Positions 1 through 64,000 of a stretch of 64,000 nt of DNA are shown in pieces. The notes under the pieces are model-generated. The model saw nothing but the letters and a program-made list of their open reading frames with translations, did not search any database and was not told the DNA's origin. How positions within the stretch are numbered: position 1 is the stretch's first letter; every line of letters begins with the position of its first letter. The stretch covers positions 11,089 to 75,088 of IMG/VR virus record IMGVR_UViG_3300036846_000489. The stretch is one strand, 5' to 3'. The translations under genes and the position numbers were made by a program. Source of the DNA: a virus.

Positions 1-1434
1 GACTTCCCATCATCGCCGACCTCCGGCACCATTGTCTCGGGACCAAACGGTGCGGCATGGCGCTGGGACGGCACCAAATGGCTCGCTTCCCAATCGGGTG
101 CTCAGACCATTGTGGTGTCCGACACGCCGCCGCCGAATGCCACCCCTGGCACGCTCTGGTGGGACAGCGCGGGTGGCCAGATGTATCTGCGCTTTCAAGA
201 CCCGAACTCGACCGCCTGGGTGCCGGCATCCAGCCTCGCGGGAAGCCAGGGCGTGTTCATCGGCGATACCCCGCCGACCACACCGGCACCGGGCGTGATG
301 TGGTGGGACAGCACGGGTGCCCAGCTATACGTCCGCTACCGTGATCCCTCCGGGCCGGATCAATGGGTGCAAGCGAATAGCCTGACCGCCGACATGAGCG
401 CGGCGGTGGCTCAGTCGCAGGGCAACACCGGGCGCAATCTTATCGGGAATGCGTTGTTTCAGGTGCAACAGCGCGGCGTTGGTCCGTTCACTTTGAACGG
501 CTCGGGGCCGGTATATTCCGGTTATACCGCTGACCGTTGGTTCATGAGCCCATCAGGAGCCGGGTCTACGCAAACCGGCTCTATCATCACGCTGACCGAC
601 ACCGACCGGGCGCAAATCGGCGATGAGGCTGCCAGATATGCTTTGCGCTGTGCCTTTGTCGGCTCATCTGGCAGCACCGATATGGTCGGTGCGCAACATA
701 GGATGGAGGACCCGTATCGCGTATCCGGCAAGACCGTCATCGTGTCCTTCTGGGCAAGAGCAACGGTCGCCGGCATCAGGTTAGGCTTCAATACGTGCGT
801 ATATTTTGGCTCTACCGCCTATCAATCACCGACCGCTGCATTGGTGACGCTGACCACAACGTGGCAGCGCTACAGCGCGGTCTTCACCAATATCTCATCG
901 AGCGGCTACGCCAATCCTCAAAACCACTATCTCCAACTCAATTATTCCAGCGGGTCGTTCTTCGGTAGTAGTGGAGTTTTTGGAGCGACAGGCGTGCAGT
1001 CCGGCACGGTAGACTTGTGGGGCTGCCAGATGGAGATTGCGGCGGCGGGACAGACCCAGCCAACGCAACTAGAGAAAATCGACGCGGCGCTCGATCTGAT
1101 CCGCTGCCAACGCTTCTATCAGACCTATTCCCCGCCACCGTTGCGCGGTGGCGCCCAAGGAGCGACTGCTGCGGCAACGCGAATGGGCATGGTGCTTCCG
1201 GTGCCGATGCGAGTAACGCCGACCCTTAGCCTTGTCCAGGCGTTACCGGTATGGAATGGAGTTTCGACGACAACAATCACTTCTTTCTCAGCCAATTATA
1301 CCACCGCATTTGCGATTGAAGTTGAAGGCGTTATTCCGGTGGCTTGGGGAACTGTGTCAGGCACGGTATTGCCGGCTATGGTCTATCTTGCTTCCAATCC
1401 CACCGGCCAGCTAACCCTCAGCGCTGACCTCTGA
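1..1434 (+). CDS. Fibre/carbohydrate-binding virion protein, paralog 1 (5'-truncated)
   Basis: Frame 1 is open from base 1 (DFPSSPTSG..WRWDGTKW), matching the MLDFP.SP N-terminus of the next two genes; GRNLI.N, ADRW, CQRFY and C-terminal SADL motifs shared. Confidence 0.75.
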   Translation, partial: DFPSSPTSGTIVSGPNGAAWRWDGTKWLASQSGAQTIVVSDTPPPNATPGTLWWDSAGGQMYLRFQDPNSTAWVPASSLAGSQGVFIGDTPPTTPAPGVMWWDSTGAQLYVRYRDPSGPDQWVQANSLTADMSAAVAQSQGNTGRNLIGNALFQVQQRGVGPFTLNGSGPVYSGYTADRWFMSPSGAGSTQTGSIITLTDTDRAQIGDEAARYALRCAFVGSSGSTDMVGAQHRMEDPYRVSGKTVIVSFWARATVAGIRLGFNTCVYFGSTAYQSPTAALVTLTTTWQRYSAVFTNISSSGYANPQNHYLQLNYSSGSFFGSSGVFGATGVQSGTVDLWGCQMEIAAAGQTQPTQLEKIDAALDLIRCQRFYQTYSPPPLRGGAQGATAAATRMGMVLPVPMRVTPTLSLVQALPVWNGVSTTTITSFSANYTTAFAIEVEGVIPVAWGTVSGTVLPAMVYLASNPTGQLTLSADL

Positions 1435-2585
1435 TGCTCGACTTCCCAGCATCCCCCGCAACCGGAGATACCTTCGCCGGCCCCAACGGCATCCTGTGGC
1501 AATGGGACGGGGCAAAGTGGGTGACGCTGGCACCGACCTCCGCTGCCGCCCCAATCATGTCGCCGGTGTTTCAGGGCGACCCACGGGCACCGACACCCGC
1601 CTACGGCGACAACGACACCTCGATCCCGACCACGGCCTTTGTGCAGAGTGCGGTCGCGCCGGCACTCAACAACGTCGGACGCAACCTGCTGCACAACGGG
1701 CTGATGAACGTGCAGCAGCGCGGGGTAGGCGGGTGGACGGGGACGACTTACACGGTGGACCGCTGGCAAACCGTTGTCGTGGGAAGCACTGGCACCACGA
1801 ACCTGCAAGCCCTTGCGGACGCGGATCGGGCAGTCATTGGTGATGAACAAGCGACGATTGCGCTACAGGCAGTGTTTACCGGCACGGCTGGCGCTACGGA
1901 TGCGGTGCTGTTTTTGCAAAAAGTCGAGAACGTCAGACGACTAGCCAATAAGACGGTAACGGTATCGTTTTGGTCCAACGCCGGTGCAGCGCTGCGACTA
2001 GGCGTCTCGCTTGACCAAAACTTTGGCAGCGGTGGCTCGCCTTCGGCAGCAGTTCTGGGCAACGGTGTTGCGGTCACGTTGTCTGGAACCTGGACACGCT
2101 ACACTGTGTCGCTGGTAGTGCCGAGCATCGCCGGAAAGACAATCGGCACAAATCATGACGACAATCTCGAACTCAATCTGTGGTTTACGGCGGGAAGCAG
2201 TTTCAACGCACGATCCGGCAACGTCGGCGTGCAAAGCGGCGCTGTGAACATATGGGGCGTGCAGCTCGAACTCGGCTCCGTCGCCACCCCGCTGGAGAAG
2301 CCCGACCCGCAGCAGGATCTGGCCAAGTGCCAGCGGTTCTATTCCATTGGCTCGGTCCGTCTGCTTGGCGGAGCTTATATTGCGAACATTGTGCAAGCCC
2401 AGTGGCAGTCATTCCCCGTCCAGATGCGGGCGACCCCGACGATAACTCCAACCTGGACCACCCAGAGTAATTGCACCGGCACCATAGCCCCGGTCGATGG
2501 CAGCGGATTTGAACCGTATTCGCAGTCTGCGGCAGCAGGCCAGACTAACCTTCAAGGCTCTTACACCGCGAGTGCGGACCTCTGA
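1434..2585 (+). CDS. Fibre/carbohydrate-binding virion protein, paralog 2
   Basis: MLDFPASP..WDGAKW, GRNLLHNG, DRW, CQRFY..MRATPT..SADL; TGATG coupling to neighbours. Confidence 0.75.
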   Translation: MLDFPASPATGDTFAGPNGILWQWDGAKWVTLAPTSAAAPIMSPVFQGDPRAPTPAYGDNDTSIPTTAFVQSAVAPALNNVGRNLLHNGLMNVQQRGVGGWTGTTYTVDRWQTVVVGSTGTTNLQALADADRAVIGDEQATIALQAVFTGTAGATDAVLFLQKVENVRRLANKTVTVSFWSNAGAALRLGVSLDQNFGSGGSPSAAVLGNGVAVTLSGTWTRYTVSLVVPSIAGKTIGTNHDDNLELNLWFTAGSSFNARSGNVGVQSGAVNIWGVQLELGSVATPLEKPDPQQDLAKCQRFYSIGSVRLLGGAYIANIVQAQWQSFPVQMRATPTITPTWTTQSNCTGTIAPVDGSGFEPYSQSAAAGQTNLQGSYTASADL

Positions 2586-3718
2586 TGCTCGATTTCCCCA
2601 ACTCCCCCACGGTCGGACAGGTCTTCCAGAACCTCACCTGGGATGGTGTGAAGTGGACCAGTGTTTCCAGCACCGCGCTGGCTCCGCTCAATTCCCCGGT
2701 CTTCATCGGCGACCCACAAGCGCCAACAGCCTCGGTCGGAGACGCGGATCAGAGTTTGGCGACCACCGCATTCGTGGCAAGAGCTGTGGCGCCGGCGCTG
2801 CGCAATGCTGGGCGCAATTACCTGGACAATGCCCGCTTTCAGGTTTGGCAACGTGGCCTTGGACCATTCACCGTGTCTGGCCTCTCTGCGGATCGCTGGT
2901 CCTATGGGTATAGCGGGACGGGTGCTAGTATCAGTGTCCAGGCGACCTCGCTCACTGACGCCGACCGCGCTGCAATTGGCGACGAAAGCGCGATCTATGG
3001 AATGACCGTTACCTTCGCCGGGACCGGGGCGGCGGGCGATTACAATCAGGCTTTCCAGATGGTGGAGGATGTTCGCGCGCTGGCGGGCAAGACCGTGACT
3101 GCCAGCTTTTGGGCAAAGTGCAACACGGCGCCGCTCAATCTTGGCATAGGCACCCTGCAACTTTTTGGGTCTGGCGGCTCGCCTTCTGCGCCGTTTCGGG
3201 TCAACGGGCAGGCGGTTGCGCTTTCGACCACATGGCAACGCTACAGTGTGACCATCACCCTACCGAGTGCGGCTGGGAAAACGCTGGGGACTTCCGGCGG
3301 CGATTGCACACAGCTTGCATTCTGGTTTTCCTCCGGCAGCACTTATGCGGCTAACGCCGGCAATCCCGGTGTGCAGTCCGGCACCGTGTCGATCTTCGGG
3401 GTCCAGTTTGAGGAAGGCTCTGTTGTATCACCGCTGACGCGGCAAATCTATCAGCAAGACCTTGCTCGTTGCCAACGCTTTTATCAGATCGGCTATTTGC
3501 AGGCGAACGGCTATGGACAGCAGGTATTTGCTCTCGACATGCCGTTGCCGGTAGTAATGCGCGTGACGCCGACGATAACAAGCAATTTCACGACGCTGCA
3601 AAATTGCACTGTTGCTGTCAGTTCTTACTTCCCCGCGATGATCCAGTATGTCACCACCATTACGGCTGCTGGTATGTTTAACTCTGCTGGCACCTTCACA
3701 GCATCAGCGGACCTCTGA
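2585..3718 (+). CDS. Fibre/carbohydrate-binding virion protein, paralog 3
   Basis: Same architecture as 1434-2585, ends SADL. Confidence 0.75.
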
Positions 3719-3719
3719 C

Positions 3720-4016
3720 ATGGCACAACCCTACCAACTTCTCCACGACACCGATACCGTGCTGCGGATCGCGGACAACGCTTACATCCCGAATGATCCC
3801 GCCAACCGCGACCGACAGGAATACGAGGCGTGGTGTGAGGAAGGGAACGTCGCCGATCCCGCACCGTCACCTCCCGAACCTCTGCCTCCGGAACCGCTGA
3901 AGCTTCCCATGGCGATGCCGGAGGAGCCTATGGACGCGGTGCCGAAGGTCTATCTGGACAATCTGATCAATCCCTTGATCGCGCGGATCGCTGCGCTGGA
4001 ACGAAAGCTCGGCTGA
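3720..4016 (+). CDS. Fibre assembly chaperone-like protein
   Basis: ATG 3720; [25 protein letters not shown] motif typical of small fibre-associated phage proteins. Confidence 0.6.
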
Positions 4017-6010
4017 TGTTTGACTTTCCCGCCTCTCCGGCGATCAGCGATACCGTCACCGGCCTTGATGGCGTCGTCTATGAATGGGACGGCGTGAAGT
4101 GGACGGCGATCAATGGCGTTCTCGCTGTGATGCCGGACGCCCCTTCGAATGGCACAACATATGGGCGCATGAATGCCGCGTGGACGCCGGCAATGCCTCT
4201 CACCGGAGGCACCCTCACCGGGCCGTTGATCCTCGCCGGCAACGCGACGAACCAACTCGGTGCGGTGACGCTACAGCAACTCACCTCGACGGAAGGGAAT
4301 TATCTCCCCCTAACCGGTGGCACGTTGACCGGCGGTTTGGCAATCAACGTATCATCTGGCTGGGCCAATCTTAGCCTTACGGCGCCATCTGGGTATGGCC
4401 GGCAGATCATCGGATACACCGGAGCCAATCTGCGTTGGACCCTTATCATGGGCGACGCGGCGGCGGAAAGCGGCGGAAACGTCGGCACCAACTTCAGTAT
4501 TAACCGGTATAACGACGCCGGCACCTATATCGACACCCCGTTGTCGATCAACCGTGCCAGCGGCGCGCTTTCCCTTGGCGCCACCACGACCGGCGCCTTG
4601 AATGTGAATGGCGGCATCTATGCTACCGGCAGCATTCTGGCGATGAACGACAGCGGCTTCGGTCTTGCCTCTGACGGCAGCTACAAATGGCTTTCTTGGC
4701 AAGCGAATTGGGTGGATTATTGGCGCCGCTCTGACGGACTTCGCCTGTGGAACTCTCCATCCGGCACCGTGATGTCGTTGGATGGCGGCGGCAACTTCTG
4801 GATCGGTGGAGGCTTTGTTGCGGTTGGAGCGGTCACCGCCGCCTATATTCATTCGACCGGCAACATGCAGATCGATGGCAGCATCAACGCCACTGGCAAC
4901 ATCATCACGCCGGGGAATACCGTGCAGGGCGCTTACATTCACTCGACCGGCTCCTTGCAGGTCGATACCAGCGGCAACTTCAACGGGAGACTGCGAACCG
5001 CCGAGGCCATCATGTCGGCGAGCGGCACCTTCTATGTCGCCGACAACACCAACTATTATCTCTCGCGGAACAGCAGCAACGGCTCTTGGTATTTTGTCGA
5101 GAATGGCAACGTGACATTCCGGATCGACACCTCCGGAAATATCTGGCCCTCTGCCGCCTGCACCGCGACCTACGTTCATTCCACTGGCACCGTCGCGGCT
5201 GACGGCAACGTCACCGGAAACCAGCTTTCTGCGGGCGGACTATGGATCAACGCCTGGGGGATGCAGGGGCCGAGCGGTTACTGGTGCCGCACCGACTGGG
5301 ATGGCAGCAACTGCCCGTTCTATGTCAACGGCGGTTATGCCTGCACCTTGGTGTCCTCGACCTGGGTCAGCAACAACTTCAAAGCCATCGGTGCCTACAC
5401 GCCGAACCAGAATGTTGATAACGGCAGCAGTCCGACATTTTACAACCTCTACTATGGTAGTTCTGGCGAGCGTTATCTTGCAACGAACCAAGGCTCTGGC
5501 GTTATCTGGCAGTTCCAGGGCGGCTGGTATATGGACTGGAATTGGGGCAACGGCAATCTTGGGTGGCCCAGCAGCAACCTGTTTTTCTTCTGGCGGATCA
5601 CCGATGGCTGGTCCTACAATGCGCGTGGTCCGGTCGGCGGGGTTGGGGGTTATCAAGATGTCTCCGATATTCGCACCAAGACCAGTATTTCCGATGCGCA
5701 GGTTGGTCTCAATGAGGTGCTTCGCTTGCGCGCCAAGCGTTTCAGGCGCCTGCCTCCAAGGCCCCAGCAACTGCCGAACGGAGAATGGGCCAAGCATTCC
5801 GACCGGTTTCATCTTGGCTTCACCGCGCAGGATGTGCGCGAGGTTATTCCCGAAGCGGTCTCTGAGGCTGGCATAGAATTGGCGGATGGCACGGGCGGCC
5901 TCGACACAGATGCGCCGACGCTGGCCATCACCTTGACCCCGATTGTCGCCGCCTTGGTCAACGGCATGAAGGAACTGGCCGCCCGCGTTGCCACGCTGGA
6001 AGGACGATAA
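4016..6010 (+). CDS. Tail fibre/spike with C-terminal peptidase S74-type intramolecular chaperone
   Basis: LPLTGGTLTG repeats, G/N/W-rich beta body, SDIRTKT..GFTAQDV..PEAV..coiled-coil end. Confidence 0.85.
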   Translation: MFDFPASPAISDTVTGLDGVVYEWDGVKWTAINGVLAVMPDAPSNGTTYGRMNAAWTPAMPLTGGTLTGPLILAGNATNQLGAVTLQQLTSTEGNYLPLTGGTLTGGLAINVSSGWANLSLTAPSGYGRQIIGYTGANLRWTLIMGDAAAESGGNVGTNFSINRYNDAGTYIDTPLSINRASGALSLGATTTGALNVNGGIYATGSILAMNDSGFGLASDGSYKWLSWQANWVDYWRRSDGLRLWNSPSGTVMSLDGGGNFWIGGGFVAVGAVTAAYIHSTGNMQIDGSINATGNIITPGNTVQGAYIHSTGSLQVDTSGNFNGRLRTAEAIMSASGTFYVADNTNYYLSRNSSNGSWYFVENGNVTFRIDTSGNIWPSAACTATYVHSTGTVAADGNVTGNQLSAGGLWINAWGMQGPSGYWCRTDWDGSNCPFYVNGGYACTLVSSTWVSNNFKAIGAYTPNQNVDNGSSPTFYNLYYGSSGERYLATNQGSGVIWQFQGGWYMDWNWGNGNLGWPSSNLFFFWRITDGWSYNARGPVGGVGGYQDVSDIRTKTSISDAQVGLNEVLRLRAKRFRRLPPRPQQLPNGEWAKHSDRFHLGFTAQDVREVIPEAVSEAGIELADGTGGLDTDAPTLAITLTPIVAALVNGMKELAARVATLEGR

Positions 6011-6598
6011 ATGCCAGAGTTCGATATCCGCAAGACCATCGACAACGTGGCCGAGTTGGTCAAGCGGGTGAACACGCTTACCGGCTCCGATGTATTTGTC
6101 GGTGTGCCGGCGAGCAAAACAAGTAGACGGCAGGGTCAGATCGGCAACGCCGACCTCGCCTACATTCATGAGTTCGGTTCTCCGGCCCACAACATCCCGG
6201 CACGACCATTTCTCCATCCGGGTATTAGGCGGGTAAAGGACGAGATCGTCGCCATGATGAAGGAGGGGATGAAGAATACGCTGGAAGGCAAAGGGAAGCC
6301 GGAACAGGTGCTTGAACGGGTCGGCATGCTGGCACGCAATTCGGTGGTCAACGAGATCACCGATCCCGATCCACCGTTCGTCCCGCTCAAGGCCGCCACC
6401 ATCCGGGCACGGCTCCGCAGGACCGCCGCCGGACGAAGAAAGCTACGAAGTCTAAAGCAGATCAAGGCTGCCGCCGGCTGGAAAGCCGAGCAATCAAATG
6501 AGGCACTGACCGAATGGGCCGAGGCGGGCAACGCCAAGCCGCTGATTGACACCGGGCAGCTTCGTGCCAGCATTACCTATGTCGTCAGGAGCGTGTGA
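6011..6598 (+). CDS. Neck/virion morphogenesis protein
   Basis: VGVP..NADLAYIHEFG..IPARPFL..PLIDTGQLRASITY motifs. Confidence 0.8.
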   Translation: MPEFDIRKTIDNVAELVKRVNTLTGSDVFVGVPASKTSRRQGQIGNADLAYIHEFGSPAHNIPARPFLHPGIRRVKDEIVAMMKEGMKNTLEGKGKPEQVLERVGMLARNSVVNEITDPDPPFVPLKAATIRARLRRTAAGRRKLRSLKQIKAAAGWKAEQSNEALTEWAEAGNAKPLIDTGQLRASITYVVRSV

Positions 6599-7011
6599 TG
6601 GCGAATATCGGTGTTTCAGAACTCCTGCTTGATCCCGACTTCGTGGACCAAGTGATTGTGCTGCGGCAGGTCGAAATCATGGGAGACGATGGTATTGCGG
6701 TCAGACAGCCGCAGTCTATCAATATCCTCGCATCCATTCAGTCCAACGATGACACCCTTCAGATGACGCCCGATCTTGCCCGCACGGAAGGGAGCTACGA
6801 GATCATCACCACATTCCCGTTGCTCACCGCTACCGACACGTCGTCGGCGGATGTGGTGGTGTGGAACGGCCGGCAGCATAAAGTGACTTCCGTTGCGCGG
6901 TTCGGAAATTTCGCCACCGGCTTCGGGCATTTCGAGGGGATCATGGAAATCATCTCGGTCCAGCCGGTTCCCCTGGACGCACTGGCACCGACATTCAGCG
7001 AGGGAACATGA
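6598..7011 (+). CDS. Head-tail adaptor/closure protein
   Basis: VSELLLDPDF..ADVVVWNGRQHKV; position in neck module. Confidence 0.65.
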   Translation: MANIGVSELLLDPDFVDQVIVLRQVEIMGDDGIAVRQPQSINILASIQSNDDTLQMTPDLARTEGSYEIITTFPLLTATDTSSADVVVWNGRQHKVTSVARFGNFATGFGHFEGIMEIISVQPVPLDALAPTFSEGT

Positions 7012-7232
7012 CCGATCTTCCAGAGACGATTACCGTCAAAGAACAGGCACAAGCCTCTGGACAGGGAAAAATACTGCCCATTGGGGCCTATCCCGACATA
7101 GATCAGCTACGCGATCATGTCCGGGCATTTCTCATGGCCGAGCAGCACCAAGGTGGCGAGGCATTGGCGATGGCGAAGACCAAGGCGACCGAGATGGACT
7201 TCTGGCTGCGCACTCATAGGGGCAGGCGGTGA
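7008..7232 (+). CDS. Small helical hypothetical protein
   Basis: ATGA/GTGA overlaps on both sides. Confidence 0.55.
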   Translation: MTDLPETITVKEQAQASGQGKILPIGAYPDIDQLRDHVRAFLMAEQHQGGEALAMAKTKATEMDFWLRTHRGRR

Positions 7233-7867
7233 GCACAAGCGTTCCGAACGACAGCACGACCGGTGGCTACATCGTCGATGTCCCGCCGCCGCCGGCCACC
7301 GTGGAAGACCTCCAGAGCGCGCTCCAGCAGGCGGTGGCCGGACTGGCGGGACTGCCCGGCAGCCTTGTGCGGCCCCGCTGGCAGCCCGTCCCGCCGGCTC
7401 AGCCGCCGGTTGACGTGACCTGGGTATCCATCGGCGTCACGATGGTCGAGGCCGACGAATACCCCTACCTCCTGCATGTCGGCGGCGTCACGCTGGCCGG
7501 TGCTACCGCTCCCGGCTACACCATCATGCAGCGGCACCAGACAATTACCGTGGTGACCACGTTCTACGGTCCCCAGGCCGACGCTCTGGCGGCACAGGTC
7601 AGGGACGCATTCTATGTGCCGCAGAACTACGAAAATCTGTTCCCGGTCGGACTAAAACTTCGCACCATCCACGACCTGCAACGCGCACCGGAATTGATGA
7701 ACCAGCAATACGTGGACCGGGCCGATCTCAGAATGGAATTCCGTGCCATGATCGAGCGCGTCTACCCGATCCGCGATCTCGACGGCGCCGACTTCACCAT
7801 CAATACCGACCAAGGCAGCGAGACGTTTCAGGTTCGCGAGGATACAGTAGTCTATCCTGAGGGCTAA
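7229..7867 (+). CDS. Tail completion/terminator protein
   Basis: LPGSLVRPRWQP..FYGP..APELMNQQYVDRADL motif; precedes sheath. Confidence 0.7.
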   Translation: MSTSVPNDSTTGGYIVDVPPPPATVEDLQSALQQAVAGLAGLPGSLVRPRWQPVPPAQPPVDVTWVSIGVTMVEADEYPYLLHVGGVTLAGATAPGYTIMQRHQTITVVTTFYGPQADALAAQVRDAFYVPQNYENLFPVGLKLRTIHDLQRAPELMNQQYVDRADLRMEFRAMIERVYPIRDLDGADFTINTDQGSETFQVREDTVVYPEG

Positions 7868-8157
7868 GTTTCGTCGGGAATGTATTGGATGCCGTCGCGT
7901 GTCGCCATGCAGCCAATCGTCACCGATGACGGGTCGTTCATGTCACCGCGCGTCATGATGCTTGCCACCACCGAACAATTCACACAGAGCACCGTGTAGC
8001 AGCCGACCCCAGGTGCCGGGTATGGCACCAGACCAATCTGACAGCTAGGCTGATGGCCTCCGGTATAGTCCAGGTTGGACGTTCCCGGTTGCACCACGTC
8101 AGAGGCGTCAAAGTCCATCGCTTTCCAGGATACCTGAAACTGCTGAAGATACGCCAT
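7864..8157 (-). CDS. Cys-rich hypothetical protein, antisense to structural operon
   Basis: ATG 8157 with strong SD GGAGGTG; C..PYPA..C..CxxC..DP..C; fills the gap between two + genes. Confidence 0.65.
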   Translation of the reverse strand: MAYLQQFQVSWKAMDFDASDVVQPGTSNLDYTGGHQPSCQIGLVPYPAPGVGCYTVLCVNCSVVASIMTRGDMNDPSSVTIGCMATRDGIQYIPDET

Positions 8158-8183
8158 TCTCACCTCCACAAAGGAGACCCAGC

Positions 8184-10478
8184 ATGCCGGGCCTAGCGCT
8201 GTCTGATGTCGTCAACGTCAGTGTGAACCTTACACCACTCGCCGTGCCGGTGCGCAACTTCGGCGTTCTGTGCATCGCCGGGGCGTCGGACGTGATCGAC
8301 GTGGAAGAGCGGGTGCGGGAATACGCTACGCTCGACGAGGTGGTCTCGGACTTCGGCTCCACCGCGCCGGAATATCTGGCGGCCGATCTGTATTTTTCGC
8401 AAAATCCCACGCCGTCGATCTGCTATATTGGGCGGTTCGCACAAACGCCCACGTCGGCCATTCTGAAAGGCCAGATTTTCTCGACGGCCCAACAGACCCA
8501 GCTTTTGACTTCGTTGAACACGATCACCAACGGCACCATGACGATCCCCATCGACGGGTCGCCGCGTCCGGTCGGTCCTTCGGCTGCCGTGCTGTCTTCC
8601 GGGTTCTTCACCGCCACCGACCAGACCAATCTTCTCACCACCTTGCAGGGTATTAACAACGGCGCGTTCACCATCACGGTCAACGGCACCTTGCAGCATC
8701 CGGCCACCATCGACTTCACGTCGATCCTGACCCTTACCGATGCGGCCACCAAGGTTCAGGCGGCCTTGACCAATGCGACCTGTGTGTGGAGTGCCTCGCA
8801 GGGAGGCTTCATCATTACGTCCTCGACCCAGGGCACGGCTTCGACCTTGAGCTATGCCAGCCCACCGTCCGGCACACCGATCAATACCACGACCACCGCC
8901 TCGGTGGCCTCCGGTGCCACGGTGATCCCGGTTGCCACCACCACGGGAATGCTGGCGAACATGCCGATTGCCGCCACGGGCATTCCGGCAGGAGCCACCA
9001 TCACCACGGTCTCTACCACCATGCCGATCATTACAACCACGACCGGCGTGGTCGCCTCTGGTGCCACCGTCATACCGGTCGCGTCGGCGGCGGGGATGGT
9101 TGCGGGTCAGCCGATTGCTGCTACCGGTATTCCGGCCAGCACGACCATTGTCTCGATTGCTTCACTTAACGTCACGATTTCGGCGGCAACCAATGCATCC
9201 ATCGCGTCCGGTGCCACAATCACCGTCACGGCGACTTCGCCCAACGTCACCATCTCAACCCCGACCACCGCAACCATGGCGTCCGGCACGGCAGTTGTCG
9301 TCACCCCTCCCGGTGTCGGCACCGACGTTTCCGGCGATCTGCGGTTCACCGCGACCACTGGCGCCTTTCTGACCCAAGGCACGGCGGGTATGAACTTCAC
9401 GGGAATTACCAACCTCAACGGTGCGGCTTCCATCGTCTCATCGGCCCTTTTGGGCGCTCACTGTCATTGGGATGGACAGCGTTTCATTGTGGAATGCACC
9501 AGCGCTGGCACCGCGTCCACCTTGGGATACGCCAGCGGCACCGGATCGGGACAGGATGTTTCGGTTCTTCTGGGGTTGACCAATGGCCGGGCCTTGCCTC
9601 CGGTCAATGGTATTGCGGCGGAAACACCTTTGGCCTGTGCCACCGCGTTGCGTGCTCATCCCGAATGGTATGGCCTGACCTTTGCGCCGCCGGCCAACCT
9701 GCCGCTGGCGGTCACCGATCAGATCGCGGTCGCGGGGTTCATCGAAGGCTGTCAGCCGTATTCTATTTTCGGCTACACCACCCAGGACACTCTCGTTCTG
9801 TCCGGCACGGTGAACAACGATATTGCATCGTCCATGCAATCGCTCGGCTTTACCCGCACCTTTGGTCAATACAGCCTTTCCTCGCTTTATGCGGTGTGCG
9901 CCATGTTCGGACGCGCCTTCACCGTGGACTTCCAGGGCCAGAACACGGTGATTACCTTGAAGTTCAAGCAGGAGCCGGGCGTGGCGGCAGAGCAGTTGAC
10001 CGAGACGCAGGCCAGCGTGCTGAGAACGAAACGGTGCAACGTATTCGTGGGATACGCCAACGATGCGGCGATTATCCAGGAAGGCGTCATGGCGTCGGGA
10101 ATGTTCTTCGACGAACGGCACAATGCCGACTGGCTGCAAAACCAAATCTCTACCGATCTCTTCAACGCGCTCTACACCAGTCCCACGAAAATCCCGCAGA
10201 CCGATGCCGGCGTTCACGTGTTGACCACGACGGTCGCGAACTCCTGTGCTCAAGGGGTGCAGAACGGCATGATCGCGCCGGGGCAGTGGAACGGGCCGCC
10301 GCTGGGGCAGATCAGCACCGGCCAACAGCTTCCTGCTGGCTTCTACGTCTACGCTCCCAGGGTGGCGACGCAACCGCAGAGTATCCGGGAGCAGAGGATT
10401 TCGCCGACCATTCAGGCATTGGTGAAACTGGCCGGGGCAATCCACTTCGCCGACTGCATCGTCAACGTCAACCGCTGA
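8184..10478 (+). CDS. Tail sheath protein (DUF3383-type) with nested insertions
   Basis: DVVNVSV..YFSQNP..IGR; LKFKQEPGV; DWLQN..KIPQTDAG; LAGAIH; SD AAGGAG. Confidence 0.9.
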   Translation: MPGLALSDVVNVSVNLTPLAVPVRNFGVLCIAGASDVIDVEERVREYATLDEVVSDFGSTAPEYLAADLYFSQNPTPSICYIGRFAQTPTSAILKGQIFSTAQQTQLLTSLNTITNGTMTIPIDGSPRPVGPSAAVLSSGFFTATDQTNLLTTLQGINNGAFTITVNGTLQHPATIDFTSILTLTDAATKVQAALTNATCVWSASQGGFIITSSTQGTASTLSYASPPSGTPINTTTTASVASGATVIPVATTTGMLANMPIAATGIPAGATITTVSTTMPIITTTTGVVASGATVIPVASAAGMVAGQPIAATGIPASTTIVSIASLNVTISAATNASIASGATITVTATSPNVTISTPTTATMASGTAVVVTPPGVGTDVSGDLRFTATTGAFLTQGTAGMNFTGITNLNGAASIVSSALLGAHCHWDGQRFIVECTSAGTASTLGYASGTGSGQDVSVLLGLTNGRALPPVNGIAAETPLACATALRAHPEWYGLTFAPPANLPLAVTDQIAVAGFIEGCQPYSIFGYTTQDTLVLSGTVNNDIASSMQSLGFTRTFGQYSLSSLYAVCAMFGRAFTVDFQGQNTVITLKFKQEPGVAAEQLTETQASVLRTKRCNVFVGYANDAAIIQEGVMASGMFFDERHNADWLQNQISTDLFNALYTSPTKIPQTDAGVHVLTTTVANSCAQGVQNGMIAPGQWNGPPLGQISTGQQLPAGFYVYAPRVATQPQSIREQRISPTIQALVKLAGAIHFADCIVNVNR

Positions 10479-10489
10479 GGGGCACAGCC

Positions 10490-12634
10490 ATGGGCAAGCC
10501 GCCGACCAGGAAGCCACCGGAAGGGCATCAGCCTCCCGGCCACGGCGGCACGCCCCCAGGGCAAGGCCCTGGAGGCCCTCCGGGCCAGGGGCCGGGTGGA
10601 CCCCCAGGCCAGAGGCCAGACCGGCCTGAGCGGCCTCCTGAGCCGCCTGTAGACGCGGCTCCCGAGCATCCCATCGTCATCCCTCCCGAGGTTCCTCCCG
10701 AGCCGCCGGTAGATGCCGCACCTGAACATCCCATTGTTATTCCGCCAGAACCGGAACAGCCGCCGGAAGAGATCACCCCGCCCGATCCACCGCCAGCCGG
10801 CACGTTGCAGGCCATCGTTGACCTGAGCGGCGGGCAGTTCGTCTACAACGAAGCGGATGGCACCGATGTCGGAACCTACCAAGACCCTGACGGGCGCTTC
10901 GCGGAACGCTGCACCCGCACGGTTAGCACGGACTGTCCTATCCGCGTTGATTTCCGCAGGATGGAAGGGCGTGTCTCTGTCGTGTTCGGCCAAGGAGCCT
11001 GGAACGAACCAACCCACCTTAACCTGCCACGCTATCGCGTCACCATCGTCGGAGACGAACTAACCTCTCCGGTCGAGATCGACGTGCCCAGCCATGGTTC
11101 CTATCAGCGGCACCGCTGGTATTCGAACGACTGGCCGCTGCCGATGCGGAAGATGTCCGACATCTACGACAAAAAGCTCATGCCGCGCTTCGATCCCGAC
11201 CTCACCCGTGGCACCGACCCCTACCCTGGCCGACAATACCACTATACCCCGATGGGACTGGCCGGCCTTTTCGCCTACATGCCGACCACGGGCGGACGCG
11301 GCGACATTGGCCACGTCACCAGTGCACAGGGCCATTATATGGCGAACGAGGACAATCCCGACGCGCTGGCCGACGTGATGGCACAGGCCGAAGCAGCCGG
11401 CACATTCACCTGGGATTTTTATGACCGGGACACGGGTGCGGTGATCGACCCGATCATGGGATACCCACAATCGACGCTTTACAGCGAACAGGCCGGCACG
11501 CCTTACATCACGTGGTCATTGGCTTCGAATTGGGTCGATGTGACTATTTCTGGCCCTGCGGGCACCGTGCTGTCGGCCAACGGCAGCCCGCCTGACTGGA
11601 ACATGGTGGTCGATGCCTTTGGTGTGGAATGTCGTGTGCCGGTCGATACCATGATCCCGGCCAGTGGCTCGGTGACGGTAAGCTGCGAGGTCTATGGCAC
11701 TTCGACACCGGGTCCCGCCTCGATCAATCCTCCGGTCGAGGGTGTCAGCGCGGAAATCTCGGACAATTTCGTGCCCGGCACCGGCATCTATCTCGACAGC
11801 GCACACCAGCCGGCCGTGAGCTACCTGCCGTTTCTGCTGACCGGCGATCCGTATCATCTGGAAAATCTGCAACGGCAAGCCGTCTTCATCATCATGGAAA
11901 ATCCAAGCGCACCAGTCCGGTCCTACGGCGTGCTTCAGCCGAGAGCCACCGGCTGGTCGGCGCGCACGCTTGCCGCCGTTACACGGGTGTCTCCGGAAAA
12001 TCCACCATCATGGCTTCTGCCTCGCTCGATTTTCCATCAGGCGCTGAAGGACTGGGCAGCCAACTTCGTTTACAATGAGACCGTGTTGAACGGTGATCCC
12101 ATTGCCGATGTGCTGCACCTTGCCTCACGCAGCTTCGCTGGCGGCGAAGACAATACCTATTCGTGGTATCAGCCATGGCAGGAAGACATCTGCTCCGGCG
12201 GCTGGGGATGGATCGCACTGCTGCATCCGGACATGGCGCAATGGCGGGAAATCGTTGACTGGAAGGCACGGAACGCGATTGCCCGACTGGATGAGAACTC
12301 TGGTTGGTCTTGTCCTTATGCGTCCAGCTATGTCGCGAAAGCCGCCGTCACCGACCTGTCCGACGTTTACACGTCCTGGTCCGATGCCTGGGCCGGAAAT
12401 GCGCCGTTCCTGGGCGATCCGAGACCAGCGGAATATTCGCCTGACTATCCACCATTCAGCGGCGACATGGACTATCCTGGCTATTTGTCCTGCTCGTTGG
12501 CAATCGCATGGCAGGCCGGTGTGGCCGACGTTGAGCAAGCCCTGATTAAATTGGAGACCGGCCTGATCGCCGGGCTGGAGCAGGGCAGCACCGTGAGACC
12601 GATCAAGCAGGCCATCGCCGGACCTATGGGTTAA
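10490..12634 (+). CDS. Large protein: Pro-rich N-terminus plus putative alpha/alpha-barrel glycan-active domain
   Basis: ATG 10490 (the 9467 start overlaps the sheath); PEHPIVIPP repeats; YTPMG..MPTTGGRGDIG, D.AHQP..YLPFLLTGDPYHLENLQ motifs. Confidence 0.6.
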   Translation: MGKPPTRKPPEGHQPPGHGGTPPGQGPGGPPGQGPGGPPGQRPDRPERPPEPPVDAAPEHPIVIPPEVPPEPPVDAAPEHPIVIPPEPEQPPEEITPPDPPPAGTLQAIVDLSGGQFVYNEADGTDVGTYQDPDGRFAERCTRTVSTDCPIRVDFRRMEGRVSVVFGQGAWNEPTHLNLPRYRVTIVGDELTSPVEIDVPSHGSYQRHRWYSNDWPLPMRKMSDIYDKKLMPRFDPDLTRGTDPYPGRQYHYTPMGLAGLFAYMPTTGGRGDIGHVTSAQGHYMANEDNPDALADVMAQAEAAGTFTWDFYDRDTGAVIDPIMGYPQSTLYSEQAGTPYITWSLASNWVDVTISGPAGTVLSANGSPPDWNMVVDAFGVECRVPVDTMIPASGSVTVSCEVYGTSTPGPASINPPVEGVSAEISDNFVPGTGIYLDSAHQPAVSYLPFLLTGDPYHLENLQRQAVFIIMENPSAPVRSYGVLQPRATGWSARTLAAVTRVSPENPPSWLLPRSIFHQALKDWAANFVYNETVLNGDPIADVLHLASRSFAGGEDNTYSWYQPWQEDICSGGWGWIALLHPDMAQWREIVDWKARNAIARLDENSGWSCPYASSYVAKAAVTDLSDVYTSWSDAWAGNAPFLGDPRPAEYSPDYPPFSGDMDYPGYLSCSLAIAWQAGVADVEQALIKLETGLIAGLEQGSTVRPIKQAIAGPMG

Positions 12635-12765
12635 GTCTTGGTGGCACCCCGCGTTTGATCTACCAGCCGGCGCAGAAGCTCGCCTATGGTGATCCCGAGC
12701 CGCTTCGCTTCCCGGCGAAGCCAAGCCACCTGTTGATCTGTAAGCGAGACCGACATACGCTGCAT
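12631..12765 (-). CDS. Ribbon-helix-helix (CopG-like) DNA-binding protein, 44 aa
   Basis: MQRMSVSLTDQQVAWLRREAKRLGITIGELLRRLVD fits the RHH pattern. Confidence 0.7.
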   Translation of the reverse strand: MQRMSVSLTDQQVAWLRREAKRLGITIGELLRRLVDQTRGATKT

Positions 12766-12816
12766 CGCGTAAGCAGTGCCTACGCACCACATCCCGTCAA
12801 GTGAAAGGACGTTTCC

Positions 12817-13389
12817 ATGCCAACCCTCGACGTAGTCATCAGGGGACAAATGGTCCTGCCGGAAGTCAGCACCGGCCCGTTGCCTCCCGGCAGCGGCGGT
12901 CATCCCGAGCATCCGATCTACAACCCACCTGGGATCAATGTTCCGGTATTCCCGACGTTTCCCATCGTGATCCCGCCGGAGTTCATCGCTGACGTTCATC
13001 CCGAGCATCCCATTGTCATTCCTCCGCCGCCAATGCCACCGGGCATCTGGCCTTCTCCGGGCCATCCTGCCCATCCTATCGCTCCCGGTGGCAGTCCCGG
13101 CCAGCCTGCGCATCCTATCGCTCCCGGCGGTGGTCCCAGCCATCCCATCGTGATCCCGCCTGATGTCGATGTCTGGCCGCCGAACGCCAAGCCGGAACAT
13201 CCCATTGTCGTTCCGCCGCCGACCACGATCTGGCCGCCGTTGCCGACCCATCCCATCGTGGTGCCTCCCGATGGCCCGCCGGAGGTTCTGGAGAAGTGGG
13301 ACGTGGTGGCATACTGGACGCCGGCAGGCGGCTGGGCGATGGCCATCGTGCCGACTGAAAGCCATCCCGGTGTTCCGACCCCGGCCTAA
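12817..13389 (+). CDS. Pro/His-rich repeat protein (HPI repeats)
   Basis: About 7 HP(E/A/S/T)HPI-like units; SD AAGGA. Confidence 0.7.
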   Translation: MPTLDVVIRGQMVLPEVSTGPLPPGSGGHPEHPIYNPPGINVPVFPTFPIVIPPEFIADVHPEHPIVIPPPPMPPGIWPSPGHPAHPIAPGGSPGQPAHPIAPGGGPSHPIVIPPDVDVWPPNAKPEHPIVVPPPTTIWPPLPTHPIVVPPDGPPEVLEKWDVVAYWTPAGGWAMAIVPTESHPGVPTPA

Positions 13390-13610
13390 ACCCTCTCTCT
13401 GAAGGCAGACCTATGCGCCGTCCGTGGTCTTGGCTGCGGGCGGCGTTTCTGCCTCTCGCGTTCCACCTTGCATCCTGCTCTGGCGCCCTGAACTCACACT
13501 CGGCATGTTATGTGTTCGTGTGGAACGCTATTGTTGCGTGCTGGCCGGAACAGGAGCCACCATCATCCCTGCCGCCGCTCCCACCACCAAAAAAGCCGTA
13601 AGGAGGTCCT

Positions 13611-14075
13611 ATGGCAACCGGAAGCACCTATTCGTTCATGGACGTGAACGCCTCCATTGTCGGGCCGGGAGGCTCATTTGCCCTCGGCTACGGCAGTGCA
13701 AATGCCGAAGAAGGCATCACCGTCGCGATGGTCGAGGCCAAGAACACGATGACCATGGGCGCCGATGGATCGTGGATGCACAGCCTTCACGCCGGCAACG
13801 GCGGCACCGTGACCATTCGGTTCCTTAAGACCAGCCCGACCAACCAGCAACTCATGGAACTCTACGACACCCAGCGGATTAGTTCGGCGTTGTGGGGCCA
13901 AAATACCATCGTCATCTCGGACCCGGCACGCGGCGACAGTATCACCTGTTCCGGGGTCGCGGTGCAGCGGGCACCGAACATTGCCTATGCGAAGGACGGT
14001 GGTATTCTGGAATGGGTGTTCGACGCCGGGGCAATCAACCACGTGCTCGGTGACGGCACACAGGTCGCCGCATGA
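13611..14075 (+). CDS. Tail tube protein (DUF3277-type)
   Basis: TYSFMDV..EEGITV..GADG..SL..G.VTI..LKTSPTN; SD AAGGAGG. Confidence 0.9.
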   Translation: MATGSTYSFMDVNASIVGPGGSFALGYGSANAEEGITVAMVEAKNTMTMGADGSWMHSLHAGNGGTVTIRFLKTSPTNQQLMELYDTQRISSALWGQNTIVISDPARGDSITCSGVAVQRAPNIAYAKDGGILEWVFDAGAINHVLGDGTQVAA

Positions 14076-14590
14076 TCGAGTTTCGCATCGGCGATCACGT
14101 CTACCGGTCCAGGAAGATGAACGCCTTCCAGCAGTTCCACTGCGCCAGAAGACTGGCTCCGGTGATGTCGGAAGTGTTTACCAATTCCGAGCTTCGCGAC
14201 GCTCTGGAAGAGGCACAAGGAAATCGGGCGCCAGCGGCGGACGGCGTAGACCAGGACAGCCTGGAAGGTCTCAAGGGCTTTCTGGTGGTCGCCGTGCCGT
14301 TCGCCAAGGCGCTCAGCCACGTCACCGACGAGGACTGCAATTATGTGTTGCAGATGTGCCTTCAGATGACGCAAAGATTGCAGGGCGGAAACGGCGCGGC
14401 ACCGATCTGGGTGGACGTGTTCAGTGAACGGGCGAAGCGCCTGATGTTCGAAGACATGGACAATCTTCCCATGCTCATGCGGATCGTGAACGAGGTCTTG
14501 CAGGACAACCTCACGGGTTTTTTCTTCGGCGTCTTGCCGGGTGGGGGCGCGACCGAGGGCCTGACCGGAACCCCGACATTGAATTCGTAG
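14072..14590 (+). CDS. Tail assembly chaperone (G-like)
   Basis: KMNAFQQFHCARRL..LMFED..DNL.GFF; follows tube gene. Confidence 0.8.
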   Translation: MIEFRIGDHVYRSRKMNAFQQFHCARRLAPVMSEVFTNSELRDALEEAQGNRAPAADGVDQDSLEGLKGFLVVAVPFAKALSHVTDEDCNYVLQMCLQMTQRLQGGNGAAPIWVDVFSERAKRLMFEDMDNLPMLMRIVNEVLQDNLTGFFFGVLPGGGATEGLTGTPTLNS

Positions 14591-14769
14591 CTCTCGACGA
14601 CGGCGAGATGTATCTGATGCGGCCGGCGCTGCGTGGCGTCTACCGCATGGAAAGCCTGCTGGACGGCACCATTGACCTGGAACACGTTCTGGTCGCCAAC
14701 GACGCGCTCAACGTGAACGACGAGAACGAACAGCGCTTTCATGAATGGCAACTACGGAATAGAGACTGA
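14515..14769 (+). CDS. -1 frameshift extension of tail chaperone (GT-like)
   Basis: Slippery G GGT TTT at 14515-14521; -1 frame open to TGA 14767-14769 (..YLMRPALRGVYRMESLLDGTIDLEHVLVANDAL..). Confidence 0.8.
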   Translation, partial: GFFLRRLAGWGRDRGPDRNPDIEFVALDDGEMYLMRPALRGVYRMESLLDGTIDLEHVLVANDALNVNDENEQRFHEWQLRNRD

Positions 14770-15803
14770 TGGCAAATGGCACAGACGTTAATGCCACGCT
14801 GCCGGAAACCACGGTCACCGCCAAGCGGGACCCGGTTCCTCCGTCGGCACTATGGATGCGGTTGTGGGACGTGGTAATTGCCGGTGGATCGAGCAGCGAT
14901 ACTCCCGGCGACGTCAACGCTCAATCACTGGCACAATTCCACTACCAGTTTGAGATCGACATCAGCGTCTCTCAGGTCATGCAAGGCGCCTTGGTCACGG
15001 TGTTCAACCCACCACCGGAACTGATCAATGAAAACCTGTCGCAATGGAGCGACATCGCGATTTATGGTGGCTACCAGAAGGCGCGCTATGGCGAACTCTT
15101 TTCGGGGAAGATCACCTATTTCGAGCACGGGAAACAAAGCCCGTTGGAGACCTACCTGAAAATACATGCCGTCATGAACGACGAAACGCTCACCATTGCC
15201 GTGGTCAATCACGCCCTGCCCGCCGGCACCACCGGAGACGACATCGTGAACGCCGTCGTGGCCGCCATGGCACCCTACGGCATCACCAAGGGGCAGATCA
15301 CCGAACTGGCGAAGAAGATGCCGGCGTCTCCAAGGGGCCGCACGCTGTTCGGGATGCCGATGGACATTCTGCGCGACCTGTCTCAGACCCTCGATGCCCG
15401 CGTGTTCATCGACACTGGTAAACTCCACATGCTCGGTCCCGGTGAACAGATCACCGGAGACGAGATCGAGTTGAACATCGGCAACGGACTGATCAACTTC
15501 CCGTCGCAGGAAATGAACGGCGGTCTGAAGCTGCAATGTCTCTTGCACTATCAGGTCCGGCCAGGACGGGTAATCAAGATCAACAACAAGGATTTCAATA
15601 CCCCGGTCAGGCAGATCACCAAGGTCAACAACCTGTTGGCGGATCAGGGGCTGGAAGCGTCCAAGGACGCCATTCAGGCGGATGGAAAATACGCGGTTCA
15701 CACCGTTCGCCACCACGGCGATAATCGAGGCCAGACGTGGTATACCGACATTACCACCAATCCGATCATTCAGCCCGGCCTGTCCATCGGCGGTGGAACG
15801 TAG
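14769..15803 (+). CDS. Baseplate hub protein
   Basis: VFN..GGY..GELFSG..PRGRTLFG..GLINFP..G.Y.V..H.GDNRG..WYT. Confidence 0.75.
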   Translation: MANGTDVNATLPETTVTAKRDPVPPSALWMRLWDVVIAGGSSSDTPGDVNAQSLAQFHYQFEIDISVSQVMQGALVTVFNPPPELINENLSQWSDIAIYGGYQKARYGELFSGKITYFEHGKQSPLETYLKIHAVMNDETLTIAVVNHALPAGTTGDDIVNAVVAAMAPYGITKGQITELAKKMPASPRGRTLFGMPMDILRDLSQTLDARVFIDTGKLHMLGPGEQITGDEIELNIGNGLINFPSQEMNGGLKLQCLLHYQVRPGRVIKINNKDFNTPVRQITKVNNLLADQGLEASKDAIQADGKYAVHTVRHHGDNRGQTWYTDITTNPIIQPGLSIGGGT

Positions 15804-15806
15804 CTC

Positions 15807-17975
15807 ATGGCTAACGTCCTCGAAGAATACCTTGTCAACATAAAATATGTCGTAGACAGCACCAGCCAGAACAAGGTTCTGGAAGGGCTGAAGCATTTTG
15901 CCCATTCGGTTCTCGGCATTAACGTCGAAGTTCTCACCCTGGCCGGTGCACTGACGGAATTGACCAAGAAACTCGCTGAGGCCGGCGAGAAATGGTATTG
16001 GATGGGCCAACAGATCGGGGCCAGCGTCGGCGACCTGATCTCTGCATCCGACGCCCTGCGGTCGCTCGGAATGTCGTCCGAGGCGGCGGTGGGAAGCCTG
16101 AATGCCTTCGCCTTCTGGACCCGATCCATGGGGCCGGCGGCAATGGCGGTAATGCGTGGCCTGGGCGTCACCGCGACCGACTTCAAAGGCCAACTGCTAC
16201 AGCTTGGGCCGATCCTGGCCCGAATGGGAGGTGCCGACCCGAATAATCCGAATTACTGGCGAGCGCTCCAATGGGAGCAGATGATGCACATCTCGCCGGA
16301 ACTCGGTCTGCGCGTGGCACAAGGGAAATTCGCGGACGAGGAGGCCCGACGAAGAGAGGTCGGTGCGACGGTCTGGGGCGTGAAGCCCGGCCAGTTGAAC
16401 GCACAATACAAGGAATACGCTGACCAAGCCGAACGCTTCATGAAGGTGATGCACAACTTCGGCTTCGCCTTCGAGGATTTATACAAATATTTCGGGCTGG
16501 AACTTTTCAAACAACTCACCCCGACGTTCGAGCATATGTTCAAGGTGTTCGAACAGAACATGCCGATGATCCGGAGTTTTCTCCACCTCATCGCCTCGCT
16601 GATCGGGGAATTCTTCCGGCTGGCCGACGCCGCCATCACGCTCACCTCCGCGCTCGCCCACGGGTTCTCCCAACTGCCGGGAATATTCGAGGTGGCGATT
16701 GCGGCGCTGACGCTTCTGGGTGCGCGGCTCTTGATGACCCCCATCGGGAGAATTATTGCCGGGCTGTCGTTCCTGCTCCTGCTGATGGAAGATTACATCG
16801 GCTGGCAGCACAAGATGAAATCCGCCTTCGACTGGTCTTCGGTTGACAAGGCGATCAAGACCAAGCCCGAAGAACGGTCATGGTGGCAGACGGCCCTGCA
16901 TTATCTCGGGCAGGTGCTCGATTATTCTCTGGCCATCTGGCTTGGCTGGAAGGTATTTGGCGGCACGATCAGAACCGTGTTCAGGCCCATCGCGGCATTG
17001 CTCGGTCGCCTCGGTCTCGGAACATTGCTCCGTGCCGGCGGCGTGGCGGGAGCCGGCCTGCTGACCGGCGGTCTGGTGCCGGCCACCGCCATTGGCGCCG
17101 CCGCTCTGGGCGGCGCGGAAATCCTCATCGGCGCCGCCATCGGTGCATTGATCTACAAGGCCGGCGAATGGCTGTTCTCCAATACCGAAGTTCAGAACGC
17201 CCTGAAGGAAGGCGCCGAGGGCTTCTGGGATTTCATCAAGGGGCTGTTCGCGAACCAGGAGGAAGCCGATCCGACCGGTGGATCGGTGAACCAGCCGAAA
17301 GGTCTGTGGAACCGTGTGACCCAAGGAGCGGGTGGCATGGGTCCGGCAGGCGATCCGGTCAAAGAAGCCGACATGATGAAGACCCTGACCAGCAAATACG
17401 GGCTGAGCCGGGAAGATGCCGCCGCGTGGATCACCAACTGGGAAGCCGAAAGCGGTCTTCGCAGCGACATCACCAATCAAGGGGGTGGATATAATCCGGC
17501 TTCCACCCGTGCCTACGGCCTGATGCAATGGATTGGCCCGAGGTTGCAGGCATTGAAGAAATTTGCCGCAGATCGCCATCTAGACATCCGCCAAATGGAC
17601 ACTCAGTTGGCGTTCTGGTGGCAGGAAACGCACGAGAACCCGACCTACAAGAACATCATGGCACATGTCGCCGCCGCAAAGGGCCGGCATAAGGCCGAAG
17701 TTGTATTTCATGAGGCCGAAAGCGGCGGTGACCCCAGCTTGGAACACGATCTTCCCGGCCACACCAAAAATTGGGAGCGTATTGCTAACCTTCCCGACAC
17801 CCCTTCCACCGGCCCGCCAAGAATGGGAGGTGGACCGGTGGTGCAGAACAATAAAACCGACATCAACATCACCCATGGGCCAACTGCCGCCTCCACCGCC
17901 GCTGCCGTGGCGGACAAGCAGGATCAGGTGCATCGTGATCAGGTGCGAACCTTGCGTCACGCGGCGGTGCGATAG
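15807..17975 (+). CDS. Tape measure protein with C-terminal phage tail lysozyme domain
   Basis: LEEYLV N-terminus, long A/G/L-rich helical body, AESGL..AYGLMQW.G.R..L..FA..QLAF lysozyme-2 motif. Confidence 0.85.
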   Translation: MANVLEEYLVNIKYVVDSTSQNKVLEGLKHFAHSVLGINVEVLTLAGALTELTKKLAEAGEKWYWMGQQIGASVGDLISASDALRSLGMSSEAAVGSLNAFAFWTRSMGPAAMAVMRGLGVTATDFKGQLLQLGPILARMGGADPNNPNYWRALQWEQMMHISPELGLRVAQGKFADEEARRREVGATVWGVKPGQLNAQYKEYADQAERFMKVMHNFGFAFEDLYKYFGLELFKQLTPTFEHMFKVFEQNMPMIRSFLHLIASLIGEFFRLADAAITLTSALAHGFSQLPGIFEVAIAALTLLGARLLMTPIGRIIAGLSFLLLLMEDYIGWQHKMKSAFDWSSVDKAIKTKPEERSWWQTALHYLGQVLDYSLAIWLGWKVFGGTIRTVFRPIAALLGRLGLGTLLRAGGVAGAGLLTGGLVPATAIGAAALGGAEILIGAAIGALIYKAGEWLFSNTEVQNALKEGAEGFWDFIKGLFANQEEADPTGGSVNQPKGLWNRVTQGAGGMGPAGDPVKEADMMKTLTSKYGLSREDAAAWITNWEAESGLRSDITNQGGGYNPASTRAYGLMQWIGPRLQALKKFAADRHLDIRQMDTQLAFWWQETHENPTYKNIMAHVAAAKGRHKAEVVFHEAESGGDPSLEHDLPGHTKNWERIANLPDTPSTGPPRMGGGPVVQNNKTDINITHGPTAASTAAAVADKQDQVHRDQVRTLRHAAVR

Positions 17976-18851
17976 ATGAGCGGTATTCTCGGCGTCGGCA
18001 CCGGACTGCTGCAAGGTTCTGCCGGCAGTCTCATCAGTGGCGTTTCCCAGGCATTTCCGGCGGTCATGCAGCAGACCGGCCTGGGTGGTCTGCTGGCGTT
18101 CATCCGTCAGCCGAGAAGCATCGGCACGATCATCCCGGACGTGACCATCGAAGAGAATTTCGAGGATCGTCTCGCCGTCACGTCGCATCCAGTGGCAACC
18201 GGCAGTCCCATCCAGGACCACGCCTACCGTGAGCCACGACAATGCACGATGCGGATCGGCTTCACCAACGCCAATCCGGTCGGTGGCGCCGTCAGTGGCC
18301 TGCTCAGCGGTGGCAGCGGCCTGCTGGGCAGTTCCGGCGGTGGGCTGCTGTCCGGTGACATCGCCGGAGGTCTGACCGGCGCGGCCAACGGCTTGATCTC
18401 TTCGGCCTTAGAGCAACGTGCTCAGGACATGTATAAGAAACTGCTGGATTTGCAGTTCACCGAGGCGGCGTCGTTCGCCTCCACCGGTCCCCAGGCGGGA
18501 ACGCCAAACCAGCAGAGCAAGACCGGCACGGTCATTCCATTCCAACTGACCGCCGGAAAACGCACCTACCCGTCGATGGTGATCACCAGCATCAGCGTCA
18601 GGAACGACCACCGGACAGAATACGCCTGCATTCTGGAAGTGCGGATGCAGGAAGTCATGTTCGTCTCGGCGTCACTGTCCTCGCAGCCAAGCGGAGACAA
18701 TCAGGGCAAGCCAAGCCAGACACAATCGCCTGACAAAACCGGAGAAACCCAGCCAACCGGGGAGACCACGCTGCACAGCGGCTTTGGCTTTCTAGGCAAA
18801 GTTCCCGGATTTCTCGGAGACCTCATCAGTGGCATCACAGGAAACCCATGA
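17976..18851 (+). CDS. Dit-like/tube initiator baseplate protein
   Basis: PDVTIEE..HPV..G..I.DHAY.EP..TAGKRTY..M.I.S. Confidence 0.75.
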   Translation: MSGILGVGTGLLQGSAGSLISGVSQAFPAVMQQTGLGGLLAFIRQPRSIGTIIPDVTIEENFEDRLAVTSHPVATGSPIQDHAYREPRQCTMRIGFTNANPVGGAVSGLLSGGSGLLGSSGGGLLSGDIAGGLTGAANGLISSALEQRAQDMYKKLLDLQFTEAASFASTGPQAGTPNQQSKTGTVIPFQLTAGKRTYPSMVITSISVRNDHRTEYACILEVRMQEVMFVSASLSSQPSGDNQGKPSQTQSPDKTGETQPTGETTLHSGFGFLGKVPGFLGDLISGITGNP

Positions 18852-19207
18852 GCGGCACCTTCACACCCACCTTCTATGAAATACCATTGAACGGCCGGCC
18901 ACAGGTCTTCCCGATCACCCTGGCCGGAAATCCTCTCCGTCTGACCTTCAGCTACCGTGACAGCCAGATCGGCATGGGCGGCTGGGTGATGGACGTGGCC
19001 GACAGCGGCGGCGTGCCGATCCTGTGTGGGGTGCCTCTGGTCACCGGAGCCAATCTCTTGCAGCAGTATGACTATTTGGAGTTTGGTGGCGTGCTGTTCG
19101 TCATGACCGACGGCGATCAGGACGCGGTGCCGGGGTTCACCACCTTGGGCCAAATACCCGGAAGCCATCTCTATTGGATGCCCTTGCCAGGATCACCTTC
19201 GCCATGA
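18848..19207 (+). CDS. Baseplate protein (DUF6983-like)
   Basis: YEIPL..W.MDVAD..GVPLVTGANLL.QY. Confidence 0.75.
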   Translation: MSGTFTPTFYEIPLNGRPQVFPITLAGNPLRLTFSYRDSQIGMGGWVMDVADSGGVPILCGVPLVTGANLLQQYDYLEFGGVLFVMTDGDQDAVPGFTTLGQIPGSHLYWMPLPGSPSP

Positions 19208-20136
19208 GCGTCACCACCGCGAAAAATCAGCAGTCCACTACCACCGTATTAGACAATCGGGAACGTCGCGCTGATCCGTTGGAGGCCATTCAGTCCGGCC
19301 TGGACGGACGGCAGGCACAAATACACACCGGAATGCCGGGGCAGATCGTCAGCTACAATGCCGCGAAGATGACCGCCACGGTGCAGCTTTCCATTCAGGC
19401 GGTGCAGACCCAGAAGGACGGCACCAGAAAGAACATCTCCATCGCCCCCATTCAGGATGTGCCGGTGATGTTTCCCGGCGGCGGTAGCCACACCTTTACC
19501 TTTCCCATCGCAGCCGGTGACGAATGCTGGGTGGCGTTCTCGGAACGGAACATCGACGCTTGGTTTCAGCACGGTGGACCGAAGCCGCCGCCTGACTGGC
19601 GAATGCACGATGTCAACGATGCGGTCTGTTTTGTCGGGCTGCGCAATCAATCTCGGGTGCTGGGTGCGGATGGCAAAGCGCCGGTCGCCAGCAAAGATAC
19701 GACCACGCTGCGCAGTGATGACGGCAAGACCGTCGTGCAGATAGATGGTCCGAACAACGCGATCACCCTTTATGCCGCCGGCCAGACCGAAAGCGTGGTA
19801 TTCGTGGACGGCAAGAACCAGCAGATCACCACGATGGCGGGTGGCACAAAGACTGTGGTCGATGGCTCCGCTAATACGATCACCGTGACGGCGGCAACCG
19901 TGACGATGAGTGGCGATCTCCATGTGATGGGTGAGGTGTGGGGCAAGTTCCAGAGCGGCCCTGTGTCGGTCACGCAGCACATTCACAAGGCACTCAACCA
20001 GCCGCCGAATGTCGGCACGTTTGCGATACCCGCTGAGCCGCCGGTTATTACCGGAAGCTATGGCGGCATCGCGGCACTGAAGAACCTTTTACAATTTCTC
20101 GACCAACGCGGCGACATCGTGGATCAAAGCACATGA
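19204..20136 (+). CDS. Baseplate spike (Gp138-like)
   Basis: DVPV.FP.GG..TFPI..GDEC..F.ER.ID.W; C-terminal HxH iron motif (QHIH). Confidence 0.85.
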   Translation: MSVTTAKNQQSTTTVLDNRERRADPLEAIQSGLDGRQAQIHTGMPGQIVSYNAAKMTATVQLSIQAVQTQKDGTRKNISIAPIQDVPVMFPGGGSHTFTFPIAAGDECWVAFSERNIDAWFQHGGPKPPPDWRMHDVNDAVCFVGLRNQSRVLGADGKAPVASKDTTTLRSDDGKTVVQIDGPNNAITLYAAGQTESVVFVDGKNQQITTMAGGTKTVVDGSANTITVTAATVTMSGDLHVMGEVWGKFQSGPVSVTQHIHKALNQPPNVGTFAIPAEPPVITGSYGGIAALKNLLQFLDQRGDIVDQST

Positions 20137-20270
20137 GCGAAGAACCGAACCTGGAGCGTGACTTTCAGGAGACTGTGCTGATTTCACTGGCACGCATCGA
20201 AGCCATGCTGAAGCAAATGCTCGATCAGCAACTCCTTCCGGAAAAGCCAGAGCGGGGATTTGGGAATTGA
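20133..20270 (+). CDS. Small hypothetical protein (45 aa)
   Basis: ATGA overlap; MSEEPNLERDFQETVLISLARIEAMLKQML.. Confidence 0.5.
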   Translation: MSEEPNLERDFQETVLISLARIEAMLKQMLDQQLLPEKPERGFGN

Positions 20271-20800
20271 GATACCGGAAGCTCGATCCGGTGACCGGCG
20301 ACTATCGCTTCGGGCGCGGTCAAGGGGATTTTTACGTCAACGTCCCAGAGGCGGTCGGTCAGAGCGTCTACACCCGGCTTATGCTGTGGACCGGCCAGTG
20401 GTTTGCCGACCTGACTGAAGGCACGCCATGGGGCGCCGAGGTATTGGGAACCAACACCCGCTGGACGCGGGACATCGTGGTGCAGGAACGGGTGCAGACC
20501 ACCTACGGTGTGACCGACATCGCCGCCTACGCCTCGACGGTCAACGTCAACCGACGTTCCTTCACCGCCGCGATGACCGTGGACACCATCTACGGCACCG
20601 TGGTCTCAGTCCTGGCACCCTCCCTGCCCGCCACCATCCCGCCGTTGCCGGCACCAACTGTCGCGGCTCATCTGCTCGGCCTTGTCGGTGGCAACCCACC
20701 GAAGACCGGAACCGAGATGCAGCCGGCAGACCTAACCGCATCCGGTCAGGCACAGATCACCGACTTTCAGGTCACACGGGCAGACAGCGGGAGCTTCTGA
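20267..20800 (+). CDS. Baseplate wedge (gp25/GP46-like) with C-terminal extension
   Basis: RYRKLD..GDY.FG..EAVGQ..TRL.LW.GQWF.D..GTPW. Confidence 0.8.
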   Translation: MRYRKLDPVTGDYRFGRGQGDFYVNVPEAVGQSVYTRLMLWTGQWFADLTEGTPWGAEVLGTNTRWTRDIVVQERVQTTYGVTDIAAYASTVNVNRRSFTAAMTVDTIYGTVVSVLAPSLPATIPPLPAPTVAAHLLGLVGGNPPKTGTEMQPADLTASGQAQITDFQVTRADSGSF

Positions 20801-21294
20801 TGGACATCACAACCTCCCCGGTCATGGTCGTGATCCCCGGTCGAAGCCCGATGCCCCTCGTCCCGGCCCGTGGAAGGCCCGTGACGGCCGAGAAGCCGGC
20901 CCCCGCCCCTTACACCGCCCCTGGGCCTCCACGGCTTCCAGCGGCTCCCCAGCCGCTCCGGGTGCGGGCCAAAGGCCCCGAGCCGAAGGTGAAGCCAAAG
21001 GAGCCGCCTAAGGCTCCGGTCATCCTCTACGTGCCGCCCACACCATCCCTTCAGGTTGAGCCGTCTTGGCGGCTGGTCTTCACGGCACGGGTAGAGATGG
21101 CACAGAAGGCGGCACCGGCACCAAAGGCTCCGGCCCCGCCGCCCTATGTTCCCACCAATTTCGCGACTTACGTGGGACTTATTCCAAGCGGCGGGACCTT
21201 CGTCACATCAACACCAGCTAACCTGTTGATTGGGCCGGTAACTTACATTGCCGACTTCACCATTCATGCGCTGGACGCGGGAACCTACCTATGA
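20800..21294 (+). CDS. Pro-rich hypothetical protein
   Basis: TGATG coupled at 20800, ATGA coupled at 21291. Confidence 0.55.
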   Translation: MDITTSPVMVVIPGRSPMPLVPARGRPVTAEKPAPAPYTAPGPPRLPAAPQPLRVRAKGPEPKVKPKEPPKAPVILYVPPTPSLQVEPSWRLVFTARVEMAQKAAPAPKAPAPPPYVPTNFATYVGLIPSGGTFVTSTPANLLIGPVTYIADFTIHALDAGTYL

Positions 21295-22745
21295 GCGGAA
21301 CGGTTTCGCAGACTGCCGCCTATGTCGATAGCACCGGTATCCATGCGCCGAGCTATCAGGATTTGGTCGGCTTCCTGACCAGCCAGTTCCAGGCGATCTA
21401 CGGTGCCGACATCGTGGTGTCGCCGGACAGTCAGGACGGGCAATTGATTGGTATTTTCGCCCTGGCGCTCAGCGATCTCAACGCCGCCTGCATCGCGGTG
21501 TATAATTCCTTCAGCCCATCCACCGCCCAAGGCGTGGGGCTGTCGTCCAACGTCAAGATCAACGGAATGACCCGTGCCATTCCGAGCCAGTCCACGGTGC
21601 AGCTTCTGGTGACCGGCGTGGCCTATACGGTCATCAACAACGGTGTCGCCAGAGACGATGCCGGGAATTCATGGGCACTGCCATCGGCGGTGGAAATCGA
21701 TGCCACCGGACAGATCACCGTCACCGGCACATGCACGGTTCCCGGTGCGGTATTCGCGCTGCCCAACACGATCACCGAGATTGCCACCGTCACTCTTGGC
21801 TGGCAGAGCGTGACCAACCCGGCTGCCGCCGATCTTGGGGCACCATTGGAAACCGATGCGGCGCTGCGTCAGAGGCAGGCGACCTCTACGGCGGTGCCGT
21901 CTGTGACCGTGCTGTCTGGTATTGTCGGCGCGGTGCTGAAGCTCTCCGGTGTGACCTCGTGCGTGCCGTATGAGAACGACACAAATACCGATTATACAAC
22001 CGCGCCAATCACCACGACCACGACCGCTCTGGTGGCGTCGGGCGCAACGGTTATCCCGGTGACTTCGGTTGCTGGAATGGCAGCGGGCCAACCGATTGCC
22101 GCCGCCGGAATTCCGGCCAACACGACCATTTCTTCGATTGCGGCGCTGAATGTCACGATCTCGCACGCAACCACCGCCAGCATCGCGTCTGGTGCGACGA
22201 TCACCGTCACCGGACCAGGAACGCCGCCCATCGGTGAAGGTCCATTGCCGCCACATTCCATCAGCCTCGTGGTCCAGGGCGGCGATCCGGTGGCAATCTG
22301 CAATACCATTCTCATGCACAAGACGCCCGGTTGCTACACCTACGGCACAACCAGGAGAACGGTGGACGATGGTTACGGCCTGCCCCACGACATCGGCTTC
22401 TACATTCCGACGCCGGTCAATGTCGGGGTGAGCATCAATCTGAAAGCCGGCGCGGGGTATTCCAGCATCATTGGAAGCCAGATCAGCGCCGCCGTCGCCT
22501 CCTACATCAATGCTCTCGGCTCCGGCGAGCCGGTGGTGTGGAGCAAGCTGTGGCTGCCGGCCAACCTGTGCGACTGGACCACGGGCGTGCCGACCAATGC
22601 CACCGGCACATACGACATCACCCAGATCACCCAAGGCACCCCACCAAGCGGCACGGCGGTGGGCTACGGCATGACCAATATTCCCATCAGCATTTTCCAG
22701 ATTGCACAGTGCCAAGTCTCTGACGTGATCGTCCACGCCTCGTGA
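21291..22745 (+). CDS. Baseplate J-like protein with inserted 69-aa beta domain
   Basis: G.DI..DSQDGQ..FSPSTAQGVGLS..ETDAALRQRQ..YENDT..LPPHSISLVVQGG. Confidence 0.9.
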   Translation: MSGTVSQTAAYVDSTGIHAPSYQDLVGFLTSQFQAIYGADIVVSPDSQDGQLIGIFALALSDLNAACIAVYNSFSPSTAQGVGLSSNVKINGMTRAIPSQSTVQLLVTGVAYTVINNGVARDDAGNSWALPSAVEIDATGQITVTGTCTVPGAVFALPNTITEIATVTLGWQSVTNPAAADLGAPLETDAALRQRQATSTAVPSVTVLSGIVGAVLKLSGVTSCVPYENDTNTDYTTAPITTTTTALVASGATVIPVTSVAGMAAGQPIAAAGIPANTTISSIAALNVTISHATTASIASGATITVTGPGTPPIGEGPLPPHSISLVVQGGDPVAICNTILMHKTPGCYTYGTTRRTVDDGYGLPHDIGFYIPTPVNVGVSINLKAGAGYSSIIGSQISAAVASYINALGSGEPVVWSKLWLPANLCDWTTGVPTNATGTYDITQITQGTPPSGTAVGYGMTNIPISIFQIAQCQVSDVIVHAS

Positions 22746-23425
22746 CGCTCTACGAATACATTGCGCTGATCCCGTCGTTCAACGCCGGGAAGCCGCGTTT
22801 TGTCAATACTCTGGCGGCGTTGATCCAGCCGCTCATCGACGCCCAGGACCTGTTGGCCTCGCTCACCGCAGACTTCGACCTCGACACCGCGGTCGGCGTG
22901 CAACTCGATATCGTGGGTCAGTGGCTGGGTCGCACACGGTATCTGACCGAGCCGATCACCGGGGTCTACTTCGCGTTCCACACCCCCACCGATCCGGTGC
23001 AACGCGACGGCTTTGATCAAGGTATTTGGCTCGGTCCTTATGATCCGACCACCAAGATCATCGCCATGCCGGACGATGCCTACCGGAAAATCCTCAAGTT
23101 ACAGGCCATCGCCAATCACTGGGACGGGACGGTTCCGTCCATCCAGGAAGCGTTCAACAACGTCTTCCCCGGCGTGGTGGTCCAGGACATGGGCGACACG
23201 TCCGGTGGCCTCATGGTCATGGACGTGCTGATCCCTGGCATCGAGATGAGCAGTCTGGAACTTGCCGCCCTGGAGCAAGACTTTCCCATCAAGCCGTCCG
23301 GGGTGCGGGTGAACATCATCGAAAGCAGCGTCACCACCACACCGCTGTTTGGCTTCAACGTGGACGGTAGCATCATCGGCGGCTTCGACCACGGCTCTTG
23401 GGGCGTCGTGATCCAATCGACGTAA
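22742..23425 (+). CDS. Baseplate protein (DUF2612)
   Basis: FDLDTAVGVQLDIVGQWLG..DD.YR..N.WDGT. Confidence 0.9.
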   Translation: MTLYEYIALIPSFNAGKPRFVNTLAALIQPLIDAQDLLASLTADFDLDTAVGVQLDIVGQWLGRTRYLTEPITGVYFAFHTPTDPVQRDGFDQGIWLGPYDPTTKIIAMPDDAYRKILKLQAIANHWDGTVPSIQEAFNNVFPGVVVQDMGDTSGGLMVMDVLIPGIEMSSLELAALEQDFPIKPSGVRVNIIESSVTTTPLFGFNVDGSIIGGFDHGSWGVVIQST

Positions 23426-23434
23426 GGGAAACAA

Positions 23435-25411
23435 ATGGCAACCAACGACTTCCTCGCGTTCGCGGCAGACCCTGCGGCCAACGTCATGCTGCAAACCGAC
23501 TACGCGGCAACCGGCTTCACGCCGCGTATTCTGGGCTTTCAGACCGGCACCGCGCTCAGCATTCAGTTGAACAAGGTCTGGCGGCAGGCCAGCCTGATCT
23601 CGGCCATGATCGGCCAGTTTCCCGTCACGTCGATTGGCGCCGACATGAAGGACGATGGAAGCGCGGCAGGTCAGGCGGCGCTCCTGACGAACTTCACCAA
23701 TGCCGTTGCCCAGGTCGGCGGTGCCGGCCTCGCGGGGAAATACCTGCCGCTTACCGGTGGAATACTGACCGGCCCTCTCGGGATAAACGCCGGATCAAAT
23801 CAACTGTATATTTCCGGCACCACCGGCAGCCACGCTATTGCCACGATGACGCGAAACCCCGGTCTGGTGGCACGTTGGGAAGCGTTGTCGAACAATCAGG
23901 CGCGCTGGACGCTGGACATTGCCGATGGAACACCAGAGACAGGGAACAACCTCGGCAGCAACTTCTCCGTCTCGCGATACAACGATGCCGGTGCCTATCT
24001 GGAAACTCCGTTCTCGATTGCCCGCTCGACCGGCATTGTGCAATTCACTCATCCGCCCCAGGTCAACGGTGGCCCGTTGCCCTACCTGCCGATTACCGGT
24101 GGCACCCTGACCGGTGCGCTTGGTCTTCCCCTTCCGGGCATCTACTACAATGGCACCGCCGGCCATTGGCTCGCATTCGATTGGGATGGCAGCTTTATTC
24201 GTGGCTGGGTCGATGGCGGCAGCGTGGTCTATCAGCTTGCTCACGTTGGTTGGGTCAATTCCCTGGTCGGCAATTATGTCAACAAGGGCGGCGACATCAT
24301 CTACAATTGGTTCGAAGCGGATTGCAACGTCACCATCGACGGGTCGCTGTTCAATCGCTCGACGGTGTATTTTTCCAACCTCAGCGACTTCGCCAATTTC
24401 ACCGGAGGCAACTGGCGTTACCGGCAATGGGCCGGCAACTGGTATGACGCATGGGACGGTGCCAGCGGCACAAGAATTTGGGTGAACGGTCCCACCGGCA
24501 CCAACATGACGCTGGACCCGTATGCCAATCTGGCGATCAGCGGCACCTTGCACGTCTACGGTGGCCGGCTCGCGGTCGGCCAATACGGCTCGATCTCGGT
24601 TTATCATCCCCAGACCAGCCAAGGATTGTGGGCCGCAGCGGACGGTCTGTGGTTCGGTTGGAACGACAACAGCGCCAACCCTCAACGTGGCCTTCTTCGC
24701 CTGGGAAACGACGGCGTGCTGGCGAGTTGGTATGGCATTGTCAGCTACGGCTGGATACAGAGCAGCCAATGGGCATCATTCGGCTCCGATGTCACGGTCG
24801 GCGGCCACCTTCAGGTCAACAGCAATGCCGACATCAACGGCTACATGAACAGCCAAAGCTGGGTGCATGCCCACGGCGATATGTGGTGCGATGGCAATTT
24901 CACCGCCAATGGCTGGGCCACTTTCCAGAACCCGACCAACGTCTACGGCCCAGGCCGCTTCATGGTGCATTCCAATCAGCCGGCGATTGGTCTTGATTTC
25001 GTCGGCAATTACGGCATGGGCATCTGCATCAATTACGCCCTTGGCGCCGCGATGGTATTTACCATGATGGACGGTGGCGCCAACCCGACCGGCTGGCTCG
25101 GCTTTCTCAATACCGCCGGCGTCTGGGGCGGCTATTATTTCCAGACCGTCTCCGGTCGTGACATCAAAAAGAACATCGATGGATCGCCTGAGTTCGACAG
25201 CCTTGCCGCCATTTCTCGGATCGCGACGCACAGCTACGATATGAAGGAAAATGACGTGCATCGTGATTTTGGCTTCATTGCCGAGGAGGTTGCCGAGCAA
25301 CTTCCCGATGCCGTCGAAGACCACGGCGCCGGCCCGATGCTGGATATCATGACCTTGATTGCCCACGCCTATCGTGCCATTGCGCAATTGGAAGCCAAGC
25401 TGGCGCACTGA
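23435..25411 (+). CDS. Tail fibre with C-terminal S74-type chaperone
   Basis: ATNDFLAFA..GFQTG..QLNKVWRQ baseplate-attachment N-terminus; S..DIKKNI..FGFIAEEV..P.AV. Confidence 0.9.
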   Translation: MATNDFLAFAADPAANVMLQTDYAATGFTPRILGFQTGTALSIQLNKVWRQASLISAMIGQFPVTSIGADMKDDGSAAGQAALLTNFTNAVAQVGGAGLAGKYLPLTGGILTGPLGINAGSNQLYISGTTGSHAIATMTRNPGLVARWEALSNNQARWTLDIADGTPETGNNLGSNFSVSRYNDAGAYLETPFSIARSTGIVQFTHPPQVNGGPLPYLPITGGTLTGALGLPLPGIYYNGTAGHWLAFDWDGSFIRGWVDGGSVVYQLAHVGWVNSLVGNYVNKGGDIIYNWFEADCNVTIDGSLFNRSTVYFSNLSDFANFTGGNWRYRQWAGNWYDAWDGASGTRIWVNGPTGTNMTLDPYANLAISGTLHVYGGRLAVGQYGSISVYHPQTSQGLWAAADGLWFGWNDNSANPQRGLLRLGNDGVLASWYGIVSYGWIQSSQWASFGSDVTVGGHLQVNSNADINGYMNSQSWVHAHGDMWCDGNFTANGWATFQNPTNVYGPGRFMVHSNQPAIGLDFVGNYGMGICINYALGAAMVFTMMDGGANPTGWLGFLNTAGVWGGYYFQTVSGRDIKKNIDGSPEFDSLAAISRIATHSYDMKENDVHRDFGFIAEEVAEQLPDAVEDHGAGPMLDIMTLIAHAYRAIAQLEAKLAH

Positions 25412-25422
25412 AAGGAGAATAA

Positions 25423-25626
25423 ATGCCTGATTATCCTAGCGTCCCGGTCGCGGACCCGGCCACCGCGAATGTCGAAACCGGACCAACGCCGATGCCTCCC
25501 GACATCGGGCCGCTGCAAACCATCCCTAAGGCCGCGCCGCCGCCGCCTTCGCCGCCAGACGGCATGACCATCGGCACGGCTGAAGCACCACCGATGGTCG
25601 CGCCGCCAATCCCCCCACTGCCATAG
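25423..25626 (+). CDS. Pro-rich small protein
   Basis: SD AAGGAG; in operon. Confidence 0.5.
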   Translation: MPDYPSVPVADPATANVETGPTPMPPDIGPLQTIPKAAPPPPSPPDGMTIGTAEAPPMVAPPIPPLP

Positions 25627-25638
25627 GAGACCGCACTA

Positions 25639-25857
25639 ATGTCAGGCACTACCCCACGTTCGGTGCAAGAGCCGGAAATCACCTGGACCATGCCATTGAG
25701 TTCGGCACGGTTCGTGCTCTCGATCATCGCCAAGCAGCCCTACGAAACCGTCAACACGCTGTTCCGCATGCTGGAAGAACAGGGCAATGCCCAGGTTCGG
25801 CAGTTTGAACAACAGATGCAGCATCGGGGGAACGGCGAGGATAGGCCACTCGCATGA
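25639..25857 (+). CDS. Hypothetical protein
   Basis: SD GGAG; L..IAKQPYE.V..L..L..Q motif common after fibre genes. Confidence 0.55.
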   Translation: MSGTTPRSVQEPEITWTMPLSSARFVLSIIAKQPYETVNTLFRMLEEQGNAQVRQFEQQMQHRGNGEDRPLA

Positions 25858-26027
25858 GCCTAATATGGGTTCTGATCATCGTCCTGCTGGTGGTTGTGCT
25901 GGTCGGCGGTGGTGGTGGCCATTATTACGGCTGGTATGGTGCCTCGCCGTATTTTGGTCCCGGCATTGGCATCGTCGGCGTGATCCTTGTGGTTTTGGTC
26001 TTGCTTGTGCTCATGGGCCGCATCTGA
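25854..26027 (+). CDS. DUF3309-like small two-TM membrane protein (57 aa)
   Basis: MSLIWVLIIVLLVVVLVGGGGGHYYGWYGASPYFGPGIGIVGVILVVLVLLVLMGRI. Confidence 0.7.
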   Translation: MSLIWVLIIVLLVVVLVGGGGGHYYGWYGASPYFGPGIGIVGVILVVLVLLVLMGRI

Positions 26028-26062
26028 TAGCCTTCCCGCTTCCTCAACACTGTTCCCCTGAG

Positions 26063-26091
26063 GCCCCGCTCTCCCAAGCGGGGCTTTTTTT
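26063..26091 (+). terminator. Intrinsic terminator ending the late operon
   Basis: GCCCCGCT-ctccca-AGCGGGGC followed by T7. Confidence 0.85.
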
Positions 26092-27459
26092 ATTCCTTTT
26101 TCCTCGGGGGCGAAGCGATCCACAACGCCAACGCCGTCACCCCGATCCACATCCCTATGGTGATCGCGGCGACGATGGAAAGCAGCCACCAGAGGCTCAT
26201 TCCGGCCGGAACTTCGGCCTGAGCGCCTCGACCTCGTCAAGCAGCCACGTGATAGCGAGCCGGTCGATCCGGGTGGATACGGAAATACGCTCATTGCACT
26301 CGGCGATGACGTGCGTCAGCACCCGGCTGATCAGGTCACATTCGCGGTCGGTAAGTTCGACGGTCATCGGCCCTTCCTTCACTCGTCACGACTGTTGCCC
26401 GCCAGCCCTTCTGGCGGAAATACTCGCGTATTTGGTCAGACGACCAACCGATCATCCGGCGCAGGATCGGCGCAGCACGAATGCAATATCCGTCACGGAC
26501 GATCAGTCCGGCGACAAAGTGTGGTGCGACCACACGAACCAGGGTTTCCATAGGTCGGTCTCGCTCACCACTTCGGTCGTGTAGAAGCCGATATTGGCAT
26601 AGGCACGGTCTAGCGCTATGCTCGCCAATGTGATACCGGCCACCAAGAGCCACCGCGATCCGCCTAGCCTAACGTCCCCTCGGGTAGTGGCGTGGAACCG
26701 GTGCACGACCTACGAGCGCCGGAGATTTTTAACGCTGCTCAACGATACCCAGGAACCAAAGGACTTGCCCCATGAGTGAATACCAGAGTGAGCTGGTGCG
26801 TGAGCTGTATATACAAATCAAGCAGCTTGAGCGCGAGAACGCGGACCTGAAACGCCAGAACGCCGAGCTGCGTGGAGCGGTTGCAGCATTGATGGATCCT
26901 ACATCTGTAAAGTTTTCTGACACTCTCGGCGTTTCCCCACAAGAGGGAGCGGTCCAGGGCGTTGCATCGCGTGGCAGGCCGGCACAGCGAACGAGCAGGA
27001 ACTCATCCGGCTGATGGACAAGATTGTCCAGGCCACCGGCTCAGGCGTCGAGATGGACCCCGGCAGGTGCGTGGCGGGACCGGTGGACACCGTCAGCAAG
27101 ACGCTTCAGCGGCTGGAGCCGACCCTCGATCCCGCCGAAGTTTCCGGTGATACTTGAAGCGTGCAACGACGCACCAGCTTTTGGCGCGCAGCGGGTCAAT
27201 CGTCCAGGCATGTATTCCGTTCTTTTCTCCGCAATAGAGCGTGCCGTCCTGCGGGGTGCGCAGATACCATCTCATGTCGCACTTCGTGCGAAGCGTTTCT
27301 GGTAGCAGGTCATACACAGCCTCTGGCCTTCCTTGATCTTCGGGTTTTGCGCGTGGGTATAGCCGAACGAAGCGTCGGCACGGCACCGGTCACAGAGAAA
27401 CTTGCTGTCCCGCCGCATCGGGATCGGCAGCCGATGAGACCTCGGCTCTTTCTTGCGGA

Positions 27460-27738
27460 TCATTGGAACCTCTCGGGCGCGTGCTGTTTCGCCGCGTCCA
27501 TGAAATAGTGTGCCAACATCATCATGACCTCCCCGCGTTTGATCTGGTAATTGTCGGCGGTGGTTAGCGCCACGCTGACCGTCACGTTCATCAGGGCGGT
27601 TAGCGTATCGCCGGGCATATGGCCTTCCCCAACCAGCCGGTTGGCAAGCGCACCGAACAGGTCGGCCATGAAGCCGATGTTTGGCGGCACCTCCTTGGTG
27701 AAGTGATAATCGAGCGTCTGGGTCCAGTTCTCGGTCAT
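27460..27738 (-). CDS. Hypothetical protein
   Basis: ATG 27738 overlapping the gcrA stop. Confidence 0.5.
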   Translation of the reverse strand: MTENWTQTLDYHFTKEVPPNIGFMADLFGALANRLVGEGHMPGDTLTALMNVTVSVALTTADNYQIKRGEVMMMLAHYFMDAAKQHAPERFQ

Positions 27739-28199
27739 AGCGCTGTCTCCCGCCGATCTTTGATCTTGACATAGGCCAGCCGGCAATGATCGGCACAATA
27801 CGACCGGCCTGGATCGGACGGCTTGCCGCAGAACCGAAAGCTTGCCGTTCCCGGCTCTCCCAGCGGCCAGGAGCAGGTTCGGGGCGGGGGCGGCGGCCTT
27901 ACCACCGGCTCGAACCTCACCGCCGTCCTGGGGCCTCCTGGGGGCTGTGGCGACGGTGTCGGCGGCTTCGCCGCCCGGCGGGCGATGATGGTGGCGCGCT
28001 TGGTCTCTTCCCGCCGAGCCTGTATGCCAGGATCGTTGCTCTTGATCGGCGATCCGCGAGCCGGCAATCCGAGCCGATGTGCCTTCCCCGCGACCGCGCT
28101 CGCGCTGACGCCGCCGACTTCCTTGGCGATCACCGAACAGAAATGCCCCTCCGGCCACATCCGGCGCAGGGTCGCCAGCATCTTGTCGGTCCATTCCAT
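27735..28199 (-). CDS. gcrA: GcrA cell-cycle regulator homolog
   Basis: MEWT..L..MW.EG..S.IA..GGVS..AV.GKAHRLGL and C.WPLGEP..F.FCG..YC..H..AY. Confidence 0.92.
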   Translation of the reverse strand: MEWTDKMLATLRRMWPEGHFCSVIAKEVGGVSASAVAGKAHRLGLPARGSPIKSNDPGIQARREETKRATIIARRAAKPPTPSPQPPGGPRTAVRFEPVVRPPPPPRTCSWPLGEPGTASFRFCGKPSDPGRSYCADHCRLAYVKIKDRRETAL

Positions 28200-28807
28200 C
28201 AGTGCAGCATCCGGTGGTTGCCGTCGTAGGCGATGTCGAACAGGTCGCGGTCGATCAGCCCGTTATCTTCATAGTATTTCCGCATCACCTCATTGGCCGC
28301 ACTGCGGGAGAGCCGCGTCGCATCGGTGTCCAGGCAGATGGTCTGAGCATATAGTATTTCCCCGTCTGCGGCGTCCGACCGAAGAACCATGGATTGCGTG
28401 GGAGCGTGGAACTTCACCCAATCGGGATACGGCTGCTTCATCTCCCCGTTCAGCATGTGGGTTTCCAGGACGCCATAAATACCATGAACGGTCTGCACCG
28501 CCCTGGCGCTCTCGCGCTTCGCCTGAATGGAAATCTGGCGGTTCACTCTGACCGACATCAGCCCGCCGACACACATCGGCTGAAGCTCCCGGCGGGTCTG
28601 CTGAGTGGCAATCATCAGTTCGAACTGCTCGTCCGGGTCCACGTTGCAATCAATCGCGAACATGATGATCGAGCGATATCGGCCCTGGGTATAATCCGCC
28701 AGGGTGCCGCCGTTGCTGAGAAAGTTCACGGTGGCACCTTCCAACGGCTGATTTCGCATCCTGACGTTGGCCGGGATGATGTGGTCGAGCAGGAAATCTC
28801 GGATCAT
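28199..28807 (-). CDS. Hypothetical protein
   Basis: Coupled to flanking genes; MIRDFLLDH start. Confidence 0.55.
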   Translation of the reverse strand: MIRDFLLDHIIPANVRMRNQPLEGATVNFLSNGGTLADYTQGRYRSIIMFAIDCNVDPDEQFELMIATQQTRRELQPMCVGGLMSVRVNRQISIQAKRESARAVQTVHGIYGVLETHMLNGEMKQPYPDWVKFHAPTQSMVLRSDAADGEILYAQTICLDTDATRLSRSAANEVMRKYYEDNGLIDRDLFDIAYDGNHRMLH

Positions 28808-29226
28808 GGCGAGAACTCCAACGTGCCGTCGGCGTGGACTATGGTGACGATCTTGCCTTGCTTTCTGGCGTATCGGATGGTTGCCCAGGTTCCCGACCGT
28901 GGCGAATGCGCTTCGTCCGAAGCGGGCGCGGCAATCAGTTCTTCGCTGAAATCGACGATGGTGTGATTTCTCTGAAGGTATTCCTGTTCGGGGTAGAGCT
29001 GGTCGAAATAGCCACACTCCACGGCACGGTGACGTTGGTTCTTGGGTGGGTGTCCAGCGACGAATATCCCGAGGCTGATAGCGATCCTGTGGGCCTGTTC
29101 GTCGGCACCGACACACACGCCGTGATGCAGCCATGCCGGAACCCGTGCCAAGAGAAGATCGGACAGAACGGCCTTCTGCACGTTCTTCATACCCTCTCGG
29201 GTGCCGGTGAAGCCAATATGCCTCAT
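28804..29226 (-). CDS. SLOG/DprA-like nucleotide-binding protein
   Basis: IGFTGTR..HHG.CVGAD..RN..IVD..SGTWATIRYA. Confidence 0.75.
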   Translation of the reverse strand: MRHIGFTGTREGMKNVQKAVLSDLLLARVPAWLHHGVCVGADEQAHRIAISLGIFVAGHPPKNQRHRAVECGYFDQLYPEQEYLQRNHTIVDFSEELIAAPASDEAHSPRSGTWATIRYARKQGKIVTIVHADGTLEFSP

Positions 29227-29477
29227 GATGACGCCACCAATCGTCTGGCATCCGATCCCTCGCTTTCCAGCGCGTTCTTCCCCGCCCGCGTGAGATCGAA
29301 GATCACCAGCCGCTTGTCGTCCGGGTCTTCTAGGGCACGCGCCCAGCCGCGCGCCACGAGGTTGTGGGCCTGCTTTCCCACCTGAGAGCGTGACAGGCCC
29401 ATCAATTCCCCGGCCTCGGTAGCTGATAGCGCCCCGTGCTGGTCGATCAGCGCCATCAGCTTCCGCGACGGCCTCAC
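29223..29477 (-). CDS. MarR-type winged-helix regulator
   Basis: LS..E..LSRSQV..L..RGW..DPDDKR..LT.AG. Confidence 0.75.
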   Translation of the reverse strand: MRPSRKLMALIDQHGALSATEAGELMGLSRSQVGKQAHNLVARGWARALEDPDDKRLVIFDLTRAGKNALESEGSDARRLVASS

Positions 29478-31000
29478 CCCAACTCTCCCTGCTTCTTGCC
29501 GAACGCTGCCGCCACGATGTCGAACGTCGGCTTGTCTTCCTTGTTCATCACCCTCATGCGTGGATACGCCGCATTCTTCGCCGCCTCGAAACCTTCCGTG
29601 TCGGTGATCCAATGCAGTTCGGCCATTCTCGCCTCGGCCCATTCCTTGTGGTCGCAGGCAGCGCCGATTGGCAGGATCAACTGACGTAGCCAGTCCGGCT
29701 TTGCCATCCCGCGCTTGGTCATGGCACCGGCAATAACCCTGACCGCCACCTGCCGGTAGAGGATTTCGGCGTCGGCCATGACCGACTTCTGGGCTTCCAG
29801 CCAGGACATCAGATATTCATCCTCCGGAAAATTCCCGATCAAAGACTTGACCCAGGCGCTCCACACCGGCCTCCCGTTGTTCATCGGCGGCTGCACCGTC
29901 TCAAAGGACAGCGGTGGACTTTCGTCTCCGCTGGTCTCCTTGCGCCACTCGTCCACGTCCTTGAGCAGCGGCGTGCGGGTCTTTCGTGCCGCAACCAGGG
30001 CGTCGGCGTTGTGGTGCAACAGGTTCTCTCTGGCCTCGGCTCCGGTCGCCGCGTTCCAGTATTCCTTGAACTCCCTTACCCAGCCGGCGACATCTGGGTA
30101 TAGCTCGCCGTCAGTCTCTCCCTCAGCGTCCCTCACCAAGAAATCGAACCTCTCCGGCGCGGCACTCAGACGCTCGCGCGCTTTCATCAAAGCCTCCCCT
30201 ATTTCCTTCTGCTTCCCGGCGTCGAGAGTGTTCACATTATCCCGCACCAGATCGACCAGAGCTTCCAGGTCTTCCGATGTTTTTGCATCAGCGAAGCCGT
30301 GGGCCAGCGCGCCCCACCACTGCGGGTTACGCTTGAGTATGTCTTCGACGCTCTTGGCCCAAACATTTCCCATCGACTTTTCTGATGGTGGCGGCGAGGC
30401 CGGCCCACGCTCCCGATGGGTTCCGTCCGTGTCTTCGCCCTTCACCACGATATTCAGCAGCGCGACGGTGAGATAGCGGATGGCAAAGGTCTGCGCGGCC
30501 CCGCCTTTCTGCTGAATACCCATGTAGGCATCTTTGTCGATTGGCTCCTGTTTCCTGGCGGTGAACGACCATCCGGTATCTTCGTGGATCAGTTCCCCCT
30601 CCACGATGATGTAGTCGGCGGTCTGCTCGATGGGCCGGAAGGTCAATCCGAACCCGTGCTTCGTCATGATCGGTCGAACCACTTCGTCGATGTCTTCCTG
30701 GGTGGCAAAGCCGTATTTTATGGTCCCCCCACGCTTCGTGACGGTATCCACCCTGCCCTTTTTCTCGATCTGCGGAATGTCGTGGTGCATCCGCACGAAC
30801 GCCTGTTTGGCGGCAATCTCCCGGTCGCGATCTTTGGTCCGCTCCCACAGGGTGGTCAGCCGCTCAAGCACCTCTATGTTTCCACTGGTGGAAGCTTGCG
30901 CCATCATGGTCATGATGGATGGCACGGCCTGTTCTACTACCTTCCCGTTCCCGGTGTGCGTGATGTTGATCTGCGCTTCGGATGTGTCTGTCTGGCTCAT
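29474..31000 (-). CDS. erf: ERF-family ssDNA annealing protein with long C-terminal extension
   Basis: YGFAT.EDI..VRP..KHGF..LIH..G..Q..G.A.TFA.RY..LNI..EDTDG. Confidence 0.85.
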   Translation of the reverse strand: MSQTDTSEAQINITHTGNGKVVEQAVPSIMTMMAQASTSGNIEVLERLTTLWERTKDRDREIAAKQAFVRMHHDIPQIEKKGRVDTVTKRGGTIKYGFATQEDIDEVVRPIMTKHGFGLTFRPIEQTADYIIVEGELIHEDTGWSFTARKQEPIDKDAYMGIQQKGGAAQTFAIRYLTVALLNIVVKGEDTDGTHRERGPASPPPSEKSMGNVWAKSVEDILKRNPQWWGALAHGFADAKTSEDLEALVDLVRDNVNTLDAGKQKEIGEALMKARERLSAAPERFDFLVRDAEGETDGELYPDVAGWVREFKEYWNAATGAEARENLLHHNADALVAARKTRTPLLKDVDEWRKETSGDESPPLSFETVQPPMNNGRPVWSAWVKSLIGNFPEDEYLMSWLEAQKSVMADAEILYRQVAVRVIAGAMTKRGMAKPDWLRQLILPIGAACDHKEWAEARMAELHWITDTEGFEAAKNAAYPRMRVMNKEDKPTFDIVAAAFGKKQGELG

Positions 31001-31203
31001 GATTGAACCTCCTTCCGCTTTTTCTCTTTCCGCAGTCTGTCAAGTTCCCGCTTTGACCTGCCCTCTCGGATGCTGCCGGACAGGATGACCATGGCACCAC
31101 ACGGATGCAGCGCCCTGAAGTGGCCGCTTCCGGTCGGCGTCACCGTGTATCCGAGGTCACGAGCAAATCTGAGAACGGTGTCTCGCGCATTTCGCGATGT
31201 CAT
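30997..31203 (-). CDS. HicA-like dsRBD-fold protein
   Basis: LGY.V..TGSGHF..HP.G..V..S. Confidence 0.55.
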   Translation of the reverse strand: MTSRNARDTVLRFARDLGYTVTPTGSGHFRALHPCGAMVILSGSIREGRSKRELDRLRKEKKRKEVQS

Positions 31204-31811
31204 GACACCGCCAGGGTCTGGTTCTTCACCCACTTGATCCCCGGTATTGTCCGGCGTGGCACGCGAGTTTTCGGGTGGCGATCCGCCATCACCGCCTTTA
31301 CCATCCGGTCGTCCACCGTGAGATATTCCTTGGGGACTTTGGCGATGTCCTCGACCTCGTATCCCCAGGTCTCCTTCACGGTTGCCTTTGAGCCATAGAT
31401 GCCCCGCACCGGCTCCTTTTCCTCAAAGACCCGAGCGCGGTCCCGGCGAATGGTAAAATCCCGCAGGGCCGAACGGAGCGGCTCCACCGCTGCGTCGATC
31501 ATCCCGGTGATGGTATTCGTCCAGACATCGACCTTTCTGCCGAGGGTCAAATACGGAGCCTTTTCCTCCTGGTGAAAATCCACGAAGGCCGAGCGGAGCG
31601 CCGCCACCATGCGGATGTTCTCGGTGAAAATACCAGCCGTCTCTTCGTCGCCGTCGTTGATGACAGGATGCTCCTGCCTGATCTGCGACAACGCCGGGGC
31701 GAGTTCTTTCCATCGGGTGAGAAGGTCCGAAGCGGCATATTCCAGCCACGCGAAAAGTTCTTCCGGCTTTGCCGTTTCGGGTCGTCGCGGCACATTCGCT
31801 ATGGTGTCCAT
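31200..31811 (-). CDS. Gam/Gp157-like coiled-coil recombination-associated protein
   Basis: EK.PY..G.KVD..; W.YEVED..KVP.EYL..IPG. Confidence 0.55.
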   Translation of the reverse strand: MDTIANVPRRPETAKPEELFAWLEYAASDLLTRWKELAPALSQIRQEHPVINDGDEETAGIFTENIRMVAALRSAFVDFHQEEKAPYLTLGRKVDVWTNTITGMIDAAVEPLRSALRDFTIRRDRARVFEEKEPVRGIYGSKATVKETWGYEVEDIAKVPKEYLTVDDRMVKAVMADRHPKTRVPRRTIPGIKWVKNQTLAVS

Positions 31812-32173
31812 GGTTTCCTCGGTATCAGTGGTCGCAGGTTCATCGGGTCCATGCTGGTCCACGGGTTCAGGCACGGATGATCCGGGTCGTGCCTTTTTGC
31901 CCATTCCTTGATCCCGATCAGGTAGCCGTAATGTCGGTCGCTGACTTTCTCTCCCCATTCGTGGATGTGAACGATCTGCGGACAGTCAAACGGATCAGCC
32001 ACCGTGTATCTGGCGCGGCTTCCATCGACCTCCGCGAACCACAGAAAATCTTCCTGGATGATCCGGCACGGCACCTTCCATCCCTTCCGAATGAGCGACA
32101 TCCGATACAGTCCAGGCTCAATGACATCCGGTCGTCTTGCCTGTTCTGGCCGGTGCATTCTGGAACGCGCCAT
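31799..32173 (-). CDS. Hypothetical protein
   Basis: First gene after the leftward promoter; EPGLYR..L.R.G..VP.RI. Confidence 0.55.
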   Translation of the reverse strand: MARSRMHRPEQARRPDVIEPGLYRMSLIRKGWKVPCRIIQEDFLWFAEVDGSRARYTVADPFDCPQIVHIHEWGEKVSDRHYGYLIGIKEWAKRHDPDHPCLNPWTSMDPMNLRPLIPRKPWTP

Positions 32174-32180
32174 GTGCGGG

Positions 32181-32256
32181 ATATTAGACAGGTTGTAGTT
32201 CGATTGTCAACATCTATTTCTCCATATTGACATATAGAAACCGCTTGCCGCATGGT
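32181..32256. promoter_or_regulatory. Divergent sigma70-like promoter pair
   Basis: TTGACA on - (32205-32210) and on + (32227-32232), weaker -10 boxes, AT-rich, at the strand switch. Confidence 0.65.
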
Positions 32257-32264
32257 CTGAATTT

Positions 32265-32633
32265 ATGGGGGATCAGCGTCCAACCATGGTCCGGTGCCGA
32301 ACCTTCACCGAGGTGCTGGACCTGTTTCCGAGCTTCACGTCGCTGGCGGCGAGCCTGCGGCTTCCCGCCTCCACGGTGCGTTCATGGAGCGTGAGAAACA
32401 ACGTGCCGGTGGCCTACTGGCACGACCTTGTCGCCGCCGCGCGGGCCACGGGAATTCACCTGACCCTCCACCGCCTGAATATCTGCATCAAACAACAGGA
32501 GCCACAGGATGGCAGCCAACAACGATCTGATCTGCGAAGCCAGTCGCGTCTATCGCGGCGACCGGCGGACTATGGACAGTCACAACGGACGGCTCAGGGC
32601 ACACCTGAAGCACTACGGCGAGCAAGGCGTTGA
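32265..32633 (+). CDS. Cro-like HTH protein
   Basis: V..F..LA..L..STV.SW..RN.VP..YW..LV.AA. Confidence 0.65.
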   Translation: MGDQRPTMVRCRTFTEVLDLFPSFTSLAASLRLPASTVRSWSVRNNVPVAYWHDLVAAARATGIHLTLHRLNICIKQQEPQDGSQQRSDLRSQSRLSRRPADYGQSQRTAQGTPEALRRARR

Positions 32634-33195
32634 CCTGAAGGCACTGCAACGGGTCAGCCGCGCATTCGGCAAGATGGAGCCGGAGGATTTCGTCAAGCTC
32701 CTGGCCACCGAACTCCACTACGCGAAGCTGATCCTGCGCGCCGAAGCCCAGCCGGAAATGTTCTTCGGGGAAGACAGCGATACCACGGTCAGCAACATGA
32801 CCCGCTATAGCGACGATGTGATGACCGCTGAAAGCAGGGGATACGAGGCCGGGCGCCAGGGCGTGGCACGCGACGAATGTCCCTACCCAGAGGGTTCCGA
32901 TCTGGCGAAATCCTGGAGGAAGTGGTGGAAGAACGGCGACACCCACCGCGCCGAGGTGAAGCCGGCCAGCAAGCCAGCAAATGCCAGCCGAAAGGAAGCG
33001 CGCAAGCGTCAAGCAAGAATGGCAGGCACCGAGGGTATTCAGTATTCCCCCAGGCGCAAGCGGCGTCAGCAGGCTGCGGAACAACAGGCCCAAACGGGCA
33101 AGCGGCGCGGCAGGCCGAAGGGCAGCAAGAACCGGCCAAAGGTGAACGGCCCCGAGGTGGTCGATTTCCCGGCACAGCTTCCGCCGGCAGCGTGA
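32509..33195 (+). CDS. GapR-like / Rmf-like / AT-hook fusion protein
   Basis: GVDLKAL..; RGYEAG..G..R..CPY..W..WW; KRRGRPKGSKN. Confidence 0.6.
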   Translation: MAANNDLICEASRVYRGDRRTMDSHNGRLRAHLKHYGEQGVDLKALQRVSRAFGKMEPEDFVKLLATELHYAKLILRAEAQPEMFFGEDSDTTVSNMTRYSDDVMTAESRGYEAGRQGVARDECPYPEGSDLAKSWRKWWKNGDTHRAEVKPASKPANASRKEARKRQARMAGTEGIQYSPRRKRRQQAAEQQAQTGKRRGRPKGSKNRPKVNGPEVVDFPAQLPPAA

Positions 33196-33779
33196 CAAAC
33201 CTTCCTCCCGGCGGGGTGTTGACGCTTGACCTCTCCACCATGGTCGGGTGGTGCTATGGGCCAGTGACGGGGAAACTCCCACTGGCCACTGGCACATGGG
33301 AACTTCCCACGTTCGACGGAACCAAGCTTGGACTTGGCTCCAAGGTTCCCTACGGAACCAAGGGTCACCGAGGCATGTCCCTGGAAAATAGCCTGATCCA
33401 AGACTTCCTCTGCGTCGGCAAGAATGAGATCGTGCTACCCAGCCTGATCATCGTAGAGAAGCCGTTGCCTCCCCAGGCGCAGACCCAAACGGAGACCTGC
33501 GCTTTGCAATACGGGCTTTCCTTTCTGGTCGAAAAGAATGCCTATGTCGCGAGTGTGCGGTATTCCGAGATCGAGGTCTGGAACGTTCGCCGCGAGGTAT
33601 TTGGGGAGGCGGTTCGGGTAAGCCCGAAGCAACTGAAATCGACGATCCTCAAGCTGATCCGGCAACGGGGTATTCCCGCCAGAGATCATCACCAAGCCGA
33701 CGCCGCCGCAATCTGGTTGTGCCACAAGCAGCGCTCCACCCACGGTGCCGGTCCTTTGTGGGAGGAATACGCGGCATGA
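33192..33779 (+). CDS. RuvC-like Holliday junction resolvase
   Basis: LTLDLST..GW; IIVEKP; DH..ADAAAI acidic triad. Confidence 0.75.
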   Translation: MTNLPPGGVLTLDLSTMVGWCYGPVTGKLPLATGTWELPTFDGTKLGLGSKVPYGTKGHRGMSLENSLIQDFLCVGKNEIVLPSLIIVEKPLPPQAQTQTETCALQYGLSFLVEKNAYVASVRYSEIEVWNVRREVFGEAVRVSPKQLKSTILKLIRQRGIPARDHHQADAAAIWLCHKQRSTHGAGPLWEEYAA

Positions 33780-33944
33780 AAATCAATGACCTCATCCTTG
33801 TCGCCATCATGGCGGAAATCGAGGATCATGCCGGGGACTGCAAGATCGAAATCCACAAGATTGTGCCACTGGATTATCCCCAACAGGTGAAGGTCGCGCT
33901 GGCCTTCGAAACCATGCTGGACAACATCGAGGATGCCATTCGAA

Positions 33945-34364
33945 ATGCCAGCGACATTGGATCAACGTGATCGGGAAAAGCTGATCAAGCTGCTGGGAAT
34001 GATCGGCTCGTCAGCGGACGGCGAGGCGCTCAACGCCGCCCGTCTGGCGAACAAGCTCGTTTCCGACCGGGGACTGACCTGGGGTCAGGTGCTCGCTGTC
34101 AACGGTGCCCAGGTATGGCCCCAAGGGGCACACCAGACCGTCTGGCCGCAGTCGTCCTGGTCGCCTCCACCGCCTCCCAGACCGTCGCAGATGGAGCGGT
34201 GGAGGACCGTGGCCGACTTCATCAAGACCTACCGGGCGGCTGAGATTAACGATTGGGAACAGCACTTTCTGGCCAGCATCTTGTCCAAGAGATCAGCTCT
34301 CACGCCGAAGCAGATGGAGACCCTGGTGAAGATCGGTCAGAAGTGCCGTATCATCGTTGACTGA
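33945..34364 (+). CDS. Hypothetical protein (DUF2786-like N-terminus)
   Basis: KL.KLLG..S..DGEALNA..; WE..FL.SI..LTPKQ..L. Confidence 0.55.
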   Translation: MPATLDQRDREKLIKLLGMIGSSADGEALNAARLANKLVSDRGLTWGQVLAVNGAQVWPQGAHQTVWPQSSWSPPPPPRPSQMERWRTVADFIKTYRAAEINDWEQHFLASILSKRSALTPKQMETLVKIGQKCRIIVD

Positions 34365-34801
34365 CCAACTTCTCTCCTGATTTCAACAGGATGCCGTGCC
34401 GGCTTCAACCGGTCTGTGCGGAACAGCAGAGAATTTGGGGGTTGACTGGTGAGGTCCGGGGTGTAGGCTTTTCCCTTCGACCCGACCTAGGTTCGTGCCT
34501 GAAATAGAACCGGCCCCGCTTGTCTAGAGCGGAGCCGGCAGACTTGGAGGTTGTGCGCCTACCAAGGAGGAAAAACGACCACCCTCCACGTAGCGCACTT
34601 CCTCCGTCATTGCAACAGGAGGAAAGCGCAAATGTCTGAAAATTCCGTGACAGCCCTCGATACCACCACCGACCAGCTTCTCGCTGAATGGCGGCGGCAG
34701 CTTCTGGTTGTGCCGCGTTTCGAGCGGTGGCACCGGACGGTGTGCCTGATCTCCAACCTGCTTCACAGCCTCGCCGTGGTCGAGGATTGGGAGGCCGGTC
34801 A

Positions 34802-35293
34802 ATGACTGGCACAGAAATTGCTCTCGCGCGCACACCCCTTTCTTCTACTTCTTCTACCTCTAACAACCAAGATAATAATTACAATCCTTTTGATACCAAG
34901 AAAGGGAAGGGAAGACGTAGTGATGGAACTAATCCCAGAGCACTAGGAACCAACCCTAAAGCTCTCGGAACTAACCCAAGAGCATTAGGCACCAATCCAA
35001 AGAAAATTGGAATTATCGTTCCGCAGGACTGGCGTCCTTCCCAGAGTGCTTGGACCTTTGCCACCAAGCTTGGATTTGGGGAAAGGGAACTTGCCCAATT
35101 CATCCGCTACAACCGGCATAAAAGGTATCACGCATTCAAATGGCAATGGAATAAAATTTTCGTCGGATGGTGCAAGAAAATCCATCAGCGGAAGGAGGAA
35201 CGGTCGGCACAACCGACAGAGACACCGATGGGACAATTCGGCGGGTCATTGCTTGATGGGAGAAAACTCGGGATGTGGGAGACGGTGTGGTGA
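34802..35293 (+). CDS. Replication initiator/DnaT-like protein with GTNPRAL repeats
   Basis: P.DWRPS..F..Y..W..F..W; immediately upstream of primase-helicase. Confidence 0.5.
   Translation: MTGTEIALARTPLSSTSSTSNNQDNNYNPFDTKKGKGRRSDGTNPRALGTNPKALGTNPRALGTNPKKIGIIVPQDWRPSQSAWTFATKLGFGERELAQFIRYNRHKRYHAFKWQWNKIFVGWCKKIHQRKEERSAQPTETPMGQFGGSLLDGRKLGMWETVW
34925..35008 (+). repeat. 4 x 21-bp tandem repeat (GTNP[RK]AL)
   Basis: ggaactaatcccagagcacta / ggaaccaaccctaaagctctc / ggaactaacccaagagcatta / ggcaccaatccaaagaaaatt. Confidence 0.85.
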
Positions 35294-37062
35294 TCGAGAA
35301 GAACCTGTTCGACCTCCTGGATGAACACGGCATTCCCCGCCTCAAAAGCTACCAGCCCGGCTACACCGAGAAACTGATCTGCCCCAAATGCGGGGGTGGA
35401 AGAACCCGAGACCACTGCCTGTCCGTGACCATCTCCGACGATGGCACAAACGCCATGTGGCAGTGCCACCGTGGAAACTGCGATGGCTTCTCCGGCAAGG
35501 TGTTCGTCAAGGGCGGGCACTTCGAACCAAAGCCCAAGCCTCGCCCAGCCAATCCGTTCGCCGATGCCGAGGTTCCCCAGGATCAGCCTGTTTATGCGCC
35601 GCCGTGGTATTGGGACTTTTGGGCCAACCGGCACATCGGGAAAAAGACCCTCGACGATCTCGGCATCCATTTTTCAGTTCATCCCGTCTTAGCTGACAGC
35701 ATCGTCTTCCCGTATCGGTGGAAAGGGAGGCTGGTCAATCGGAAATTCCGATCCCATCCGAACAAGGACTTCCGCAACGACGCCGGGTCGCAGCCGACGC
35801 TGTTCAACGTGGACAGCATCGATCCCAAGGAACCGCTGTATTGGGTCGAGGGAGAGATCGACGTTCTGACCATGCACGAGATGGGCTACCCGCACGTCGT
35901 CTCGTTGCGCGACGGTGCACCGCAGAAGGTCGGCCAGGGCGACAAGCGGTTCGAGGCACTGAATACCCACGCCGACGCGCTGCACAAGGTCGGCACACAC
36001 ATCCTGTGTCCCGACGCCGACAAGCCGGGTGAGGCGTGGCTGGAAGAACTCAGCCGGCGTCTGGGCCGGCACAGGTGCAAGATCGTGCGCTGGCCTGCGG
36101 GGCGAAAGGATGCCAACGACACGCTCTGCATGGCCGACGACGATGAACGAAATACCATCGAGTATTGCACCTCCCACGCGCAGCGGTTTCCGCTTCAGGG
36201 CATCCGCGACATTTCCGAGCGGGTGATCGAACGGGCGTTCACCAGAAAGCAACCCGACGTTCTGACCCTCGGGGTCCAGTCCATCGACAGCACGCTGAAG
36301 TTTCCCGCCGAGGGAAAGTTGATCGTGGTGAGCGGCGTGCCGTCCCACGGAAAGTCCACGTTCATGCGCTTCGTGACGGTCAAGACGATCCAGCACTACG
36401 AACGGAAATGGCTGGTGTTCGTGCAGGAAGACGACTTCCACGACTACGTCATCGACGTGGCAAAAATACATGCCGACAAGATGTATTCCGAGGTGACCAG
36501 GGAAGACCGTGGCGAGGCCGGCGCTTCGTTCATGAACGGCGGTCTGCGGATTTTGATGTTCGACGGCGAGCGTGATCCACCAACCATCGACACGATCTTG
36601 GAGCGGGCACGATTGTCCATTCTTCAGGACGGCACCACAGACCTGTTGCTCGATCCGTTCAACGAACTGGAAGATGCCTACGAGCATGGCGACCAAAGCC
36701 AGACCCAGCACATCGGCCGCACGCTGCAACGGCTCAAAGCCTTCGCCAAGGAATATTCCTGCAACGTCTGGGTCATCGCCCATCCGGCCAAGCCGTCCAA
36801 CGGTGAGCGCCATCCACCGGATGGATATTCCTGTGCCGGCTCGGCGAATTGGGCCAACAAGCCCGACCTTGGTTTTTCGGTCTGGCGTCCCGGTCCAATC
36901 GGCGACGTGGAACTTTACGTCTGGAAGAGCCGCACCCAGCGATGGGGTAGCGCGAAGACAGTCGCGAAGGCGTGGTTCAACGCTTCGATTGGCACCTACC
37001 ACACACCCACACCGAAGGAGACCGAACAGGCACCAACAGACACACCCGGTTGGATCGACTGA
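35275..37062 (+). CDS. T7 gp4/Twinkle-type primase-helicase
   Basis: CPKC..CHR..C Zn finger, TOPRIM EGEID..D.D..G..KDAND, Walker A GVPSHGKST, DP.N..IAHP.K. Confidence 0.92.
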   Translation: MGDGVVIEKNLFDLLDEHGIPRLKSYQPGYTEKLICPKCGGGRTRDHCLSVTISDDGTNAMWQCHRGNCDGFSGKVFVKGGHFEPKPKPRPANPFADAEVPQDQPVYAPPWYWDFWANRHIGKKTLDDLGIHFSVHPVLADSIVFPYRWKGRLVNRKFRSHPNKDFRNDAGSQPTLFNVDSIDPKEPLYWVEGEIDVLTMHEMGYPHVVSLRDGAPQKVGQGDKRFEALNTHADALHKVGTHILCPDADKPGEAWLEELSRRLGRHRCKIVRWPAGRKDANDTLCMADDDERNTIEYCTSHAQRFPLQGIRDISERVIERAFTRKQPDVLTLGVQSIDSTLKFPAEGKLIVVSGVPSHGKSTFMRFVTVKTIQHYERKWLVFVQEDDFHDYVIDVAKIHADKMYSEVTREDRGEAGASFMNGGLRILMFDGERDPPTIDTILERARLSILQDGTTDLLLDPFNELEDAYEHGDQSQTQHIGRTLQRLKAFAKEYSCNVWVIAHPAKPSNGERHPPDGYSCAGSANWANKPDLGFSVWRPGPIGDVELYVWKSRTQRWGSAKTVAKAWFNASIGTYHTPTPKETEQAPTDTPGWID

Positions 37063-37442
37063 AAGGGAGGACGCCATGAACCGCGAGACTGAGGTTGTTG
37101 AGCAAGCCATGCGAGACTTGGAAGAGGAACTGGACACCCGCTTTGACATGCACGAACGCATTGCCGTTCAGCACGTTCTTGAACGGCTGGTTGATGAAGC
37201 ACCCAGGAGGTATCAGCCATGGCACTGATCGAACTGCCGCAGATCGAGCATGTTTGGGTGTGCCTCTGTCGTGCTGAAACTGTCTGTCGTCCTGAGGATT
37301 TTTACCCCGGCGCTGTCTACCAGTGCCCCGGTTGCGAACGTGTGTGGGCATGCGTTAGTCCCCGGAGAGGCGGAAAAGCCTGGGTCAGAGTGACCGACCA
37401 GGATGCAGAATTCCATCGGCTAATGGATGAGGATGACTAGCA

Positions 37443-37763
37443 ATGGCACTGAATTACGGAATACACGGCAGCAGGGCTGCCAGGGATCAGGGTATTTCTC
37501 TGGTCTCGGGAAACGCCACGTCCTTCATGGCACGCGGCATGGAATACATCCAGAAGCTTCCGCCCGGTGATTACACCAGCGAGGATATTAATGCCCGGCT
37601 GGACATCGCCGGCATCAAGCCGCACACCCCAAAGGCGTATGGGGCGCTGACTTCCCATGCGGTGCGGCTCGGTCTGCTGGAAGATACCGGGCGGGTGCGG
37701 CAGATGAAGAAATACAAGAGCCACGCCCGCCGCACGCCGGTCTGGCGCCGGCCGGCTTGGTGA
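37443..37763 (+). CDS. Hypothetical protein
   Basis: P..AYGAL..SH.R..VW conserved phage motif. Confidence 0.55.
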   Translation: MALNYGIHGSRAARDQGISLVSGNATSFMARGMEYIQKLPPGDYTSEDINARLDIAGIKPHTPKAYGALTSHAVRLGLLEDTGRVRQMKKYKSHARRTPVWRRPAW

Positions 37764-38386
37764 TGGCCAAGGGAGGCAGACCAGCCGTTCCGGACGAACT
37801 GGTGCCGGCGGCGATCCGGATGCTGATGACCTACGGTCCCACGGCGGTCATGGAGGCGCACTGGCGTGATCCGGATGACACGACACCGAACGCGGCACGG
37901 AACGCCAGAGAGGTCAGGGGGTTCCGGTCTTACGATCCGCTGCGGTGGTCGCGCCGCCGGCATGGTGACGCCAGTTCGATCACCGAGCTTCACATCCATG
38001 CCGCCGACCGGCTTCGACACGCCGCCGACGTGGCACGCCTAGGAGGGCTTCCAGGGCCGTTGCCAGGGTGGGGCGCCACCCCTACCCAGGCCGGCCGCTA
38101 CAGCCCGTCCACGGGCTTCCCCGCCGCCGCACGGGCCATGTTGCGGGCCGACCGGGAATACCGGAGAGCCATGAGCATTCTGATACCGTCCGAACAGGAG
38201 ATCATCGTCGTGGTCGTGCTGAGAAACGTCAGCATTGCTGCCTGGACGCGGCTTCGAAGATACCTCGGGGACCGGACCCTGCCGCAGACCGAGACGGCCA
38301 AGCTGGTTGGCGCTTTGGACAAGCTGGTTGACCACTACGACACCGAGATCAAGGAAGACATGGCATTCGGGAGGGTCGAGGTATGA
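37763..38386 (+). CDS. Putative late transcription regulator (Q/antiterminator-like)
   Basis: IT..AA.RL..; VV..S..W..L..ALD.L..HY; end of replication arm. Confidence 0.45.
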   Translation: MAKGGRPAVPDELVPAAIRMLMTYGPTAVMEAHWRDPDDTTPNAARNAREVRGFRSYDPLRWSRRRHGDASSITELHIHAADRLRHAADVARLGGLPGPLPGWGATPTQAGRYSPSTGFPAAARAMLRADREYRRAMSILIPSEQEIIVVVVLRNVSIAAWTRLRRYLGDRTLPQTETAKLVGALDKLVDHYDTEIKEDMAFGRVEV

Positions 38387-38682
38387 AGCTGCCGACCAGC
38401 GCTTCCCAGCCGGTCATCGATCTGCTGCGAGAGATCAATGAAACCGCCAATCGGAAAAAGGTCGAAGACCTGCGGGATCAGATCAACGATATCCTGGTCG
38501 ATGAGAACCGATGCGACAGCATGTTTGCCATGGTTCTTGTGCTGTCGGGAATGGCCATCGATCAGCCGGAAGAGAACTGCCAGGAAATCATTCTGCAATC
38601 ATTCTACACGCTCGCGAGACAGGTCATCTATTTGTGGGAAATGAAGCAGGACGGGAACCATCGCCGGAATTTCCAACCGTAG
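38383..38682 (+). CDS. Hypothetical protein
   Basis: ATGA coupled. Confidence 0.5.
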   Translation: MKLPTSASQPVIDLLREINETANRKKVEDLRDQINDILVDENRCDSMFAMVLVLSGMAIDQPEENCQEIILQSFYTLARQVIYLWEMKQDGNHRRNFQP

Positions 38683-38833
38683 ACGCCCCGTGACGCCCCT
38701 GTGTGGCCAGAAAATGCTGTAGAACACTGGAAATATCGGATAATTCCGAAACTCTGCACGACAGAAGGCGCTGGACAAACCGAAAAAATGCGCCGAGAAT
38801 AATCAGGAAGGACACGCAACCAGGAGAACGAAC

Positions 38834-39367
38834 ATGAATAAGAAGATGCAGGTTCCGTGGGTAAACCAAGCTACGTTGACCAAGGCCGAAATGGAGAAGG
38901 TTCGCACGAATTGCGAACCGCGTCGGCCAACGATGTGCCTTAATACCAAGATGGTGAAGCTCGGTGCCGAGAAAAAGGGAAGGATCGTGCGTGGAGTAAG
39001 CACCTTGAATGGGTTCGTTCATTGGTCTGAACAAGAGAAAGACCTTACGTGGCATATGTGGCGCGCGAAATTGCTGCTTCCGTATGCGGAGAAGATCGAT
39101 GTCTACGATACGGACGGCAAGCAATTCACATTGCCAGCAAAGCCGCCGTTTGGTCCGGTGGAATACCGGGGGCCGTGTCGGCCACGCCGGGGCACGCCAG
39201 AGGGTGCCAGATTGGCCAGCAAGAAATTCCAGGAAAGGAAGGCGGCCGGATTGGCTCAGTCACGGAAGAAGTATCGCAATTTGCAAGCTCCCGAGGTGAT
39301 CAGGATGGGAGAGATGGAGCGGGAAAGGGAAAGCTTGCCAGAGGCCGAGCTAGTTCCTACCTTCTGA
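38834..39367 (+). CDS. Basic hypothetical protein
   Basis: SD AGGAG; possible promoter TGGACA-17-GAGAAT at 38772-38800. Confidence 0.6.
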   Translation: MNKKMQVPWVNQATLTKAEMEKVRTNCEPRRPTMCLNTKMVKLGAEKKGRIVRGVSTLNGFVHWSEQEKDLTWHMWRAKLLLPYAEKIDVYDTDGKQFTLPAKPPFGPVEYRGPCRPRRGTPEGARLASKKFQERKAAGLAQSRKKYRNLQAPEVIRMGEMERERESLPEAELVPTF

Positions 39368-39368
39368 T

Positions 39369-39600
39369 CCCCTTCGGGGTGTGGTGTCCTTCCACAGAGA
39401 GCCGGGCGATCCCGTCGCTCGGCTCTCACCACATCTGGCGCGAGAAGGGGCTTGACCGCGCAAGATGAGCGAAGGCATGCTTTCCCTATCGTCGCGGGAT
39501 CGCACACCTTGGAGCCAGCTATGTGACCTGCTAGCGCAGCATTATGAATGGATACGGAATTGGTGTGCTACCTGTTGGGCATCCAGCGACGCGGGTAGAA
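39369..39600 (+). ncRNA. Candidate structured RNA with anti-RBS bulge
   Basis: 82-nt hairpin 39369-39450 with G.U pairs on +, plus a domain sharing 20/21 nt with the early leader; lies in a 387-bp gap between convergent genes. Confidence 0.55.
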
Positions 39601-39754
39601 GCCGGGATAGTCTTTTCCTTCTTGCCACCACTCACGAGCAAGTTTCGGCGCTCTCAGTAGGGCCGCGTCGCGTTCTTCCCCTAGAGACAGCAGGTGGAAG
39701 TAGGCTCTGAATACCAAGGCACGATGTTCCCCCACCCGCATGTCCAGGTGGCGG

Positions 39755-41181
39755 TCAGTCTTTGGAAGCATAGGGCTGCACCTTTTGTCCGAGGAAATCG
39801 AGGTCAAGAACATTCAGGTTGTGGCGTTTGCACCAGACCTGAATACCCTGTTGCGTCCAGCCGACCTCAAGCCGTGACCACGTTTGCGGCGAGACGCCGG
39901 CGGGCATTTCCTTCAGGCACCTGGCACAGTGCATGAACTGGAAGATGCGGTTGGGATGGTCGGTCATATCGGACCCTCCGCATCACACCACACACACCGG
40001 CCGTCTACACCGTAGCGGTGCCTTCCGCTCGGCACACGGCAGGAAGTTTCTGATCTCACCGGCTTCGGTTCGACCAGATCGTCCACCTTGTGCTTGATGT
40101 ATGCCTGATCGTCGGAGAACGTGACCCACGAACGAACGTCGGGGAAGATACGCTGTCCGCATTCAGGGCAGAAGTTCGGCAGCCGGGGATTAACCCAGCA
40201 TAGCAGACAGATGCAGCATTCTGTGCGAATGAGCCGGAAGTGCGCTCTGGTCAGTGCCATTCCATTACTCCCGTCTGCTGCATCAGCCAGTGCTGGACGA
40301 CGACGTGGCGGTAGTGCCACATCGCCGGGTAGAAGGTGGTTGTGGTCATCAGAAACAGCTTCATTGTTTCAACCTCTGGCTGACATTGATCTTGGTGTCC
40401 GGACCAATACCGTCCTTTAGGGTTTCCGCGCAGTGTGCTTCGGTTTCGCCGGAGAAAATCATGACATCGACCGGCAGCCCAACTTCGCGACCGATGATGC
40501 GGATGAAGCTGTCACCCGGCTCTTTGCGGAACTGGTCCAGGTTGGCGAAACTCAGGCCGATCACCAGGATGCTTTTTCCGGTTCCGTCTCTCGCAATTGC
40601 TTTGATCATGAGGATTTCCTGTCCAGCTTGATGTCGTGGGTGCGGTGGCCGTATGATCTACCGGTTCTTATGGCATCGACCAGTTCCTCCATCAGTTCAA
40701 CAAACTCATGAGGGGGTGTGGTCGAGACCACGCGATTTTTCTTTTCTCCCGCCAGTCGATAGATCAGCAGCCAGTCACCGTCATCGCCTATTGCCTTGGC
40801 GAGAAACTGACCTACGGCATCAGCTATGAATTCATCCTCTTTGTCTTCGGTCATTTGGTGTCCTTTTCCTGTTTCCAGCGAAGTGCTGGTGCAGAGAGCC
40901 ACGCCCCACGGGACGCGCTCCCTGCATCAATGCTTCGTCTCCGCAGCGTCTTTTAAGGCGGTGAGTTTGAGGATTAATTTCACTAGCATCGTCAATAGGC
41001 TCGACCGAATTTCTGCGGTGTCCTTGTCGTCTTCCCCATAATGCCCAGCAACCCATATGGCGGTTAGTTCGGCGAGAACTGCGCCCTGTATGGCTGAGGA
41101 CTTGCCAGCCAGGATCGGCTTGATCTGACCGATCAGAGCGATTATTTCCTCTACGTCTTTCTTGGCGAAATCGGTCATCAA
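39755..41181 (-). CDS. Cluster of small early genes (39755-39967, ~39964-40260, 40361-40609, 40606-40854, 40927-41181), two with CxxC motifs
   Basis: Several ATGA-type overlaps; AAGGACACCAAATG start at 40854. Confidence 0.55.
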
Positions 41182-42221
41182 CGCACCTCGTAGTGGGAAC
41201 GGTTGGACTTGAAGCTCTTCCGCTGTTCCTCGGTAGCATTGACCAGTGTGTCCGCGATCCAGATCGACCGACCCGTGGCGTAGTTTCTCGGGTGTCCCAT
41301 GCGGATGTGGAACTGCGGACTTGCGTGGTGCCCGCCCAGACCTTCGCTCCGCTCCCGATGACCGCGTGCCAGAATAGCCGTGACATACGGCTCACTAAGC
41401 ACCCGGTCGTAGTGCGGGATCGGCGGCTTCCGGCTTTTCATCCTGGCACGTTGCAATTTCTCCGGTGGCCGAACTGTCTCCCGATCCACCCCGCGCGTGG
41501 CGAGGATCATCAGGCAACAGATAATCGGGTCACCGATATTGCAGCTTGCCGCCTCGTGGGCCGATTGTCCGTTGTTCTGCAAGGCACGGAATTCATCGTC
41601 GGCGACGAACCGCAGAATAGACGGTGCCACTTGGGAAATATGGTCAACGCCAAGTTCCGGTGGCGGCACCATGAACATGCCACGGTCACCGATTACCAGG
41701 AGTTGCTGGTAACCGAGCGTCAAGGGCTGAAGCTCGCAGACTTCGAAGGTCGTGTCGGAAGGACGATTGACCAGATAGACCGCTATCGCCTTGGTTTCTG
41801 GCAACACCACTGGCTGAGGGCCTGCGCCCTTCCAGATGAGGTTATGATCCCAAGTGTGGTAGCAAATCCACGGGTCGGAAAATGGGAAACCCAAGGCTCC
41901 CATATTCCACATCTTCCCGCCACGCTTCGCGCATTCCGAGATGACCAAGTTCGGCAAGTGACCGAAGTCGATGACCCTGCCGGCTGTCACCGCATCGCGG
42001 CACCGAAGGGAGATCAATTCAACCTCCCTCTGTGTCGAGGCGTATTCACGGCTCTCGGGAAGCAACCGCATGTTCGATGACTGGAAACCGGTGACGCGAA
42101 AATCGAGCACCGCGTCCCGCATCTGCGTGACGGTTGGTCTCCACTCCATGTCCAGCGACATAGTTAGCTCCTGCCCGAAGATCACCTGACCTTCGGGAGT
42201 TCTCATTAGTCTCGGTTCCAT
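41178..42221 (-). CDS. Hypothetical protein with C-terminal H.SP..H.R.GH.R motif
   Basis: Start at AAGGACACCAAATG (42221). Confidence 0.7.
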   Translation of the reverse strand: MEPRLMRTPEGQVIFGQELTMSLDMEWRPTVTQMRDAVLDFRVTGFQSSNMRLLPESREYASTQREVELISLRCRDAVTAGRVIDFGHLPNLVISECAKRGGKMWNMGALGFPFSDPWICYHTWDHNLIWKGAGPQPVVLPETKAIAVYLVNRPSDTTFEVCELQPLTLGYQQLLVIGDRGMFMVPPPELGVDHISQVAPSILRFVADDEFRALQNNGQSAHEAASCNIGDPIICCLMILATRGVDRETVRPPEKLQRARMKSRKPPIPHYDRVLSEPYVTAILARGHRERSEGLGGHHASPQFHIRMGHPRNYATGRSIWIADTLVNATEEQRKSFKSNRSHYEVR

Positions 42222-42291
42222 TTGGTGTCCTTCTCTGTGTCCCCTGGTCGGGGCGAGGACAGCACCGATGCCGGCGCTGCCTTCGTCCAGA

Positions 42292-42909
42292 TCAGCGAAT
42301 ATCAACCTTTTTCGCCGCGCCTTGCTCAAGAGCGGCTTTGAGTATCTGTTGGGCGGCATCGCGTTCTTCGAAGGTTGGCTCCCTTTCCGGCAGAACCTCG
42401 GCAAAACTTCCCATTATGAAACTCTGCGGGTCAGAGGTCTTTTCATCCTTTACCCCGGTGCATTTGCCTTTCGCGTTTCTTACGACTTCGGCTTGTGCCA
42501 CGGCGGTAAGGCGTTCACCGGTATCGTCGTTGCGCCATATGATCTGTGCTATGACGACTTCTTGGCGATCTTCCCGTTGGCTCGGCATGACCTCGGGATA
42601 TTCTGGGTCCGGTTCTCCTGGCTTGCTGCTCGCAATCCAGGCTTCGCCGATGAAGGCGACGGCGAACCCGTTGTCGGCTATACAGATGAGCCGGGCCATT
42701 TCCCGGTGTCCGCGTTTTTCCTTGTCGTCGTAGTTGTTCATTCCGCCGACACCTATCGGGGTAACTCTATGGGCGGCATGAACCACGAATAGCGGCATAA
42801 GGTGTCCTTCTTTGGTGATACACCGCTTGGCATATTCTAGATCAAGCCGAAGTTGTTTGGCATAATCGAACTTTCCCTTGGCGATGTTTGGTCCGGTTTT
42901 TCTCGGCAT
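42292..42909 (-). CDS. Hypothetical protein
   Basis: AAGGACACCAGATG start; EAW..PS..DR.EV motif. Confidence 0.7.
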   Translation of the reverse strand: MPRKTGPNIAKGKFDYAKQLRLDLEYAKRCITKEGHLMPLFVVHAAHRVTPIGVGGMNNYDDKEKRGHREMARLICIADNGFAVAFIGEAWIASSKPGEPDPEYPEVMPSQREDRQEVVIAQIIWRNDDTGERLTAVAQAEVVRNAKGKCTGVKDEKTSDPQSFIMGSFAEVLPEREPTFEERDAAQQILKAALEQGAAKKVDIR

Positions 42910-42982
42910 CTGGTGTCCTTCCTGTTCTCCCCTGGTCGGGGCGGTGACAGCCACGGAATATCCTTGGCTGCCCCCGTCTGGA

Positions 42983-43597
42983 TCAGGGCAAATACCTCTC
43001 AGCGACGTTCTCGCGCTTAATGAACTTCAGTAGGGCTGAATAGAATTCTTCCAGCCGTTGCTCGCCGTCCTGTTGCGACAGCCGTTGTTGCCAATGCTCC
43101 AGGAAATCCCAGGCATTGATCAACGCTCTTTCCCGGTCATAGAACATGAGCGGCCGCCAGCAGTAATCCAGCGACAATTCCGACCACCAGGAACAGGCTG
43201 AAGCCGCCCTGTCCTGGCCGTTCCCGATCCCGCCTTCTCTCGGTGATTTCGATGTTGACCACCACGCGCCGGGGCGGCCCGCCTGAAGGCGGGGGAGGAT
43301 CGTTGTGGAAGGAATTGCCGTCCAGTAAGTAGTCGAATGAGCCACGCTTCGGCTCCTTGTTCTTCAGCATATGCCCAACTCCTTCTTGGTCCGATCAACC
43401 AGATTTTCCCACTCCTTGCAGGCATCTTCCAGCCAGTTGATTGACTTGGCCGATCCCTGAAATTCGTAGGTATCGCGATCAAAGTGAAGACCGTTGAGCA
43501 CCTCTCTTGCCGCCGCTCTCATCGAACAGGCAACATCATACATCAATTGCTTGTTCGCTTTCATAGCGACGGCCTGATCTTCAGTTCTTTTCGGCAT
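42983..43597 (-). CDS. Three small early genes (42983-43147, 43137-43370 with TM helix, 43364-43597)
   Basis: Overlapping starts/stops; motif RBS at 43597. Confidence 0.55.
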
Positions 43598-43702
43598 GGG
43601 TTTGGTGTCCTTCTCTATTCCCCGACCGACTGGTCGAGGCGACAACAGCACCGCGCAAGGCGGGCTGTTCCCGTCAGGATCAGCACGACAGTCTGGCGAC
43701 CG

Positions 43703-44314
43703 TCAGTGGTATCTCCGGTGGTTGCCGTCGGCGGACCAATTTACTTCGTGCCAGTCCGCGACCGGCCCAGGCACGGTCAGAACCGGCACGGCCAATGCCC
43801 CGATGATCCCAGCGGACGCCCTGCCCTCTACACCGGCCAGGACGATCAGCGTGCCACGAGTAAGGAGCGTGGCCTTTTGGTTCGGGAACAGAACCGGCTC
43901 CTTGGTATTATCGAGGCGATCAAGGCTGCTTTCGAATTCGGCAATTCCCTGTTCCCCCAGGCGGGTTGCCAGGGTGACAAGGGCGCCGTGGCTGTCAGCT
44001 TGAAGAATGAAAGACGCCATGGTTGACCACAGTGCTGCCCGGTCTTCCAGGTCGGTATTATTTATCTCTGGGACCGGGTCAGACCACCGAAGCATGTCGC
44101 AGATCATTCCCCGGTTGGGGGAGGCAAATACCACATGCCGCCCATAGCAGGCCGGGAGTGCTAGTTTCCCAGCTTCCTCTGAAGCGATGGCATCGACAAC
44201 CTCCTGCAAGGTCGGAATACAGCGACGCAGTATTCGCTTCGTGCTCGGCTTTTGCGCGCGGCCTTTCACCACATCCTCTAAGGTCATGGTGGCGACGTGT
44301 TCTCCTAGTGTCAT
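43703..44314 (-). CDS. Hypothetical protein
   Basis: AAGGACACCAACCCATG start. Confidence 0.65.
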   Translation of the reverse strand: MTLGEHVATMTLEDVVKGRAQKPSTKRILRRCIPTLQEVVDAIASEEAGKLALPACYGRHVVFASPNRGMICDMLRWSDPVPEINNTDLEDRAALWSTMASFILQADSHGALVTLATRLGEQGIAEFESSLDRLDNTKEPVLFPNQKATLLTRGTLIVLAGVEGRASAGIIGALAVPVLTVPGPVADWHEVNWSADGNHRRYH

Positions 44315-44391
44315 GGGTTGGTGTCCTTCTCCGTCCTCGACTTCTGGTCGAGGCGGCGACAGCGCGGCTTCCCGTGCTGTCTCCGTCCAGA

Positions 44392-45549
44392 TCAGGGTCG
44401 TCTCCTGATGACGTCATAATCGTCGTGAACAACGAAGCCGCGTGAGGCGTCGCCGCGTTCATGCTCCGGTCGCCACCAGCGTTTGCCGCCACAGTCCGAA
44501 CAGACCCAATTATCCGGATCGTCCGGCCCAGCGTCCGGCCACGGCAGCCATTTCGGTGGACCGTGGTTCGGTTCGAAGTTGTGGACGCACCCGGCGATCC
44601 TGGAATAATCGCGGGCTTCCTTGTTGTGGCAGTAGTGACCACGAACTTCGTGCCGGCGACGCGGCACAGCGTCACCCGCCGGGGTGCCGATCAGCCTTAA
44701 GGTCGGCACCGGATCGATCTCTATGGTCACCGTGGTATGTGCCATGTAGGCCCGGAACTTGCCGCTGATGAAGCCAGGGGCATTCGGCAGAGAGTTCCGG
44801 TAGCTGGTCAGCGACGGCCGGTTGAGCATCAGCAGGATCGCGATGATCGTCCGAAAGTCGCCAATCGTGCCACGTGCCATGGACGCCATGCCGCCGTCAG
44901 CGGTCCATTTATGGTAGGATGGATGGGCCGGATTGAGCGGCGTCTGTTCCATGACGTTGAACTCTCGCAGCACGCGCCGTTCGTCGTTGGTCAGGTTGTC
45001 CCAGGTTGATCCCCACATAAGCATGTCGAGGCTCATCCGAGAGCACCCGCACAGACGGGCGAATTCCAACTGATCGTCTATCGGCCATTCGGTTCTTAGT
45101 CGATACTGCATTCCGGTCACCTGCGGGTCAGTGACCGGGTTGGCCACCGTGCCGCCGCAGATGGTATTGATCCGATTATGGTCGATCAGATACCCGACCG
45201 TGTGATCGGCACTGTCAAGTTCGCCATACCAGCCGGTATTTTCATACCGTCCTGGATCAGCGTCGCGTAGCACCTTCCAGTAAATCCACGAAGGCCACTC
45301 TATCCAGGTGACCTCGAAAGGTGGTCTGGCGAAGCCGTGTTCCCGCACCAGAAGTGAAGGAATATCACGCACGACCTGGGCAATACGCTCCGCGGCCCGC
45401 TCGTCAAAGACGAACTTATGGGCGGCACGCATGGAGCGTTGAAGCATGTCCATGGTTTTCGGATGGACGAACCGCTCCTTGGCCGAAAACTTATGAGCCA
45501 AAAAGCGGTCAGCCAGTATTGGCCCCCGCTTGGTAGGTGTTTTGGCCAT
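44392..45549 (-). CDS. Hypothetical protein with RRH.VRGH..W..H.RG C-terminus
   Basis: AAGGACACAACATG start; RPPF..WIE motif. Confidence 0.7.
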   Translation of the reverse strand: MAKTPTKRGPILADRFLAHKFSAKERFVHPKTMDMLQRSMRAAHKFVFDERAAERIAQVVRDIPSLLVREHGFARPPFEVTWIEWPSWIYWKVLRDADPGRYENTGWYGELDSADHTVGYLIDHNRINTICGGTVANPVTDPQVTGMQYRLRTEWPIDDQLEFARLCGCSRMSLDMLMWGSTWDNLTNDERRVLREFNVMEQTPLNPAHPSYHKWTADGGMASMARGTIGDFRTIIAILLMLNRPSLTSYRNSLPNAPGFISGKFRAYMAHTTVTIEIDPVPTLRLIGTPAGDAVPRRRHEVRGHYCHNKEARDYSRIAGCVHNFEPNHGPPKWLPWPDAGPDDPDNWVCSDCGGKRWWRPEHERGDASRGFVVHDDYDVIRRRP

Positions 45550-45624
45550 GTTGTGTCCTTCTGTTCTCCCCGAGCATGTCTGATCGAGGCGGAAACAGCC
45601 ATGCTGCTTCCGTCCGGATCAGGC

Positions 45625-45650
45625 AAAGAAAAGGGGAGCCGAAGCTCCCC
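45625..45650 (-). terminator. Intrinsic terminator inside the early array
   Basis: GGGGAGC-TTCG-GCTCCCC-TTTTCTTT on -. Confidence 0.8.
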
Positions 45651-45681
45651 ACAAAGTCTGGGTCGGATATTTTCTGCCGGT

Positions 45682-46320
45682 CTACGCCGACCGACGCCGC
45701 AACAGGGTCAGGCCGATCAGGCCCATCCCGAGGATCACAAGCGAGGCAGGCTCCGGCACGGCCGTCGCCGAAGCACTGATGTCACCCGCAAAGCTGGCAT
45801 TGAAGGCGCCAATTGTGCTGCCGTCCAAGGCAAGGGTGGGCAGCAGATTGGTGAACGCCAGATTGAACGAGCTTGGGGGCACCAACTCGTTGGCCGGAAT
45901 GACGTTGCTGGCCAACGTGAGGCTCTCCGGGGGGTTGTTGACATTGACTGTCAGACCCGGCCCACCATTTGCCCCAAAGGCGGCATCGGTGAACGTGCCA
46001 GAGAGGAAGTTACCCGTGCATCCGGCAGCACTTGAGATACAGAAGCTTCCCGAGTAATGCTGGATGATGTTGCCCGCTACCGTGATTGCCGCATCGATAG
46101 AATGCGCGGAGAGGGTCATCATGGCGCCAGGAATGGCACCGAGAATACCGCCGCCCAGCAAAGCTAGCTGGTTGGTGTAACTGATATTCGTCACGGTGCC
46201 ATTGTCGGTCGCTACCACGGTATTCGTCGTGGCCTCCTGAGCGAAAGTCGTAAGCAAGGCGGCTTCCGCTACTGTCGGCAAGGCCACGGCGATGGTGGAG
46301 GCAAGCAAAAGTGCCTTCAT
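45682..46320 (-). CDS. PEP-CTERM sorting-domain surface protein
   Basis: Signal peptide MKALLLAST..AEA; C-terminal VPEPASLVILGMGLIGLTLLRRRSA. Confidence 0.92.
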   Translation of the reverse strand: MKALLLASTIAVALPTVAEAALLTTFAQEATTNTVVATDNGTVTNISYTNQLALLGGGILGAIPGAMMTLSAHSIDAAITVAGNIIQHYSGSFCISSAAGCTGNFLSGTFTDAAFGANGGPGLTVNVNNPPESLTLASNVIPANELVPPSSFNLAFTNLLPTLALDGSTIGAFNASFAGDISASATAVPEPASLVILGMGLIGLTLLRRRSA

Positions 46321-46430
46321 CTGGTTTCCTTTCGGGTTGGTGTGAACACTCAGTCTCCCCGGCTTTGCTGGCCGAGGCCGGAACGCCCGCCACAGTTTCC
46401 TGTGGGGACGCTCCGGTCAAGGTCAGATTT

Positions 46431-46640
46431 CTACCGTCTCCGGTGGCTGGCATCTATAGGTTCGATGTCGGTCTCAACCTGACGGGGATCGCGGCCCTGT
46501 TGTATCCGCGATATCCTGGCGGGCAGGATGATATCCCGATTGCAGTCGTCGCAGCACCGGCCATGGTTGATCGGCTCCGCGTTGTTCCCGAACCGGGTGT
46601 ATGGCCGCCCGCAGATCGTGCAGGCTCCGTTCTCATCCAT
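46431..46640 (-). CDS. Zn-finger protein
   Basis: CTICG..GNNAEP..GRCCDDCN. Confidence 0.7.
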   Translation of the reverse strand: MDENGACTICGRPYTRFGNNAEPINHGRCCDDCNRDIILPARISRIQQGRDPRQVETDIEPIDASHRRR

Positions 46641-47136
46641 CCTTGTTCTCCTCTTCCTTGCGCGGCATTCCGGAAAGAAGCTGACCGTAGGTGTGGAGCA
46701 CCTCGGTCACCGGCTTGCCGTCTCGGAAGAACGTGATGGTTCCCGCCGCCTCTGAGGCGCGAGAGTTGCCCCAGGCGTCGAACTCGGCACGATCCATCCA
46801 AATGATGTTCCGACGCAGCCATTCGACGGTGACCACCGGATCGACCGTGTAGTAGCCTCCCGGCACGTCTTCGTCTTCGACCTCTTCGCCCACAACCACA
46901 CCGTTGCCGGCCATTGGCTGGTCGGTGCGGAATGCGCAGAAGAAAAAGTGCATGGTTGGTTTCAGCAAGCCTTCCTCGTCCACGAACATCACATCTCCAG
47001 ACGGGAACCGAAAGGCCGCTTCGATCCAGCCACCGATATAGTCACCGACGGTAGGAAGCTCGCCTTCGGCACTTTGTATGCGATATTCGACCTCACGGAT
47101 TTCCCGCTTCACGGCATCAATGAGAATTGCCTTCAT
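46633..47136 (-). CDS. DUF3846-like protein
   Basis: KAILID..IGGWIE..FVDEEGL..AGNGVVVG. Confidence 0.75.
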   Translation of the reverse strand: MKAILIDAVKREIREVEYRIQSAEGELPTVGDYIGGWIEAAFRFPSGDVMFVDEEGLLKPTMHFFFCAFRTDQPMAGNGVVVGEEVEDEDVPGGYYTVDPVVTVEWLRRNIIWMDRAEFDAWGNSRASEAAGTITFFRDGKPVTEVLHTYGQLLSGMPRKEEENKDG

Positions 47137-47220
47137 GGGTATTTGGTGTCCTTCCATTCAGTTTCCCCAGGCTGGCTGAGGCGAGGACAGCCACCGGCCT
47201 GAGCCGGCGCTGCCTTCGTC

Positions 47221-48357
47221 TTAGTCAGGGTCTATCGGCTCGTCGTGATCGTAGTTCGGATCGGTCAGAACCTCTGGCCGGAACGCGGCCAGCTTCTCCT
47301 TTTCGCATTTCCCGCACATGTATCCGAGAGGAATTCCCCTCGCATCCAGTCCGACCCACGGCCACTCGCCGCTGCCGCACGGGCATTCAGTCAGCATCGC
47401 CATCATGGTTCTCCGTCGTGGCCAACGGCTTTCTGGTCCGCCACGCCATCGACGGTGCGATGGCGTCCGGCGTATTCCCACTGGACCTGATGGAAGCGTT
47501 CGATATTCGCGATGTCACGAATATCCAACTTGAACCCCAGAGCCAAGTAGATTAGTTCCAAATCGCCTTGGTTGAGCCGGTCGAGGTTGGGCAAGGTGGC
47601 ATGAGGGATGCCACAGTGCTCAATGATCCACTCACGGATGACGCGGACCAGTTCGTATTTGTCTGGCCGCATCTTGGGAGGAAGCGACATCACGCTGCCT
47701 CCCGAGGGTCTTCAGTATTTATCGGCATTTGGTGTCCTTTCCAAAGTCCTCGGCGAACTGGCCGAGGCGGCGGTAGCCACGACAAGCGCAGCTACCCCCG
47801 TCCAGGTCAGATCAACTTGATCTCGACAGAAGTGACCGTGTAGGGGCCGTTGCAGCCAAGGCCGGGAGAGCCATACACGGCCTTCCCGTGGGTCAGTTCC
47901 CAGAAGCTTTTCTGCCGAGCCTGAAGGTAGACATCATCAAGCTCACCTTCGCAGATCGACTTTGTCTCCCAGGTCTGGCCCTTGGCAGCGGTGCCACGAA
48001 GGGTGCAGTTGTAGAGGCGGATCATGCCGGCCTCCTTATGAACTCTCGGCCCGGCCTGGACCGAATACCATGGATCAGATCGTCATGTTCTGTAGCGAAC
48101 CGAACCATGGCACGGCGAAGGTCCAGCATCACGTCGCAGATTTTCCGCAGGCGATCCACCTCTTTCTGATCCATCGGAAACTCCGACAACTGCGCCATGG
48201 CATCACAGAGGTTCGATACCATCGCGTTCATCCGGCCCAGGATCAGGTCTTTCTGATCGGTCTCTTTCTGGTATTTCGCCATCAACAAAGCCATGCTGGA
48301 ACGCGCTTCTCGCGCTTCAGCCTTCGCCTGTTGCAGCGGTGTAGGGTTTCGAGGCAT
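47221..48357 (-). CDS. Small early genes (47221-~47406 Zn-finger, 47403-47690, 47807-48025, 48022-48357)
   Basis: CPCGSG..DARGI..C..C; coupled starts; motif RBS at 48357. Confidence 0.6.
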
Positions 48358-48432
48358 TTGGTGTCCTTCCGTTCTCCAGCGCAAACGCTGGTGCAAAGAG
48401 CCACGGGCCATTGCTGACCCGCGCTCCTTGCA

Positions 48433-48903
48433 TCAAGGTTTGTTTGCTTCTCGCGCTATCCGCTCGTCTTCCTTCGTCGCATAATGAGGAAGTTCGCGCA
48501 GAGAAAGGCGGGGCCTTCCAGGCTTTTTTGGCCCAGGTGTTCTTTCCCGTTTCTTTTCCGGTGCTCGCTTTCCCAGCCTATGGGCTTTGGTAGGCGCAAA
48601 AAGTGTGAGTTTGCCGTAGACAAACCGTCCTTCGGTATCGAATTGACGAATGACTTCTGGCCAGTGGTTGACGTATCTCAGCCAGTGTTTTGCCCCTTCT
48701 TCTAGCACATAAGCTCGGTATTTATAGACTATCGCTGCCCGAGCGCCTTCGCGCATTAACGAACGAGCCCAAGGGCAGTCGCACGGATCGTTGGGGCAGG
48801 CGCCCTTGATATCAACAAGAAGAGCCACGACAGGTCTATTCTTCTTCGCGTCCACTATGGGTAGTCCTAGAAAGGCTGGATGGTTTCTCATCATGGATGC
48901 CAT
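48433..48903 (-). CDS. Basic hypothetical protein
   Basis: AAGGACACCAAATG start; DP..C..A..W.RY..FD motif. Confidence 0.65.
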   Translation of the reverse strand: MASMMRNHPAFLGLPIVDAKKNRPVVALLVDIKGACPNDPCDCPWARSLMREGARAAIVYKYRAYVLEEGAKHWLRYVNHWPEVIRQFDTEGRFVYGKLTLFAPTKAHRLGKRAPEKKRERTPGPKKPGRPRLSLRELPHYATKEDERIAREANKP

Positions 48904-48996
48904 TTGGTGTCCTTCTCTGTTTCCTGGTCCGGGTCTGGCCCAGGCGGAAACAGAAACGGCCCCCGAAAGGGCCGCTCTGCTACCGTCACGGTCAGA

Positions 48997-49263
48997 TCAT
49001 CCCCGCCGCGTGATGGTCACGTCGTATCCCTTGTCCACGATTTTCTGGATCAGAATTTCCAGGTCTTCGTGATCGTCGGGGAAAAGCATGTGCAACAGCT
49101 TTTTCACCTTGGCGGGACGCGGCTGGGCGTTGCCGTTCTCGATCTGCGACAGATAGCCATTGGACAATCCGGCACGTTCCGCGAGAGCGGTCTGAGACAA
49201 ACCGCGTTCCTCACGGGCTTGCCTGATCTTTTCGCCCAGGTCGGGGCTGTCGAAATTCACCAT
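48997..49263 (-). CDS. XRE-family HTH regulator
   Basis: LGEKIRQAREERGLSQTALAERAGLSNGYLSQIENG. Confidence 0.9.
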   Translation of the reverse strand: MVNFDSPDLGEKIRQAREERGLSQTALAERAGLSNGYLSQIENGNAQPRPAKVKKLLHMLFPDDHEDLEILIQKIVDKGYDVTITRRG

Positions 49264-49265
49264 GG

Positions 49266-49481
49266 TCAACCTCCTGTCTTCCACCATCGGCCGTGATCGC
49301 CCAGAGTGTATTTCTGGCCGACCCCGACGCCGAGGCCAAAGCCGAACAGAAGATGGCATCTCAGGCACATCATTGCCCACGGCCCCCGACGGGTTGCTCC
49401 ATCAACAAAGTCGGTGTTGAGGGAGCCGCGGCAGATGGCACAGGCAACAGGCTTGCTGCCTTGCCAGTAAAGCTTGGTCAT
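49266..49481 (-). CDS. Zn-finger protein
   Basis: C.IC..FVDG.T..GPWA.MC..C..G.GLG.G.GQKY. Confidence 0.7.
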   Translation of the reverse strand: MTKLYWQGSKPVACAICRGSLNTDFVDGATRRGPWAMMCLRCHLLFGFGLGVGVGQKYTLGDHGRWWKTGG

Positions 49482-49566
49482 TTGGTGTCCTTTCCGTTTC
49501 CCCCGATCCGCTGATCGAGGCGGTGGCAGCACCGCACAGCGGCGGGCTGCCCCCGTCCGGATCAGA

Positions 49567-50121
49567 TCATTCCATCCAGAAACAATTATACCGTTCGCGT
49601 TTCGCCATCCGGCACTTCAGGTTGTTCGCCTCGGCGATCCCTCGCAGATAGGCGAACCACTTCGCACTGGTCTGACCCGTGTGATCGCTGAGTTCCTTTC
49701 TCGAAACCCCCTGCGGCCGGCGAGATTGCTCGACTGCCCAATCGACGAACCCGGCGGGCAGTTTGGAGAGGCTGGGACCGCCCTTGATCTCCGGCCCCCG
49801 GTATTCCCCAGGCTCGACTTCTTCCGGCTTGGGAGAAGCCTCAGCGGCCTTCCTGGCAGCCTTCTTCGGCGCCGGCGCTTTCTTCGCGGTCGGTGCCGCC
49901 GCTTTCTTCTTCTTCGCAGCCTCGATACGCACGACGTTGCTTCCTTCATCGTCAGGAAGCGGACGATCAATCAGGCACCACTTGCCTTCAGCATTCTGTC
50001 CCGGCATGTGGTCGGCACCGAGCAGACGCAGACCGGAGCGCTTGAACTCCTTCTCCATGTCTTCCTTGCTGTCCCATGTCCGAGTTTGTGCCTCGACAAT
50101 GGTCATGCGTGTAGCGGCCAT
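49567..50121 (-). CDS. K/A-rich protein with DUF3489-like winged-helix domain
   Basis: AAKKKKAAAPTAKKAPAPKKAA linker; RPQGVSRKEL..TG. Confidence 0.6.
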   Translation of the reverse strand: MAATRMTIVEAQTRTWDSKEDMEKEFKRSGLRLLGADHMPGQNAEGKWCLIDRPLPDDEGSNVVRIEAAKKKKAAAPTAKKAPAPKKAARKAAEASPKPEEVEPGEYRGPEIKGGPSLSKLPAGFVDWAVEQSRRPQGVSRKELSDHTGQTSAKWFAYLRGIAEANNLKCRMAKRERYNCFWME

Positions 50122-50231
50122 GAATGTGTCCTTCTGTCCGTGGTGGAAATTCCCGGGACTGGCCCAGGCGGAAAAAGCGTGGGGCAGAGGTTTCCCCCTG
50201 CCCCGAGTTGTTTCCGTCACGGTCAGTCAGA

Positions 50232-50651
50232 TCAGGCGCGCTTGCGCACTGCGATCTTGGTCAGCTTGAACACCGGCTTGCCGCCAGAGACGCTGTAGGC
50301 GAGGCCGTTGCTCGTGGCCAACCGTTCTACCCATGGCCGCCACGCCACTTGGTTCTGTCCGGCTCGGCGCGCCAGCATGGCCCGCGTTACCCCTCCCGGA
50401 CTGGACGCCATCTCCAATACCATCTTCGCGAAATCCTTCGGCAGGATGGTATCGTTGACCGGCGGCATCGGCGTTCTGGCTTTTCTCGGCGCTCTGGCTT
50501 TTCTTTCTGCCCGAGGCTTCCGAGCCGACTTCTTCGCTTCCCGGCCCGGTTTCGGGCCTTGACGCCCCCCGGCCACTACCTTGAACTTCTCTGGCACCGC
50601 AGCCATGCGGGCTGAGGCGCTGTTCTTTTTCTTGATTACGGTCTTAGCCAT
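50232..50651 (-). CDS. Basic protein with DUF3489-like domain
   Basis: SSPGGVTRAML..AG..AWRP. Confidence 0.6.
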   Translation of the reverse strand: MAKTVIKKKNSASARMAAVPEKFKVVAGGRQGPKPGREAKKSARKPRAERKARAPRKARTPMPPVNDTILPKDFAKMVLEMASSPGGVTRAMLARRAGQNQVAWRPWVERLATSNGLAYSVSGGKPVFKLTKIAVRKRA

Positions 50652-50762
50652 TGTCTTAACCCTCTTGTTCGAAGACGCACGCCCGCAGTCGGGACGTGCC
50701 CCCGGCATACTGGCCGAGGCCGCAGCACCACCACGGTTTCCCGTGGGGTGCTCCGGTCCGGG

Positions 50763-52110
50763 TCAGGTATCGAAGTCGCGGCGATGCGCCGCTAGGATTT
50801 CCGCGATTTCCTCTGATGGGATCGGCTCGGCCCGATAGAGGATATCGATGTCCGGCACTTTGCTGATGATCATCCGGTAGCCGGGTGGCATTTTCTCCAG
50901 CAACATGAGAATGGTTGCTGCCACGTCGGCATTTTCATCGTTTACCATCCGTTTCTCCTTGCCCTAAAAAGCGAAAGCTGAGACCGTGATTGCCGTCGTT
51001 CTCCCCGACAAAGGATATCGCTGGATGCCCCTCGATCAACAGAAGGTCTTCGTAGAAGCTGTCCCATTCGTCGATCACGGTATCCATCTCTTCCCCTTCT
51101 TTCGGGTAGTTCTCGGCTATGTAGGCGTCGAGCGACATCTGCCGAGCCAATAATACGGCGTTGCCTTCTTCCTGGGCATTCACCCGGATCGCTTGCATGT
51201 AGCCTTCGTCTCCTATCAGGATGACGGTGTAGGGTTGCATTTGGTGTCCTTTCTCCCGAACCATTCTGGCCCAGGGAGAAACGTCGTCCGCAGACGACGC
51301 TTCCCTCACAGGTCAGGCTTCTTGGGGTTCGCCAAACAATTCCTTCCACATCTCGACCGTGGAGAACTGTTCGACCAGCTTCTTCGCCTCGTCCTCTGGC
51401 TGCGGCTCTATGCTCATGGTTTCGTAGCTCTTGACGAAGAGGTAGAACCGGGAGCTTGCGGTGCGATACAGGATCGCATGATCCCAGTGGAGATACTGGC
51501 CGAGGTCGCAGATCGGCTTTCCCTTATCCGTATCGTAGAGAACGCCGTCGATTATTTTCTGCATTTGGTGTCCGTCCTTCTGTCTCCCGTGCCAACCACT
51601 GGCCCAGGCGAGGACGGCCACGGTTCCCCGCGCCGCCTTCGTCTTGGTCAGATAAGTGGTTTCCATCCACCCCATGGGGGAAGCTCTTCGCCCCACCGTT
51701 TCTTCGGCTTCACCCTCTTGCTGCGTGCGGTCACCGCCCGATCATGGGCGGCTCCCAACGCGGCATCCGACATTGGTTTCTCTTTCGCCCGAGACCAGCT
51801 ATCGCTTGGCCCCACACGAAGCCGAACCTCTGGCACGCTTCCATAGGGCAGACCCTTCGCCTTGGATTTCCGGTTGGGATTTCCCTGACGAAGGAACTTC
51901 CTGCCCTTCGGATACGACCAGTTAATCCGAGACTTTTTCTTCACTCGGAATAGGCTCGAATATGACCGACCACTCGGGGTTTGATCCTTCCGGGTTGCAT
52001 CTGATTACGATCTGCTCTCCGGGAGAAAGGTCGTCGAGAAACTCGACCACCCGCTGAATGATGGCGAACCTTGGTTCTTCGTATTCGCGCTTGTTGGCGA
52101 CTTCTTCCAT
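50763..52110 (-). CDS. Small early genes (50763-50948, 50935-51240, 51313-51564, 51648-51773, 51922-52110)
   Basis: Motif RBS starts; KIIDG.LYDTDK..LYRT..FYL in 51313-51564; 50763 and 51922 share PG..EPIPSEE. Confidence 0.6.
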
Positions 52111-52792
52111 GTGTCTGTCCTTCCGTTCACACTCGTGCTCTGTCTTGGGGGCTTGCAACCCTCGGCAACCTTTCGGCTGACGGCGACATTCCGACCGACC
52201 CCCGTAGGGGCCGGGCGGTGAACAGAGGTTAAGGACACACCAAATTTTCGTATGAATACAACCGAGACTGTTTCGCCCTTCCCGCCCGCAAGATCGCCTC
52301 ACGGCTACCCTTACGACTTGTTCTCAGGCTAGGCTGTATCCACACGCCCGTATCCATTCACAATGCTGGCTTACACGCTGACGCCAGCAGACATCCGACA
52401 ACCCTGCTCACGCCCACCGGGCGTTTTTCTAGGTGTCGGTGTATCTACTGTGTCAGCCAGAGCGGGGCGCTCTTGGCAGGCTTACAAGGATCGCGCTCTC
52501 CCGGTATTCCCAACGCGCATTGATCCAGGGGGGTTTATGTTGCTGCCCATTTCGCCTTGCCAGTCTGATACCCTTTGCGACCTCTGTTGAGGTCGGGCCT
52601 TCTGGGTGGCACTATGGCGTGGCCGTGGTCCGCTCCTTGACACACTGTCGGCCAGCGTGTCACCTCGGACACCGTCCACTTGCACCTCGGAAGTTCTTTC
52701 CTCGCACGCTTGCAGCGCCCCATCTTCACCTGTCAAAGAACCCGCCGGGGTCGAAGGCGGGGCGGCCCGCCGCCCCTTTTCCTCCCGGCCAT
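52111..52792 (-). ncRNA. Long structured 5' leader / candidate large ncRNA
   Basis: No credible ORF between the strong promoter and first gene; many short hairpins, several with GNRA loops; boxA-like GTTCTTTGACA at 52731-52741. Confidence 0.6.
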
Positions 52793-52798
52793 TTTAAG

Positions 52799-52827
52799 AT
52801 CATAGCAAATTTTACCAGGTTTGTCAA
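52799..52827 (-). promoter_or_regulatory. Strong sigma70 early promoter
   Basis: TTGACA-17 bp-TATGAT. Confidence 0.88.
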
Positions 52828-52973
52828 GGTGGAGGATGCGCGGCGGTGGCGCCGTTCGCCGGTTTCCATCGTTGCTCATGTCCCAGGCGACACGCGACCC
52901 GCGAAACGATAACTTGCTTCGCCAATAGCTTTGCTTTATGCCGGGCGATGCTGTTCAATTGGGGAACGCCACC

Positions 52974-53639
52974 ATGAAAAAGCTCTTGTTTGCCGCCACC
53001 ATTCTTGCCGGCTCCTACCTGCCCGCTCTCGGTGCCACGACCGACACGTTCTGCGGCCCGTCGTCCGGTATGGGATGCGAGAACGGGTCCGACCTGATGG
53101 TATTTCTGCAAGACGCCACCGGCACGATGCACGGCTTCGGCAACATCGGCGGTCAGACCATGCTGCCGATCATGGACATCAACTCGGACGGCGGGATGAT
53201 GTCTCTATTGATCGACCTGAAGAACGGCTTCGCCACGATCAAACCGACCAACGGGATAAGCTTCAACGGCGTGGACATCACCATTCCCGGCTTCACCTTC
53301 ACCCAACTGGTATTCGATACCCAGTTGACGCCGGTCGCCGGCCAGAGCACCGACAGTTTCACCACCGAGGGCTTCACCGGGAACCACATCAGCGCCGGGA
53401 TCAATACCTTCATGGAGGCGGCGGACACCGACAAGGAATATTCCATCACCGCCGTAGGCGGTGCCTTCGATGAGGTGAATATCGCGGCCTTGACCGGCTT
53501 CGACGAGATCAAGCACATCGAAGTCGAGGGTCTGGCACCGGTTATCGTGGTCCCGGTCGCCGAACCGAAAGGTATTGCGATCATGGGCCTCGGCTTGCTC
53601 GCGCTCGGTGTCATTCAGGCCAAGCGGCGATGGAGTTGA
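52974..53639 (+). CDS. PEP-CTERM-like surface protein
   Basis: Signal peptide MKKLLFAATIL..; C-terminal VAEPKGIAIMGLGLLALGVIQAKRRWS. Confidence 0.8.
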   Translation: MKKLLFAATILAGSYLPALGATTDTFCGPSSGMGCENGSDLMVFLQDATGTMHGFGNIGGQTMLPIMDINSDGGMMSLLIDLKNGFATIKPTNGISFNGVDITIPGFTFTQLVFDTQLTPVAGQSTDSFTTEGFTGNHISAGINTFMEAADTDKEYSITAVGGAFDEVNIAALTGFDEIKHIEVEGLAPVIVVPVAEPKGIAIMGLGLLALGVIQAKRRWS

Positions 53640-53812
53640 CCTTCGCATTCTGAGTGGCGCTGTATCCTCGCCGGCGCGATCATGATGCTGCTCTATTCGG
53701 CGATGGTATTCGCGGCTGGCTTCGCACTTGGTCTGACCCTGGCACAGTAGCGCCTCGTTCTACGACCCCGACCTGCTTACAGCTTCGGCCCCTTGCGGGG
53801 CCGTTGCCGTGA

Positions 53813-54166
53813 TCATGGGCTGGTGCGGAAGCACTGCACCTTTCGCAGCACCGGCCATCGTTTGCCGTCCCAGTCGAAATGATCGACTTTCGGCTCGTAG
53901 TGGGCGCAGTTCCAATTTGTGTGTGGCCCATCCAGCGATCCTTCGGTGAAGCTCTCCCAGGTGATCGAATACCGTTCGGCCACCGATGGAATACCATTCG
54001 CCCGAGGCGGCGACGCGGTCGGCTGCGGTGCGTTCGCCAGACCTGCCGCTCTGTCCTGCGATAGGCCCTGTGCCTGCCGCCACTGCCACTCCACGATCTG
54101 TTCATGGTTCAGCCCGCATCCCGAGAGAAGCAAGCACACGATTGCCGTCGTTCTACGATTTGCCAT
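53813..54166 (-). CDS. Lipoprotein
   Basis: MANRRTTAIVCLLLSGC lipobox. Confidence 0.6.
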   Translation of the reverse strand: MANRRTTAIVCLLLSGCGLNHEQIVEWQWRQAQGLSQDRAAGLANAPQPTASPPRANGIPSVAERYSITWESFTEGSLDGPHTNWNCAHYEPKVDHFDWDGKRWPVLRKVQCFRTSP

Positions 54167-54167
54167 T

Positions 54168-54293
54168 TCACAGTGCCATCGCGAACAGCGCTGCCGCGAG
54201 CGCGCAGATCGTGGCGGCAAGGAACATCGTGGTCCGCTTGCTGGTATCCGGCTGCGGCCGGCGCGGGAATTGATCGTCTTTTGAGGCGTTCAT
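54168..54293 (-). CDS. Small membrane protein
   Basis: AAGGACACCACGATG start; C-terminal TM helix. Confidence 0.55.
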   Translation of the reverse strand: MNASKDDQFPRRPQPDTSKRTTMFLAATICALAAALFAMAL

Positions 54294-54309
54294 CGTGGTG
54301 TCCTTCCAC

Positions 54310-54336
54310 AGAAAGAAAGAGGGGCCGAAGCCCCTC
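54310..54336 (-). terminator. Intrinsic terminator
   Basis: GAGGGGC-TTCG-GCCCCTC-TTTCTTTCT on -. Confidence 0.75.
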
Positions 54337-54339
54337 GGG

Positions 54340-54567
54340 TCAGGCGAAGCGAGCCGCTTTGCTTGCCGGCATGAAGTAGAAGATCGCCCGACCGGCATTG
54401 GCCTTCTGGCCGGTGCCGATCACGAGCCGCAGCCCGACCGACTTGGCGACGTTCTTCATCCTGCCCCGCCATGCGCGGTGGCCGGCCCGAGCGCAGATCG
54501 CGTCGCGGGCAATACCCTGGCGGCGAGTTGCCTGGGCGATCAGCCAAAGATCGAACTTGGAATTCAT
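54340..54567 (-). CDS. DUF3489-like paralog
   Basis: WLIAQATRRQGIARDAICARAGHRAWR. Confidence 0.55.
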   Translation of the reverse strand: MNSKFDLWLIAQATRRQGIARDAICARAGHRAWRGRMKNVAKSVGLRLVIGTGQKANAGRAIFYFMPASKAARFA

Positions 54568-54674
54568 TACGAAGTCTCCTGGTCTACGAGGTTTTGCCGT
54601 TTCGCCGTTTCCGGCTCATCGGGCGGGACACGCATCCCGCGACGGCGGGCGGGGATTTCTCCCCGCCCTGGTAG

Positions 54675-55046
54675 TCACGACATGGACGGATCGGCCACCT
54701 CGGCGCCACCGATGAGCGGCAGGCGAGCCGCCCGCTCCGGCGCGACGAACCAGAACTTCGCCCGGTAGCGGTCGCCAGGGTGGTTGTTCGAGCCACCGTT
54801 CTCGTCCTTGCCGCCGCCGACGACGAGGGCCATCGCGTTGGCCTTCGCGACCTGATCGGCGTAGGGGCGCCACGCCCGAGGACCCTGGCCGGCGCGAGCC
54901 TGGATTTCCAGGCGCGAGACGCCGTCCCGAGAGGACGCCGCCGCGACCAGCCACTCGGCGAAGGACTGGCCCTCGACCTCGGGCAGGAGAGCGATGTCCG
55001 GACCCGCGAGAGTGGAGCCGGAGAGGAGCTTGGCAGACTTGGTCAT
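54675..55046 (-). CDS. DUF3489-like paralog
   Basis: WLVAAASSRDGVSRLEIQARAGQGPRAWRP. Confidence 0.6.
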   Translation of the reverse strand: MTKSAKLLSGSTLAGPDIALLPEVEGQSFAEWLVAAASSRDGVSRLEIQARAGQGPRAWRPYADQVAKANAMALVVGGGKDENGGSNNHPGDRYRAKFWFVAPERAARLPLIGGAEVADPSMS

Positions 55047-55463
55047 GGTATTTCCCCTTTCTGGGGTTGTCCCGGGCGGCCCCTGCCGCCCCGCCGGACA
55101 ACTGGAATATGGTATTTTTTACCTGGAAAAACCAGGGAAATCGGGAGCAAACGGCCATTTTCAGATTACAAATCGGCAAGGTTCTGGCGCCGGGCTGGCG
55201 CCGCCCGACCCCTGGCGCCGGGCTGGCCCGCCCACACCGCCGCTACGGCCCCTGGCGGGCCGCTACGCGGCCCCTGGCGCCGCCCGCCACCCTGCCCCAC
55301 GGGGCGCCCTGGCCGCCGCGTAGGAGGCTCCTAGGGGCGTCCGCTGGCTGGGCGGCGTCTACGCTGCTGAGACGCGCGCAGCGCACGGCCGCCCCGCGCT
55401 GGCGCTTTTCGCTCGACGTGGCGGGGCCAGCGGTCTACGCCTCGCTCGCCTTTCGGAACGAAC

Positions 55464-56089
55464 CTATGACCAAGCCAGATCGATGCCGATCCGGCGCAGC
55501 GCCGGAATACATGCGTCGCGCAATCGACCGTTTGGTCCGCCGCCACGATATCGCTTGCAGTAGCGGATCAAACGGGCAAGCAGTTCATCGGTCAGAACGC
55601 ACTGCAACGTCGCCTTGTCGGTGGTCGTGACGATGCGGTTTTCCAATCGCTGATAGCCTCCCAACAAGCCGGACGGTCCCGGCTCGTTGAACTTCATCCG
55701 ATGGTATTCGTGGTCGAAGAATGTCAGCGTGGTCGTTGGCTCTGTCGGTGGATTTTTGTTCGCCTTCCTCATGACGCCGCCCTCCTGGCCGCTTCGACCA
55801 ACCCGGACGGGATGGCCTTCGCGAGTATTTTTCCCTGCCGGTTCGGCTTCACGACTTTCGCCTCTTCCGGGTGGCGATACAGCAGGTTCAAGGTGACGAT
55901 CAGTTCACCGGGAACGTGTTTCGTCGTGCCGTTGAGGTGGTTCGTCAGGTTGCGGATCAGCAGTGCCTCAGGACGCGGATCGCCTAGCGCGATCAACAGG
56001 CGGGCGAACGACGTGGTGGTGTGCCCCAGGCCGGCAATTCGCAGTCCCAACTCGTGCGGGGTCATCGAATACATGGTTGCCTCCTTCAA
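55464..56089 (-). CDS. Two hypothetical genes (55464-55772; 55769-~56075, HTH-like)
   Basis: ATGA coupling; MTPHEL..LG.T..FARLL. Confidence 0.55.
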
Positions 56090-56219
56090 GGAACATGGTA
56101 AAAAATGTTAGCACATTCAGCGTCCCGGCCAAGGTCTTTGTGTCAATGGCTCCTTCGCCTCGCCACGTGGTATGTGGAAGGTGCGGCGCGACTGGCTTAC
56201 CTGCACATGGGAGTGTGAA

Positions 56220-56852
56220 ATGGACTTCCGGGTGTTCAACCAAACTGAAGGCATCCTGTTTCAGGACAACGAGATCGCCGTTCGGTCGGTGAGCGGCGTC
56301 GTTGATCTGATCCGGACTGAAGGCACGTTTTTCTTCGTCGTCACCGAAGGCACGCCGGATGTGAATGGCTACCGACTTCGCCCTGGGATGTATGGCAGCG
56401 TGCCGCGCTTGTTCTCCTGCCTCGGGCACGACTTCAGGATCATGCTGGTGGAGGCGAGGGGTTACGCTGGATTGTTCTCCATCGGTGGTCCGGTCGAGCC
56501 GGTCGGACGGCTGAAATACATCGACGGCTGCACTGACACCGGGCTGCTTCAGCCGCCCAGACAGGGCGATCCGTGCCTGAATGCCTTGTTTTTTCCGCCC
56601 GGTATTGCCCAGACCGCGCACACCCATCCGTCCCATCGGGTCGGCACGGTGTATAGCGGGCACGGCCTCTGCATCACGCCGAGCCGAACGGTGGAAATGC
56701 ACCGGCACGACATCTGGATCATCCCCAAGGACACGGTGCATCACTTCGTCACCGAGGCTGACGACATGCGGGTGATCGTGTTCCATCCCGACAGCGAGGT
56801 CGGTCCTACCGACGAACGCCATCAGATGCTTGAAGCCACGGTGATCGCATGA
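56220..56852 (+). CDS. Cupin-fold protein
   Basis: GRLKYIDGC.D..GDPCLN.L.FP..QT.HTHPS.R.G..H.F.T..FHPDS. Confidence 0.8.
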   Translation: MDFRVFNQTEGILFQDNEIAVRSVSGVVDLIRTEGTFFFVVTEGTPDVNGYRLRPGMYGSVPRLFSCLGHDFRIMLVEARGYAGLFSIGGPVEPVGRLKYIDGCTDTGLLQPPRQGDPCLNALFFPPGIAQTAHTHPSHRVGTVYSGHGLCITPSRTVEMHRHDIWIIPKDTVHHFVTEADDMRVIVFHPDSEVGPTDERHQMLEATVIA

Positions 56853-57061
56853 TCGAGGAATGCAGGACGCTCCGTCAGGAACTGAAGCCGCTCGCCGACA
56901 AGGTTCGTCAGGCAGCCAGGACCGGGAGTATTGAAGCCAACGAAAATATCCTCTTGGCGTTTCGCCACATGGAAGACGCCAGTATGCGGCTGGGCAAGGC
57001 AATCCAGGCGCTTGATGGCGGGGAAAGCGTCTATGACAAGAAAGAGGTTCCCGGCGCTTGA
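56849..57061 (+). CDS. Small helical hairpin protein
   Basis: N..LAFRHMEDASMRLGKAIQALDGG.SVYDK; coupled. Confidence 0.65.
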   Translation: MIEECRTLRQELKPLADKVRQAARTGSIEANENILLAFRHMEDASMRLGKAIQALDGGESVYDKKEVPGA

Positions 57062-57777
57062 AGCCGCAGTTCATCACCAGGGACGCGGTGCGGCCTGGGC
57101 GCATCGAGACCGCCATGGAGATTTTGGCGGAAGGCAAACGGAAGGGAAATTGCGTCATCGCCTACAGCGGTGGAAAGGACGGCCTCGCCGCTGCCTTGCT
57201 TGCCAAGGACGCCGGGATCAGCCTTGGGGTGTGCGAACTGTCTTTCACCTTCGCTAAACAGGAATGGGACATTCGTCTCACGGCACAGAGGCTCGGCTTC
57301 ACCATGATTTGGCGGAATAGCCTGTCCCTGTCCTGGCTGGCACAGCGGCCGCAATACGTGTTCAACCATGACCGCAAGCGGACCAATGAACTGATGCAGT
57401 TCCGCCAGAGAAACAGCGTCGAGAGGTTCGCCAAGCACAATCATATTCCGGTGGTCATCACCGGGCGGAAAAGCCAGGGAAATACCGTGGCGAGTGCAGT
57501 GCATAAGCGGGGAAACGGCACCTGGGGATGCCACCCTCTGCGGTCCTGGGATGAAGCCGACGTGTGGACGTTCCTGCGGGATCGCGGCGTTGCGACACCG
57601 TGGGTGTATCAAACCCCTATCGGGATCAGTCAGGGAAATACCGGTTGGCCGTTCTGCCGGGAATGTCCCGACATTCAGGGTAACTGGCGGGTCATCCATG
57701 ACATCGAACCTTCGGTTGTCGAGGCCGCCGCTTTGGTGGATGTTGTCGGTGCCCGAGACTTTCTGAGGACTGTCTGA
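57058..57777 (+). CDS. PAPS-reductase-family (PP-loop) protein
   Basis: AYSGGKDG PP-loop; ITGR..; PL..W...DVW. Confidence 0.85.
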   Translation: MKPQFITRDAVRPGRIETAMEILAEGKRKGNCVIAYSGGKDGLAAALLAKDAGISLGVCELSFTFAKQEWDIRLTAQRLGFTMIWRNSLSLSWLAQRPQYVFNHDRKRTNELMQFRQRNSVERFAKHNHIPVVITGRKSQGNTVASAVHKRGNGTWGCHPLRSWDEADVWTFLRDRGVATPWVYQTPIGISQGNTGWPFCRECPDIQGNWRVIHDIEPSVVEAAALVDVVGARDFLRTV

Positions 57778-58346
57778 TGGAAGTGCAAATTATTCCTGTG
57801 TCCGAGCTTCGCACCCCGGAGAGAAACGTCCGCATTCATCCTGAGCCACAATTGGCCGAACTCGCGCGGGCGCTCACCATGTTTGGCCAGACCCGTCCCA
57901 TCGTGGTCGATGAGAAAAATACCATCCTGATCGGCAACGGCCTCCATTCCGCGATGCAGCGGGTCGGCATGACGCAGGCCAGCGTGTATCGGATGGAAGG
58001 ACTATCCTCGGCACAAAAGCATCGGCTGATGCTGAGCGACAATAAAATCTACCAGCTTGGCCTCGACGACTACGATAGCATCATGGCGCTGGTGAAGAAC
58101 ATTTCCGAGCAAAGCAACCAACTCGACGTTCCCGGCTTCGACGACGACGTGCTCCGCACCTTGCTGGCCGGCGATGCGGCGGCGACACAGGCCGCTCTGG
58201 ACGCCTTCGGTGTGCTTTCCCCGGAGGAGATCACGGCACGACAGCGGGATGGTGCCGTGGAAGGGGAAATCATTGTCTGTCCCCACTGTGGCCAGAGCTT
58301 CACCTACCGGCACGACCGGCGAAAGCGCGGAGATAGCGTCGCATGA
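57777..58346 (+). CDS. ParB/Srx N-terminal domain protein with C-terminal CxxC
   Basis: N.R.H..FGQ.RPIVVD..IL.GNG..L.DNK; CPHCG. Confidence 0.85.
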   Translation: MEVQIIPVSELRTPERNVRIHPEPQLAELARALTMFGQTRPIVVDEKNTILIGNGLHSAMQRVGMTQASVYRMEGLSSAQKHRLMLSDNKIYQLGLDDYDSIMALVKNISEQSNQLDVPGFDDDVLRTLLAGDAAATQAALDAFGVLSPEEITARQRDGAVEGEIIVCPHCGQSFTYRHDRRKRGDSVA

Positions 58347-59605
58347 TGCGGATGAAGGAACTGGCGGTCGATGTGGTAACCGCATCCCGCCAGCGCATCC
58401 GGAATATCTTCGGGAATAACCTGCCGGTCTATCTGTCCTTTTCCGGGGGAAAAGACAGTCTCGCCATCGGCCACGTGGTCGAACAGATGGCACTCTCCGG
58501 AGAGATCGACGCCAAACGGCTCCGCGTGGTATTTATCGACGAAGAGGCGATCTTTCCCTGCGTCGAGCGAACCGTGCTGGAATGGCGGGACAGGTTCCAC
58601 GCTCTCGGTGCCACATTCACGTGGTTCTGCTGCGAGGTTGCCCACTACAATTGCCTGAACCTGCTGGAAAAGGATGAGAGCTTCGTCTGTTGGGACCGGT
58701 ATAAAAAGGACGTATGGGTGCGCCAGCCGCCGGCCTTCGCCGTGCGGAGCCACAGCGTCCTGCCTCCCCGCGAGGAGTGGGCCAACCGGGACACCCGAAA
58801 GACCTATCAGGAATTCCTTGGCAGGATCGCGGACGGCATTCACATGACCGGCCTGCGTGCGGCCGAGAGCATCCAACGCCGCTTCACCCTGGGAATGCTT
58901 CCTCCTTCGGGAATGTCGGCCACCCAGCACACCATCGCACCGCTCTATGACTGGACCGACAAAGATGTGTGGCGCTATCTGGGAGCACACCGGATCAGAA
59001 TTCCCGAAGCCTATTTGTATCTCTATCAGGTTGGGATGCCCAAACATAATCTGCGGATCAGTCAGTTCTTTTCGGTGGACACCGTGCCGCAGTTGTCAAA
59101 GGTCGCGGAATTCTATCCCGGTTTGATGGAGCGAATTCTTCTCCGGGAGCCTTCGGCTTATCTCGTCTCGATGTATTGGGACAGCGAGATGTTCAAGCGC
59201 CGGTCCACCCAGCGGCGGCGGACCGAACAACAGCATCCCGAGACCGTGGCGGAAGACGGCAGCCAGAGAAAGCGGCTGATGGAGCTGATCTCCAACCCGC
59301 CGCCCAGCCTGATCCGGAACCGGGAGGCGCTGTTGAACTATCAGCGTTTTCGTTCCACCGTGCTCAAGTTCGGCAACCTGCTGACCGAGCCGATCTGCCG
59401 GGAATGCGTTCAAGCTTTGCTGTCCGGCGATCCCAAAGGCAGAAGCGCCAGGGCGATTATGCTTCGCATCGTGAAAGAGAATGCCGTCAATGTCATCCGA
59501 GACAGAAATACCCCCGTTGCTGTGGCCGGTGATGCACCCGATGTTGGTTTCGCGGGAATTGGTGATCCCGAACGACTACAACCCGAATATCGTGCTGCGG
59601 AATAA
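58343..59605 (+). CDS. PAPS-reductase-family protein (IbrA/YbdN-like)
   Basis: LSFSGGKDS, FIDEEA, GLRAAES..R, PLYDW..DVW, LRISQFF. Confidence 0.85.
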   Translation: MMRMKELAVDVVTASRQRIRNIFGNNLPVYLSFSGGKDSLAIGHVVEQMALSGEIDAKRLRVVFIDEEAIFPCVERTVLEWRDRFHALGATFTWFCCEVAHYNCLNLLEKDESFVCWDRYKKDVWVRQPPAFAVRSHSVLPPREEWANRDTRKTYQEFLGRIADGIHMTGLRAAESIQRRFTLGMLPPSGMSATQHTIAPLYDWTDKDVWRYLGAHRIRIPEAYLYLYQVGMPKHNLRISQFFSVDTVPQLSKVAEFYPGLMERILLREPSAYLVSMYWDSEMFKRRSTQRRRTEQQHPETVAEDGSQRKRLMELISNPPPSLIRNREALLNYQRFRSTVLKFGNLLTEPICRECVQALLSGDPKGRSARAIMLRIVKENAVNVIRDRNTPVAVAGDAPDVGFAGIGDPERLQPEYRAAE

Positions 59606-60095
59606 TCTGGACCTGCTGCAACGGAGTATTTTGACCAACGGCTGGACCATGCCCATCGTGGTCCGTCCAGACATGACGGTGATCGACGGCTTCCACCGTT
59701 GGCTGGTCTCGGGATCAGAGCCGCTTCACTCCATGCTGCGCGGTCTGGTGCCGGTCGTGGTGGTTGACCACAAGGACGACACCGACAAGAATGTCTACGG
59801 CACCATTACCCACAACCGGGCACGCGGGGTGCATCAGCTTGGCCCGATGAAGGCCATCGTGAAAATGCTCATGTCCGGCGGGAAGACCATCCAAGAGATC
59901 GGCAAGCAACTCGGCATGCGCCCCGAGGAAGTGTTCCGTCTATCCGACTTCTCCAAGGAAGAGTTTCTGGCTCTGATGAGCGCCGACGGCGAGACTTACT
60001 CCCGGCTCTATTCCGGCCAAGGCGACATGAAGAAGGAATTGGAAAATGCCGCCAACGCGCCGTATTCCAAGGCCAAGGTATTCGTGAACCTCTGA
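59481..60095 (+). CDS. ParB-like protein (IbrB/YbdM-like)
   Basis: PNDYNPN..SI..GWT.PIVV..IDGFHR..TI.HNRARG.H..LGM..EEV.RL. Confidence 0.88.
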   Translation: MPSMSSETEIPPLLWPVMHPMLVSRELVIPNDYNPNIVLRNNLDLLQRSILTNGWTMPIVVRPDMTVIDGFHRWLVSGSEPLHSMLRGLVPVVVVDHKDDTDKNVYGTITHNRARGVHQLGPMKAIVKMLMSGGKTIQEIGKQLGMRPEEVFRLSDFSKEEFLALMSADGETYSRLYSGQGDMKKELENAANAPYSKAKVFVNL

Positions 60096-60583
60096 TGGCA
60101 CCACGTCCCGCCTATCGTCTGGTCAAACCGGAAGACCGCAAAAAGGTTGGCCGGCCGCGCTATCAGCCGGAGCCAATGCACCGGCAACTGGTGGAAATCC
60201 TGATCTCACAGGGCGCCTCTGAGGAAGCGATCTGCCGGGAATTGTCGCGGATGGGGTTGCCGGTCAAACATCGTCCCGCGCTCAGAAAAGCCTTCAAGGA
60301 AGAACTGGCGCACGGGAAGGAGCGCCGGGTATTGGCCTACGGCATTAAAATGCACAGCATTGCCATGAGCGACAACGCGGGAAACGTGGCGGCGCTTCGC
60401 TTCATGCTCGGCGTCATTGGTGGCCGTATGTGGCAGAATGTGCCGTGGCGCGATCCCGATGAAATGCCCGAGGTTCCCCAGACCAATCAGGAGGTGGTGC
60501 ACTTCTACATGCCGCCGAACGGCCGCGATCAGCCGGTCGAAGACGAAGACGACGGGCCAATCATCGAGGGCGATCCGCTCTGA
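60095..60583 (+). CDS. terS: Terminase small subunit
   Basis: GRP.Y.P HTH, L.K.F.EEL..G; directly upstream of terL. Confidence 0.75.
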   Translation: MAPRPAYRLVKPEDRKKVGRPRYQPEPMHRQLVEILISQGASEEAICRELSRMGLPVKHRPALRKAFKEELAHGKERRVLAYGIKMHSIAMSDNAGNVAALRFMLGVIGGRMWQNVPWRDPDEMPEVPQTNQEVVHFYMPPNGRDQPVEDEDDGPIIEGDPL

Positions 60584-61977
60584 TGCCCCTGGACATCGGC
60601 ACATACCTGCCGCCAGGACCGAACGAACGGCACATCAAGCCGCAGGCCGGCCCACAGGAAGCCTTCCTGTCCACCGATGCCGACATTGCGATATTCGGTG
60701 GCTCCGCTGGATCAGGGAAGTCCTGGGCGCTGCTGTTGGAGGCGATGCGCTATCCTTCGCACATCCATGGCTTCGACAGCGTGATGTTCCGCAGGAATAC
60801 CACCGACATAAGAAAGCCCGGTGGCCTGTGGTCCGAAAGCATGAAGCTGTTCCCCTACGCCAAGGGGTATCCAACCAGCCAGAACCTCACGTGGCGCTGG
60901 GAGAACGGCGGCTCGGTGAAGCTGTCCCACCTGGAATATGAACACACCGTCCTTGACTGGCACGGCTCTCAGGTGCCCTGCATCTGCTTCGACGAACTGA
61001 CCACGTTCACCAAATACCAGTTCTTCTATCTGCTATCTCGAAACCGTGGGCTGACCGGCATCCGTCCTTACATCCGGGCAAGCTGCAACGCCGACGCCGG
61101 AAGCTGGGTGGCGGAACTGATCCAATGGTGGTGGAACCCGGAAACCGGATACCCAATACCCAACCGGTCGGGTCGGAAAAGATATTTCGTGCGCGGCGGC
61201 GACGATCAACTGATCTGGTTTCCGTCCCGTGCCGCCGCCATGAGCGCCACCGGCCAATCCGCCGAGACCATCAAGAGCCTTACCTTCATCGCCGCCAAGC
61301 TGGCCGACAATCCGGCGCTGATGAAGAACGACCCGCAGTATGTCGGCAACCTGATGATGCTTCCCGCCGTCGAGCGGGAGCGGCTGCTGAATGGCAACTG
61401 GAAAATACGGCCATCGGCTGGGCTGTATTTCAACCGCAGTTGGACCCAGGTTCTCGACATCGCTCCCAGGGTGATCGACGTGTGCCGGGGATGGGACCTC
61501 GCCGCCACACCGGAAACACCGGACAACGATCCCGACTGGACCTGTTCGGTGAAGGTCGGAAGGCTATCGGACGGACGGTATTTGGTCATGGACGCCACCG
61601 CATTTCGTGGCACACCGGCAGAGGTCGAACGCCGGATGTTCAATACCGCCAGTCAGGACGGATATTCCGTCACCGTCAACGTGGCACAAGACCCTGGACA
61701 GGCCGGCAAGGCACAGATCGCTGCCCTGGTGAGAATGCTGTCCGGCTACCGGGTCGAATTCTCTCCCGAGACCGGCGACAAGGTTACTCGCTTCGCGCCA
61801 TTCTCGGCACAGGCCGAGGCCGGCAATATCCTGGTCTTGCGTGGCCCATGGAACGAACGCTGGTTTCAGATGCTCGAAGGCTTTCCCGAGCTTCCCCACG
61901 ATGACGACTGTGACGCCACGGCACGCGCATTCTCATCGGTGGCACAAAGCACACTCAATGAATGGCTGAGGCTGTAG
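60583..61977 (+). CDS. terL: Terminase large subunit
   Basis: PQAGPQ, GGSAGSGKS, FDELT, WDLAAT, HDDDCDA. Confidence 0.95.
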   Translation: MPLDIGTYLPPGPNERHIKPQAGPQEAFLSTDADIAIFGGSAGSGKSWALLLEAMRYPSHIHGFDSVMFRRNTTDIRKPGGLWSESMKLFPYAKGYPTSQNLTWRWENGGSVKLSHLEYEHTVLDWHGSQVPCICFDELTTFTKYQFFYLLSRNRGLTGIRPYIRASCNADAGSWVAELIQWWWNPETGYPIPNRSGRKRYFVRGGDDQLIWFPSRAAAMSATGQSAETIKSLTFIAAKLADNPALMKNDPQYVGNLMMLPAVERERLLNGNWKIRPSAGLYFNRSWTQVLDIAPRVIDVCRGWDLAATPETPDNDPDWTCSVKVGRLSDGRYLVMDATAFRGTPAEVERRMFNTASQDGYSVTVNVAQDPGQAGKAQIAALVRMLSGYRVEFSPETGDKVTRFAPFSAQAEAGNILVLRGPWNERWFQMLEGFPELPHDDDCDATARAFSSVAQSTLNEWLRL

Positions 61978-61979
61978 CA

Positions 61980-63524
61980 ATGTCCGATCAGCCCATTAAA
62001 CCACGGATCAGCGTGCGTGCCGGGACCGGCGAGCGGATGGTCCATGTCAACGACAGCGTGGTCAACTTCGCCGCCCGGATCGGCCTTGGCGCCGGCAACC
62101 TTTTGTCCGAGACCAGCCAGAACTACCTTCCCATCTCCCGGCTTCAGCAACTCATGGAGTGGGCCTACCGTGGCTCCTGGGTGGTCGGTGCCGCCGTGGA
62201 CGTGGTGGCGGACGACATGACCCGTGCCGGCATCCAGATGAACTCGGAGACCCCGCCGGATCAGATCGAACAGATCAACAAGGCCATCCGCGATCTCTAT
62301 CTGTGGCAGAGTTTGAACGAGACGATCAAATGGTCCCGGCTCTACGGCGGCGCGCTCATGGTGCTCGCCATCGAAGGCCAGGACATGGCCACGCCATTGT
62401 TGCCGGATCGGGTGCCACCGGGAGCCTTAAAGGGCTTCATCGTTCTCGACCGCTGGATGGTGCAGCCAAGCTACAGTCTCCTGATCAAGGAATTCGGGCC
62501 GGAATACGGGTTGCCGGTTTACTACGACGTGGTGCAGTCGGCGCCGTTCATGCCCCGCCAGCGTATCCATTATTCCCGCGCTCTGCGCATGGACGGCGTG
62601 ACCTTGCCGTTCCGCCAGAAACTCGCGGAGAACGGTTGGGGCATGTCGGTCATGGAGCGCATCTATGACCGGCTGCTGGCCTTCGACAGCGGCACCATGG
62701 GCGTGAGCCAGTTGCTCTACCGGGCCTATCTGCGGACCTACAAGGTCCATGAATACCGCAAGCTGATCGGTGCCGGCGGCGAACTGGAAGAACGCTTCCA
62801 CCGCACCATGGAATTGATGCGCTACCTTCAGACCAACGAAGGTCTGACGGTGATCGACAAGGAAGACGAGTTTGAAACCCACCAATATTCATTTGCCGGC
62901 GTGGCCGACACCTTGAACATGCTCGGTCAACAGATCGCCGGCGCTCTGGGTATTCCGCTCACCCGCCTGTTCGGTCAGTCGCCGGCTGGCATGAACGCCA
63001 CCGGGGAAAGCGACTGGCGCATCTACGAAAGCATGATCCGCGCGACGCAGGAGGCTCGCTTGCGCCGCCCGATGACCAGAATATTCCATGTCATCTGGCA
63101 AAGCGTGCTCGGCGGAATGCCTCCAAGCACCTGGGATTTCAGCTTCCGATCCATTGACGAACCCGATGAAGCCGCCAAGGCCGAGATTGCCCAGCGCGAC
63201 GCCGACACAATCAAGCTTCTCCACGAAGCCGGCGTCATCAGCACCACCATCGCGCTGAAGGAATTGAAGCAGAACAGCATCCTGACCGGCAGATTTACGA
63301 ACATCACCGACGAAGACATCGCGGCCAGCGAGGAAGCGCCACCACCGTGGTCGCCGGAAGGACAGGCACAACAGCAACAGGCAGCGGGAGGCCCACCAGG
63401 ACAGACCAATCCCTTCGGCGGCGCGGGAGGTGGAGGCAACGAAGGCGGTGGAAGCGCGGGGCCACGCACACCGGGAAGCACACCTCCCTCACCGTCCATG
63501 AGAACGTCCGGTGATACCGCCTAG
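61980..63524 (+). CDS. Portal protein (DUF1073-type)
   Basis: Y..SW..VD..ADDMTR.G; RLYGG; IP.TRLFGQSP.G.NATGESD. Confidence 0.92.
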   Translation: MSDQPIKPRISVRAGTGERMVHVNDSVVNFAARIGLGAGNLLSETSQNYLPISRLQQLMEWAYRGSWVVGAAVDVVADDMTRAGIQMNSETPPDQIEQINKAIRDLYLWQSLNETIKWSRLYGGALMVLAIEGQDMATPLLPDRVPPGALKGFIVLDRWMVQPSYSLLIKEFGPEYGLPVYYDVVQSAPFMPRQRIHYSRALRMDGVTLPFRQKLAENGWGMSVMERIYDRLLAFDSGTMGVSQLLYRAYLRTYKVHEYRKLIGAGGELEERFHRTMELMRYLQTNEGLTVIDKEDEFETHQYSFAGVADTLNMLGQQIAGALGIPLTRLFGQSPAGMNATGESDWRIYESMIRATQEARLRRPMTRIFHVIWQSVLGGMPPSTWDFSFRSIDEPDEAAKAEIAQRDADTIKLLHEAGVISTTIALKELKQNSILTGRFTNITDEDIAASEEAPPPWSPEGQAQQQQAAGGPPGQTNPFGGAGGGGNEGGGSAGPRTPGSTPPSPSMRTSGDTA

Positions 63525-64000
63525 AAAAGAAACACCGAAACAGCGGCAAACAAGGCAGCGCACAGAGCGAGCCATTGCCCGCAGCGAGGAAAACTTCAGT
63601 CTCAGCCGGAATGCCCACAGGTCTTACGGCCGCCAGCTACGCCGGGTCGCCGAACAGATCACCCGGATCATCCAGCATTACCATCCGGAAGGCTCGGACG
63701 CGCCAATACCACCGGGAGCCATGGCACGGATCGAACAGGCCATGGGAAACTACGCCGAAGCCATCACTCCATGGGCACGTGCCAGCGCCGGCAGGATGAT
63801 CGCCGAGGTGAACCGTCGCGACCTGACCGCTTGGCGCCGGCACACCACCGGCATGGCCTCTGGTATTCGCGAGATGCTGGCCTCTGCCCCGATAGGAGCC
63901 AAGGTCCAGGCGTTGTTACAGCAACAAGTGGACCTGATCACATCGCTTCCCTCTGAAGCCGCTCAAAGAGTGCAGCAGAAGTCACTGGAAAGTATGGAGA
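63511..64000 (+). CDS. Minor head/morphogenesis protein (gpF-like), 3'-truncated
   Basis: GTG 63511 open to window end: Y.RQLRRVA..PWA..QVDLITSLP.EAAQRV. Confidence 0.8.
   Translation, partial: MIPPRKETPKQRQTRQRTERAIARSEENFSLSRNAHRSYGRQLRRVAEQITRIIQHYHPEGSDAPIPPGAMARIEQAMGNYAEAITPWARASAGRMIAEVNRRDLTAWRRHTTGMASGIREMLASAPIGAKVQALLQQQVDLITSLPSEAAQRVQQKSLESME

What the first reader, a model, noticed from the sequence alone, without database searches (positions are those of the whole stretch)
44335..50720. Most hairpins carry a built-in mutually exclusive second fold
The 3' arm (CCUCGRY) has a second complement just downstream, before the RBS. Examples on +: cctcgac-ttctg-gtcgagg (44335), cctcggc-gaactg-gccgagg (47748), ccccgatc-cgct-gatcgagg (49501), ccccggc..gccgagg (46357, 50700), cctgg..ccagg (48923), ccagcg-caaa-cgctgg (48376). 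The complement tracks changes in the arm. Inference: after cleavage, or when a terminating ribosome melts the 5' arm, the downstream mRNA refolds into a protective 5' hairpin or a switch.
Basis: partly seen in the sequence, partly recalled or inferred. Interest (0 to 1): 0.75.

Follow-up and report, generated by a model that had tools for sequence, protein, structure and literature searches.

The report
Two-state hairpin linkers between phage genes
Sixteen gaps between early genes of a 75-kb soil phage carry an RNA linker with two conserved, mutually exclusive folds, a long hairpin holding the upstream stop codon and a short hairpin before the next ribosome-binding site; the folds are real but their function is untested.

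Summary
All 14 type-A linkers (window 42219-51651, minus strand) and both type-B linkers carry a short hairpin ("H2"). Its 5' strand is the 3' strand of the main hairpin's basal helix ("P1").

- **H2 tracks the arm.** Cognate arm and downstream pairs fold at -12.2 kcal/mol, against -9.5 when swapped and -7.0 when shuffled.
- **A family exists.** A covariance model found 41 more copies in five other IMG/VR phage records. Across 55 copies, P1 and H2 both show compensatory changes, including three-way covariation of the shared nucleotides.
- **The stop codon sits in P1.** The upstream stop codon lies inside the P1 5' strand in about 70% of copies.

No trigger is needed in this phage. P1 is predicted to form on the nascent RNA (P = 0.92). 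H2 then replaces it once its downstream strand exists (13 of 14 minimum-energy folds; difference about +4.8 kcal/mol). In the relatives the two states are nearly equal in energy. Predicted RBS accessibility is the same in both states, so RBS gating has no support. Cleavage and 5' protection remain untested.

There is no Rfam match. The closest published analogue is the SAS/ESAS motifs of cluster K mycobacteriophages, whose function is also unknown. The scan's index held no look-alike on other DNA.

The parts
51562..51651 (-). Type-A linker E01, from CUGA to the AUG. P1 5' strand 51646-51651; 3' arm core 51599-51610; H2 hairpin 51586-51608.
   Evidence: Model R1 hit at 76.5 bits; anatomy and fold.
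51238..51316 (-). Type-A linker E02. H2 hairpin 51255-51275 (9 bp, 3 of them G.U).
50649..50766 (-). Type-A linker E03. H2 hairpin 50700-50719. An extra hairpin lies before a non-standard RBS.
50119..50226 (-). Type-A linker E04. H2 hairpin 50152-50168 (CCUGGG/CCCGGG). The apical hairpin is terminator-like.
49479..49565 (-). Type-A linker E05. H2 hairpin 49501-49520 (CCUCGAUC/GAUCGGGG).
48901..48995 (-). Type-A linker E06. H2 hairpin 48923-48944.
47726..47810 (-). Type-A linker E07. H2 hairpin 47748-47767 (CCUCGGC/GCCGAGG).
47134..47228 (-). Type-A linker E08. H2 hairpin 47165-47181 (CCUCAG/CUGGGG). P1 is CUGACU/AGCCAG.
46318..46426 (-). Type-A linker E09. H2 hairpin 46357-46377.
45547..45622 (-). 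Type-A linker E10. H2 hairpin 45568-45589. This is the only window copy whose minimum-energy fold keeps P1 (perfect CUGAUC/GAUCAG). It sits just after a terminator-like hairpin.
44312..44395 (-). Type-A linker E11. H2 hairpin 44335-44353 (CCUCGAC/GUCGAGG). The stop codon UGA at 44392-44394 lies inside P1.
43595..43683 (-). Type-A linker E12. H2 hairpin 43620-43639.
42907..42986 (-). Type-A linker E13. Minimal H2 42929-42941 (CCCC-gacca-GGGG).
42219..42295 (-). Type-A linker E14. Minimal H2 42241-42253.
48355..48442 (-). Type-B linker B1. Different sequence, same architecture. H2 48376-48391 (CCAGCG/CGCUGG) abuts the main stem and overlaps a weak UUG/CAG extension.
40852..40930 (-). Type-B linker B2. 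H2 40875-40889 (CCAGC/GCUGG).
52799..52827 (-). Sigma-70-type promoter (TTGACA-17-TATGAT, TG-extended) upstream of the array. It is the likely source of the polycistronic transcript.
   Evidence: 11 of 12 matches. No promoter-like site falls inside any linker.

Best explanation
Each element is a structured RNA linker between cistrons of the phage's leftward early operon.

**Anatomy (shown).** In RNA sense the parts run in this order:
- a basal helix P1 (CUGAYC / GRYCAG) whose 5' strand usually contains the upstream stop codon;
- an internal loop;
- helices P2 and P3 with a variable tip;
- a second hairpin H2, formed by the internal-loop and P1 3' strand (CCUSGRY) pairing with a complement 3-8 nt downstream;
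- about 7-10 nt of A-rich spacer;
- a standard RBS, AAGGACACCAAAUG.

P1 and H2 are mutually exclusive, and covariation supports both.

**Folding order (shown by prediction only).** The fold is sequential. P1 forms on the nascent RNA. H2 takes over once its downstream strand is made, and a terminating ribosome unzipping P1 would also free that strand. In this phage the end state is two abutting hairpins.

**Proposed steps and function (inferred).**
- The unpaired CCU of the internal loop acts as a toehold for strand displacement.
- The design keeps the C-rich untranslated spacer base-paired at every stage.
- It gives every cistron the same insulated initiation context.
- It does not switch the RBS on or off.
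For: **Main hairpin**
- 98.2% of cells pair, against 77.5% when shuffled. Covariation score is 0.614 against 0.208. Slid controls pair 30-51%.
- All 5 P1 pairs show changes on both sides.
- P1 variants include CUGACC/GGCCAG, CUGAUC/GAUCAG, CUAACC/GGUUAG, CUAGCC/GGCUAG, GCGACG/UGCCGC and UGAACC/GGUUCA.

**H2**
- Swap, shuffle and covariation tests all favour it.
- The shared nucleotides covary three ways: (C,G,C), (U,A,U), (A,U,A) and (G,U,A).
- H2 is more stable on the mRNA strand than on the antisense strand: -8.9 vs -7.3 kcal/mol, p 7e-6.

**Order of folding**
- P(P1) is 0.92 when the downstream strand is absent.
- H2 wins in 13 of 14 full linkers in the window.
- The family median energy difference is +1.7 kcal/mol, with H2 favoured in 36 copies and P1 in 18.

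**Context**
- The stop codon lies inside the P1 5' strand in about 39 of 53 copies, and exactly at positions 2-4 in 33.
- The linker is conserved across six phage records whose shared proteins are only 28-64% identical.
- Type B and a third type in L054 repeat the architecture with different sequences.
Against: - All folding evidence is thermodynamic prediction plus covariation. No probing or expression data exist, and no RNA run holds the stretch.
- The insulator or always-paired function is inference. Nothing here measures Rho loading, decay or translation.
- Alignments A2 and A5 were fitted to the tested structures and contain a few opposite-strand or spurious rows.
- Copies are related to one another, so covariation counts overstate the number of independent events. 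At least 10 distinct compensated classes exist for each helix.
- If H2 simply wins at equilibrium, it is unclear why P1 is maintained so strictly.
Confidence: 0.55

Rival explanations
1. This is the first reader's first option: a processing site with a self-capping product. The full P1-P2-P3 helix (about 20-24 rungs with internal loops) is cut by host RNase III or by a phage or host site-specific endoribonuclease, as at the T7 early intercistronic sites. The freed 3' strand then folds with its downstream complement into a 5'-terminal hairpin, which protects the downstream cistron from 5'-end-dependent decay.
For: - The position between cistrons of a phage early operon resembles the T7 RNase III sites (established knowledge, recalled from memory).
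- The long irregular helix exists only in the P1 state.
- The basal part is conserved in sequence as well as in structure across six phages, which could mark a protein recognition site.
- H2 would begin at or near the new 5' end.
Against: - In this phage the P1 state is predicted to be rare at equilibrium (mean P 0.08). The substrate would exist only briefly.
- Tip length varies widely, and E10's upper stem is only about 9 bp.
- The phage encodes no RNase III.
- No RNA data exist to show 5' ends.
Confidence: 0.2
2. This is a ribosome-actuated coupling device. The ribosome terminating at the stop codon inside P1 flips the linker from P1 to H2. That flip shortens the single-stranded distance to the next SD or hands the ribosome on, so downstream initiation depends on upstream translation.
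For: - The stop codon lies inside the P1 5' strand in about 70% of copies. When the stop is UAA or UAG, the 3' strand carries the compensating change.
- The two states are nearly equal in energy in the relatives, as expected for a switch.
- H2 reduces the single-stranded spacer before the SD to about 7-10 nt.
Against: - Predicted SD and AUG accessibility does not differ between the states, and does not rise when the 5' arm is blocked.
- In this phage H2 forms without any ribosome.
- About 30% of copies have the stop codon upstream of P1, and E10 follows a terminator.
- Every gene has its own strong SD.
Confidence: 0.12
3. The linkers act mainly at the DNA level as cassette boundaries. They provide repeated homology, or hairpin recombination sites like integron attC or the T4-type PeSL, that shuffle small accessory genes between related phages. 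On this view the RNA folds are secondary.
For: - Elements separate cassettes of 1-3 genes.
- Homologous cassettes occur in a different order in relatives, each still preceded by an element.
- The linker is more conserved than the proteins.
- The layout of basal helix, internal loop, second helix and variable tip recalls attC.
Against: - No tyrosine recombinase is present in the complete genome.
- There are no GTTRRRY/RYYYAAC boxes (sequence).
- No promoter lies in the elements, so the PeSL criterion is not met.
- Abundant G.U pairs and the sense-strand bias argue for selection on the mRNA.
- H2 has variable sequence and loop length, unlike a protein operator.
Confidence: 0.08
4. The element is a static two-hairpin structure. 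Only the upper hairpin and H2 ever matter, and P1 pairing is a by-product with no function.
For: H2 plus the upper hairpin is the minimum-energy fold in 13 of 14 window copies.
Against: P1 covaries at positions that H2 does not use: the outer CUG/CAG becomes CUA/UAG, GCG/CGC, UGA/UCA and others, and 53-55 of 55 copies pair at these positions. In 18 of 54 family copies P1 is the more stable state.
Confidence: 0.05

Closest known systems
SAS / ESAS motifs of cluster K mycobacteriophages (Pope et al. 2011, PMC3203893; 2025 survey, PMC12699233)
   Same: A conserved motif sits immediately upstream of many start codons in one orientation. In about half of the cases an imperfect inverted repeat with a variable spacer precedes it. 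The motifs lie mostly in non-structural genes and are conserved across related phages. Their function is still unknown.
   Different: The sequences differ: the SAS is GGGATAGGAGCCC, whereas here it is AAGGACACCAA. ESAS is a 17-bp inverted repeat with a 4-13 bp spacer. In what I read, those papers describe no embedded stop codon, no second overlapping hairpin and no covariation-supported alternative fold. The phage lineages are unrelated: the published ones infect an actinobacterial host, whereas this is a soil phage of unknown host.
RNase III processing sites between the early genes of phage T7 (recalled from established knowledge, not tested here)
   Same: Both are irregular hairpins with internal loops between cistrons of a phage early polycistronic mRNA. 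The sites share sequence, and a structured end is left on the products.
   Different: Cleavage is unproven here. The long helix competes with a built-in alternative hairpin. The stop codon lies inside the stem, and a standard RBS follows at a fixed distance.
Sequential or metastable RNA folding, as in hok mRNA and the MS2 maturation-gene leader (recalled from memory)
   Same: An early-forming helix is replaced by a later, mutually exclusive one as the transcript grows or is processed.
   Different: In those cases the refolding gates an SD or an antisense target. Here predicted SD accessibility is unchanged. The element is also repeated 16 times in one operon.
Integron attC sites and cassette arrays
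   Same: Small cassettes in the same orientation are separated by imperfect hairpins with a conserved base, an internal loop and a variable tip. Cassette order differs between relatives.
   Different: There are no R-box consensus sequences and no integrase. The element carries the next gene's RBS, and selection acts on the mRNA strand.

Membership tests
Any Rfam family | A match at or above a family's gathering score. | tested here: not met
   0 matches over the whole window on both strands.
SAS/ESAS (cluster K mycobacteriophages) | SAS consensus GGGATAGGAGCCC (at most 2 mismatches) just upstream of start codons. | tested here: not met
   The start-associated block here is AAGGACACCAA(AUG). 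Criterion taken from PMC12699233.
SAS/ESAS (cluster K mycobacteriophages) | A pair of imperfect 17-nt inverted repeats with a variable (mostly 4-13 bp) spacer next to the SAS. | tested here: inconclusive
   An inverted repeat lies upstream of the start motif. However, its arms are about 20 nt or longer, its tips run from 3 to more than 30 nt, and a second hairpin sits between it and the RBS.
T7-type RNase III processing site | An intercistronic irregular helix of about two turns with an internal loop. | tested here: met
   The P1-P2-P3 helix has about 20-24 rungs, but only in the P1 state.
T7-type RNase III processing site | Cleavage by RNase III in vivo or in vitro. | not testable with these tools
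   No RNA run holds the stretch.
Integron attC / gene cassette | R''/R' boxes (RYYYAAC ... GTTRRRY). | tested here: not met
   The basal strands are CTGAYC ... GRYCAG.
Integron attC / gene cassette | An integron integrase (tyrosine recombinase) in the same replicon. | tested here: not met
   no PF00589 match in the complete 75,088-bp genome.
Riboswitch- or attenuator-type expression platform | Two mutually exclusive helices. | tested here: met
   P1 and H2 share 1-5 nt in 52 of 54 copies, and both covary.
Riboswitch- or attenuator-type expression platform | One state sequesters the SD or AUG, or forms an intrinsic terminator. | tested here: not met
   Accessibility is 0.615 vs 0.605 (p 0.78). 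Blocking the 5' arm has no effect. No U-tract follows P1 or H2.
PeSL (promoter-early stem-loop) cassettes of T4-type phages | An early promoter inside the repeated intergenic motif. | tested here: not met
   no sigma-70-like site falls inside any linker. The only strong promoter is at 52827-52799. Non-sigma-70 promoters are not covered by that scan.

The most novel reading that the evidence does not exclude
The linker is a natural, genome-repeated strand-displacement device. The internal loop serves as a toehold. The terminating ribosome, or a nuclease, acts as the actuator that flips P1 to H2. Each passage of a ribosome or each cleavage would then reset the junction. The energy balance between P1 and H2 (-8 to +11 kcal/mol across copies) would set cistron-specific expression or decay within one operon.
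Probability: 0.2. Interest if true: 0.8.

Novelty: new variant of a known kind. Interest (0 to 1): 0.62.

Why it matters
Repeated start-associated motifs and intergenic hairpins in phage genomes, such as SAS/ESAS, have been catalogued for years without a known mechanism. This family offers a well-defined case:
- 57 copies in six phage records;
- two competing helices, each with independent covariation;
- three-way covariation at the shared bases;
- a stop codon built into one helix.

Hypotheses about intercistronic RNA refolding, processing and insulation therefore become directly testable with a few constructs. If the design works as an insulator, it would also be a natural counterpart of the synthetic intergenic parts used to balance operons.

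Tried and rejected
- **RBS gating by the switch.** Predicted accessibility of the SD and AUG is the same with P1 forced, H2 forced or the 5' arm blocked. Rejected as far as thermodynamic models can show.
- **A fourth strand.** Pairing of the freed 5' arm with the spacer or SD appears in some minimum-energy folds (E01, E02, E05, E11), but it is sporadic across the family.
- **P1 and H2 coexisting as an H-type pseudoknot.** The connecting loop would be only 0-4 nt in many copies (for example CCUGG-aucag-CCAGG), so this is sterically implausible (sequences).
- **P1 tracking by duplex energy in the window.** There was no signal (p 0.44), because the outer pairs are constant. Position-wise counts and the family alignment did show the covariation.
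- **Expression data.** No RNA holder is listed for this stretch.
- **INPHARED phages by blastn.** No match.
- **GTDB genomes by pattern.** 24 single hits, of which only one weak model match (L283, E about 4e-4 to 2e-3), so there is no host clue.
- **Metagenome scan.** One extra fragment, L300.
- **Broader viral scan.** No further members.
- **Pfam and PHROGs on the cassette genes.** Almost all are unknown: one HTH_3, one DUF3846 and one PEP-CTERM.
- **Phage-encoded RNase III or tyrosine recombinase.** None found.
- **The scan's own index.** No look-alike on other DNA.

Full report
**Setting.** The window is bases 11089-75088 of a complete 75,088-bp virus record with direct terminal repeats. 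Its DNA is held by soil-metagenome runs. Genes between about 39 and 53 kb run on the minus strand, downstream of a near-consensus sigma-70 promoter at 52827-52799. They are mostly small and of unknown function; Pfam found one HTH_3, one DUF3846 and one PEP-CTERM protein. Groups of one to three overlapping genes are separated by a repeated linker.

**Anatomy.** I found 14 type-A linkers (window 42219-51651) and 2 type-B linkers (48355-48442 and 40852-40930). All lie on the minus strand, and there are none elsewhere in the genome. In RNA sense a type-A linker reads as follows:
- CUGAYCNNGACGR;
- a variable hairpin tip;
- YGCCYSRRYCAG;
- 3-8 nt;
- a complement of CCUSGRY;
- an A-rich spacer;
- AAGGACACCAAAUG.

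The long hairpin has a basal helix P1 (CUGAYC/GRYCAG, usually with an A.C mismatch opposite the last base of the stop codon). Above it come an internal loop and then helices P2 and P3.

**Check of the observation.** The small hairpin (H2) uses the internal-loop and P1 3' strand as its own 5' strand. I tested whether this exceeds chance in three ways:
- Swap test in the window. Each arm folded with its own downstream segment gives -12.18 kcal/mol. With other elements' segments it gives -9.47 (z -5.1, p <= 5e-5), and with shuffled segments -7.03.
- ViennaRNA on whole linkers. 13 of 14 minimum-energy folds contain the upper hairpin plus H2 side by side.
- Family comparison, described next.

**A family in other phages.** Pattern scans of IMG/VR found two contigs with the same linker. 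A covariance model of the main hairpin (R1) then found it in five virus records, one of them a complete 70.6-kb genome. A 1.2-kb metagenome fragment also matched. After dropping opposite-strand hits and the two type-B copies, 55 type-A copies remained. Shared proteins between these phages are only 28-64% identical, and homologous cassettes occur in a different order. The linker's basal parts are nevertheless conserved.

**Both helices covary.**
- P1: 53-55 of 55 copies pair at each of the five main positions, with many compensated variants. These include CUAACC/GGUUAG and CUAGCC/GGCUAG, where the stop codon is UAA or UAG.
- Tool count for the whole main hairpin: 98.2% paired against 77.5% in shuffles. 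Covariation score is 0.614 against 0.208. Slid controls pair 30-51%. A2 contains a few opposite-strand rows and was fitted to the model.
- H2 presence: 50 of 55 copies have at least 5 arm-to-downstream pairs.
- H2 swap test: the family-wide swap test gives -10.98 against -8.98 kcal/mol (p <= 5e-5). It is also significant inside records L273 and L275, borderline in L274 (p 0.05), and without power in two records whose arms are uniform.
- H2 compensated classes: these include CCUCGAC/GUCGAGG, CCUGGG/CCCGGG, CCUUGC/GCAAGG, CCUGUGCC/GGCAUGGG, CCUGAUC/GAUCAGG and CCUGCG/CGCAGG.
- H2 tool count on a second model alignment: 94.2% paired against 83.7% shuffled. Five of 7 pairs change on both sides. 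Slid controls pair 22-59%.
- Shared arm nucleotides covary with both partners at once: (C,G,C), (U,A,U), (A,U,A) and (G,U,A).
- H2 is more stable on the mRNA strand than on its complement (p 7e-6). Together with the variable sequence and loop length, this argues against a DNA operator.

**Mutual exclusivity.** H2 overlaps the P1 3' strand by 1-5 nt in 52 of 54 copies. A pseudoknot that keeps both helices would need connecting loops of 0-4 nt in many copies, which I judge implausible.

**Which fold, and when.**
- Nascent RNA: when the downstream strand is absent, P1 pairs have a mean probability of 0.92, above 0.5 in 54 of 55 copies.
- Window, full linker: with the downstream strand present, forcing P1 costs on average 4.8 kcal/mol more than forcing H2.
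- Family: the median difference is +1.7 kcal/mol, with H2 favoured in 36 copies and P1 in 18.

The predicted pathway is therefore sequential: P1 forms first and H2 displaces it. The unpaired CCU of the internal loop is an obvious toehold, though that step is inference.

**Stop codon.** The stop codon of the longest upstream frame lies inside the P1 5' strand in about 39 of 53 scorable copies, and exactly at positions 2-4 in 33. A terminating ribosome would necessarily open P1 as well.

**What the alternation does not do.**
- Predicted accessibility of the SD-AUG block is the same with P1 forced and with H2 forced (0.615 vs 0.605, p 0.78).
- Blocking the 5' arm, as a terminating ribosome would, does not raise SD accessibility.
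- No U-tract follows either helix, and no promoter lies in the linkers.
- The genome has no tyrosine recombinase and no RNase III gene.

**Interpretation.** The functional claims are unproven.
- The ribosome or cleavage trigger is not required by thermodynamics in this phage.
- RBS gating is not supported by prediction.
- Processing followed by a 5'-terminal protective hairpin remains possible. It has no evidence beyond the analogy with T7.
- My preferred reading is a sequentially folding, self-insulating junction that keeps the C-rich spacer paired at all stages and gives each cistron a uniform initiation context. Only its structural half is shown.

**Comparison with known systems.**
- No Rfam family matches.
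- The closest published analogue is SAS/ESAS in cluster K mycobacteriophages: a start-associated motif preceded by an inverted repeat, with function still unknown in 2025.
- The present family differs in sequence and lineage. It also has an embedded stop codon and a second, competing hairpin.
- I class it as a new variant of a known kind (phage intercistronic structured repeats and alternative-fold RNAs).

**Earlier scan notes.** The scan's notes on this genome are first-reader notes only. No look-alike on other DNA was on record.

Noticed in passing
window 47690-47728 (-): The standard RBS and AUG of linker E07 open a 12-codon mini-ORF (MPINTEDPREAA*). Its UGA overlaps the GUG/AUG start of the 96-aa gene at 47403-47693, which has its own GGGAGG SD. 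This looks like a leader peptide with stop-start coupling.
   Followed up: partly
window 50181-50204 (-): The tip of linker E04 is an intrinsic-terminator-like hairpin (a 10-bp GC stem followed by ACGCUUUUUC) nested inside the main hairpin.
   Followed up: no
window 45633-45650 (-), next to E10 at 45547-45622: A terminator-like hairpin follows the PEP-CTERM gene and lies a few nt upstream of E10. E10 is the only window copy with a perfect P1 and a P1-favoured fold. No stop codon is embedded there.
   Followed up: partly
window 50226-50236, 49565-49571, 48995-49001, 47810-47816 (-): Several linkers are preceded by UGAUCUGA or UGAUCUGACUGA. These give stop codons in two reading frames at the cassette end, with the true stop sometimes 4-8 nt upstream of P1.
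   Followed up: partly
L033, L108, L082, L016, L115 (IMG/VR contigs): The block AAGGACACCAAAUG also follows repeated promoter-like motifs (for example TTCTAAAG...TATAAT) in unrelated phage contigs with 34-59% GC. It appears to be a widely used phage initiation region, not specific to this linker.
   Followed up: no
L054 about 6860-6930 and 7410-7480 (+): A third linker type has different sequences but the same layout: UGACYU.../...AAGCC or GGCC basal pairing with an A.C mismatch, a main hairpin, an overlapping small hairpin (CCGGU/ACCGG or CCGAU/AUCGG), and then AAGGACACC-AUG.
   Followed up: partly
window 41178-42909 compared with L272 2286-5164: Homologues of the adjacent cassettes after E13 and E14 occur in the opposite order in a relative, with another cassette between them. 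Each is still preceded by a linker, which suggests cassette shuffling at the linkers.
   Followed up: partly
window 45682-46320 (-): A 212-aa protein with a C-terminal PEP-CTERM motif (Pfam E 5e-6) is encoded as one cassette of the array.
   Followed up: partly

What the first reader, a model, noticed from the sequence alone, without database searches (positions are those of the whole stretch)
52111..52792. ~680-nt structured leader with boxA and an anti-RBS segment
It follows a consensus promoter and begins with GC hairpins and GUUCUUUGACA (rRNA/nut boxA-like), then many stems. Near its 3' end, AUUUGGUGUGUCCUU..CUGUUCAC (52218-52245) can pair with the first gene's GUGAACGGAAGGACAGACAC and nearly matches the complement of AAGGACACCAAAU. 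It is a candidate antitermination RNA (a terminator lies mid-array), riboswitch-like leader or new large phage ncRNA.
Basis: partly seen in the sequence, partly recalled or inferred. Interest (0 to 1): 0.8.

Follow-up and report, generated by a model that had tools for sequence, protein, structure and literature searches.

The report
Self-cutting structured leader of phage operon
The flagged 680 bases are the untranslated, folded front end of a soil phage's long early message: it carries an anti-termination-like signal, a segment that pairs over the first gene's ribosome site, and a probable self-cutting twister ribozyme that severs it from the genes, which is an elaborate version of a layout already known from phages such as T7.

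Summary
Observation confirmed. On the minus strand, the best sigma-70 promoter in 14 kb (52827-52799) is followed by 680 nt with no credible ORF, then the first gene of a 12.7-kb early operon of a complete 75-kb soil phage.

Four related phages have a 500-830-nt leader at the same place. Only two islands are shared: the boxA-like element (52744-52715) and the anti-RBS segment (52255-52219). In all five phages the anti-RBS segment pairs with the first gene's ribosome site and closes a multi-branched domain.

New here: in this phage that domain is a divergent type-P1 twister ribozyme (52195-52132; 32 bits, below Rfam's cut-off). Its T1 pseudoknot is kept by two compensatory pair changes. A sister phage has a hammerhead-like element at the same spot.

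Related strains in soil metagenomes show compensatory changes in two leader helices, and G-U changes that fit the minus strand only.

Most likely this is a modular, processed 5' leader, not one giant ncRNA or a riboswitch. The boxA/Nus role is plausible but untested, and no RNA data exist.

The scan has met the "promoter, boxA, leader, ribozyme, first gene" layout before in other phage genomes. It is a new variant of a known kind.

The parts
52799..52827 (-). Sigma-70-type promoter of the early operon: TTGACA, 17 nt, TG-TATGAT
   Evidence: 11 of 12 matches, the best site in 14 kb. L090 and L008 have TTGAAT/TTGTAT-17-TATAAT at the equivalent place. No change in the fully listed variant strain X2.
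52744..52789 (-). 5'-terminal hairpin domain, including the GC hairpin 52776-52759. It occupies the boxB-like position ahead of boxA and may also stabilise the 5' end.
   Evidence: Minimum-energy fold. Variant strains change the loop and shift the stem by matched indels.
52715..52744 (-). boxA-like conserved island (core GUUCUUUGACA at 52741-52731, then GGUGAAGAUGG)
   Evidence: One of two islands shared with all four relatives. 10 of 11 matches to GYTCTTTAANA (consensus from PMC5725501). Unique in each genome's leader.
52370..52714 (-). Variable chain of hairpin modules. It includes a GCCAAG-hairpin module at 52477-52455 and a dispensable hairpin at 52613-52551.
   Evidence: Motif map. The module is kept with compensatory outer-stem changes in relatives. 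The 63-nt stretch 52551-52613 is replaced by 6 nt in strain X3.
52348..52368 (-). Leader half of the leader-trailer complementarity (CAGCAUUGUGAAUGGAUACGG)
   Evidence: 20 of 21 complementary to 39557-39537 at the far end of the operon; it is the only such hit in the genome.
52256..52365 (-). Local hairpin domain; its inner helix is 52316-52309 with 52293-52286
   Evidence: Fold. Strain variants give two double-compensatory pairs (52312/52290, 52311/52291) and three Watson-Crick to G-U changes that are valid on the minus strand only.
52218..52245 (-). Anti-TIR (anti-RBS) segment AUUUGGUGUGUCCUUAACCUCUGUUCAC
   Evidence: It is the only BLAST-level match to relative G001 (26 nt) and is conserved in all five phages. 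It pairs with the first ribosome site in every minimum-energy fold.
52195..52214 (-). Hairpin CCGGCCCC-UAC-GGGGUCGG between the anti-TIR segment and the ribozyme. Its last base, G52195, is also the first position of the ribozyme match and lies directly 5' of the P1 strand 52194-52192.
52132..52195 (-). Divergent type-P1 twister ribozyme candidate. The predicted cut lies between G52191 and A52190.
   Evidence: RF03160, 32 bits (cut-off 67.2), E 6e-5, covering the whole model. P1, P2, P3 and P4 are reproduced by the plain minimum-energy fold. T1 is kept by two compensatory pair changes and T2 is intact. Strain variants covary in P3 and repair a P4 mismatch.
52108..52131 (-). Translation initiation region of the first gene (GUGAACGGAAGGACAGACAC AUG). 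It is the partner of the anti-TIR segment.
51925..52110 (-). First early gene (61 aa, MEEVANKR...), no known family
   Evidence: Two metagenomic homologues, 98% and 69% identical.
39537..39567 (-). Trailer partner: CACACCAA followed by CCGUAUCCAUUCAUAAUGCUG
50181..50204 (-). Terminator-like hairpin plus U-run inside the operon. This is the 'mid-array terminator' of the finding.
   Evidence: 10 pairs, 8 of them G-C, followed by ACGCUUUUUC.

Best explanation
The stretch is the 5' leader of the phage's 12.7-kb leftward early transcript. It is a chain of RNA modules, not a single large fold.

Proposed sequence of events:
1. Host RNA polymerase starts at the consensus promoter.
2. The RNA forms a stable 5' hairpin and then exposes a boxA-like element. 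This may recruit Nus factors so that the polymerase passes the untranslated leader and the terminator-like hairpins inside the operon (inferred).
3. Several exchangeable hairpin modules follow.
4. The leader ends in a three-way junction. The G/U-rich anti-TIR segment pairs across the Shine-Dalgarno sequence and start codon of the first gene. That helix extends the short P1 stem of a twister ribozyme lying between the two strands.
5. The ribozyme cuts between 52191 and 52190. This separates the ~600-nt leader from the coding message, which then begins with a 5'-OH on a compact fold.

The anti-TIR helix keeps the first cistron closed until something displaces it. Candidates are ribosomes, a helicase, or the complementary sequences at the far end of the transcript.

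Shown: promoter, absence of coding, conservation of the two islands, the pairing topology in five phages, the ribozyme-like fold, and covariation in natural strains. Inferred: transcription itself, self-cleavage, Nus recruitment and the translational effect.
For: Setting: the window is a complete 75-kb phage with terminal repeats. The leader sits at the head of a run of small minus-strand genes.

Non-coding:
- No ORF has a coding GC3 pattern.
- No Pfam or PHROG hit for six ORFs.
- No homologue of the longest ORF among 5.8 billion proteins.
- No peptide is conserved between the five leaders.

Conservation: four relatives (G001, G003, L008, L090) have a leader of about 500-830 nt at the same position. 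They share the two islands in the same order.

Anti-TIR:
- It pairs with the first ribosome site in the minimum-energy fold of all five phages, with phage-specific partners. Examples are GUUCAC:GUGAAC against GUUCAA:UUGAAC, and AUGGUUG:CGACUAU in L008/L090.
- Duplexes with the repeated ribosome-site motif are far stronger than for shuffled versions.

Ribozyme:
- Whole-model twister-P1 match at E 6e-5, the only one in the genome.
- Loop L4 CC to UG is matched by L1 GG to CA, so all three T1 pairs and the A-A pair are kept. The T2 pairs, the A at the cut site and the active-site G are present.
- T1 pairs can be swapped for other pairs with activity kept (PMC5113685). The base 5' of the cut is not conserved (PMC5408937).
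- G003 has a hammerhead type III-like element (24 bits, E 0.014) at the same junction.

Natural variants in soil metagenomes:
- Four double-compensatory pairs: two in twister P3 and two in helix 52316-52286.
- A P4 A.C mismatch becomes A-U.
- Six local Watson-Crick to G-U changes are valid only on the minus strand.
- The plus-strand 'terminator' at 52410-52431 loses a stem pair and a T of its T-run in three of the four runs.

Precedents:
- T7 has an exact boxA between promoter A3 and gene 0.3.
- In haloviruses HF1/HF2 a hammerhead lies 13 nt before the first early ORF, with a mapped 5' end at the cut (PMC3088659).
Against: - There is no RNA evidence. No RNA run holds this phage, so start site, cleavage and abundance are unobserved.
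- The twister score is less than half of Rfam's cut-off. P1 has only 3 pairs, the A-rich junction is shortened, and a G stands 5' of the cut site.
- Two of the five phages (G001 and the L008/L090 pair) show no known ribozyme at the junction.
- After cleavage about 25 pairs would still hold the leader on the ribosome site, so cutting alone does not open it.
- The boxA word is not enriched over chance. It is degraded in L008 (7/11). The host and its own rrn boxA are unknown.
- Only five leaders were found, three of them close kin. Covariation across phages is thin outside the 3' junction.
- Eight variant positions break pairs of the minimum-energy fold. Most are in long-range helices that are probably mispredicted.
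Confidence: 0.55

Rival explanations
1. The leader's main job is processive antitermination. The boxA-like element (with the upstream hairpin as boxB and the G/U-rich segment as boxC) loads NusB/NusE and partners on RNA polymerase, as in rrn operons and lambdoid nut sites. The polymerase then reads through Rho-dependent and intrinsic stops across 12.7 kb, and the leader is held near the exit channel until the trailer emerges. This can coexist with the best explanation.
For: - The hairpin-then-boxA order follows a strong promoter.
- The motif matches 10 of 11 positions of GYTCTTTAANA and is a conserved island in relatives. G001 reads GCUCUUUGACA.
- Terminator-like hairpins lie inside the operon at 50204-50181 and 45650-45633.
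- Leader-trailer complementarity exists in G000 (20/21) and G003 (20/20, just before a strong terminator).
- In G003 the leader strand of that helix is the G/U-rich segment, as boxC is in rrn operons (PMC10250234).
- T7 places an exact boxA in its early leader.
Against: - Matches of this quality occur by chance at the observed rate in the window.
- Position 8 is G in all five phages, and L008 keeps only 7 of 11 positions.
- The conserved island extends beyond boxA (UGAAnAyGG), which suggests a different or additional reader.
- The G/U-rich box lies about 480 nt from boxA, against 18-19 nt in rrn operons.
- The host is unknown, so its own boxA could not be compared.
- No binding test is possible with these tools.
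Confidence: 0.3
2. The leader is a trans-acting riboregulator. After ribozyme cleavage it accumulates as a stable ~600-nt RNA. Its 3'-proximal anti-TIR segment pairs with the standardised ribosome sites of about 18 early cistrons and with the trailer. This shuts down or times early translation as a block.
For: - The anti-TIR is complementary to the consensus AAGGACACCAAAUG more completely than to the first gene's own variant.
- Mean duplex energy against 19 starts is -20.5 kcal/mol, against -11.7 for shuffled versions.
- GUCCUU occurs only twice on the operon's sense strand, once in the leader.
- In G001 and G003 each phage's own anti-TIR scores best of the four versions against its own start sites.
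- A strong promoter plus a cut site could give the leader in excess.
Against: - In G000 the phage's own and foreign anti-TIRs pair equally well (-20.5 against -19.7 to -20.8).
- In L008/L090 the segment is tuned to the first gene's private spacer.
- A genome-wide duplex scan shows no specificity over background.
- One leader is made per message, so stoichiometry argues against block control unless the leader outlives the message.
- There are no expression data.
Confidence: 0.15
3. It is a riboswitch-like or thermosensing leader. A ligand, temperature or a protein remodels the anti-TIR helix to switch the first gene or the ribozyme on and off.
For: - An anti-RBS helix is the usual expression platform of such switches.
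- The hairpin 52214-52195 lies directly 5' of the ribozyme's short P1 strand (52194-52192), so alternative folds could form.
Against: - No riboswitch or aptamer family matches even at E up to 10.
- No conserved aptamer-like core is shared among the five leaders. Everything upstream of the anti-TIR except the boxA island is variable.
Confidence: 0.05
4. It is not a functional RNA. It is a decayed or spacer region, or it holds an unrecognised small gene, for example the plus-strand 26-codon ORF at 52252-52332 that follows the inverted ribosome-site motif and precedes a plus-strand terminator-like hairpin.
For: - On the plus strand, AAGGACACACCAAAU is followed 6 nt later by ATG.
- Two plus-strand terminator-like hairpins lie in the region.
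- Modules are repeated and shuffled between phages, as expected for cassette debris.
Against: - The small ORF is not conserved in any relative. In G003 and L008 the complement of the segment has no GGA core.
- Strain variants weaken the plus-strand terminator but keep the minus-strand pairing through G-U.
- Compensatory changes and conserved islands show selection on the RNA.
- No ORF has relatives.
Confidence: 0.04

Closest known systems
Early leader of coliphage T7 (host promoters A1-A3, boxA, RNase III site R0.3, then gene 0.3)
   Same: Host-type promoter(s), then a boxA in an untranslated leader, then an RNA processing site directly before the first early gene of a long polycistronic message. 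The exact boxA GCTCTTTAACA at T7 813-823, between A3 (750) and gene 0.3 (925), was checked. The RNase III site is from my own knowledge.
   Different: Here the leader is about four times longer. The processing element looks like a self-cleaving twister rather than a host RNase III site. The leader also carries an anti-TIR segment and a leader-trailer complement, and boxA departs from the consensus at position 8.
Hammerhead ribozymes in phage transcripts (Perreault et al. 2011, PMC3088659), notably HHphage of haloviruses HF1/HF2
   Same: A small self-cleaving ribozyme lies just upstream of the first ORF of an early polycistronic transcript, and the in vivo 5' end maps to the cut. Clustered ribozymes cut long prophage messages into gene-sized pieces. 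Sister phage G003 has a hammerhead-like element at the junction.
   Different: In this phage the class is twister. The ribozyme is embedded in a helix made by an anti-TIR segment and the ribosome site, and it follows a 600-nt structured leader.
Type-P1 twister ribozyme (Rfam RF03160; PMC5408937, PMC5113685)
   Same: P1-P2-P3-P4 layout, L2 GC and L4 GC for T2, four-position T1, A at the cut site and active-site G.
   Different: It scores 32 bits against a cut-off of 67.2. Two of the normally invariant T1 C-G pairs are replaced by U-A and G-C. The base 5' of the cut is G instead of U. The P4-P2 junction is shortened and P1 has 3 pairs.
rrn operon leaders: boxB-boxA-boxC and the leader-trailer helix (PMC10250234, PMC2724277)
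   Same: The order is hairpin, then boxA, then a G/U-rich leader strand that is complementary to a sequence beyond the end of the transcription unit.
   Different: The transcript is a protein-coding phage operon. The distance between boxA and the G/U-rich box is about 480 nt, not 18-19. The G/U-rich strand also masks a ribosome site.
Lambda nut sites with N, and HK022 put RNAs (cis-acting antitermination signals in phage early leaders)
   Same: An RNA signal close to the early promoter, in a phage whose early operon contains terminators.
   Different: No N-like protein or put-like double hairpin was identified. The HK022 comparison rests on my own knowledge and was not tested.

Membership tests
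Twister ribozyme, type P1 (RF03160) | Score at or above Rfam's gathering threshold | tested here: not met
   32.0 bits against 67.2. E 6.4e-5 for the region and 1.5e-6 as scored per genome.
Twister ribozyme, type P1 (RF03160) | Essential stems P1, P2 and P4 (P3 optional) | tested here: met
   - P1: 3 pairs (52194-52192 with 52135-52133).
- P2: 4 pairs (52188-52185 with 52144-52141).
- P3: 7 of 8 pairs with a GAAA loop.
- P4: 2 pairs plus the G-C extension; the third pair is A.C here and A-U in strains X2 and X4.
The stems also appear in the unconstrained minimum-energy fold.
Twister ribozyme, type P1 (RF03160) | Double pseudoknot: T1 (L4 with L1; three Watson-Crick pairs plus A-A) and T2 (L4 GC with L2 GC) | tested here: met
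   Read from the alignment against the description in PMC5408937. T1 is U-A, G-C, C-G and A.A, where two C-G pairs are replaced on both sides. T2 is G-C and C-G, unchanged.
Twister ribozyme, type P1 (RF03160) | Catalytic and mutation-intolerant nucleotides: A at the cut site, the active-site G, and Osa-1-4 positions G13, G30, A46, G48 | tested here: inconclusive
   The cut-site A, the active-site G and the equivalents of G13, G30 and A46 are present. The G48 equivalent is C with a compensating partner. PMC5113685 reports that T1 pairs can be replaced with activity kept, but this exact combination has not been assayed. My mapping of Osa-1-4 numbers partly rests on memory.
Twister ribozyme, type P1 (RF03160) | Site-specific self-cleavage | not testable with these tools
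   Needs an in vitro transcription and cleavage assay.
boxA / Nus-factor antitermination signal | Match to the boxA consensus (GYTCTTTAANA for gamma-proteobacteria, PMC5725501; rrn UGCUCUUUA, PMC2724277) | tested here: inconclusive
   G000 and G001 match 10/11, G003 and L090 9/11, L008 7/11. Position 8 is G in all. The rate in the window equals chance.
boxA / Nus-factor antitermination signal | Location in the promoter-proximal transcribed leader, conserved among relatives | tested here: met
   The motif lies about 50-65 nt downstream of the promoter in G000 and L090. It occurs only in the leader in each genome and is one of two conserved islands.
boxA / Nus-factor antitermination signal | Agreement with the host's own rrn boxA, and binding of NusB-NusE | not tested
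   The host is unknown. The closest cultured terminase is from Rhizobium phages at 55% identity. No binding tool is available.
rrn-type leader-trailer helix | A long complementarity between the leader and a sequence beyond the last gene, kept in relatives | tested here: inconclusive
   G000 has 20/21 (52368-52348 with 39557-39537) plus an adjacent 8-nt match to the anti-TIR. G003 has 20/20, just before a terminator. None was found in G001. The leader strands are different segments in G000 and G003.
Riboswitch or known large ncRNA (ROOL, GOLLD, HEARO and others) | Match to any curated Rfam model | tested here: not met
   No match at gathering score in the 64-kb window. Nothing except the twister at E up to 10 on the leader.
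Hammerhead ribozyme type III (RF00008), in sister phage G003 | Core CUGANGA...GAAA, GUC cut site, three stems, score at or above the cut-off | tested here: inconclusive
   24.1 bits against 48.5, E 0.014. The core is present with one extra base at N7. Stems I and II are good and stem III has 3 pairs.

The most novel reading that the evidence does not exclude
The leader is not just cut away. It is released by the twister as a stable RNA of about 600 nt that acts as a master regulator. Its G/U-rich 3' segment can wobble-pair with the standardised A/C-rich ribosome sites of about 18 early cistrons and with the trailer. One RNA would then time or shut off translation of a whole anti-host gene array and tie the two ends of the message together.
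Probability: 0.15. Interest if true: 0.8.

Novelty: new variant of a known kind. Interest (0 to 1): 0.55.

Why it matters
Phage early operons carry the genes that take over the host and counter its defences. How their expression is timed is poorly known outside a few model phages.

This leader combines four RNA devices in a single 5' UTR, and four relatives keep the same layout:
- a Nus-type signal;
- a ribosome-site mask;
- a self-cleaving ribozyme;
- complementarity between the two ends of the message.

If the twister is active, it extends the family's sequence space, because two 'invariant' T1 pairs are swapped. It would also give a clear biological role, leader removal, for a ribozyme class whose natural functions are largely unknown.

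The ribosome site and the ribozyme's open stem share one helix. That suggests a testable coupling between RNA processing and the start of translation.

Tried and rejected
- Rfam at gathering score on the whole window: nothing. tRNA/tmRNA scan: nothing.
- BLAST of the leader against phage and plasmid collections: no match.
- nhmmer of the leader against 41 terminase-linked loci: nothing.
- Looking for relatives through the small neighbouring proteins in viral contigs: none.
- Anti-TIR pattern scans of viral, metagenome and genome collections: only G001, G003, L008/L077 and L090 are real. About 30 other hits are chance matches in AT-rich or coding DNA.
The 69%-identical homologue of the first gene (P0002), which might carry a moderately diverged leader, could therefore not be fetched.
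- No RNA holder was listed for this stretch, so expression could not be examined.
- A genome-wide duplex-energy scan with the anti-TIR did not discriminate it from shuffled oligos (timed out, 49). I replaced it with a test restricted to start sites.
- C/G ratio of the leaders as a sign of Rho avoidance: inconsistent between phages.
- Literature search for the exact boxA-like words: nothing relevant.
- Reading TTGACA inside the boxA-like island as a second -35 box: no -10 element at a usable distance in any phage (by eye).
- Known ribozyme at the junction in G001 and L090: none at E up to 10.
- Several long-range helices of the whole-leader minimum-energy fold (for example 52468-52470 with 52715-52717) are contradicted by strain variants. 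I do not rely on them.
Full report
CONTEXT. The window is bases 11089-75088 of a complete 75,088-bp IMG/VR phage genome with 123-bp terminal repeats. It is a tailed phage with terminase, portal, tape measure, baseplate and tail fibre genes. It comes from soil. The closest cultured terminases are from Rhizobium phages at 55% identity. The finding lies on the minus strand. About 30 small genes run leftward from 52110 to about 40400, and the flagged stretch is what precedes them.

OBSERVATION.
- TTGACA-17-TATGAT with a TG extension (52827-52799) is the only 11-of-12 promoter match in 14 kb.
- The transcript would begin near 52792 with a stable hairpin domain (52789-52744) that contains GGGGCGGC/GCCGCCCC.
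- Next comes GUUCUUUGACA (52741-52731), then many stems.
- The sense strand folds 3.7-4.8 standard deviations better than dinucleotide shuffles. The antisense strand does not.
- AUUUGGUGUGUCCUU..CUGUUCAC (52245-52218) pairs with GUGAACGGAAGGACAGACAC(AUG) at -23.5 kcal/mol.
- It is also the complement of AAGGACACCAAAUG, the ribosome-site motif repeated in front of about 18 early genes.
- A terminator-like hairpin lies inside the operon at 50204-50181.

NON-CODING. My GC3-based gene map leaves 52111-52790 empty. Six ORFs in the region have no Pfam or PHROG match. The longest (159 aa, plus strand) has no relative among 5.8 billion proteins. No peptide is conserved between the five leaders compared below.

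RELATIVES. BLAST and nhmmer found almost nothing. The exception was a 26-nt match in relative G001 (terminase 80% identical), and that match is exactly the anti-RBS segment. From this I recovered four more leaders by motif:
- G001 (L043 about 850-1700);
- G003 (L058 about 60-850);
- L008 (same contig as L077);
- L090.

Each is a non-coding stretch of about 500-830 nt in front of an array of small genes that carry their own standardised ribosome site. G003 uses AACAGAAAGGAACA and G001 uses UUGAACAAAGGAC. Against G000 only two islands recur in all four relatives, in the same order. These are the boxA-like element (52744-52715) and the anti-RBS element (52255-52219). The middle is a mosaic of hairpin modules whose order differs between phages. 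One module (GCCAAG, hairpin, GGUYGA) shows compensatory outer-stem changes among G001, G003 and L090. All five sense strands fold better than shuffles, with z from -2.4 to -5.3.

THE ANTI-RBS (ANTI-TIR) SEGMENT. In the minimum-energy fold of the 3' part of all five leaders, this segment pairs with the first gene's Shine-Dalgarno region and start codon and closes a multi-branched domain. The partners differ between phages in a matching way:
- GUUCAC:GUGAAC in G000 against GUUCAA:UUGAAC in G001;
- CUUUCUGUUG:CAACAGAAAG in G003;
- AUGGUUG:CGACUAU in L008/L090, which is specific to that first gene's spacer.

The invariant UUGGUGUGU is G/U-rich, so it can wobble-pair with the various A/C-rich spacers. 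Against the 19 standard start sites of G000 the mean duplex energy is -20.5 kcal/mol, against -11.7 +/- 1.8 for shuffled versions. Each phage's own version is best or near best for G001, G003 and L090, but not distinctly so for G000. A genome-wide scan was uninformative.

A RIBOZYME AT THE JUNCTION. A permissive Rfam search of the leader gave one notable hit. It is a whole-model match to the type-P1 twister ribozyme at 52195-52132, lying exactly between the anti-RBS segment and the ribosome site. The score is 32 bits against a cut-off of 67.2, with E 6e-5, and it is the only such hit in the genome.
- The plain minimum-energy fold reproduces P1, P2, P3 and P4.
- I read the alignment against the published architecture (PMC5408937). 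The L2 GC and L4 GC of pseudoknot T2 are intact. The A at the scissile site and the active-site G are present.
- The two departures from 'invariant' letters match each other. L4 CC becomes UG and L1 GG becomes CA, so all three Watson-Crick pairs of T1 and its A-A pair survive.
- Exhaustive mutagenesis showed that T1 pairs can be replaced by other pairs with activity kept, and that P1, P2 and P4 tolerate mismatches (PMC5113685). The base 5' of the cut is not conserved (PMC5408937).
- The predicted cut is between G52191 and A52190.

In G003 the same position holds a hammerhead type III-like element (24 bits, E 0.014) with a GUC site, good stems I and II and a 3-pair stem III. In both phages the anti-RBS:RBS helix is the outward continuation of the ribozyme's short open stem. 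G001 and L008/L090 show no known ribozyme there. L090 has a hammerhead type II-like element after its first gene.

NATURAL VARIATION. Contigs of four soil metagenomes cover the leader with diverged strains. I mapped the listed differences on the fold.
- Four pairs changed on both sides and stayed paired. Two are in twister P3 (52178/52167 A-U to G-C; 52176/52169 C-G to A-U). Two are in helix 52316-52286 (52312/52290 and 52311/52291).
- 52147 C to U turns the P4 A.C mismatch into A-U.
- Six local single changes swap Watson-Crick for G-U on the minus strand. They would be A.C mismatches on the plus strand.
- The plus-strand terminator-like hairpin at 52410-52431 loses a stem pair and a T of its run in three of the four runs, while the minus-strand hairpin survives.
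- One strain replaces 52551-52613 with 6 nt, which is a dispensable module.
- The fully listed X2 haplotype (22 substitutions in 720 nt) has none in the promoter, the boxA island or the anti-RBS segment. About 2.7 would be expected, so this is only weak support.
- Eight changes break predicted pairs. Most are in long-range helices that I therefore distrust.

boxA. The motif matches GYTCTTTAANA (PMC5725501) at 10 of 11 positions in G000 and G001, 9 in G003 and L090, and 7 in L008. Position 8 is G in all five. It follows a hairpin, as boxA follows boxB in rrn leaders (PMC10250234). Such matches occur at the chance rate in the window. The conserved island runs on beyond boxA, and the host's own boxA is unknown. 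The reading is reasonable but untested.

LEADER-TRAILER. 52368-52348 is 20/21 complementary to 39557-39537 beyond the last genes, with CACACCAA next to it that matches the anti-RBS segment. In G003 the anti-RBS segment itself is 20/20 complementary to the end of the last early gene, just before a strong terminator. None was found in G001.

MECHANISM AND RIVALS. My best account (about 0.55) is a modular, processed 5' leader:
- a promoter-proximal hairpin and a boxA-like signal;
- exchangeable hairpins;
- a terminal three-way junction in which the anti-RBS segment masks the first ribosome site and props the P1 stem of a twister, which then cuts the leader off.

Antitermination through Nus factors may well be part of it (0.3, not exclusive). 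A trans-acting 'master anti-RBS' RNA is the most interesting reading that remains open (0.15). A riboswitch (0.05), or a non-functional or coding stretch (0.04), is unlikely.

COMPARISON AND NOVELTY. The layout of promoter, boxA, processing site and first early gene is that of the T7 early leader. I confirmed the exact boxA at T7 813-823. A ribozyme just upstream of the first early ORF is known from haloviruses HF1/HF2, and ribozyme-punctuated prophage operons are known as well (PMC3088659). Earlier notes of this scan describe 'boxA to twister' leaders in other phage genomes. The points specific to this case are:
- the length of the leader;
- the anti-RBS helix shared between translation control and the ribozyme stem;
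- the match of that segment to a standardised ribosome site and to the trailer;
- a twister with swapped T1 pairs.

I class it as a new variant of a known kind, with interest 0.55.

LIMITS. There are no RNA data, only five leaders, an unknown host, and one tool (look-up of encoding contigs) was closed.

Noticed in passing
L043 1033-1086 and 1538-1590; L058 293-352; L090 276-334; weaker copy at window 52477-52455 (minus): A recurring leader module: outer stem, CCAAG, a GCGC-tetraloop hairpin (GNRA loops in G001), then (A)GG-UYGANCCAWC. Five outer-stem pairs change on both sides among four copies. It matches no Rfam family. In G001 one copy sits where G000 has the twister.
   Followed up: partly
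G003 (L058) genome 70975-71050: The last early gene of G003 ends in a 20-nt exact complement of the leader's anti-RBS segment. A strong intrinsic terminator follows directly (GGGCGCCAGCGG..CCGCUGGCGCCC plus a U7 run).
   Followed up: partly
window 52117-52126 (minus strand): Metagenome contigs (runs X1 and X3) match 52126-52164 (the 3' half of the twister plus GUGAAC) and then continue into different sequence that begins another gene (M-R-K-K-S-R-I, like the ORF starting at 51944). This suggests gene cassettes are exchanged right at the ribosome site, or that a second twister copy exists in relatives.
   Followed up: no
window 52551-52613: One soil strain (run X3) replaces this 63-nt hairpin-bearing stretch of the leader with 6 nt.
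   Followed up: no
L090 839-915: A hammerhead type II-like element (29 bits, cut-off 37) lies in the spacer after the first early gene of a sister phage. G003 spacers carry CUGAUGAG...GAAC words in front of the standard ribosome site.
   Followed up: no
window 52938-53639 (+): The divergent neighbour of the promoter encodes a 233-aa protein with a signal peptide. By eye its C-terminus is PEP-CTERM-like (..AEPKGIAIMGLGLLALGVIQAKRRWS). There was no Pfam or PHROG hit, so this is unconfirmed, and such a protein is unusual in a phage.
   Followed up: partly
window 52759-52776 and 52410-52424 (+): Two plus-strand terminator-like hairpins lie inside the leader DNA. They might stop antisense transcription, but strain variants weaken the second one.
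   Followed up: partly
window 54600-55400: A stretch of 66-73% G+C, well above the genome's roughly 59%, with overlapping ORFs of uncertain reality.
   Followed up: no
window 39379-39394 (minus): The trailer holds a ribosome-site look-alike (GGAAGGACACCACACC) with no start codon. It is a possible decoy partner for the leader's anti-RBS segment.
   Followed up: no
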